A DNA stretch of 32,000 nt, from NCBI GenBank assembly GCA_022508565.1, contig JAFLUY010000002.1:1-32000 (forward strand), given 5' to 3'. The stretch comes from Erysipelotrichales bacterium (GTDB lineage: Bacteria; Bacillota_I; Bacilli_A; RF39; UBA660). The position numbers were made by a program, and so were the translations under genes. The notes below the pieces were generated by a model that was not told the DNA's origin, ran no database searches, and worked only from the letters and a program-made list of their open reading frames with translations. This document shows, piece after piece, positions 1 to 32,000 of this stretch (position 1 is its first letter; each line of letters starts with the position of its first letter).

Positions 1-872
1 AATGAAATAAAAGAACAAATTATTAATAATGAAATAACAAAAAGAGTAAAAGATTATAGTAAGAATAGAAGTGATTTAAATACTTATTATAATGTTGGTA
101 AATTACTTTTTGAGGCTGGTAGACATTATGGCGAAGGAATAATAAAGGAATATTCAATAAAGTTAACTAAAGAGTTTGGTAAAGGCTATTCTCCTACAAG
201 ACTTAAATAAATTAGACGATTTTACTTAGTTAGTACAAAATGTCCATCAGTGACGGACGTTTTAACTTATACACATTATTGCGAATTAATATGGTTTGAT
301 GATTATAACAAAATGAATTATTACATAAAAATTAGTGTAGAACAAAATCTATCAGTCAGGGAGTTAAGAAATAGAATTAAAAATAATGAATATGAAAGAT
401 TAGATGAAAAAACTAAATTAAAGTTAATAAAACATGAAGAATCAAAGATAGAAGATTTAATTAAAAATCCAATAATTATAAAAAAAAATAATAATTATGA
501 AATTATATCAGAAAAATATTACAAAAGTTAATCATTTAAGATATAGAAAACTTTATGAAAGAATTAGGAGATTCGTTCTGTTTTATAAGCAGTGAATATA
601 AAATTAAACTTGGAGATAGATATAACTTTATAGATTTACTTTTATATAATATTGACTTTAATTGTTATGTAGTAATTGAATTAAAAGTAACTGAATTAAA
701 AAAAGAACATATTGGTCAAATACAAATCTATATGAATTATATAGATAATAACTTAAAGAAAAATAATCAAGATAAAACAATAGGTATTATTATTTGTAAG
801 AAAGATAATTAATACATCATGGAATACTGTAGTGACGAAAGAATAATATCTAAAGAATATAGATTATTATGA
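1..872 (+). pseudogene. Decayed YhcG/DUF1016-family PDDEXK nuclease gene (5' end outside window)
   Basis: Frame 1 reads ...YYNVGKLLFEAGRHYGEGIIKEYSIKLTKEFGKGYSPTRLK, then an in-frame TAA at 208-210. The same frame continues IRRFYLVS..LTYTHYCELI..LSVRELRNRI. The homology track moves to frame 3 near the A5 run at 512-516. Frame 3 has TAA at 537-539, then FMKELGDSFCFISSEYKIKLGDRYNFIDLLLYNIDFNCYVVIELKV..IGIIICKKDN (DUF1016 C-terminal nuclease core pattern). A further TAA lies at 810-812, then YIMEYCSDERIISKEYRLL runs to TGA at 870-872. ORF-track pieces 250-531 and 555-812 are fragments of this one gene. Confidence 0.7.
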
Positions 873-940
873 AAAAGTAACATTTTTTAGTAATCAACCA
901 TAAAATATATTGTACGTTATATAACGTTTTATATAGATTT

Positions 941-967
941 GGAAGCTTCGTGCTTCCTTTTTTTTTA
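941..967 (+). terminator. Rho-independent terminator
   Basis: GGAAGC-ttcgt-GCTTCC hairpin followed by a T9 run. Confidence 0.7.
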
Positions 968-995
968 TCTAAACTTAAAACCTTATTAATTATCA

Positions 996-1024
996 TTGAC
1001 ATGAATATATAAGTATTATAAAAT
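996..1024 (+). promoter_or_regulatory. Sigma-A type promoter for the 1047 gene
   Basis: TTGACA (996-1001), 17-nt spacer, TAAAAT (1019-1024). RBS AAGAGGGG lies just upstream of ATG 1047. Confidence 0.55.
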
Positions 1025-1046
1025 AGCCAACAAAAAGAGGGGCTAT

Positions 1047-1751
1047 ATGAGTAGATTAACAGAAGAACAAAAATTTATATTTAAAGCAAAACTAATTGAT
1101 TTCTTGGAAGAATATTTTTATCTTTATTCGGAGGAAGAAAAGTACATGATTAATTCTTACTTCTTAGGACGCGCTTTTGAAGATAATAAACCAATTGATA
1201 TTATGGATGAAATATATCAAGAAATTGGTGTATATGATGCTGTAACAGATAATATTTATTCAGACTTTTACAATGTAATGACTAGTTATTTGAGTATTAA
1301 TCAAAGATTATTAGAAGTTGGATGTGGAATATTACCATCATTTGCCAAAATGATGGTAAAAAAACAAAGATGTGGCTCATTAATTGTAATAGATCCAAAT
1401 GTTAGACTTGAGCGTGCTTATGGCTTTGCAATGTTAAGAAGAGAATTTAATCAAGATTTTGATATTACGGATATTGATTTGCTTTATGGAATCCAAACAT
1501 GTGGCGCAACATTAGATATGATAAAACTAGCTAATGCCAAAAATAAAGATTTATGTTTACTACCATGTGCATGTAAACATTTTCCATATGATGAAGCAGG
1601 AAAGTATAAAAATGCAACTCTTGAAGATTGGTATGCATACTTAGAAAATTTAATTGAATCTACATTGCCAGAAGATAGAGAATTCATTAAAGAAACTGCT
1701 CCAAGCATTAATTACCCAATATATATAACAAGAAAATTAACAAATAAATAA
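1047..1751 (+). CDS. Hypothetical protein, possible Rossmann-fold/SAM-dependent methyltransferase-like
   Basis: 234-aa ORF with a good RBS. LLEVGCGILPSF followed by LIVIDPN resembles class I methyltransferase motif I and the acidic end of strand 2. No other family recognised. Confidence 0.6.
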   Translation: MSRLTEEQKFIFKAKLIDFLEEYFYLYSEEEKYMINSYFLGRAFEDNKPIDIMDEIYQEIGVYDAVTDNIYSDFYNVMTSYLSINQRLLEVGCGILPSFAKMMVKKQRCGSLIVIDPNVRLERAYGFAMLRREFNQDFDITDIDLLYGIQTCGATLDMIKLANAKNKDLCLLPCACKHFPYDEAGKYKNATLEDWYAYLENLIESTLPEDREFIKETAPSINYPIYITRKLTNK

Positions 1752-1757
1752 AATAAG

Positions 1758-1786
1758 TTGATTTTTTATAATCATTAGTATATAAT
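1758..1786 (+). promoter_or_regulatory. rpsO promoter
   Basis: TTGATT (1758-1763), 17-nt spacer, consensus TATAAT (1781-1786). It leaves a leader of about 80 nt before the AGGAGG RBS, which could be a possible S15 autoregulatory leader. Confidence 0.6.
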
Positions 1787-1872
1787 TAACTAGAAAGTTT
1801 TTACTTGGTTTGGAAAATCTCCGATTTCTTACTAGGTTTAAACATAAAAAATATAAATAGGAGGAATAAATC

Positions 1873-2142
1873 ATGTCTGTAACTAAAGAAAGAAAAGCTG
1901 AATTAGTTAAAGAATTTGGTAAGAGTGAAAAAGACACTGGTGCTACTGAAGTACAAATTGCTATTCTTACAGAAGAGATTAGAGATTTAACTGAGCACTT
2001 AAAAATTCATATTCACGATTATCATTCAAAAAGAGGATTAATGATGAAAGTTGGTAAGAGACGTAGTTTACTTGATTATTTAAAGAATAACGATGTTAAT
2101 TCTTATCGTACATTAATCGAAAAATTAAATATTAGAAAGTAG
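1873..2142 (+). CDS. rpsO: 30S ribosomal protein S15
   Basis: 89 aa. [50 protein letters not shown] is a canonical S15 sequence. Conserved rpsO-pnp synteny. Confidence 0.97.
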
Positions 2143-2167
2143 GCACTATTTTTATAGTGTTTTTTTC
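2143..2167 (+). terminator. rpsO terminator/attenuator hairpin upstream of pnp
   Basis: GCACTAT-tttt-ATAGTGT stem-loop followed by a T7 run, immediately after the rpsO stop. Confidence 0.7.
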
Positions 2168-2212
2168 TTTATAAAATGTTAGAATATTAATAGATAAGCG
2201 AGGAAGTATAGT

Positions 2213-4393
2213 ATGGAAAAGAAAGTGTTTGAAAGAGATTTTAGAGGAAGAAAATTAATTGTTGAACATGGTGAAGTTGCAAAACAAGCACATGGCGCTG
2301 TTGTTGTAAGATATGGAGATACAGTAGTTTTATCAACAGTTGTTGTTGGTAATAATGCAAATATATTAAGTGATTTCTTTCCTTTAATGGTTTTATATCA
2401 AGAAAAATTATATTCTGTAGGTAAAATACCTGGAGGATTTATTAAAAGAGAGGGACGTCCTACTGATGCAGCAACACTAGCCGCACGTATGATTGATAGA
2501 CCTATGCGTCCAATGTTCCCTGAAGATTTTAGAAATGAAGTACAAATTGTTAATACAGTTTTATCAGTAGATACTGATAATTCACCTGAACTAGCAGCAA
2601 TGTTTGGCTCATCTCTATGTACAAGTATTTCAAAAATACCATTTGATGGACCTATTGCTGGAGTTAAAGTTGGTCGTATAAATGGAGAATTTATAATTAA
2701 CCCGACACCAGCTGAATTAGAAATTTCTGATATTGATTTAACTGTAGCTGGTACTAAACAAGCTATCAATATGGTTGAAGCAGGAAGTAAAGAAGTATCT
2801 GAAGAAGATATGTTAGAAGCTTTAATGTTCGGTCACGAAGCAGTTAAAGAATTATGTGAATTCCAAGAAGAAATCATGGATGAAATAGGCGAAGATAAAA
2901 TGGAATATGAGCGCCTAGAGATTGAAGATGATTTAAGAAGTGCTGTTTATGATTTAGCAGCTGATGGCTTAAATAAAGCATTACGTATAAAAGAAAAAAT
3001 GGAAATGTATGCTGCAGTTGATGAAGTTAAAGAAATGGTTATCAACAAATATACAGAAGAAAACGCAGACTTAGATAAAGATGAATTAGAAGTTTTAACA
3101 ACTAAAATTAAACTTATCTTAGAATCCATTGAATATGATATTTTCCGTTCAATTACTGTTGATGAAAAAACAAGAAGTGATGGAAGAAAGATGGATGAAA
3201 TAAGACCACTTTCAACTGCTATTGATTTACTTCCAAGGACTCACGGGTCAGCATTATTTACAAGAGGAGAAACTCAAGCCTTAGCTGTAACTACTTTAGG
3301 TGCCTTAAACGAATATCAAGTATTAGATGGATTAAGCTTAGAAGCTGAAAAACATTTCATGCTACATTATAACTTCCCAGCATTCTCAGTTGGTGAAACA
3401 GGAAGATATGGTTCTCCTGGAAGAAGAGAAATCGGTCATGGGGCATTAGGTGAAAGATGTTTAAAACAAGTAATGCCAAGTGAAGAAGAGTTCCCTTATA
3501 CAGTTCGTGTAGTATCAGAAATCTTAGAATCAAATGGTTCATCATCTCAAGCAACTATTTGTGCAGGATGTATGAGTCTTATGGCAGCAGGTGTTCCAAT
3601 TAAAGCGCCAGTTGCAGGTATTGCAATGGGACTTATTACAAGTAAAGATGAATCATCTTATACAATTCTTACAGATATCCAAGGTATGGAAGATCACTTA
3701 GGTGATATGGACTTCAAAGTTGGAGGAACAAGAGAAGGTATTTGTTCACTACAAATGGATATCAAGATTAAAGGAATAACAAAAGAAATATTAAAAGAAG
3801 CTTTAGCTCAAGCTAAAAAAGCTCGTTTAGAAATATTAGATGTAATGGAAGCTCAAATTGCTAAACCTCGCGAAGAAGTTTCTGAGTATGCTCCTAAAAC
3901 ATCAATATTTAAAATTAATCCAGATAAGATTAAAGAAGTTATCGGTAAAGGTGGAGAAACTATTACAAAAATTATTCTTGAATGTTCCAATGTTAAAACA
4001 GTTCAAGATATCAATGCTGTAAAAGTTGATCTTGCAGATGATGGTACAGTTACTATTTACCATACTAATAAAGAAATAATTACTAAGACTGAAGAGATGA
4101 TTAAAGATATTGCTCGTGAAGTTGAAGACGGAGTTAAATATACTGGTAAAGTAGTTAAAGTTGAAGACTTTGGATGCTTCGTACAATTATGGCCTGGTTG
4201 TGAAGGGCTAGTACATGTTTCTCAATTAGCTCACGAAAGAGTAGATAAACCAAGTGATGTAGTTAAAGTTGGAGATGAAATAATTGTTGTAAGCCAAGGA
4301 TATGATAATCGTGGTAGATTAAATCTATCTCGTAAAGATGCATTACCAAAACCAAAGAAAAAAGAAGAAAAGGAAGAAGAAATTAATGAATAA
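2213..4393 (+). CDS. pnp: Polyribonucleotide nucleotidyltransferase (PNPase)
   Basis: 726 aa. Two RNase PH-like cores ([37 protein letters not shown]), a KH motif ([12 protein letters not shown]) and an S1 domain ([15 protein letters not shown]). Confidence 0.97.
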
Positions 4394-4616
4394 GCCAATA
4401 AAAGGACAAAAATATAGACATTTTAAAGGCAACATTATTACAATCATCGAAGTAGGTAAACATACTGAAACATTAGAAGAAGTTGTTATCTATGAACATG
4501 ATGGCGAAATTTGGGTTAGACCTATGAAAATGTTCTTATCAGAAGTTGATCATGAAAAGTATCCTGAGGTAGAACAAACATACAGATTTGAACTAATTGA
4601 AGATGAAACTGAGTAG
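4386..4616 (+). CDS. DUF1653-family small protein
   Basis: [33 protein letters not shown] matches the DUF1653 pattern (YRHFKG ... W.RP...F). ATG 4386 overlaps the pnp stop (ATGAATAA). The ORF-track start at 4338 lies inside pnp and encodes only K/R-rich junk. Confidence 0.75.
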
Positions 4617-4630
4617 TTTCATCTTTTTTT
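4602..4630 (+). terminator. Rho-independent terminator
   Basis: Perfect 9-bp stem GATGAAACT-gagt-AGTTTCATC followed by T7. The stem overlaps the stop codon of the DUF1653 gene. Confidence 0.8.
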
Positions 4631-4732
4631 GTAAAGTAGTTGTAACCACATAAAAATTGTAGAATATTTTGTAAAATTATGTTATATTAATAATAGAAAA
4701 AGGTAAAATAAAAATAGAGGAGTGATTTTTTA

Positions 4733-5749
4733 ATGAAAAAATTAATGACAATTTTGGCAGCACTTTCATTATTTGTTCCTTTTGCAAATGTTTTTGCAGC
4801 GATACAAATTACTGACTGTGCAGCAAGTCAATCATGCTTTGTATATACACCAGGAATGGAAGTAAATTTTTATAGAAGTAAGGCAGAAGCTGATTTAAAC
4901 AGCACAAATGCCGGAATTAGTACTGTTATTTTAGAAGATGGAGGAAAAGGAGAACAATACGTTAAAACTTTAGTTGTTGGTAGCCCTTATAGTTCTAGTG
5001 TAAATTATTTTGAAGACGGGGATACTGAACCTTATGAAATGGCTAAAAAAGAACATTTAAGTAATTTAAATAAAAGTCAAAATGGAGATTATTATTGGGA
5101 ATCTGCTAGACAAGATGCAGACGGAAATATTGATTTAGATTATATTTCATTAGATGAATTAATAAATGTTTTTGGTGCAACTAAAAATGAAGACGGAACT
5201 TATTCAATTGATGCAGCTAAATATGGTGATGTATTTGGAATATCTGTTGTTGCTTTAGATGCTGAGGACAGAGAAGCTATTGAAGCAGAATTAGCAGATA
5301 AAGGGATTACTTATGACCTTCAATTAAAAGCAAATAAAGGTTTCTATACTTCTACATATGATAAAGATACTAATAAAGTATGGGTTGTTGCATATGCTTT
5401 AGATAAAGATTTTCATATAACTGATATCACAGTTAAAGAAGAAAATATGAATAATAATGACTATGCTTATATACCAGTAGTGTATTTTGATAAAACTTAT
5501 GACTGTACATCAAGAGTAGCAGAAGATGTAATGGCATGTTATTCATGTGATGAAGATTATAGATGGATGAAAGTTGGATCACAAGCTGAAACTTGTACTT
5601 TAGTTGAAAATATTACTAGTCAAGGATCATGTGTTAAAGCTGTAAAAACTGGAGTAGAAAATTATATACTTGAATTTGTAGGTATTGCTCTAGTATGTGG
5701 TGTAGCATTAGCAATTGCTAAGAAAAAAGATTTATTTAGAACAATCTAA
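4733..5749 (+). CDS. Secreted/cell-surface protein with N-terminal signal peptide and C-terminal sorting-signal-like anchor
   Basis: MKKLMTILAALSLFVPFANVFA is a signal peptide. The C-terminus has the sortase-substrate architecture: VKTG, then hydrophobic ILEFVGIALVCGVALAIA, then KKKD. A Cys-rich stretch precedes it. RBS AGAGGAG. Own terminator. Confidence 0.8.
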   Translation: MKKLMTILAALSLFVPFANVFAAIQITDCAASQSCFVYTPGMEVNFYRSKAEADLNSTNAGISTVILEDGGKGEQYVKTLVVGSPYSSSVNYFEDGDTEPYEMAKKEHLSNLNKSQNGDYYWESARQDADGNIDLDYISLDELINVFGATKNEDGTYSIDAAKYGDVFGISVVALDAEDREAIEAELADKGITYDLQLKANKGFYTSTYDKDTNKVWVVAYALDKDFHITDITVKEENMNNNDYAYIPVVYFDKTYDCTSRVAEDVMACYSCDEDYRWMKVGSQAETCTLVENITSQGSCVKAVKTGVENYILEFVGIALVCGVALAIAKKKDLFRTI

Positions 5750-5751
5750 TT

Positions 5752-5778
5752 AGAACTTCGTAAAGAAGTTCTTTTTTT
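5752..5778 (+). terminator. Rho-independent terminator
   Basis: AGAACTTC-gtaaa-GAAGTTCT followed by T6. Confidence 0.8.
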
Positions 5779-5815
5779 GTATATAAGTTACTAATTTGAA
5801 TAATAATATAATAAG

Positions 5816-5824
5816 TGGTATAAT
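5816..5824 (+). promoter_or_regulatory. Extended -10 promoter element for the 5853 gene
   Basis: TGGTATAAT (TGnTATAAT) about 30 nt upstream of ATG 5853. Confidence 0.5.
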
Positions 5825-5852
5825 TAACTATGTGAAGAATAGAGGTTAATAA

Positions 5853-6590
5853 ATGATATTTAAATATAGAAAAGAATTAATTATTATATGTACTTCTGTT
5901 TTTGTGTGCATATTATTATTTGCTTGTATAAGATTTTTATATTTTAAAAATGTTAAAGTTGATGCACCTTTTGATAATGTTATGAAGTATTATAATGAAG
6001 AAGAAAATGTACCTAAATATAAGGTAGCAACAGTTAAAAAAGTTAATACAACAACAACTTCAATAATAACAACTTTATCTAATATTGAAGAAGAGGAAAC
6101 TGTTGAAGAAGTAGTAGATGAAACTACTAAAATTCCATATGAAGTTGCACCAACATTTGAAGATGACGGTTCAATTATATATGATGGTATGACTTTAACT
6201 GAACTTACGAATAAGCTAAATAGATCACTAAATGGATATTTAACAAATACAGGTTATTTCTTTGCTAAAAATACAAAAGATACAGGAATGGATCCATACT
6301 TGAGCGTTTCAATTGTTTTATTAGAAACAGGATGCAAGTGGACATGTTCATCTTTAACTACTAAATGTAATAATATAGGTGGTTTAAAAGGTGGGTCATC
6401 TTGTAATGGAGGCTCATATAGCAAATATGATACTTTAGATGAAGGAATTGCTGGATATCTAGGAATAATCTATAACAATTATTATCTAAAGGGTATGGAT
6501 ACAGCTGAAAAAATGGCTAGTACTTATGCAGCAAGTCCAGTATGGGCAAGCAAAGTAAATAATTATATTAATGAAGTTAAAAATGCTTAA
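5853..6590 (+). CDS. Membrane-anchored glucosaminidase-domain (peptidoglycan hydrolase-like) protein
   Basis: N-terminal TM helix (LIIICTSVFVCILLFACI). The C-terminal region LLETGCKW..NNIGGLKGG..YSKYDTLDEGIAGYLGIIYNNYY resembles the mannosyl-glycoprotein endo-beta-N-acetylglucosaminidase fold signature (E..G......N.fGiK...f.s..eg...y). Recognition is by motif only. Confidence 0.65.
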   Translation: MIFKYRKELIIICTSVFVCILLFACIRFLYFKNVKVDAPFDNVMKYYNEEENVPKYKVATVKKVNTTTTSIITTLSNIEEEETVEEVVDETTKIPYEVAPTFEDDGSIIYDGMTLTELTNKLNRSLNGYLTNTGYFFAKNTKDTGMDPYLSVSIVLLETGCKWTCSSLTTKCNNIGGLKGGSSCNGGSYSKYDTLDEGIAGYLGIIYNNYYLKGMDTAEKMASTYAASPVWASKVNNYINEVKNA

Positions 6591-6601
6591 TGCATTTTTT
6601 T
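6579..6601 (+). terminator. Weak AT-rich terminator
   Basis: AAAAATGC-ttaat-GCATTTTT followed by a T-rich tract. The stem is AT-rich, so this call is uncertain. Confidence 0.4.
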
Positions 6602-6609
6602 CTTTTGTG

Positions 6610-6618
6610 TGTTATAAT
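6610..6618 (+). promoter_or_regulatory. Extended -10 promoter element for the 6639 gene
   Basis: TGTTATAAT (TGnTATAAT). Confidence 0.5.
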
Positions 6619-6638
6619 TTTTATAGTAGGTGATGACA

Positions 6639-7373
6639 ATGACAGGTATATATGATAATCGCTTAGGTTTTCACGAACTCCCATTTTATGAAATAGAAGG
6701 ATTATGTGAAGAACTAGTTAGAACAGCCACATCTAAAAGTGAGAAATATAAAGAAATATTTGAAGAGTATAAAAGAAATATGTCAAGATTTTCTCCTGCT
6801 TTTGAATTTTGTATTCATGAACTAGGATGGATGTTATATGATCCGTTCTCTCTTGGAACTGATGAAGTATTATTTTCTAATGGAAAAAGATGCTTTGTTG
6901 CATCAGTTGACTATGTAAAAAAAGAAGGTTTTGATAGACATTCAATTACTAATGATACAGCTGGTTATCCAAGACTATATGACGATGTCATTGGTTATGA
7001 TCCATATATGTCAGTAGATAATATAAATGAAGGAATAGTTGATGAAAAAGGTTTTGTTTCATCAACATTCACTGATTCTATAGATATATTAGCAGAAATA
7101 GAAGTAATGTTTGATAATATTAGTGATAAAAAAGCTTATAAAGATTATCAAAAGAACAAATATGTTTATGACTCAAAGTTAGAGTATTTGACCAGTAAGA
7201 AAAATGTCATGTCTGCTAAAAAGTTAGAAGATGGAAGTGTTAGTTTAAACTTTGTTTCTGAAAATGATGGTATAGTTCAAGAATTTGTTGATTTCTTAGA
7301 ATCAGAAGGTAAACTTGCTAGCTATATACCTGTAGTTGGAAGCGAAAAAACAGATATAATGAAAGTTGCTTAA
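6639..7373 (+). CDS. Hypothetical cytoplasmic protein (no recognisable family)
   Basis: Long ORF with normal codon usage. AGGTGA RBS at 6628-6633 favours ATG 6639 over the GTG 6630 or ATG 6633 of the ORF track. Own promoter and terminator. Confidence 0.7.
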   Translation: MTGIYDNRLGFHELPFYEIEGLCEELVRTATSKSEKYKEIFEEYKRNMSRFSPAFEFCIHELGWMLYDPFSLGTDEVLFSNGKRCFVASVDYVKKEGFDRHSITNDTAGYPRLYDDVIGYDPYMSVDNINEGIVDEKGFVSSTFTDSIDILAEIEVMFDNISDKKAYKDYQKNKYVYDSKLEYLTSKKNVMSAKKLEDGSVSLNFVSENDGIVQEFVDFLESEGKLASYIPVVGSEKTDIMKVA

Positions 7374-7401
7374 GATTAGTTTTAAAAACTAATCTTTTTT
7401 G
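7373..7401 (+). terminator. Rho-independent terminator
   Basis: AGATTAGTTT-taa-AAACTAATCT palindromic hairpin followed by T6. Confidence 0.75.
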
Positions 7402-7408
7402 TTATAAT
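7400..7408 (+). promoter_or_regulatory. Extended -10 promoter element for the radical SAM operon
   Basis: TGTTATAAT directly after the terminator T-run. RBS AAGAGGAG lies upstream of ATG 7432. Confidence 0.5.
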
Positions 7409-7431
7409 TTTTTTTAAGAGGAGATTACTTT

Positions 7432-8262
7432 ATGGTTGTAAAAGAAATAGAAACAAAAAGTTATATAACTAAATCTAATTTACCGGTAAGTGATTATGTA
7501 ATTAATCCTTATGTCGGATGTCCTCATGGTTGCAAATACTGTTATGCATCATTCATGAAAAGATTTACAAATCATCCAGAACCTTGGGGAGAGTTCATTG
7601 ATGTAAAAAGATGTTCATCACCGCTTAACTTGAATCTTATTAGTAAGAGAAATGTTTTTTTATCATCAGTAACTGATTGCTATAATGAGTTTGAACGTAA
7701 ATACGAATTAACAAGATCTATTTTAAAAGAGTTAGTTAATTCAGATTGTAACTTAAGTATCGCTACTAAATCTAGTCTTATCTTAAGAGATTTAGATTTA
7801 CTTAAACAAATAAAGAATCTAGAAGTTAGTATTTCAATTAATACAATTGACGAGAATTTTAAAAATGACATGGATAATGCGAGTCCAATTAAAGATAGAC
7901 TTAATGCTTTAAAAGTCTTACATAAAAATGGTATTAAAACAATTCTCTTTATGTCTCCAATATTTCCCTATATAACAGATTTTAAAGCTATTATTGAAGC
8001 ATCAAAAAATTTTGTTGATTTATATTGGTTTGAAAATCTTAATTTAAGAGGGGCTTATAAAAAAGATATACTAGATTATATAAAAGATAAGTATCCAGAA
8101 TATTATCAAGGATACATTGATATTTACTCAAAAAACGATAATACTTACTGGGTTAATCTAGCAAGAGAAATAGATGATTATTGTATTTCTAATAATATCA
8201 ATTATCATAACTATTTTTATCATAAAAAACTAGTTGAAGAAAAGAAGAGGAATAAGTCATGA
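7432..8262 (+). CDS. Radical SAM protein, SplB/DNA-photolyase-like (COG1533-type)
   Basis: NPYVGCPHGCKYCYASF is the CxxxCxxC radical-SAM cluster motif in the context typical of the SPL-lyase-like family. Size about 276 aa. Confidence 0.8.
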   Translation: MVVKEIETKSYITKSNLPVSDYVINPYVGCPHGCKYCYASFMKRFTNHPEPWGEFIDVKRCSSPLNLNLISKRNVFLSSVTDCYNEFERKYELTRSILKELVNSDCNLSIATKSSLILRDLDLLKQIKNLEVSISINTIDENFKNDMDNASPIKDRLNALKVLHKNGIKTILFMSPIFPYITDFKAIIEASKNFVDLYWFENLNLRGAYKKDILDYIKDKYPEYYQGYIDIYSKNDNTYWVNLAREIDDYCISNNINYHNYFYHKKLVEEKKRNKS

Positions 8263-8783
8263 AAATATATTTAGTAAGACATGGAGAGGCAACTTCCAAT
8301 CTTGAGCATGTTTATAATAGGGTTGATGATGAATTAACTGAGTTAGGAATAAAACAAGCAGAAACTCTTGCCAACCTAGTTAATGCTATTGATTATGATG
8401 TAGTAATTTCTTCTCCACTAACAAGATGTATACAAACTACAAATATTATAAATACGCATAACAAAGAAGTAATACTAGATTCCAATTTAAAAGAAAGAGA
8501 TGCCGGCAATCTAATTGGAACACCACTAGAAAACTCGAATCGTGAAGAATATTGGAACTATAATACGACACTTGTACAAGGAGAGTATGAAGATATTAAA
8601 GATTTCTTTAAAAGAATAAGTAATTTCTTAGATGAATTAAAGAAAAAAGATTATAAATCGGTCTTAATTGTTTCTCACAGTGGGGTATCCAAAGCTATTA
8701 ATGCATATTTTAATGGCATAGGTGATGGTTATTTTTTAAATAAAGGGCTTTCTAATTGTGAAATAAAAGAATATGATTTATAA
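8259..8783 (+). CDS. Histidine phosphatase family protein (phosphoglycerate mutase-like)
   Basis: IYLVRHGEATSN (RHG catalytic motif), SSPLTRCIQT and a later SHSG motif. The start overlaps the upstream stop by 4 nt (ATGA). Confidence 0.85.
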   Translation: MKIYLVRHGEATSNLEHVYNRVDDELTELGIKQAETLANLVNAIDYDVVISSPLTRCIQTTNIINTHNKEVILDSNLKERDAGNLIGTPLENSNREEYWNYNTTLVQGEYEDIKDFFKRISNFLDELKKKDYKSVLIVSHSGVSKAINAYFNGIGDGYFLNKGLSNCEIKEYDL

Positions 8784-8812
8784 TACAAAGTAAGTAGGTG
8801 AGTAGTGGGTAT

Positions 8813-9223
8813 ATGAAAAAAGCATTAAAAATCGCTATAACTATTATTTTATTAATCATCTTAATTTCTTTATTACTATTTAGTACTAAAGAATATGTTG
8901 ATGAAGTAAAGGATACATTAGAAAATACTAAAGTAGTAAAACGATATAACAATAAAACCAAAGAAGTAGAAAAAGTTTATAATGAAGATGAAACAAAAGA
9001 ATTGATAAAGCAACTTGACTATTCTAAATGGACAGAAACAAAAGAATTAAATAATGATGAAGTTATCTATACATTAAAACTATATGAAGATGAAGACAGT
9101 GAAAATGACGCATCGATTGATATCGTTGTCAATTATGAATTTGTAATTGTAAAAATAAATGGCTATGAAGATAAACTATATCAAACAAACCACAACCTAA
9201 AGAGTATGTTTAAAAAAAGATAA
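8813..9223 (+). CDS. Small membrane-anchored hypothetical protein
   Basis: MKKALKIAITIILLIILISLLLFS is an N-terminal TM anchor, followed by a charged soluble domain. ATG 8813 is preferred to GTG 8798. Confidence 0.65.
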   Translation: MKKALKIAITIILLIILISLLLFSTKEYVDEVKDTLENTKVVKRYNNKTKEVEKVYNEDETKELIKQLDYSKWTETKELNNDEVIYTLKLYEDEDSENDASIDIVVNYEFVIVKINGYEDKLYQTNHNLKSMFKKR

Positions 9224-9241
9224 AAAATAAAGGAGAAAAGT

Positions 9242-10246
9242 ATGAAAGAAGTTAAAATAAAAGAAGAAAAAACTAAAAAAGAAGAAGTAATTGAAGAAAA
9301 AGTAGTTAAGGAAAAGAAAAGAATTACACCTTTATATATAATTAAATTAATTCTTTTAATAATAACTAGCCCAATTTGGTTTCCTTGGAAAGTTTTATTT
9401 GTAAGAAGACCAGGTAAAAAATTTAAAGATGTAAGTATTCCTAAGAAAATATTTAGAATCTTAAGAGCGCCAATTACAAAAACTATTAAATTTGCGTTAT
9501 TCTTATTCATAATTGCAATAGAAATATCTTTATTATATAAAGTAAGATATTCACCAGTTACTTATACAATAACTAGAAGTTCTGTTCATAATTATTATTT
9601 ACAAGGAGAAAGTAGTAAGCAACTACTAGGCCTAGTCGATAATGTTTATGCAAGCAATTTAAATTTACATTATGATGAATTTAAAGAAGCATTTGATAAT
9701 ATTGATACTTGGAGTTTAGGTACTAAAAATAAAATGTATGTTATTTTAGATGCTGATGTAACTAAAATAATGGTTAAATATATTGGCGATTCTTATGTGT
9801 CTTATATTCTAACTGAATTTAACACTAATGAATCATTTAGAAATGATATAGAGTATATAGTAAAAAACATTAATAAAATTTTAACCCGTTTCGTAAGAGA
9901 ACTTCCAGAGGCATTACCATATGAAGATTTAGATGTAATTACAAAACCACTTGCTTCTGCTGGCTCAGTTACAGTAGATTATAAAGTTGCTTTAGATGCT
10001 TTAGGTACAATAGTAAAATCTTACGAAAATGAATTTGAAGAAGATACAACTTCAGTAATCCAAAAAGACGAAAAAGAAATGATTAATTTATTTATCAAAA
10101 TGGTAGTTGACTTTGGTAAAGGAAAAACTATTGCTCAAGTTTATGAAGAAGCAACAGGTGAACCACTTGTTAGAACTTCTTCATCTAATAAAAATGCAAC
10201 AGTTGAAATAATAGGAATTGAACCGGGGATGAGCGAAATAAGATAG
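9242..10246 (+). CDS. Hypothetical membrane protein
   Basis: AAGGAG RBS. K/E-rich N-terminus, two hydrophobic helices (LYIIKLILLIITSPIWFPW and IKFALFLFIIAIEISLLY), then a soluble domain of about 230 aa from an unrecognised family. Confidence 0.7.
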   Translation: MKEVKIKEEKTKKEEVIEEKVVKEKKRITPLYIIKLILLIITSPIWFPWKVLFVRRPGKKFKDVSIPKKIFRILRAPITKTIKFALFLFIIAIEISLLYKVRYSPVTYTITRSSVHNYYLQGESSKQLLGLVDNVYASNLNLHYDEFKEAFDNIDTWSLGTKNKMYVILDADVTKIMVKYIGDSYVSYILTEFNTNESFRNDIEYIVKNINKILTRFVRELPEALPYEDLDVITKPLASAGSVTVDYKVALDALGTIVKSYENEFEEDTTSVIQKDEKEMINLFIKMVVDFGKGKTIAQVYEEATGEPLVRTSSSNKNATVEIIGIEPGMSEIR

Positions 10247-10268
10247 AGTTATAATAACTCTATTTTTA
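10244..10268 (+). terminator. Rho-independent terminator
   Basis: TAGAGTTA-taa-TAACTCTA followed by T5. The stem overlaps the stop codon. Confidence 0.65.
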
Positions 10269-10324
10269 TTGAACATCTACTTTACTTTGTTTTTTTACTA
10301 AAACAATAATATTTTCTAAAGTTA

Positions 10325-10333
10325 TGATAAAAT
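10325..10333 (+). promoter_or_regulatory. Extended -10 promoter element for the SDR gene
   Basis: TGATAAAAT (TGnTAAAAT) about 22 nt upstream of ATG 10355. Confidence 0.4.
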
Positions 10334-10354
10334 TAAATTATGTAGAGGTGTATT

Positions 10355-11089
10355 ATGGAAAGAAAAGTAGCAGTAATCACAGGCGCAAGAAGAGGTTTAG
10401 GAGCATCTATTGCTTATAGTCTTGCAAGAAGAGGTTATAATGTTGTTGTCAATGACCGTGTTTGTGAAGAAGATGTTTTAGAAGTTGTTAATAATATTAA
10501 AAACAACTATGAGGTTGATGCATTAGGGGTTATGGCTGATGTATCAGTAGAAAATGAAGTTAAAAGATTTTTACGTGTTGTACAAGAAAAGTATGGAAGA
10601 GTAGATGTTGTTGTTAACAATGCTGGAATAGTTGAAGACGTAGAACTAGAAAACAGAACTATAGATACATTCAATGAAACACTAACTAACAATGTAACTT
10701 CAGTTTATCTAATGAGTAAGTATTTTGGTTTATATATGTACCAAAATAAAAAGGGTAAAATAATAAATATTTCATCAACTAATGGTACAAAGGTATTTTC
10801 ACCAGAAAGTATCGACTATGATGCATCAAAGGTTGCAATTAATTCCTTAACTAACAATTATGCAAAGCAATTTGCCCCATATGTTTTAGTTAATGCTGTA
10901 GCACCTGGATGGATTAATACAGAAATGAATGCAGATCTACCTATAAAGTTTGTTAAAGAGGAATGTGAAAAAATCTATATTAAAAGATTTGCAGAACCAC
11001 AAGAAGTTGCAAACCTTGTTTGTTTCTTAGCAAGTGATGATTGTTCATATATTAATGGTGAAGTCATTAATATAGATGGAGGATATTAA
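10355..11089 (+). CDS. SDR-family oxidoreductase (FabG-like)
   Basis: VAVITGARRGLG (TGxxxGxG), NNAG, the catalytic YDASKVAINSL (YxxxK) and the PG motif APGWINT. Confidence 0.9.
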   Translation: MERKVAVITGARRGLGASIAYSLARRGYNVVVNDRVCEEDVLEVVNNIKNNYEVDALGVMADVSVENEVKRFLRVVQEKYGRVDVVVNNAGIVEDVELENRTIDTFNETLTNNVTSVYLMSKYFGLYMYQNKKGKIINISSTNGTKVFSPESIDYDASKVAINSLTNNYAKQFAPYVLVNAVAPGWINTEMNADLPIKFVKEECEKIYIKRFAEPQEVANLVCFLASDDCSYINGEVINIDGGY

Positions 11090-11175
11090 AATACAATCTG
11101 TAAAAAAGTTTGTATTTGTATATAATAAAGTTGGAGAAACACTTAAATTCACTTAAGCTGCCTAAATTTTTATAG

Positions 11176-11198
11176 ACTACCTAAAAGGTAGTTTTTTA
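11176..11198 (+). terminator. Rho-independent terminator
   Basis: ACTACCT-aaa-AGGTAGT followed by T5, about 87 nt after the SDR stop. Confidence 0.65.
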
Positions 11199-11356
11199 TA
11201 TTATACTTTGATTACTAACTAAAGAATATAATATTATTCTATATTATACATTTCCATTAATATCCAAATAGTTTTAATTGAATAATAATCAAAGTGCATT
11301 TATGGACAAAATGAAGCTGCCTCATTTTTATTGAAAATAAATATTTTATATGCTAG

Positions 11357-11362
11357 TATAAT
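11357..11362 (+). promoter_or_regulatory. Candidate -10 element for the ATPase/vWA cassette
   Basis: Consensus TATAAT 28 nt upstream of ATG 11390. The best -35 candidate, TTGAAA (11331-11336), has a non-ideal 20-nt spacer. RBS GGGGGA at 11378-11383. Confidence 0.4.
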
Positions 11363-11389
11363 ATTTAAGCTTTAATTGGGGGATTTTGC

Positions 11390-13243
11390 ATGAAAATAAA
11401 GAAAGTCGATATTTTAAAAGAGGCAATTCTTAAGAATAATTTGTCAAAACAAGAAGATAACAATTCTGTGATTTTTTGCTATTGTTCTGATCTTGCGCGA
11501 ATTACTGAAGTTAATTACGATGAAAAAACTAACTGTGGTGAATATTGGTTTGATGGTAATATAAATAATAGTAATAGTAATTCAAAGAAAAATAAAAATT
11601 GTATTAATTTTGTTCATTTCAATGGTGGTTTATCATATACACATAATACAAATTTAAAATCAGGTGTAAGGATTGCTATTTCTATTGATGATATAGAAGA
11701 TTTCGATATTAATGAACTTGAAAATTTGAGTGTTGAATATCCCTTAATTGCAGTGGGTGGTAGAACATCAGAAACTTTAGATAGATTATTTGAAAGCAAA
11801 AGCAAGTTAATTCTTAAAACAGGAAGACAACATGATATCGATGGAAAATTATATGACGAATATGAAGTTTTTGGAGTTAGATTTATAAAGAAGGAAAATA
11901 AAACAGATTCTAAAATTTTAAGTGATGGGACATTAACATCTAGAGATCACGATGTTTATTTAAAAATCGAAAAAATTCCATTAACTTATGATGAGGAAAA
12001 TAGAATACTATATTCTTCAATGATATTGTTTGGAACTGTTTTTGATAGCAAAGCAGTTGAATTTAAAGATAGTTATTTAAAACAATATTTAAATAGTGGA
12101 TTTTTAAAAAGTATAAATGATGAATTAAAACATGAAGAACCTAGCATATTATTTAACCAAGAACAAGTGCAAAATAATAGATATAACTTTGATTTCTCTC
12201 CTATTACTGAAGAGGAAATAATCGAAATATGTATAAACTCTAATATAGCTGTATTTTTACATGGTCAAACGGGAGTAGGTAAAACAGAAAGAATGCTAGC
12301 ATTAGATAAAAATTTAGAGTTAATTGATTTTGGATGTACTAGTTCTGATGGATTTACTGGTATAGTTGCTAAAGATTTTAATTCAAAAGAATTATTTCTA
12401 TATGAACCTTATTGGTATAAAAGTTTATGTGAAAAATGTAAATCTGAACCTGAAAAACTTCATATTTTATTCTTAGAAGAATTAACTAATGCTAAAAATG
12501 ATATTCAAAAAGTAGCTTTTGAAGTTACTTTAAATAAAACTCTTACAAACAGTGGTTTTAGATTACAACTGCCCCCAAATGCTGTTGTATGTGCGGCAGG
12601 TAATGAAGCTAGTGAATCTAAATCAGCTAATGCAATGAGTGAACCACTATTTGGTAGATTTGCGCATGTTTATATTAATACGTCTTCTGAAGATTGGTTA
12701 AAATGGGCTTTAAAAAGAAAAAAGACAGGAAAAGAGTTGTTATTTAAAGAACATGAAGATAATAAAGTAATACATCCAGCTATTTTAGATTATATTAGGG
12801 TTAATGGTGATAAAGTTTTAAGAACTCAATATACAGGTGTAACTCCAAATGCTGATCCAAGAAAGTGGTCTATGGCGTCTAAGGCTTTATATGAAAGTAA
12901 TAATCCAAATGTACTTCGTGCTTTTGTTGGTGAAGAAATAACACAACATTTTATTCAATTTTGCAAAATGAATTTAATTACTGTTGATGATGTTATAAAT
13001 AATAGATGTTCTCTAGAAAATATCTCAGCTGATCCTTCAGTAAGATGGCATGCTGTTATATGTTTAAGTACTGTTGATGATGAGAATGTAGATAAAGTTA
13101 GAGAATTTGTTAAGAGTTTTGGCCCAGAACTTTTAGCTGTATTTGATTATGAATGGTCAAAAGATAATCCAGAAAGAATTATGAAACTATATACAAGTTA
13201 TGAAAGACCAGCAGTTAAAGGATTGACATTAAATGGATCTTAA
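11390..13243 (+). CDS. AAA+ ATPase of the MoxR/AAA_5 class with an N-terminal domain of about 280 aa and unknown function
   Basis: Walker A GQTGVGKT (residues 292-299, nt 12263-12286). Walker B ILFLEE followed by LTNA (compare LFLDEINRA). AAGNE (compare ATMNP) and PLFGRFAHVYI (compare ALLSRF) are AAA_5-like. Residues 1-280 have no family I can name with confidence. Confidence 0.8.
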   Translation: MKIKKVDILKEAILKNNLSKQEDNNSVIFCYCSDLARITEVNYDEKTNCGEYWFDGNINNSNSNSKKNKNCINFVHFNGGLSYTHNTNLKSGVRIAISIDDIEDFDINELENLSVEYPLIAVGGRTSETLDRLFESKSKLILKTGRQHDIDGKLYDEYEVFGVRFIKKENKTDSKILSDGTLTSRDHDVYLKIEKIPLTYDEENRILYSSMILFGTVFDSKAVEFKDSYLKQYLNSGFLKSINDELKHEEPSILFNQEQVQNNRYNFDFSPITEEEIIEICINSNIAVFLHGQTGVGKTERMLALDKNLELIDFGCTSSDGFTGIVAKDFNSKELFLYEPYWYKSLCEKCKSEPEKLHILFLEELTNAKNDIQKVAFEVTLNKTLTNSGFRLQLPPNAVVCAAGNEASESKSANAMSEPLFGRFAHVYINTSSEDWLKWALKRKKTGKELLFKEHEDNKVIHPAILDYIRVNGDKVLRTQYTGVTPNADPRKWSMASKALYESNNPNVLRAFVGEEITQHFIQFCKMNLITVDDVINNRCSLENISADPSVRWHAVICLSTVDDENVDKVREFVKSFGPELLAVFDYEWSKDNPERIMKLYTSYERPAVKGLTLNGS

Positions 13244-14411
13244 TAAAATTATAAGAAATCTTTTGATGAGATTTCCATTATTTGGTAATGTAATTGCTAA
13301 TTTAGAATTTATTTATACGACAAAAGCTGTTAATGCTCCAGCTTTTACTGATGGTAGCCGTGTTTATTACAAACAGGAATTTATTGATAACTATAGTGAT
13401 GCCGAAAGAGAATTTATCATTGCACATGAAATATTACATATAGTTTTTTCTCATGTATTTAGAAATACTGGACGTGATCAAGATTTATTAAACTATGTAG
13501 CTGATGCAATAATTAATAAAATATTAGTTAATGCGGGTATGACTATGCCTGAAGGTTTAGTTTATATAGAAGATGCTTTAGATTACTCAGTTGATGAATT
13601 ATATTTGAAATATTTACCTAAAATAGTTGAAATAAAAAAATTGATGGATCAAATAACTTATCATATTGATTTATCAGAACTAGATGAATTAATAGAGCAA
13701 ATGTATAAAAATGATTTAAATGAATTAATGGATGAAAATGAAAGCATTAAAAGAACGATGTTAGGTGATTTTGAGAATGATCTTCAAAAGAAAGCTTTTG
13801 CTGGAACAGCATCTTTGGGATTTGAATTTCCAAGTGTAAATGTGGGTAGGAGTGATGCATTACTTTCTTGGAGAGACTTATTATGTGCTTGTATAGTAAC
13901 TCCTGATGCTTCGACTGTTAGTTTTTATGAAATTGAAATGGATGGAATAATTAGAAAAGAGTATAAATCCGATGAATCTAATGCTGAAAGCGAAGTAATT
14001 ATTGATACTAGTTCATCTATGCCAATGAAAAAAATAAAAGTTATTTTAAGAGAATGCAAAAATATTTTGCAAACAAGCGATTTAAAAGTTGGTTTTTGCG
14101 ATGTTGAATTTTATGGTTGGAATGATATAAAAACTGAAGAAGATATTGATAACTTAAAAATTACTGGGCGTGGAGGCACAAACTTTTATGTGATGGCAAA
14201 AAGTTTTTCAAGTACTGCATTAAATAGAATAGTTATTACGGATGGTGGAGGAGCATATCCTCTTAATTATCCTGGTGTCTTATGGATAATCCTTAATACA
14301 CATATACCTACACCACCACCAGAAGGAATAGATTATATTTTTATTAATGAAAATGATATATCAGCACCTAATAATTCAAAAGAACTTGTATTAAATGGAA
14401 TAAAAAAATAA
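13233..14411 (+). CDS. Zincin metallopeptidase-vWA fusion protein (DUF2201_N plus DUF2201/VWA-like architecture)
   Basis: HEILH (HExxH, residues 65-69, nt 13425-13439) in the context RFPLFG..APAFTDG..EFIIAHEILHIVFSH. C-terminal vWA with MIDAS-like DTSSS (residues 258-262, nt 14004-14018), GRGGTNF and IVITDGGG. The start overlaps the ATPase stop by 11 nt. Confidence 0.8.
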   Translation: MDLNKIIRNLLMRFPLFGNVIANLEFIYTTKAVNAPAFTDGSRVYYKQEFIDNYSDAEREFIIAHEILHIVFSHVFRNTGRDQDLLNYVADAIINKILVNAGMTMPEGLVYIEDALDYSVDELYLKYLPKIVEIKKLMDQITYHIDLSELDELIEQMYKNDLNELMDENESIKRTMLGDFENDLQKKAFAGTASLGFEFPSVNVGRSDALLSWRDLLCACIVTPDASTVSFYEIEMDGIIRKEYKSDESNAESEVIIDTSSSMPMKKIKVILRECKNILQTSDLKVGFCDVEFYGWNDIKTEEDIDNLKITGRGGTNFYVMAKSFSSTALNRIVITDGGGAYPLNYPGVLWIILNTHIPTPPPEGIDYIFINENDISAPNNSKELVLNGIKK

Positions 14412-14440
14412 AAACAACTTTAGTAGTTGTTTTTTTTACA
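14412..14440. terminator. Bidirectional terminator between convergent genes
   Basis: AAAAACAACT-ttag-TAGTTGTTTTTTT: an AACAACT/AGTTGTT stem flanked by an A-run and a T-run. It sits between the stop codons at 14411 (+) and 14436 (-). Confidence 0.7.
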
Positions 14441-15374
14441 AAATATCTTCATCAAAACCTAATTTAGTTTTTGCAACATATATAGGTCTTCTTTTTATTT
14501 CTAAATATGATTTGGCTATATATTCACCAATTATTCCTAAGACAATTAATTGAATGCCTCCTAGGATAAGTATTACACACATAATTGATGCATATCCAGG
14601 AATATCTTTTCCAGATATAATAGTTTGTAATAGTATCTCCATAAAATACAAGAAAGATATAAATGATATTATACTTCCAAGAATAGTAGCTATTTTTAAA
14701 GGTTTAGTTGAAAAACTAAATAAACCATCTTTAGCGTAATTAAATTGTTTTTTTAATTTGAATTTTGAAACACCTGAATGTCTTTTATCAGCTGCATATG
14801 TCATGTAGAAAGTATTAAATCCAACCCATGCAAATAATCCTTTTGAGAAACGATTTGACTCTTCTAGAGATATTAATGCATCAACAACGCATTCGCGCAT
14901 TAATCTAAAATCAGATGCACCAGCAATTGTTTTTTGACCACTTGCTTTGCTCATTACTTTATAAAATGCTTTCTTTAAGAATCTTTGACTTCTTTTTTCT
15001 TTAGAATAATCGTTAACCATTGCAACTTCGTCATAACTAGGATTATCTTCTAAGAACTTTAACATATCAACTATATATTTAGGATTTTGTTGTAAGTCAG
15101 CATCAATTATACAAGTGTATTCAGCATGTGATGCCTTTAAACCTGCAAACATAGCTGCTTCTTTTCCAAAGTTACGTGAAAAACCAATAACTTTAATATT
15201 TTGTTTGTTCTTATTATATATTTTTGTTAGCTTATCTAATGACTTATCAATAGAACCATCATCTACAAATATTAAAGTATATTTAATTCCCTTCAAAGAT
15301 TTAGTTAAAGCATCATATAAAGGAATAATATTATTTTCTTCATTATATAGAGGAATAACTACATTAAGCTTCAT
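14436..15374 (-). CDS. GT2-family glycosyltransferase, polyprenol-phosphate sugar transferase type (GtrB/CsbB-like)
   Basis: MKLNVVIPLYNEENNI, FVDDGSID and IIDADLQ (DxD) are GT-A motifs. Two C-terminal TM helices are typical of GtrB/DPM1-like enzymes. ATG 15374 with an AGGTGA RBS (15379-15384) is preferred to the TTG at 15422. Confidence 0.88.
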   Translation of the reverse strand: MKLNVVIPLYNEENNIIPLYDALTKSLKGIKYTLIFVDDGSIDKSLDKLTKIYNKNKQNIKVIGFSRNFGKEAAMFAGLKASHAEYTCIIDADLQQNPKYIVDMLKFLEDNPSYDEVAMVNDYSKEKRSQRFLKKAFYKVMSKASGQKTIAGASDFRLMRECVVDALISLEESNRFSKGLFAWVGFNTFYMTYAADKRHSGVSKFKLKKQFNYAKDGLFSFSTKPLKIATILGSIISFISFLYFMEILLQTIISGKDIPGYASIMCVILILGGIQLIVLGIIGEYIAKSYLEIKRRPIYVAKTKLGFDEDIL

Positions 15375-15390
15375 AATATCACCTAGATAT

Positions 15391-15399
15391 ATTATACCA
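15391..15399 (-). promoter_or_regulatory. Possible extended -10 promoter for the GT2 gene
   Basis: The reverse complement reads TGGTATAAT. It would give a very short leader, with the TSS near the RBS, so this call is uncertain. Confidence 0.35.
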
Positions 15400-15500
15400 T
15401 AAATAGGTTGTTTAGCTATCAATTTAAAATATAAATATGCTTTACAAAGACTTTATTTTTTATTGTCGAAAAATTTTTTCGTAAAAATGGAAAAAATTAC

Positions 15501-15529
15501 TTGATTTCCAATATAATTTAATGTATAAT
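15501..15529 (+). promoter_or_regulatory. S10 operon promoter
   Basis: TTGATT (15501-15506), 17-nt spacer, TATAAT (15524-15529). Confidence 0.6.
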
Positions 15530-15666
15530 CATTGATAGTTTAACTGGCTATGATGTGCAAGGTTGCTGATACACTAGGAAGAGTTGCATATACACTAGTG
15601 AAAATCAGGTTAATTTGTTTACGGAGCTATGTTTATACAAGATATAGACGAAGGGAGGACATGTAA
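15530..15666 (+). promoter_or_regulatory. Long 5' leader of the S10 operon containing a 16-nt direct repeat
   Basis: About 137 nt lie between the predicted -10 and ATG 15667. GTTGCTGATACACTAG (15562-15577) and GTTGCATATACACTAG (15583-15598) are repeated at a 21-nt period. RBS GGGAGGA. Confidence 0.45.
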
Positions 15667-15972
15667 ATGTCAAAAGTTAGAATAAGATTAAAAGCTTATG
15701 ATCACAGAGTTCTTGATAACGCTGTTGCTAGAATCATTGAAACTGTGAAACGTACTGGTGGAGAAGTATCTGGGCCAGTACCACTTCCAACAGAAATTCA
15801 AAAGATCACTGTACTTAAGGCTGTTCACAAATATAAAGATTCTCGTGAACAATTCGAAATGCGTACTCATAAGAGATTAATCGATATTAAAAATCCTAGT
15901 AAAGAAACTATGGATGCGTTAGCTCACTTAGATATACCAAGTGGAGTTGAAATTAATATTAAAACTATATAA
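15667..15972 (+). CDS. rpsJ: 30S ribosomal protein S10
   Basis: [42 protein letters not shown] is a canonical S10 sequence. Confidence 0.98.
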
Positions 15973-15994
15973 TTAGAAATTTGGAGGAAAGAAT

Positions 15995-16918
15995 ATGAAG
16001 AAAGGAATCTTAGGACGTAAAATCGGTATGACCGAAAAATTTACGAAAGATGGAAAAGTTATTCCTGTTACTGTAGTTGAAGTTGAACCAAATGTTATAA
16101 CTCAAATTAAATCAGTAGAAACTGATGGTTACAACGCTGTTCAATTAGCTGTTGGTAGCAAGAAAGAGAAAAATGCAACTAAGGCTGAAATTGGCCATGC
16201 AAAAAAAGCAGGTGTTGCTCCTAAGCGCTTCTTAAAAGAAATAAGAGTTGAATCTATTGAAGGATACACTCTAGGAAGTACTATAGCAGCTGACACATTC
16301 GAAGTTGGAGAAAAGGTTGATGTAACTGGTACTTCAAAAGGAAAAGGATTTACAGGTGTTATTAAACGCCATGGACAATCTCGTGGACCTGAAACTCATG
16401 GTTCAAGATATCATAGACGTCCAGGTTCAATGGGAACAATGAGACCAATGCGTGTTATGAAAGGTAAAAAGTTAGCTGGACATATGGGTTCAGAAACTGT
16501 TACAATTCAAAACCTAGAAATAATTGAAGTATGTGTTGAAGATCAATACATATTAGTAAGTGGAAATATTCCAGGACCAAAAGGATCATTAGTTTTAATC
16601 AAATCTGCTGTTAAAGGTGGAAAGGTTGAACCTAAAGATATCATCATTAATAAAGAAGAAACAGTAGTAGATAGTATAGAAGAAACTGAGGCTACTGAAG
16701 AAGTAGTAAATGAAGTGGTTGAAAACACTGAAGTAACTGAAGTTGTTGAAGAGACTACTTCAGAAGCAGTAGAAGAAACTGTAGAAGAAGTTGCTCAAGA
16801 AACTCCATCTGAAGAATCAACTGAAGAAGTTGAAGCTCCAGTAGAAGAGGAAAAGAAAGAAGCTACTGAAGAAACTGTTGAAACTGTTAATGAAGTCGAG
16901 GAAACTACTGAAGCATAA
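15995..16918 (+). CDS. rplC: 50S ribosomal protein L3 with an acidic C-terminal extension of about 97 aa
   Basis: [38 protein letters not shown] is the L3 core (about 210 aa). It is followed in frame by an E/T/V-rich tail running to the stop. Confidence 0.95.
16625..16915 (+). repeat. Low-complexity acidic (E/T/V) coding repeat forming the L3 tail
   Basis: Reiterated EETV/EEVV/TEEV units. I count 35 Glu in the last 87 residues. Confidence 0.8.
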
Positions 16919-16942
16919 TTTCAGTTGAAAGGAGATTAAAAT

Positions 16943-17566
16943 ATGACAAAAGTAAACGTTATTGATTTAAAAGGATCAAAAGTAAAAGATATAAATATTA
17001 ATGATGAAATTTGGAATATTGAAGGTAACGACATTGTTTTAAAGAAAGCTATTAAATTACAAATGGATTCTTTAAGACAAGGAAGTGCTAAAGTTAAAGA
17101 CCGTTCAGAAGTATCTGGTGGTGGAAGAAAACCATACAGACAAAAAGGAACTGGTAATGCAAGACAAGGATCAATCCGTGCACCACATTATAGAGGTGGT
17201 GGAGTAGTATTCGGTCCAACACAAAGAAGTTATTCATTCAAAATGAATAGAAAAGAAAGAAGATTAGCATTAAAAACTGCTATCTCTGAAAAACTTGCAG
17301 AAAAGAAATTAGTAGTTATTGATTCATTAGAATTAGCAAGTACTAAAACTAAAGATGCTATTAAGATGTTAGAAACATTAAAATTAGAAGGAAAAGTATT
17401 ATTTATCTCATGTCATGATGCTGAAAAATTATATTTAGCTACTAGAAACTTAAATAATGTTGCAGTTATTATGGCTGATGAAATAAATGTTTATGATCTT
17501 GTAAATGCAGACGTAGTTGTTTGTGATGAAGATACAGTAAACTATATAGAGGAGGCGCTTAAATAA
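16943..17566 (+). CDS. rplD: 50S ribosomal protein L4
   Basis: SGGGRKPYRQKGTGNARQGSIRAPHYRGGGVVFGP. Confidence 0.98.
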   Translation: MTKVNVIDLKGSKVKDININDEIWNIEGNDIVLKKAIKLQMDSLRQGSAKVKDRSEVSGGGRKPYRQKGTGNARQGSIRAPHYRGGGVVFGPTQRSYSFKMNRKERRLALKTAISEKLAEKKLVVIDSLELASTKTKDAIKMLETLKLEGKVLFISCHDAEKLYLATRNLNNVAVIMADEINVYDLVNADVVVCDEDTVNYIEEALK

Positions 17567-17835
17567 TGAAAGATATAATTATTGCTCCAGTAATTACTGA
17601 AAAAGCTGCCAATATTAATGCAGATGGAACAACATATGTTTTTAAAGTAAGTAAAAGTGCAAACAAAACTCAAATTGCTGATGCAATTGAAAGCGCTTTC
17701 AATGTTAAAGTTAAAAATATCAGAACTCTTAATACAAAAGCTAAAGATAAAAGAGTTGGAAGATATACAGGAAAAACAAAAACTTATAAGAAAGCTATCG
17801 TTACTTTAGCTGACGGTTACGCTATAGAAATATAG
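17566..17835 (+). CDS. rplW: 50S ribosomal protein L23
   Basis: IIIAPVITEKA..YVFKVSKSANKTQI..KKAIVTL, in the expected operon position. TAATG overlap with rplD. Confidence 0.97.
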   Translation: MKDIIIAPVITEKAANINADGTTYVFKVSKSANKTQIADAIESAFNVKVKNIRTLNTKAKDKRVGRYTGKTKTYKKAIVTLADGYAIEI

Positions 17836-17850
17836 TAGGAGGTATTACTT

Positions 17851-18678
17851 ATGGGTATAAAGAAATATAAACCAACGACTAATGGTCGTAGAGGAATGTC
17901 TACTTTAACCAATGAAGAACTTACTACATCTAAACCAGAAAAATCTTTACTAAAAAGTATAAGTAAAACTGGTGGACGTAATAACCAAGGTCGTATGACT
18001 GTAAGACACATTGGTGGAGGCGCTAAAAGAAAATATCGTGTAATCGATTTTAAAAGAAATAAATTTGGTGTAACTGGTAAAGTTGCAACAATTGAGTATG
18101 ATCCAAATCGTAATGCTAATATAGCTTTAATTACTTACTTAGATGGTGAAAAAAGATATATTATTGCACCAAAAGATTTAAAAGTTGGAATGATCGTTGA
18201 AGCAGGAGAAGCTGTAGATATTAAAGTTGGTAATGCAATGCAATTACAAAACATTCCAGTTGGTACTTTAGTTCATAATATCGAACTTAAACCTGGTAAA
18301 GGTGGAGAAATAGCAAGATCTGCTGGACAAAGTGCTCAAATCTTAGGTAGAGATGGAAAATATGTAATCGTTCGTTTACAATCAGGTGAAACAAGAAAAA
18401 TTCTTGGAACTTGTATGGCAACAGTTGGTGTTGTTGGTAACGAAGACTATGAATTAGTAAATATTGGTAAAGCTGGACGTTCACGTCACATGGGTATTCG
18501 TCCTACAAACCGTGGTTCCGTTATGAACCCTAATGACCATCCACATGGTGGTGGTGAAGGTAGAACACCAATCGGACGTAAAGCTCCAATGACTCCATGG
18601 GGTAAACCAGCTCTTGGATATAAAACTCGTAAAGGAAAGAAAGCTTCTGACAAGTTAATTGTTAGTAAGAAGAAATAG
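17851..18678 (+). CDS. rplB: 50S ribosomal protein L2
   Basis: [35 protein letters not shown]. Confidence 0.98.
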
Positions 18679-18686
18679 GTGATTTT

Positions 18687-18950
18687 ATGGCAAGAAGTTT
18701 AAAGAAAGGGCCTTTCATAGATAAAAGCCTAATGAATAAAATAAAGAAATTAAATGATGAAAATAAAAAAGAAGTTGTTAAGACATGGTCACGTCGTTCA
18801 ACAATTTTCCCAGATTTCATAGGTCATACTATCGCAGTACATAATGGAAAAGATTTTATTCCAGTATATATAACTGAAGATATGGTAGGACATAAATTAG
18901 GAGAATTTGCTTTAACTCGTAAAGCTGGCGGACATGCAGGACAAAAATAG
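18687..18950 (+). CDS. rpsS: 30S ribosomal protein S19
   Basis: [43 protein letters not shown]. Confidence 0.98.
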
Positions 18951-18961
18951 GAGGGTAATAG

Positions 18962-19303
18962 ATGGAAACATTTGCAATACATAAAAGTGCAATGGTAGCT
19001 CCACGTAAATGCCGTATGACTATGGATTTAGTAAGAGGCAAAAAAGCTACTACTGCTGTTGGAATATTAAAGAATACAAATACTAAATCATCTAGACTTA
19101 TCCTAAAAGTATTAGAATCTGCAATGGCTAATGCAACTAACAACTTCGGAGCTAAAGTAGAAGATTTAGTAATATCTGAATGCTTTGTTAACCCAGGACC
19201 AGTTTATAAGAGAGTAAAAATTGGATCAAAGACAAAAGTAGACAGAAGAGATAAAAGAACAAGTCACATAACTGTAAAAGTTAGTGATGGTAAGGAGGCT
19301 TAA
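18962..19303 (+). CDS. rplV: 50S ribosomal protein L22
   Basis: APRKCRMTMDLVRGKK..ILKVLESAMANA..HITVKV. Confidence 0.97.
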   Translation: METFAIHKSAMVAPRKCRMTMDLVRGKKATTAVGILKNTNTKSSRLILKVLESAMANATNNFGAKVEDLVISECFVNPGPVYKRVKIGSKTKVDRRDKRTSHITVKVSDGKEA

Positions 19304-19305
19304 TT

Positions 19306-19989
19306 ATGGGACAAAAGGTAGATCCTAGAGGATTAAGACTTGGTGTCAATAAAGATTGGCAATCTAAGTGGTATGCTGAAGGTTCTGAATATGTTAAATC
19401 ATTAAACAACGATATTAAAATTCGTGAATTCTTAACAGAAGAACTTAAAGATGCTGCTGTAGCTGAAATAATTATTGAAAGAAAAAATAACAGAATCGAT
19501 GTTAAAATATCTACTGCTAAACCTGGTGTAATCATCGGTAGAGGCGGAGAAGATATTGAAAAACTAAGAGCTAATATTAAAAAAGTATGTGGAGAAGATG
19601 TATTTGTTACAATTAATGAAATCAAAAATCCAGCATTATCTGCTGAATTAGTTGCTCAAAATATTGCTAAACAAATCGAAAACAGAGCTCCTTTCAGAAG
19701 TGCTCAAAAGAAAGCTATTAAGGAAACTATGAAAGCTGGTGCTAAAGGAATTAAAACTGCAGTATCAGGAAGACTTGGTGGAGCCGAAATGGCTAGAACT
19801 GAAGGATATACTGAAGGAACTGTACCTCTACAAACTATCAGAGCTGATGTTGACTATGCAGTTGCAGAAGCTAGTACTACATATGGAAAAATTGGTGTAA
19901 AAGTTTGGATTTACAAAGGTGAAATCTTAAACAAGAAAGCAAGTGCCAAAGAAGGAGGTAATGACGATGTTAATGCCAAAAAGAACTAA
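19306..19989 (+). CDS. rpsC: 30S ribosomal protein S3
   Basis: [47 protein letters not shown]. Confidence 0.98.
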
Positions 19990-20389
19990 ATATCGTAAAC
20001 CTCATAGACTTCCTTATGAAGGACATGCAAGAGGAAATAGAACTGTTCAATTCGGTGAATTTGGTTTACAAGCTAAAGAAGGCGGATATATAACAGCTAG
20101 ACAAATTGAAGCAGCACGTATTGCTATGACTCGTTACATGAAACGTGGTGGACAAGTATGGATTAATATTTTCCCACACTTAGCAAGAACCCAAAAACCT
20201 TTAGAAACTCGTCAAGGTAAAGGTAAAGGTGCAGTAAAAGAATGGGCTGCTGTAGTTAAAGAAGGAAAAGTAATGTTTGAAGTTGCTGGAGTATCTGAAG
20301 AGATTGCTCGTGAAGCTTTAAGACTTGCTTCTCATAAATTAAGTGTAAAAACTAAAATAGTTAAAAAAGAAGAAAGTGGTGAAATCTAA
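19967..20389 (+). CDS. rplP: 50S ribosomal protein L16
   Basis: [14 protein letters not shown] is the canonical L16 N-terminus. AGGAGG lies 9 nt upstream of ATG 19967. The gene overlaps the rpsC 3' end by 23 nt. The ORF-track start at 19943 is rejected. Confidence 0.93.
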
Positions 20390-20592
20390 TGAAGGCAAGC
20401 GAAATTAGAAAAATGTCTAATGAAGAGATCAACAAAAAGATTGAAGAATTAAAAGACGAATTATTTAATTTAAGAATGCAAAAAGCAACTGCAGCATTAG
20501 AAAAACCACATAGAATTAAAGCTGCTAAAAAAGATATAGCTAGAATGAAAACTATTTTAACAGAAAGAGAAAACGAAGGAGGAAATGAATAA
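20389..20592 (+). CDS. rpmC: 50S ribosomal protein L29
   Basis: [24 protein letters not shown], in the expected operon position. Confidence 0.96.
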
Positions 20593-20852
20593 TGAGTGAA
20601 ACTAAAAGATCTGAACTAATTGGTAAAGTTGTAAGTGCAACTAACGATAAAACTATTACAGTTTTAGTTGAAACTTATATAAAACATCCTCTTTACAAAA
20701 AAAGAGTTAAGCGTTCTAAAAAGTATGCTGCTCACGATGAAAAAAATATTGCTAAAGTTGGAGATACAGTTAGACTATTATCTACAAGACCATTATCTAA
20801 AACTAAAAGATATGAACTTGTTGAAGTATTAGTTGAATCTGTAGAAGCATAA
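20592..20852 (+). CDS. rpsQ: 30S ribosomal protein S17
   Basis: [43 protein letters not shown]. Confidence 0.97.
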
Positions 20853-20863
20853 GGAGGGTTATT

Positions 20864-21232
20864 ATGATACAACAAGAAACTAGATTAAAAGTTGCTGATA
20901 ACTCTGGAGCTCGTGAATTATTAGTAATTAGAGTATTAGGTGGTGGAAGCCGTAAATATGCAAATATTGGTGATACAGTAGTTGCTACTGTTAAAAAAGC
21001 TATACCTAATTCAAATATTAAAAAAGGAAAAGTAGTTAAAGCCGTAATCGTAAGAAGTGTTGAAGGAGTAAGAAGAGCTGACGGATCTTATATTAAATTT
21101 ACTGATAATGCTGCTGTATTAATCAAGGAAGATAAGAGCCCTGTTGGAACTCGTGTTCTTGGTCCTGTTGCTAGAGAACTTCGTGAAAAAGATTTCATGA
21201 AAATCGTATCTTTAGCACCAGAAGTATTATAG
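20864..21232 (+). CDS. rplN: 50S ribosomal protein L14
   Basis: [30 protein letters not shown]. Confidence 0.98.
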
Positions 21233-21241
21233 GAGGATAAC

Positions 21242-21538
21242 ATGAAAGTAAAAGTTGGAGATAAAGTAAAAGTTCTTGCTGGAAAAGATAAAGGTAAAGA
21301 AGGAACTGTAACACTTACTTTAAGAAAAAAAGATAAAGTAGTAGTAAGTGGAATTAATATGGTTAAAAAGCATATTAAACCTAATGCTATGAATGAAACT
21401 GGTGGAATTGTTTCAGTAGAAGCTCCTATCCATGTTTCTAACGTTTCAGTTATCACTTCAGAAAAAAAGGCTAAAACTGCTAAAGTAGAAGAAAAATCTA
21501 CTAAAAAAACAACTAAAAAAGAAGCAGGTGAGAAATAA
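21242..21538 (+). CDS. rplX: 50S ribosomal protein L24 (Lys-rich C-terminal tail)
   Basis: [40 protein letters not shown], then the tail [24 protein letters not shown]. Confidence 0.95.
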
Positions 21539-22077
21539 TGAATAGTTTAAAAGAAAAATATGAAAGTGAAATCAAAAAAGATTTAATGACTAAATTTAAC
21601 TATTCTTCAATTATGGAAGTTCCTAAATTAGAAAAAATAGTTGTTAATATTGGTGTTGGTGAAGCTGCACATGATTCTAAATTTATAGAAGCTGCCGCTG
21701 CTGATCTTGAGACTATCACAGGTCAAAAACCAATAATCACTAAAGCTAAAAAATCAATCGCAGGCTTCAAATTAAGAGAAGGTCAAAGCATTGGAACTAA
21801 AGTTACATTAAGAGGGGAAAATATGTATAACTTCATGGAAAAATTAATCCGTGTAGCATTACCTCGTGTACGTGACTTTAGAGGGATTAGTCCAAAAGCA
21901 TTTGATGGATTTGGAAATTACACATTAGGAATAAAAGAACAACTTATATTCCCAGAAATAGATTATGATAATGTATTAAAAATTAGAGGAATGGATATTG
22001 TTTTTGTTACAACAGCAAAAACAAATGAAGAAGCATTTGAATTATTAAAAGGCTTCGGAATGCCATTTAGAAAGTAG
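21538..22077 (+). CDS. rplE: 50S ribosomal protein L5
   Basis: [51 protein letters not shown]. Confidence 0.98.
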
Positions 22078-22086
22078 GTATTGAAT

Positions 22087-22272
22087 ATGGCAAAGACAAG
22101 TATGAAAGTTAAGGCTAATCGCCCACAAAAATTCAAAGTTAGAGAATATACTAGATGTCAAAGATGCGGAAGACCTCATGGAGTTTTACGTAAATTTGGA
22201 TTATGCCGTATTTGTTTTAGAGAACTTGCAAATCAAGGCAAAATACCTGGCGTTAAAAAATCAAGTTGGTAG
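22087..22272 (+). CDS. rpsZ: 30S ribosomal protein S14, zinc-binding type Z
   Basis: 61 aa, [32 protein letters not shown], with CxxC...CxxC. ATG 22087 is preferred to TTG 22081. Confidence 0.95.
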
Positions 22273-22286
22273 AAAGGAAGTAAATT

Positions 22287-22685
22287 ATGGTAGAAGATAG
22301 AATTGCAGATATGCTTACAAGAATTCGTAATGCAAATCAAATGAAGTATGATACTGTTGAAGTATTAGGTTCAAAGATGACTTGTGAAATTGCAAGAATC
22401 TTAAAAGAAGAAGGATACATAAGCGATTATGTTCTTGAAGAAGCAAAAAACGGAAATAAAATAATTGTAAGTTTAAAATATACTGAAGGTAAGAAAACTA
22501 GAGTTATTACTGGACTTAAAAGAATATCTAAATCTGGTCTTAGAGTATACGCTAAACATGATGAACTTCCTAGAGTTCTAAATGGTTTAGGAATCGCTAT
22601 TATTTCAACTTCCGAAGGAATTATGACTGATAGAGATGCTAGAAATAAAAAACTAGGAGGAGAAGTACTTGCTTACATTTGGTAG
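22287..22685 (+). CDS. rpsH: 30S ribosomal protein S8
   Basis: [34 protein letters not shown]. Confidence 0.98.
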
Positions 22686-22702
22686 GGAGGAAAATATTAG
22701 TT

Positions 22703-23242
22703 ATGAGTAGAATAGGAAATAGAATATTAACTATTCCTGCTGGTGTAACTGTTGAAGTAGTAGATAATACTATTACAACTAAAGGACCAAAAGGAGAACT
22801 TAAATATACATTTGATGAATCTATTAGTGCTAAAGTGGATGACGGAAAAGTTATCGTTACTAGAGCAAATGAATTAAAACAAACAAAATCATTACATGGA
22901 ACTACAAATGCACTTATTTCTAATATGTTAATAGGTGTATCTGCTGGTTTTGAAAAATCATTAGAAGCTGTTGGTGTTGGATACAAATTTGCTGTATCTG
23001 GCAAAAAAATAACAGTTCATGCTGGATATTCACATACTATTGATGTAGAAGTACCTGAAGGTGTTTCAGTTGAAGGTGTTTCTGCTACAGAAATTTGTGT
23101 AAAAGGAATAGACAGACAAAAAGTATCTGAATTTGCGGCTAATATTCGTAAAATAAGAGAACCAGAACCATATAAAGGTAAGGGTATCCGTTATAAAGGC
23201 GAATATGTAAGACGTAAAGAAGGAAAGAAAGCAGCTAAATAG
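22703..23242 (+). CDS. rplF: 50S ribosomal protein L6
   Basis: MSRIGNRILTIPAGV..KGPKGEL..GVGYKF..EPYKGKGIRY. GGGAGG RBS lies upstream of ATG 22703. The ORF-track start at 22679 is rejected. Confidence 0.95.
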   Translation: MSRIGNRILTIPAGVTVEVVDNTITTKGPKGELKYTFDESISAKVDDGKVIVTRANELKQTKSLHGTTNALISNMLIGVSAGFEKSLEAVGVGYKFAVSGKKITVHAGYSHTIDVEVPEGVSVEGVSATEICVKGIDRQKVSEFAANIRKIREPEPYKGKGIRYKGEYVRRKEGKKAAK

Positions 23243-23257
23243 GTAGGAGGATAGAAG

Positions 23258-23614
23258 ATGACAAAAAAAGAATCAAATAATGTTGCAAGACTAAGAAGAC
23301 ATGCAAGAGTTCGCGATAAAATATCTGGAACTGCTGATTGTCCAAGATTAAATGTATTTAGATCTAATTCTCAAATTTTCGCACAAATTATTGATGACGA
23401 AAAGGGAACTACCTTAGTTAGTTCATCAAGCGTTGAACTAAAAATCAAAAATGGTGGAAACGCTGAAGGAGCTAAACAAGTTGGTGCTGATATAGCCAAA
23501 AAAGCCAATAAAGCAGGAATTAAAACTGTTGTGTTTGATAGAGGTGGATACCAATATCATGGACGTGTTGCTGCTTTAGCAGAAGCTGCACGCGAAAATG
23601 GATTGGAATTTTAG
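23258..23614 (+). CDS. rplR: 50S ribosomal protein L18
   Basis: [55 protein letters not shown]. Confidence 0.98.
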
Positions 23615-23623
23615 GAGGTAATT

Positions 23624-24124
23624 ATGGCAAGACAAGAAGACCCTAAGAAAAAACTTTTATTAGAAAAAGTAATAGATATAAAAAGAGTAACTAAGGTTAC
23701 TAAAGGTGGACGTAACTTTAGATTCTCTGCTGCTATGGCAGTTGGTGATGGCAAAGGATTAGTAGGAATCGGAAGCGGAAAAGCAAACGAAGTAACTGAT
23801 GCAATTAAAAAAGGTTTACAATCTGCTAATAAAAATTTAGTTAGAATATCTTTAGTAGATAACAGAACTATCCCTCATGAAGCTACAGGTTCATGTGGTA
23901 GAGCTAGAGTTTTATTAAAACCAGCTCCAAAAGGTACAGGAGTTGTAGCCGGAGGTGCTGCTCGTGCAGTACTAGAACTTGCAGGTGTTAAAGATATTGT
24001 TGCAAAAAGTTTAGGTTCAAATACTAAAGTAAACGTTGCTAAAGCTACATTAGAAGCTTTAAAATCAGTACGTACTGCAGAACAAATTGCAGAATTACGT
24101 GGAAAGAAAGTTGAGGAGTTATAA
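23624..24124 (+). CDS. rpsE: 30S ribosomal protein S5
   Basis: VIDIKRVTKVTKGGRNFRFSA..VGDGKG..GSGKANEV..AGGAARAVLELAGV. Confidence 0.98.
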   Translation: MARQEDPKKKLLLEKVIDIKRVTKVTKGGRNFRFSAAMAVGDGKGLVGIGSGKANEVTDAIKKGLQSANKNLVRISLVDNRTIPHEATGSCGRARVLLKPAPKGTGVVAGGAARAVLELAGVKDIVAKSLGSNTKVNVAKATLEALKSVRTAEQIAELRGKKVEEL

Positions 24125-24125
24125 T

Positions 24126-24566
24126 ATGAAATTAGAAAATTTAAGTAAATCTCCAGAAACTAAAGCAAGAAAAAGAGTTGGTCGTGGACCTGGATCAGGA
24201 ATGGGTAAAACTGCTACTCGTGGAGAAAATGGTCAAAAATCAAGAAGTGGTGTTAGTATCTCGGCTTGGTTCGAAGGTGGACAAACTCCATTATATAGAA
24301 GAGTTCCTAAAAGAGGATTTAATAATAAAAGATTCAGAACTGAATATGCAACCATCAATATTTCTGATTTAAATAGATTTAATGATGGTGATACAGTTAC
24401 TCCAGAATTATTATTCGAGTTAGGAATTGTTAAAAAACAATTAGCTGGTATCAAAGTACTTGCTAATGGTACATTAGAAAAGAAGGTTAATGTAAAAGCT
24501 CATAGATTTTCATCTAAAGCTGTTACTAAGATTGAAGAAAAAGGCGGAACAACAGAGGTGATTTAG
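24126..24566 (+). CDS. rplO: 50S ribosomal protein L15
   Basis: MKLENLSKSP..RKRVGRGPGSGMGKTATRG..GQKSRSG..FEGGQTPLYRRVPKRGF. It starts 2 nt after the rpsE stop, leaving no room for rpmD. Confidence 0.95.
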   Translation: MKLENLSKSPETKARKRVGRGPGSGMGKTATRGENGQKSRSGVSISAWFEGGQTPLYRRVPKRGFNNKRFRTEYATINISDLNRFNDGDTVTPELLFELGIVKKQLAGIKVLANGTLEKKVNVKAHRFSSKAVTKIEEKGGTTEVI

Positions 24567-24567
24567 A

Positions 24568-25836
24568 ATGTTCAAGAGTCTTAAAGGAATATTTAATTCC
24601 AATAATAAAGATTTGCGAAAAAGAATTTACTTCACCTTACTTGTGTTAGCTATATTTGGCCTAGGAACTAACATAATAGTTCCAGGGGCAAAACAAATAA
24701 CTCAAAATTTAAGTTTTTTAGATTTATTAAACTTAATGAGTGGTGGAAGTTTAAAAACTTTTTCGATATTTGCGTTAGGAGTAATGCCTTATATTACAGC
24801 ATCTATCCTTACACAATTATTACAAATGGATATTCTTCCATATTTTAAAGAATTAAAAGATCAAGGAGCTACTGGTAGACAAAAGATTAATAGAATAAAT
24901 AGATATTTAGGTATTCTATTTGCTTTTGTTCAAGGTTATATATATTCAGTTGCTTTTATGGGCGGAACAACTGTTGAAATCATAAAAACAACAATTATCT
25001 TAACTGCTGGTACAGCCTTGTTATTATGGCTAGCTGATCAAATTACTAATAAAGGATTAGGAAATGGTGTTTCACTATTCATAATGGCTGGTATAGTTAA
25101 TACTTTACCATCGACATTTATTACAGCATTTAAAGATTTAGTAGTAGCTGATTCATTCACAAAAGTATTAGGAATAATTCTATTTGTGTCATTTATTATA
25201 GCTTATTTATTAATTCTAATAGGTGTTGTATACATGCAAATTAGTGAAAGAAGAATTCCAATTCAACATAGTACTAGAACAGATAGTTCTTTCTCAAAAG
25301 AACAATCTTATATACCTTTAAAATTAAACTCAGCAAGTGTAATGCCAGTTATTTTTGCTAGTGCAATCACTAGTGTACCATCATTAATCGGTGGATTAAT
25401 CAATAAACCGGCATTTACAAACTTTGTTGATAATTATATAGTTTATACATCTTTCACAGGATATATTCTATACATTGTATTAATTTTCCTTTTTGGATAC
25501 GTTTATACACTAATGGAATTAAATCCAAAAGAAATGAGTGAAAATTTAGATAAGAATAGAAGTTATATTCCAGGAATTACACCTGGAGAAAAAACAGCAG
25601 CATATCTTAAAGGAACAATTTCAAGATTAACTGTTGTAGGAAGTATTTTCCTTATCATAATAGCATCTATTCCACTATTATTTAGTAAGATTTCAAGTCT
25701 ATCAAGTGCTGTCACTCTTGGTGGTACTGGACTTTTAATCGTAGTTGGTGTTGCTCTTGAAACTTATAAACAACTTGAAAGTAGCATCGTAAGTAGAAGT
25801 TATCAAGGAAGTAGAAAGAGAAGACATAGAAGATGA
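24568..25836 (+). CDS. secY: Preprotein translocase subunit SecY
   Basis: 422 aa, multi-TM. FALGVMPYITASILTQLL..GRQKI, in the expected operon position. Confidence 0.97.
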   Translation: MFKSLKGIFNSNNKDLRKRIYFTLLVLAIFGLGTNIIVPGAKQITQNLSFLDLLNLMSGGSLKTFSIFALGVMPYITASILTQLLQMDILPYFKELKDQGATGRQKINRINRYLGILFAFVQGYIYSVAFMGGTTVEIIKTTIILTAGTALLLWLADQITNKGLGNGVSLFIMAGIVNTLPSTFITAFKDLVVADSFTKVLGIILFVSFIIAYLLILIGVVYMQISERRIPIQHSTRTDSSFSKEQSYIPLKLNSASVMPVIFASAITSVPSLIGGLINKPAFTNFVDNYIVYTSFTGYILYIVLIFLFGYVYTLMELNPKEMSENLDKNRSYIPGITPGEKTAAYLKGTISRLTVVGSIFLIIIASIPLLFSKISSLSSAVTLGGTGLLIVVGVALETYKQLESSIVSRSYQGSRKRRHRR

Positions 25837-26480
25837 AAAATATAATATTTATAGCTCCTCCAGCAGCCGGAAAAGGAACACAAAGTGCAAAGCTAACAGA
25901 AAAATATAATTACATTCATATTTCTACAGGAGATTTACTTAGAAGCGAGATCGCAGAAGGTACTCCGCTTGGAAAAGAAATAGAAAATATTATGGCTAGT
26001 GGACATTTCGTTAGTGATGAAATCGCTACAGAGGTATTAAGAAAACGTTTAAGTAAACCAGATATTGCAAATGGTTTTATCTTAGATGGTTACCCAAGAA
26101 ATGTTAAACAAGCAGAAATCTTAGATGGTATAGTTAAGGATTTAAACATCAGTTTAGATGTTGCAATATATCTTAGTATGGATAAGACTACTGCTATGCA
26201 TCGTGCACTTGGAAGAATTACTTGTCCAAACTGTAATAGAGGATACAATAAATATGAAAATATTTTAAAACCAAAAAACGAATGGATTTGTGACGATTGC
26301 GCAACTGAACTTGTTAGTAGAAGCGATGATAACGAAGAAACATTCGGAATAAGGTTTGACGACTATGTTAACAAAACTGAGCCTCTGCTTGATTATTACA
26401 AAGAGGCTGGTATACTTAAAGTTATAGACAATAGTGGTACTCCCGATGAAACATTTAAGAGCATTGAAAGTGTGATTTAA
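25833..26480 (+). CDS. adk: Adenylate kinase (Zn-lid type)
   Basis: PPAAGKGTQ P-loop, ISTGDLLR, LDGYPR, and a four-Cys lid (CPNC...CDDC). ATGA overlap with secY. Confidence 0.97.
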   Translation: MKNIIFIAPPAAGKGTQSAKLTEKYNYIHISTGDLLRSEIAEGTPLGKEIENIMASGHFVSDEIATEVLRKRLSKPDIANGFILDGYPRNVKQAEILDGIVKDLNISLDVAIYLSMDKTTAMHRALGRITCPNCNRGYNKYENILKPKNEWICDDCATELVSRSDDNEETFGIRFDDYVNKTEPLLDYYKEAGILKVIDNSGTPDETFKSIESVI

Positions 26481-27229
26481 TGATTAATATTTATAGTGAT
26501 GAAGAAATAGAGATAATTAAAGAATCAGGTCATATTACATATATGTGCCATCAATACTTAAAAGAATTGTTGAGTCCGGGAGTCACTACTAAATATATTG
26601 ATGATGAAGCAGGTAAGTTCATATGTGAACACGGAGGAATCCCTAGTTGCTTAGGCTACGAGGGATATCCAGGAAACATCTGCATTTCAATAAATGATGA
26701 AGTAGTGCATGGAATCGGAAGTGATGATGTAATCCTAAAAGAAGGAGATATAGTTACTTTAGATATATGTACACTTTATAAAGGTTATCATTCAGACTCA
26801 GCTTGGTCTTATGCAATTGGTAAGATAAATAAAGAAAAAGAACATTTGATGTATCATACAGAAAAAGCTTTGTATGTTGGGTTAAAAGAATTAAAAGCTG
26901 GCGTTCCTCTAGGAAATGCATCAGCAAGAATTGAGCAATATGCAAAGAAGCATGGGCTAGGAGTAGTAAGAGAACTTGTTGGTCACGGTGTAGGACATGA
27001 ACTACACGAAGCACCAGATGTACCAAACTATGGTAAATACAATACAGGAGTAATGTTAAAACCTGGTATGGTAATTGCAGTTGAACCAATGTTAACTGCT
27101 GGTAAGCGTGATGTAGCAATGCTTGATGATGACTGGACAATTGTAACTCAAGATGGTAGCCCAGCGGCACATTTTGAACATACAGTTGCTATAAGAGAAG
27201 ATGGATACGAAATACTTACAGGAGAGTGA
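26480..27229 (+). CDS. map: Methionine aminopeptidase type I
   Basis: GDIVTLD..GYHSD, GHGVGHELHE, AVEPM and FEHTV are the metal-ligand motifs. Confidence 0.97.
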   Translation: MINIYSDEEIEIIKESGHITYMCHQYLKELLSPGVTTKYIDDEAGKFICEHGGIPSCLGYEGYPGNICISINDEVVHGIGSDDVILKEGDIVTLDICTLYKGYHSDSAWSYAIGKINKEKEHLMYHTEKALYVGLKELKAGVPLGNASARIEQYAKKHGLGVVRELVGHGVGHELHEAPDVPNYGKYNTGVMLKPGMVIAVEPMLTAGKRDVAMLDDDWTIVTQDGSPAAHFEHTVAIREDGYEILTGE

Positions 27230-27232
27230 AAA

Positions 27233-27445
27233 ATGGCTAAAGAGCAAAAAATCGAAGTTGAAGGAAAAGTAATTGAAGCAACTCACGATATATATAAAGT
27301 TGAATTAGAAAATAAACTAATTGTAACTGCCCGTGTTTCTGGTAAAATACGTATGAACATGATACGCATCTTACCAGGTGATAAAGTTACAGTAGAAATG
27401 TCACCAACAGATTTAACACATGGGATTATAAAATACAGAAAATAA
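27233..27445 (+). CDS. infA: Translation initiation factor IF-1
   Basis: [45 protein letters not shown]. Confidence 0.97.
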
Positions 27446-27458
27446 GGAGGCAAGGCTT

Positions 27459-27572
27459 ATGAAAAGAAGAGCATCTGTAAAAAAAATCTGCCCAAAATGC
27501 AGAGTTATTAGAAGAAAAGGAAAAGTTATGATTATTTGTGAAAATCCAAAACACAAACAAACACAAGGATAG
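27459..27572 (+). CDS. rpmJ: 50S ribosomal protein L36
   Basis: Not in the ORF track because it is too short. [37 protein letters not shown] (37 aa). AAGGAGG RBS. Expected position between infA and rpsM. Confidence 0.93.
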
Positions 27573-27583
27573 GAGGAAATATA

Positions 27584-27958
27584 ATGGCACGTATTAAAAA
27601 TATTGAATTACCTAAAGATAAAGCTTTATATATTGGATTAACTGCAATATATGGAATTGGTCAAAGTACTGCAAGAAAGATTGCTGTTGCTGCTGGTTTA
27701 GACCCAGAAATGAAAGTTAGAGATTTAACTCCAGAACAAGAAGGTTTAATCCGTACTGAAGTAGACAAATATGTTGTTGAAGGTGAATTACGTAGAGAAG
27801 TTCAAATGAACATCAAAATGAAAATGGAAATTAACTCTTATCAAGGAGTTAGACATAAAAAAGGATTACCAGTACATGGACAAAGTACTAGAAGTAATGC
27901 TAAAACTCGTAAGGGTAAAGGTAAAGTAGTTGCTAATAAGAAAAAAGCTACTAAGTAA
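27584..27958 (+). CDS. rpsM: 30S ribosomal protein S13
   Basis: [47 protein letters not shown]. Confidence 0.98.
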
Positions 27959-27977
27959 TTGAAACGGAGGATAGAAA

Positions 27978-28364
27978 ATGGCTTATAATAGAAGAAAAAG
28001 AAAAGTTAAGAAGAATATTCCTGAAGCACAAGCACATATTTCTTGTTCTTACAACAACACATTAGTTACAATCACTGATAAAGACGGAAATACAATAAGC
28101 TGGGCATCATCAGGAACAATCGGATATAAAGGATCTAAAAAGAAAACTCCATACGCTGCTGGATTAGCTGCTGAGTCTGCTGGAAAAGCTGCTAAAGATA
28201 CTGCAGGAGTTATGAAAGTAGAAGTATTCGTTAAAGGAGTAGGAAACGGTAGAGAAAATGCTATTCGTTCACTTCAAGCAGTTGGACTAGAGATTACAGC
28301 AATAACTGATGAAACTCCAGTACCACATAATGGTTGTAGACCACCAAAACGTCCAAGAAACTAA
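27978..28364 (+). CDS. rpsK: 30S ribosomal protein S11
   Basis: [45 protein letters not shown]. Confidence 0.98.
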
Positions 28365-28392
28365 TAAATAATTAAGGAAAGAGGATTGAAAT

Positions 28393-29331
28393 ATGAATTT
28401 TGAAAAACCAGAATATAAAATTACTGAATATGTTGAAAGCAAACATTATGGTAAATTTGAACTAGAACCACTTGAAAGAGGTTTTGGTACAACTATAGGA
28501 AATGCATTAAGAAGAGTAATGTTATCTAGTATGCCAGGTAGTGCAGTAACTAGTGTTAAAATTGATGGAATCTTACATGAATTCCAAAAAATTGATGGCG
28601 TAAGAGAAGACGTTATGAACATTGTTCTTAACATCAAAAATTTAGTTGTTAAGAATCACTCAACAGAAAAGAAAGTTATGAGATTATCTGCATCAAAAGA
28701 AGGCGAAGTAACTGCCGGAATGATTGATCATGATGCTGATATCGAAATAGTAAATCCTGATTTAGTTATTTGTAATTTAGTTAAAGGTGGAAAAATTGAC
28801 ATCGAAATGACTGTTGATAATGGTCGTGGATATGTAGATGCTAAAGAAAACAAAAAACTTCTTGGAGAAACAGTTGGATTAATTCCAATAGATTCAAATT
28901 ATTCTCCAGTTGAAAAAGTATATTTTGAAACAGAAAGTGCTCGTGTTGGACATAATGAAAATTATGACAAGCTAATCATGTATGTATATACTAATGGATC
29001 AATTACTCCAGAAGAATGTATGGCATTAGCTAGTCGTATCTTAATTGAACACTTAAATATCATAGCTGATTTAAATCAAATTGCTGATATTACTGGTATC
29101 ATAGCTGAAAAGAAAGTTGATACTATAACTAAAACATTAGAAACTCCTATCGAAGAAATCGAATTCTCAGTTCGTGCATATAATTGTTTAAAAAGAGCTG
29201 GTATTCATACAATGCAAGATTTAATTGATAAGAGAGAAGTAGAAGTTACTAAGATTAGAAACTTAGGAAAGAAATCATTAAAAGAAGTAATAGAAAAAGT
29301 AAATGAAATGGGACTAAAGTTCCGCGATTAA
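28393..29331 (+). CDS. rpoA: DNA-directed RNA polymerase alpha subunit
   Basis: GKFELEPLERGFGTTIGNALRRVMLSS..GSAV and the C-terminal domain IEEIEFSVRAYNCLKRAGIHTMQDL. Confidence 0.98.
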   Translation: MNFEKPEYKITEYVESKHYGKFELEPLERGFGTTIGNALRRVMLSSMPGSAVTSVKIDGILHEFQKIDGVREDVMNIVLNIKNLVVKNHSTEKKVMRLSASKEGEVTAGMIDHDADIEIVNPDLVICNLVKGGKIDIEMTVDNGRGYVDAKENKKLLGETVGLIPIDSNYSPVEKVYFETESARVGHNENYDKLIMYVYTNGSITPEECMALASRILIEHLNIIADLNQIADITGIIAEKKVDTITKTLETPIEEIEFSVRAYNCLKRAGIHTMQDLIDKREVEVTKIRNLGKKSLKEVIEKVNEMGLKFRD

Positions 29332-29353
29332 TTAAGTAAGGAGGTTAATTATA

Positions 29354-29695
29354 ATGTACAGAAAATTAGGTAGAGAATCTAGAATAAGAAGAAGTATATT
29401 AGCCGGAATTACTAAAGATGTAGTCATGAAAGAAGCTGTTGTTACAACTGAGGCAAGAGCTAAAGAAGTAAGAAAGTTTGTTGATAAAATGATAACTTAC
29501 GGAAAAGATGGATCTTTAGTTGCAAGAAGAAAAGCCCTTGCATTCCTTCATAACGATAAGGATGTTGTTAATAAAATATTTAATGAATTAGCACCACGTT
29601 ATAAGGACAGAAAAGGTGGATATACTAGAATTATTAAATTAACAGAAAGAAAAGGCGATGATGCCTTAACTGTAAGACTTGAATTAGTTGACTAA
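29354..29695 (+). CDS. rplQ: 50S ribosomal protein L17
   Basis: [41 protein letters not shown]. Confidence 0.97.
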
Positions 29696-29718
29696 TCAAG
29701 TCTTTTTTTAAAAAAATT

Positions 29719-29746
29719 AAAGACTTCTATATTGAAGTCTTTTTCT
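29719..29746. terminator. Terminator ending the ribosomal superoperon (shared with the convergent small ORF)
   Basis: AAAGACTTC-tatat-TGAAGTCTTT hairpin followed by a T-run. An A-run on the 5' side makes it potentially bidirectional. Confidence 0.75.
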
Positions 29747-29985
29747 TATCTAAAAAAAGTTAAGTTATTGTGAGTTATCGGTTGTTTATTGTTAGTGTTT
29801 TTAATAATATTGCCATTCATTAGAGGTGTACTAATATTTTGTTGAATGTTATTATTCATTGTTTTAAGTTTTTTCGTTATAAAACTAAGTGCTGGATTAA
29901 ACTCTCTAACTAAAGGCAAAGATTTATTAACAATATTTAATATTTTCATCCCGTTTTGAAGTAAATAAGGCAAGTTAAAGTTCAT
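29746..29985 (-). CDS. Small Asn/Lys-rich hypothetical protein (weak YqfQ-like resemblance)
   Basis: 79-aa ORF with an AGGTGA RBS 4 nt upstream of its ATG, in an otherwise non-coding gap. The LPLVREFNPAL motif loosely resembles the YqfQ/VrrA-type small proteins of Bacilli. Confidence 0.5.
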   Translation of the reverse strand: MNFNLPYLLQNGMKILNIVNKSLPLVREFNPALSFITKKLKTMNNNIQQNISTPLMNGNIIKNTNNKQPITHNNLTFFR

Positions 29986-30027
29986 AATATCACCTATTTA
30001 ATTATATGATTTTAATTTGAAAAATGT

Positions 30028-30055
30028 TTAACAAACTAATAAATTATGCTATAAT
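30028..30055 (+). promoter_or_regulatory. Promoter of the pilus/pseudopilus operon
   Basis: TTAACA (30028-30033), 16-nt spacer, extended -10 TGCTATAAT (30047-30055). Confidence 0.55.
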
Positions 30056-30097
30056 GATATCATAGTGAGATACTGGGAAGAGGGGTGTCTTTATATT

Positions 30098-31684
30098 ATG
30101 GGGTTAGCAAATGGAAATTCGGTTCATAAGCAAGATAATTTCTTCTTATTTTTTCCGATGTATGTATGTCTTGGAGTTTACTATGTTTTAAGAACATTTG
30201 CATCTCCAGTTATTTGGATTTGGAACAAATCATCAGACACCTTATATACAACAGTAAATAAAAATGTTGATGCTAATAACTTGCGCGGTGCATATATGAC
30301 AGAAGCAGATAAAATAGCTGCCGAAGAGGAAGCGCAAAAAAGTATGCTAGAAAAGAATAATGCAAAAAGACAAGTAAAGATTAGTGAATCATTAATTAAA
30401 GCTCGTGAAAACTTAATCAACGCAATTGATTCAGGTGAAGAACAAAGAAGTGAAATCCCAATTACTTATAGATATACAGCTTTAGGGCCAGATGGCAAAC
30501 AAGTAACTAATGCCTTTTATGCTTTTTCAAAAATAGAGGTATATACTTTTCTAGAAAATGAAGGATATAAAGTATTTAAAATTGAAACATCTCCACTAAT
30601 TGAAAGATTATATGGAAATTCAATCATATCATCTAGAAAAATTAGAATAAAAGATATTGTATTCTGGTTGCAACAACTATCTACTTACTTAAAGTCAGGT
30701 ATTCCATTAACAGATGCAATGCGTATTTTAAGTAAACAGATGGGTAAAAAGAATGGTAATATTAAAAGAACATTTGATTCGGTAGTTTATAACTTAACAT
30801 TAGGAGAAAGTTTTTCAACTAGTTTGGAAAAACAAGGAGATGCTTTCCCAAGTTTGCTTATAAACATGATAAAATCTGCTGAAGCAACTGGAGATTTAGA
30901 AGGAACACTGGACGAGATGGCAGATTATTATAAAGCAACTGAAACTACAAGAAAAGAAATGATAAGTGCTTTAACTTATCCATGTTTAGTCTTTGTATTT
31001 TCAATAGCAGTAATTATATTTATCCTTATATATTTAATACCAAAATTTGTTGATATTTATAATACTGCTGGTGTTACTTTAAATCCGATTACTACATTTA
31101 TTATCAAAGCCAGTGAGTTTATGCAAGATAATTTATTGTATATTGGTATTGTATTTATTATTTTCATGACAATAATTATTGTATTGTATAAAAACATTAA
31201 AGCATTTAGATATTTTATGCAAACAGTATTTATGAAAATTCCAGTAATGGGTTCTGTAATTATTTATAAAGAAATGATGATTTTTACAAAGACATTTGCG
31301 AGTCTTTTAAGAAACAATGTCTTTATAACTGATTCCATGGATATTCTAGGAAAAATTACATCAAATGAAATATATCGTGAAATAATGATTAATACGATTA
31401 ATTATATCGGAAGAGGAGAAAAGATATCGTCCGCCTTCCAGGGACACTGGGCTATTCCAGAAGTTGCTTACTATATGATGGTAACAGGTGAGTCAACTGG
31501 TGAACTTGCAGAGATGATGGGCAAAGTATCTGATTATTATGCAGAACAACATAAGATGGTTGTTGATTCCTTAAAAACATTAATAGAACCAATATTAATA
31601 ATTTTCTTAGCAGTTGTAGTTGGTGGAATTATGATTGCTGTTATCGTTCCAATGTTCGGACTATATCAAGAAATTATTAGTTAG
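30098..31684 (+). CDS. Type II secretion system F family platform protein (PilC/ComGB-like) with an N-terminal extension
   Basis: Two T2SSF-type repeats (FWLQQLSTYLKSGIPLTDAM..INMIKSAEATGDLEGTL and FASLLRNNVFITDSM..MMVTGESTGELAEMM) with three or more TM helices. The canonical PilC N-terminus (ITYRYTALGPDGKQV) begins only about 120-130 residues into the ORF. The start is uncertain: ATG 30098 is preferred given the promoter at 30028-30055, with GTG 30065 and ATG 30296 as alternatives. Confidence 0.85.
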   Translation: MGLANGNSVHKQDNFFLFFPMYVCLGVYYVLRTFASPVIWIWNKSSDTLYTTVNKNVDANNLRGAYMTEADKIAAEEEAQKSMLEKNNAKRQVKISESLIKARENLINAIDSGEEQRSEIPITYRYTALGPDGKQVTNAFYAFSKIEVYTFLENEGYKVFKIETSPLIERLYGNSIISSRKIRIKDIVFWLQQLSTYLKSGIPLTDAMRILSKQMGKKNGNIKRTFDSVVYNLTLGESFSTSLEKQGDAFPSLLINMIKSAEATGDLEGTLDEMADYYKATETTRKEMISALTYPCLVFVFSIAVIIFILIYLIPKFVDIYNTAGVTLNPITTFIIKASEFMQDNLLYIGIVFIIFMTIIIVLYKNIKAFRYFMQTVFMKIPVMGSVIIYKEMMIFTKTFASLLRNNVFITDSMDILGKITSNEIYREIMINTINYIGRGEKISSAFQGHWAIPEVAYYMMVTGESTGELAEMMGKVSDYYAEQHKMVVDSLKTLIEPILIIFLAVVVGGIMIAVIVPMFGLYQEIIS

Positions 31685-31718
31685 TATTATATAAATTTAT
31701 AATTTGGAGGTTTACAAC

Positions 31719-32000
31719 ATGTGGTTAATATATATTTGTTTATTCATAATCGGACTTGTTCTAGGCTCATTTTATAATGTTGTGGGCTTAAGATTACCAA
31801 AAAATGAATCTCTTATATCTCCAAGATCACATTGTGTTAATTGTAACCATACATTAAACTGGTATGAATTAATACCAGTTTTCTCTTATATATTCTTAAA
31901 AGGGAAATGTCATAAATGTAAGATGAATATTTCTATTATGTACCCTTTAGTAGAATTTACTAATGGAATTCTATTTGTAGTTAGTTTTAAGCTTTTTGAT
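31719..32000 (+). CDS. Prepilin peptidase (A24 family, PilD/ComC-like), 3' end outside window
   Basis: LGSFYNVVGLRLP..SHCVNCNHTLNWYELIPVFSYIFLKGKCHKCK is the N-terminal Cys-x2-Cys...Cys-x2-Cys domain of prepilin peptidases. GGAGG RBS. Confidence 0.88.
   Translation, partial: MWLIYICLFIIGLVLGSFYNVVGLRLPKNESLISPRSHCVNCNHTLNWYELIPVFSYIFLKGKCHKCKMNISIMYPLVEFTNGILFVVSFKLFD

Follow-up and report, generated by a model that had tools for sequence, protein, structure and literature searches.

The window analysed here is a stretch of 32,000 nucleotides from the genome of a gut Erysipelotrichales bacterium, and it carries a two-gene insert of approximately 3.3 kb whose neighbours are SDR, GT2 and S10 operon genes, as already recorded in the first-pass annotation of this DNA (Table 1). 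Both open reading frames lie on the forward strand and overlap by 11 nt (ATGGATCTTAA), and they constitute a self-contained, probably co-translated pair. The protein encoded by gene 1 is identical in sequence to the MAG protein J1F35_01465. The 300 nt 5′ of gene 1 are non-coding, and a hairpin at 14410-14434 (-8.3 kcal/mol, z = -2.8) is preceded by an A-run and followed by a T-run, so that it could terminate in both directions; the gene overlap, the upstream region of about 300 bp and the bidirectional terminator described previously were all recovered. No hydrophobic segment was found in either protein (maximum KD(19) of 1.03 for gene 1 and 1.24 for gene 2), which predicts a cytoplasmic location for both.

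Table 1. Features of the two-gene cassette and its boundaries, in window coordinates.
Feature	Position	Strand	Description or basis
Left copy of ancestral SDR/GT2 intergenic terminator hairpin	11091..11125	+	Left edge of insertion; L122 alignment
Non-coding leader of the cassette	11126..11389	+	Missing from L122 empty site; unconserved among cassettes of other genomes
Direct repeat AAGCTGCCTnAnTTTTTA in leader	11155-11172 and 11314-11331		
Terminator-like hairpin in leader	11174-11194		
Promoter-like site	11331-11359		TTGAAA, 17 nt, TG-extended TAGTAT
Ribosome-binding site	11378-11383		GGGGGA
Gene 1	11390..13243	+	Soluble 617-aa sensor domain-AAA+ ATPase fusion
N-terminal domain	11390..12175	+	Residues 1-262; mostly beta-strand, DUF6273-related; presumed ligand-binding sensor
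Segment equivalent to sister-clade DGR VR	11597..11680	+	About residues 70-97; not a VR here
AAA+ core	12212..12679	+	Residues 275-430; Pfam AAA_5, invariant columns, PHROG 1297
Walker A	12263-12286	+	GQTGVGKT
Walker B	12464-12481	+	ILFLEE
ATPase C-terminal region	12680..13240	+	Residues 431-617; invariant PNADPRKW motif; common to short phage ATPases
Gene 2	13233..14411	+	Soluble zincin-vWA protein, 392 aa
Selecase-like (minigluzincin) metallopeptidase domain	13233..13622	+	Residues 1-130; DUF2201_N, Peptidase_M48 and selecase matches
Zinc motif	13425-13439	+	HEILH; H74 and D91 also conserved
vWA domain with complete MIDAS	13905..14357	+	About residues 225-375; DUF2201, invariant MIDAS, Foldseek
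DTSSS of MIDAS	14004-14018	+	Plus T316 and D337
Right copy of ancestral intergenic terminator hairpin	14410..14446	.	Right edge of insertion, shared with convergent GT2 gene; L122 alignment

The insertion is polymorphic. Three relatives with a GT2 protein 76-83% identical to that of the window have the S10 operon, the GT2 gene and the SDR-position gene in order and lack the cassette, the latter two genes being directly adjacent across a gap of 17-31 nt. In the closest relative (L122), alignment with the window stops at position 11125 and resumes at 14410. Its intergenic hairpin of 37 nt can be aligned with either end of the insert, which lies between two copies of this ancestral terminator. 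The cassette is absent from the same site in close relatives, a comparison that the first-pass annotation had proposed; it is an accessory insertion, probably acquired horizontally.

Gene 1 encodes a fusion of an N-terminal domain to an AAA+ ATPase. The match of the Pfam AAA_5 profile to residues 288-424 is marginal, 24.6 bits where the cut-off is 22 (E 2.8e-5); AAA_5 matches were obtained for 19 of 30 gene 1 homologues, and a weak Sigma54_activat match was also present in 22 of the 30. Throughout these homologues, at identities down to 33%, the Walker A residues G292, G297 and K298, Walker B E364, sensor-1 N405 and the arginine-finger residue R423 are invariant, which bears out the earlier description of an AAA_5-type ATPase with intact Walker A, Walker B and sensor motifs. 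The family profile of the ATPase found no solved AAA+ relative in the PDB at E ≤ 1. The MoxR/dynein/chelatase clade is defined by a helix-2 insert (PMC7159879); the earlier placement of gene 1 in the MoxR class gains from the genomic coupling to a vWA/MIDAS protein and from an AAA_5 match above the cut-off, but as that score is marginal, so is the class assignment, and MoxR-type is used here in this guarded sense.

The organisation previously given for gene 2, an HExxH peptidase-like domain followed by a vWA domain with MIDAS, of the DUF2201 type, was upheld by both Pfam profiles (DUF2201_N, E 1e-20, 74.9 bits, cut-off 23.2; DUF2201 (VWA-like), E 2.3e-6, 28.2 bits, cut-off 26.4), and Peptidase_M48 matched as well (E 1.8e-6). 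Both histidines of the zinc motif, H65 and H69, are invariant among 25 homologues, E66 is conserved to at least 90%, and the MIDAS residues D258-x-S260-x-S262, T316 and D337 do not vary. Searched against the PDB, the family profile of the peptidase domain found selecase MJ1213 (E 2.6e-4), and Foldseek matched the domain to 4qhj/4qhf (probability 0.99, TM about 0.5 on target). Selecase is thereby the closest solved relative and has in common with gene 2 the HExxH motif and a downstream His; it is, however, a stand-alone archaeal enzyme of 110 aa, whereas in gene 2 a helical linker ties the domain to a vWA domain, and an ATPase is its partner. Foldseek also matched the model of the vWA domain to those of CLCA1, BatB and NorD, the last in its complex with NorQ (NorQD), and to the MIDAS domain of MDN1. 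From its motifs and its likeness to selecase, gene 2 is a putative peptidase, and with Walker A and B, sensor-1, the arginine, HExxH and MIDAS all conserved, both proteins appear catalytically competent.

The N-terminal region of gene 1 (~260-280 aa) had been described as an orphan, which it is not: it is conserved across the family and, judged from its sequence relatives, belongs to a large DUF6273-related family (3,664 representatives at 50% clustering). DUF6273 has been described as a C-lectin-like binding domain, DGR-diversified in gut phage receptor-binding proteins (PMC10743442; also a preprint). Its profile matched 4 of 30 homologues (best E 1.5e-4) and 5 of 70 wider relatives (best E 2.1e-7); in P0103 and P0105 residues 51-95 aligned to profile positions 117-168 of 172 with 19.5 bits (gathering score 23.5), and the window protein itself gave no match to the Pfam profile at threshold. 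An AF2 model of the domain (pLDDT 88.8, pTM 0.87) had no Foldseek match in the PDB or BFVD (best TM-score ~0.1-0.17), so that Foldseek did not bear out a C-lectin fold. The weak but recurrent Pfam match falls in the C-terminal, VR-bearing portion of DUF6273 and recalls the gut phage 'tentaclins' and Mtd-like receptor-binding proteins (PMC10743442), and the IgA protease ThomasA (PMC12402451), where the domain is also DGR-targeted and the setting is also gut Firmicutes. Those binders are extracellular or virion-borne, whereas the cassette domain is predicted to be cytoplasmic, is fused to an ATPase and, in the window protein, falls below the Pfam threshold.

Relatives of the cassette revealed how this domain varies. 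Directly upstream in 14 loci of a sister clade we found Avd and a reverse transcriptase (RVT_1, E 9e-17), together with six strict TR/VR pairs of 74 nt that each differ by 10-13 mismatches, every one at an adenine of the TR and none at an adenine of the VR; A-tolerant alignment added clear pairs in L042 and L091 and probable ones in L037 and L058. Since template mismatches at adenines are the DGR signature, the sister-clade ATPases are DGR targets. The VR encodes ATPase residues ~72-101 ('DARVV...GGARPA'), lying at residues 72-97 and 76-101 in L092 and L061. Where ATPase paralogues stand in tandem, those of 12 of 14 loci share 96-100% identity over the AAA core but 29-89% over the N-terminal domain and 18-94% over the VR-equivalent segment. 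Hypervariation of the N-terminus in these relatives is both DGR-driven and found between paralogues, and the "variable sensor-like N-terminus" of the first-pass annotation was well named. Because DGRs rewrite the binding domain in sister genomes, recognition in this family is probably directed at targets that change, phage for example. The scanned ORFs of the window include no reverse transcriptase, and neither a TR-like repeat nor a GC-rich VR edge motif was found there, so that the DGR argument carries over from the sister clade at only ~35% identity. The VR-equivalent segment has the lowest conservation of the window protein, and the window copy would be a version of fixed specificity.

The two genes are strictly coupled across genomes. 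In 87 loci the recurrent genes were the ATPase (87), the vWA partner (76) and s133 (53), the last a degenerate AAA+ core of ~133 aa that belongs to the sister clade, stands between the ATPase and vWA genes in some loci and is missing from the window cassette; many of the 11 loci without a vWA partner are short or end just past the ATPase. Most of the cellular loci are flanked by varied genes, the annotated ones mostly housekeeping. Defence genes occur near a few cassettes, anecdotally: AAA_21 with RloB and MazEF in L013, and Fic/RhuM in L007. Searches of characterised families and defence models returned no NCBIfam equivalog and no characterised family, and against PADLOC-DB v2.0.0 a chance-level match for gene 1 (E 0.027, 26 residues) and none for gene 2, in line with the earlier view of an uncharacterised system.

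Several features would fit a pair that derives from a phage or other mobile element and serves that element, in virion assembly as a chaperone-protease or in counter-defence or exclusion, with the window copy a remnant or moron. PHROG 1297 (E 1.9e-41, gene 1 residues 275-591) and PHROG 1314 (E 3.3e-39) were matched, as were 343 phage records, mostly N4-like Schitoviridae in which a DUF2201 partner lies 1-2 genes downstream (PMC5735904). Jumbo phages carry a MoxR and metallopeptidase-vWA pair for which Iyer et al. (2021) proposed an assembly role (PMC7824862), so the pairing has a precedent in phages, and in the DUF2201 and AAA_5 pairs, those of N4-like and jumbo phages among them, HExxH and MIDAS are likewise conserved, with the ATPase gene beside or near that of the vWA protein. 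Among the cellular loci, L003 has genes for a Mob_Pre relaxase and a serine recombinase on either side of the pair, L028 has members of both clusters seen in L003, and L125 adjoins prophage tail-fibre and lysis genes. Yet the insert in the window comprises two genes only, no phage or integrase gene was found in the window, and most of the 87 cellular loci have no recurrent phage or element neighbour. Phage ATPases align to gene 1 residues ~263-617, and those of phage and generic pairs are about 360-375 aa long and devoid of the N-terminal sensor domain; viral matches begin at ~247-353, L125 excepted, whereas the cassette fuses a DUF6273-related module of ~260 aa that the cellular family diversifies. 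A decaying remnant is argued against by the intact open reading frames and motifs. On balance we consider service to an element unlikely.

It is rather unlikely, too, that the cassette is a dedicated chaperone or maturation system for one cellular client complex, with the N-terminal domain as client adaptor. That role is established for most of the studied MoxR-vWA pairs, such as RavA-ViaA, NorQ-NorD, CbbQ-CbbO and CoxD-CoxE (reviewed in PMC7159879), and the resemblance of the vWA model to NorD and the MDN1 MIDAS domain, as well as the conservation of every motif, would suit it. The conserved linkage to a client enzyme gene that marks RavA-ViaA, NorQ-NorD and CbbQ-CbbO is, however, missing from the cassette: none of the 87 loci revealed a conserved candidate client gene, neighbours differ between species, and the fixed synteny by which the first-pass annotation would have recognised a plain chaperone was not seen. 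Close relatives do without the cassette at the same locus, and some copies reside on mobilisable elements. A fixed client is hard to reconcile with a putative adaptor that is hypermutated by a DGR and swapped between paralogues while the motor stays constant. Sensing of a small molecule, glycan or endogenous stress by the N-terminal domain, with the protease regulated for stress adaptation or quality control, draws on the varied ligands of C-lectin-like and DUF6273 domains and on the links of MoxR ATPases to stress responses (background in PMC7159879), but we regard it as distinctly improbable given that DGR hypermutation and paralogue turnover of the domain suggest changing macromolecular targets and that the patchy, insertion-type distribution is unfit for a core stress function.

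The reading that we favour, at about an even call, is that the cassette is a cytoplasmic, immune-like conflict module composed of sensor, ATPase and protease. The scheme that we infer comprises ligand binding, ATPase-vWA contact, protease gating and a biological role. The DUF6273-related domain of gene 1 would be the specificity module and bind one specific macromolecule inside the cell, the likeliest candidate being a protein encoded by a phage or other mobile element. Binding would alter the activity or assembly of the gene 1 AAA+ ring; the ATPase would engage the MIDAS face of the gene 2 vWA domain and remodel it, as in other MoxR-vWA pairs, and remodelling may free or aim the fused selecase-like zinc peptidase, which could then cut the bound invader protein or a host target, leading to abortive infection. 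As precedents, the MoxR-vWA systems of some other bacteria are linked to C-lectin sensors that DGRs diversify (PMC10907252), and experiments in a 2026 preprint (PMC13622651) support the view that MoxR-vWA pairs pass on threat signals received by variable sensors.

The cassette would be a new form of the known MoxR-vWA systems. Like those described by Kaur et al. in 2020 (PMC7159879) and, in DGR-diversified form, by Dore et al. in 2024 (PMC10907252), it combines a MoxR-type ATPase with a vWA protein and has a peptidase as the likely effector or signalling step; in both, a subset has a DGR with a C-lectin-type sensor, and in the proposed logic sensing would lead through ATP-dependent remodelling to effector release. 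They differ in requiring a third protein (VMAP, iSTAND, FtsH or beta-propeller-vWA), whereas the cassette has two genes and no such neighbour recurs in the 87 loci, s133 being the only third gene; the likeness to predicted NTP-dependent conflict systems drawn in the first-pass annotation falls short at this point, those of Kaur et al. being ternary. Their effectors are C-terminal to the vWA domain, whereas the cassette vWA is itself C-terminal and the only other domain is the N-terminal zincin; their variable C-lectin domain, with the VR at its C-terminal end, is carried by the vWA protein or by a separate target, whereas here the variable domain is the N-terminus of the ATPase, with an N-terminal VR. 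They are enriched in multicellular bacteria, whereas the hosts of the cassette are small-genome gut Bacilli. A DGR-diversified domain fused to an AAA (Midasin/MoxR-like) ATPase in reduced genomes also appears in Paul et al. 2017 (cited in PMC10907252) and among the Midasin-like 'UVR4' targets (PMC5758913), there in taxa other than the cassette hosts. In the survey of Wu et al. 2018 just three DGRs have an N-terminal VR, and we found no report in the accessible literature of a zincin-vWA partner for DGR-diversified AAA ATPases.

Pairs of a DUF2201 zincin-vWA protein and an AAA_5 ATPase occur widely among bacteria, and in N4-like phages they belong to the core genes. The homologous short pairs in those phages count against a conflict reading, as host defence would make no sense there. 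No experimental assignment of function to such pairs was found in the literature, and if the conflict reading is right it would give them a testable one. With two genes in 3.3 kb, the cassette is small, self-contained and portable, and would therefore be a practical construct for heterologous tests.

More tentatively, and as a possibility well short of even, the family may represent a kind of immune-like receptor of gut Bacilli that has not been described before. In it, a hypervariable C-lectin-like module would be fused to a MoxR-type motor that controls a vWA-tethered zinc protease. The module would owe its diversity either to a DGR that targets a VR in the rare N-terminal position or to exchange between near-identical tandem paralogues, the window cassette being a horizontally mobile form with one fixed specificity. 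If true, antigen-receptor-like recognition would be tied to proteolysis in reduced-genome bacteria. Should the conflict reading above be right, DGR-guided diversification of cytoplasmic sensors, so far known mainly from multicellular bacteria and CPR/DPANN, would extend to abundant uncultured gut Bacilli, and specificity in this family would be modular: the ATPase and protease would stay constant, and the recognition domains that serve them would be exchanged or hypermutated.

The cassette consists of two overlapping genes on the forward strand of the window, and the first-pass annotation was right about most of its structure: both ORFs lie where it had placed them, they overlap by 11 nt, and their motifs are conserved. 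The ATG of gene 2 falls within ...ATGGATCTTAA. Gene 1, which is J1F35_01465 in the matching Erysipelotrichales MAG, is preceded by 300 nt of non-coding DNA that carries a terminator-like hairpin and a promoter-like site, with a ribosome-binding site (GGGGGA) six nt ahead of the ATG. The leader also contains two copies, 159 nt apart, of an imperfect direct repeat (AAGCTGCCTnAnTTTTTA), the second of which adjoins the promoter-like -35 element; this repeat could be a putative operator or attachment-site remnant. No conservation was found between this leader and those of cassettes elsewhere. The hairpin that separates gene 2 from the convergently oriented GT2 gene has a folding energy of -8.3 kcal/mol (z = -2.8).

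Coordinates of the cassette, its signals and associated features (window positions unless a contig stretch of another genome is named)
Feature	Position	Strand	Description
Gene 1	11390..13243	+	ORF, 617 aa
Gene 2	13233..14411	+	ORF, 392 aa
Terminator-like hairpin	11174-11194		In cassette leader
Promoter-like site	11331-11359		TTGAAA, 17 nt spacing, TG-extended -10
Imperfect direct repeat	11155-11172 and 11314-11331		In cassette leader, two copies
VR-equivalent segment	~11597-11680		In gene 1
Hairpin	14410-14434		Between gene 2 and convergent GT2; A-run on one side, T-run on the other
GT2 ORF	14436-15422	-	328 aa as called, TTG start
Ribosomal protein L3	15995-16918		307 aa
Two hypothetical proteins	8798-10246		141 and 334 aa
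s133 examples	L010 9926-10327; L013 4295-4687		Also in 51 other loci
Defence-like neighbours	L013 190-2048, 17036-17628; L007 13526-14464		Other genomes
DGR, ATPase, s133 and vWA set	L125 1-11490		IMGVR_UViG_3300006217_003178

Residues 288-424 of gene 1 match Pfam AAA_5 barely over the cut-off (24.6 bits against 22), and it is because of this match and the vWA partner that gene 1 carries the MoxR label; on so marginal a match it is a putative MoxR-type ATPase. Across an alignment of 30 homologues, with identity down to 33%, the Walker A residues G292, G297 and K298, Walker B E364, sensor-1 N405 and R423 are invariant. Sequence and family-profile searches of the PDB with the ATPase found no solved structure. 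In gene 2, DUF2201_N is matched at E 1e-20 and the DUF2201 VWA-like domain at E 2.3e-6; among 25 homologues, H65 and H69 of the zinc site are invariant and E66 nearly so, and the MIDAS set (D258-x-S260-x-S262, T316 and D337) is complete and invariant. An AF2 model of gene 2 (pLDDT 72) has a two-part structure, in which the N-terminal domain resembles selecase MJ1213, a minigluzincin that is also matched by the family profile at E 2.6e-4, and the C-terminal domain adopts the vWA fold, matching CLCA1, BatB, NorD of the NorQD complex and the MIDAS domain of MDN1. No hydrophobic segment was found in gene 1 or gene 2, and both products should therefore be soluble and cytoplasmic. Neither protein is covered by a family in PADLOC or NCBIfam, and a literature search for COG3864 found no papers.

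The N-terminus of gene 1 had been described as an orphan region, but residues 1-262 are conserved family-wide and belong to a large family of relatives. They carry the motifs SDLARL, GVRP, YGEYPQ and VEPIxW throughout the family and were modelled by AF2 as mainly beta-strand (pLDDT 88.8, pTM 0.87). A search with a profile of this domain matched 3,664 representatives (50% clustering, E <= 1e-3), 875 of them with E <= 1e-30; most of the best 150 of the 3,664 stand alone, at a length of about 270-360 aa, with some tandem duplications and some fusions to other regions. Hits to Pfam DUF6273, with a best E of 2e-7, were obtained for 4 of 30 ATPase homologues and for 5 of 70 wider relatives, and fall on the C-terminal end of the profile. 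DUF6273 has been described as a C-type-lectin-like binding domain and is found in receptor-binding proteins of gut phages that are diversified by diversity-generating retroelements (DGRs) (PMC10743442), as well as in an IgA protease from the gut, where its position is N-terminal (PMC12402451). Foldseek searches of the N-terminal model against PDB and BFVD gave no match, and a putative C-lectin fold is assigned by association with DUF6273. Tandem sensor modules are suggested by some ATPase paralogues that are longer by about 270 aa (ORFs of 910, 906 and 938 aa in L063 and 901 aa in L070, both from other genomes), and by the many proteins of the N-terminal-domain family in which two stretches are matched.

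Scanning the GTDB species representatives identified 397 stretches encoding relatives; the best 80 of these come almost entirely from gut MAGs with the labels Bacilli, Tenericutes, Mollicutes, Anaeroplasmataceae or Coprobacillus. When all ORFs of 87 loci were clustered, only three families recurred: the ATPase (87 loci), the DUF2201 partner (76) and a protein of about 133 aa, s133 (53). Many of the 11 loci without the DUF2201 partner are short or end just past the ATPase, and pairing of the two genes is obligatory. The clade that holds the window has two genes, with an ATPase of ~615 aa, whose identity to the window protein is about 50% or higher, and a vWA protein of ~400 aa. In the sister clade, at about 35% identity, s133 sits between the ATPase and vWA genes; s133 is missing from the clade of the window. 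Its sequence is that of a degenerate AAA+ core, with neither Walker A nor the acidic residues of Walker B (hhalign probability 95%, E 3.5e-8), and it may be an inactive ring subunit or adaptor.

In 14 of the three-gene loci a protein of ~348 aa is encoded immediately 5' of the ATPase, preceded in 11 of the 14 by one of ~197 aa. The larger is a reverse transcriptase (RT; RVT_1, E 9e-17) with the motifs LGNxxSQ and YMDD, and the smaller is weakly bAvd-like (E 0.0096). Six loci contain a 74-nt repeat between Avd and RT that matches the ATPase gene 215-230 nt in, forming template repeat (TR) and variable repeat (VR) pairs with conserved, GC-rich edges (GCGCGCGTCGTT ... GGTGGCGCTCGCCCAG). Each of the six pairs has 10-13 mismatches, all at adenines of the upstream copy and none at adenines of the gene copy, and this adenine specificity is the defining signature of DGR mutagenic retrohoming. 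Judged from these repeats, the DGR rewrites the N-terminal domain of the ATPase in the sister clade. An A-tolerant alignment added further pairs, clear in L042 and L091 and probable in L037 and L058. The VR encodes ATPase residues ~72-101 ('DARVV...GGARPA'), a stretch that coincides with the match to the VR-bearing end of DUF6273. N-terminal VRs are rare, being represented by three DGRs in the survey of Wu et al. 2018 (PMC5758913).

Two further observations concern ATPase genes of other genomes. In five loci that carry a DGR (L037, L039, L069, L083 and L091) the first ~75-110 codons were called as a separate ORF ending near the VR, which may come from faulty assembly over a hypervariable stretch or from a stop codon made by mutagenesis. 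At L040 ~7800-8250, a single ATPase gene carries both VR edge motifs with no RT within 8 kb on either side, and may be a remote DGR target.

The window itself, over its 32 kb, yielded no ORF for an RT, no repeat resembling a TR and neither of the VR edge motifs. Its copy was rejected as a DGR target on these grounds and appears, within the 32 kb, to be a fixed-sequence version. An Asn/Lys-rich loop of low model confidence (residues ~57-70) lies just 5' of the VR-equivalent segment.

The recognition domain is hypervariable through the DGR and also, with no DGR involved, between paralogues. Many loci have two or three tandem ATPase genes around one vWA gene, and in 12 of 14 tandem loci the AAA+ core is 96-100% identical within the locus and the C-terminal region 85-100% identical for most copies, while identity drops to 29-89% for the N-terminal domain and to 18-94% for the VR-equivalent segment. 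Identities of AAA core, C-terminal region, N-terminal domain and VR-equivalent segment are, for example, 100/100/48/29% in L053 and 100/100/31/26% in L062. The pattern is looser in two loci, L051 and L059, with 90-92% identity in the AAA core and 49-77% in the C-terminal region, and L009 mixes both clades. The same gradient holds clade-wide in both clades, with pairwise identity in the two-gene clade averaging 82.5% over the AAA core, 64.6% over the C-terminal region, 45.1% over the N-terminal domain and 38.1% over the VR-equivalent segment. A constant motor with a diversified N-terminal module is as expected if that module is a putative specificity determinant.

The cassette is an insertion polymorphism. 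A metagenome scan for empty sites with GT2 returned only relatives at 37% identity or less, and empty sites were traced via GT2 homologues at 76-83% identity on contigs of three close relatives (L122, L123 and L124). In all three, GT2 directly adjoins the gene in the SDR position, with a gap of 17-31 nt and nothing between, and the S10 operon lies on the other side of GT2 in both contigs that reach that far. The SDR-position gene is an SDR in L122 and unannotated (244-250 aa) in L123 and L124. The outer genes of L122 also keep the window order; its DNA can be aligned with the window as far as 11125 and again from 14410, and its intergenic terminator hairpin of 37 nt matches either end of the insert, which therefore spans about 11126-14409 (3.3 kb). 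This alignment indicates that the cassette is inserted between two diverged copies of the target hairpin. No integrase or transposase was found within the 3.3-kb insert, nor any compositional anomaly, GC content being 25-30% across the cassette as in the flanks. Elsewhere the pair has unrelated chromosomal neighbours, and in some genomes it is carried by mobile elements: the L003 cassette has a Mob_Pre relaxase, HTH regulators and a serine recombinase around it, and L028 contains genes from these relaxase and recombinase clusters.

Defence-like genes within 10 kb of family members are anecdotal, occurring in few loci (AAA_21 with RloB, and MazE/PemK, in L013; Fic/RhuM in L007). Homologues of the GT2 ORF (120 matches listed) are about 309-329 aa long, mostly 312, with one 238-aa fragment, and their alignments begin at residue 17; the true start is, from these lengths and alignments, probably the ATG at 15374. 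Ribosomal protein L3 of the window has a long, acidic, Glu/Thr/Val-rich C-terminal tail, and its orthologues in L123 and L124 are 276-278 aa, so tail length varies within the lineage. The two hypothetical proteins combine a hydrophobic segment at the N-terminus with Lys/Glu-rich stretches, and neither matched a Pfam family above cut-off; in L122, the closest relative, the matching position is occupied by ORFs of 135 and 334 aa.

Relatives of the pair also occur in phages. PHROG 1297 and 1314 were matched at E 1.9e-41 and 3.3e-39, respectively, and 343 phage records, mainly N4-like Schitoviridae (cf. PMC5735904), contain a match. The 'HNH endonuclease' label of PHROG 1314 is a mislabel, the matched region being the zincin domain with no HNH features. 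The phage ATPase is short, aligning only to residues ~263-617, with the DUF2201 gene one or two downstream. Jumbo phages likewise encode a MoxR and metallopeptidase-vWA pair, for which a role in virion assembly or processing has been proposed (Iyer et al. 2021, PMC7824862). The full-length form with the sensor domain was found in IMG/VR only on contig L125, where prophage-like genes (tail-fibre, BspA-LRR, holin-like and M23 lysin-like) are directly followed by a complete DGR, ATPase, s133 and vWA set; on this contig Avd is split into two ORFs. A function serving the phage or mobile element keeps real weight, although we consider it unlikely.

We rate the cassette as allied to known MoxR-vWA conflict/chaperone modules and DUF2201 pairs. 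The next alternative, a client-specific chaperone, is also improbable and again keeps real weight. The first-pass annotation had reasoned that a plain chaperone would show fixed synteny with its client; the settings vary between genomes and the locus is empty in relatives, which therefore argues against a plain housekeeping chaperone. A stress-regulated protease is the least probable of these readings, with some real weight left to it. The comparison that the first-pass annotation drew with the ternary systems of Kaur et al. (PMC7159879) was imprecise, and a system of that type is ruled out because the third component is absent.

The reading we favour, at about even confidence, is a cytoplasmic conflict module of sensor, ATPase and protease. 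We infer that the variable N-terminal recognition domain would bind a ligand, that the AAA+ motor would contact the MIDAS of the vWA protein, and that the vWA-tethered zinc protease would be the gated output; the nature of the target is part of the same inference. There are precedents for such an arrangement: DGR-diversified C-lectin sensors occur in MoxR-vWA-VMAP systems (Dore et al. 2024, PMC10907252), C-lectin-AAA fusions are DGR targets in CPR and DPANN according to work cited in a passage of PMC10907252 (cf. PMC5758913), and a 2026 preprint on Actinobacteria gives experimental support for a MoxR-vWA pathway relaying variable-sensor signals (PMC13622651). In contrast to these, the sensor of the cassette is fused to the ATPase, the VR of its family is N-terminal, the zincin is placed N-terminal to the vWA domain, a VMAP-type third protein is lacking, and the hosts are small-genome gut Bacilli. 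The main interest of the family lies in its sister clade, which points to the ATPase N-terminal domain as a programmable recognition module.
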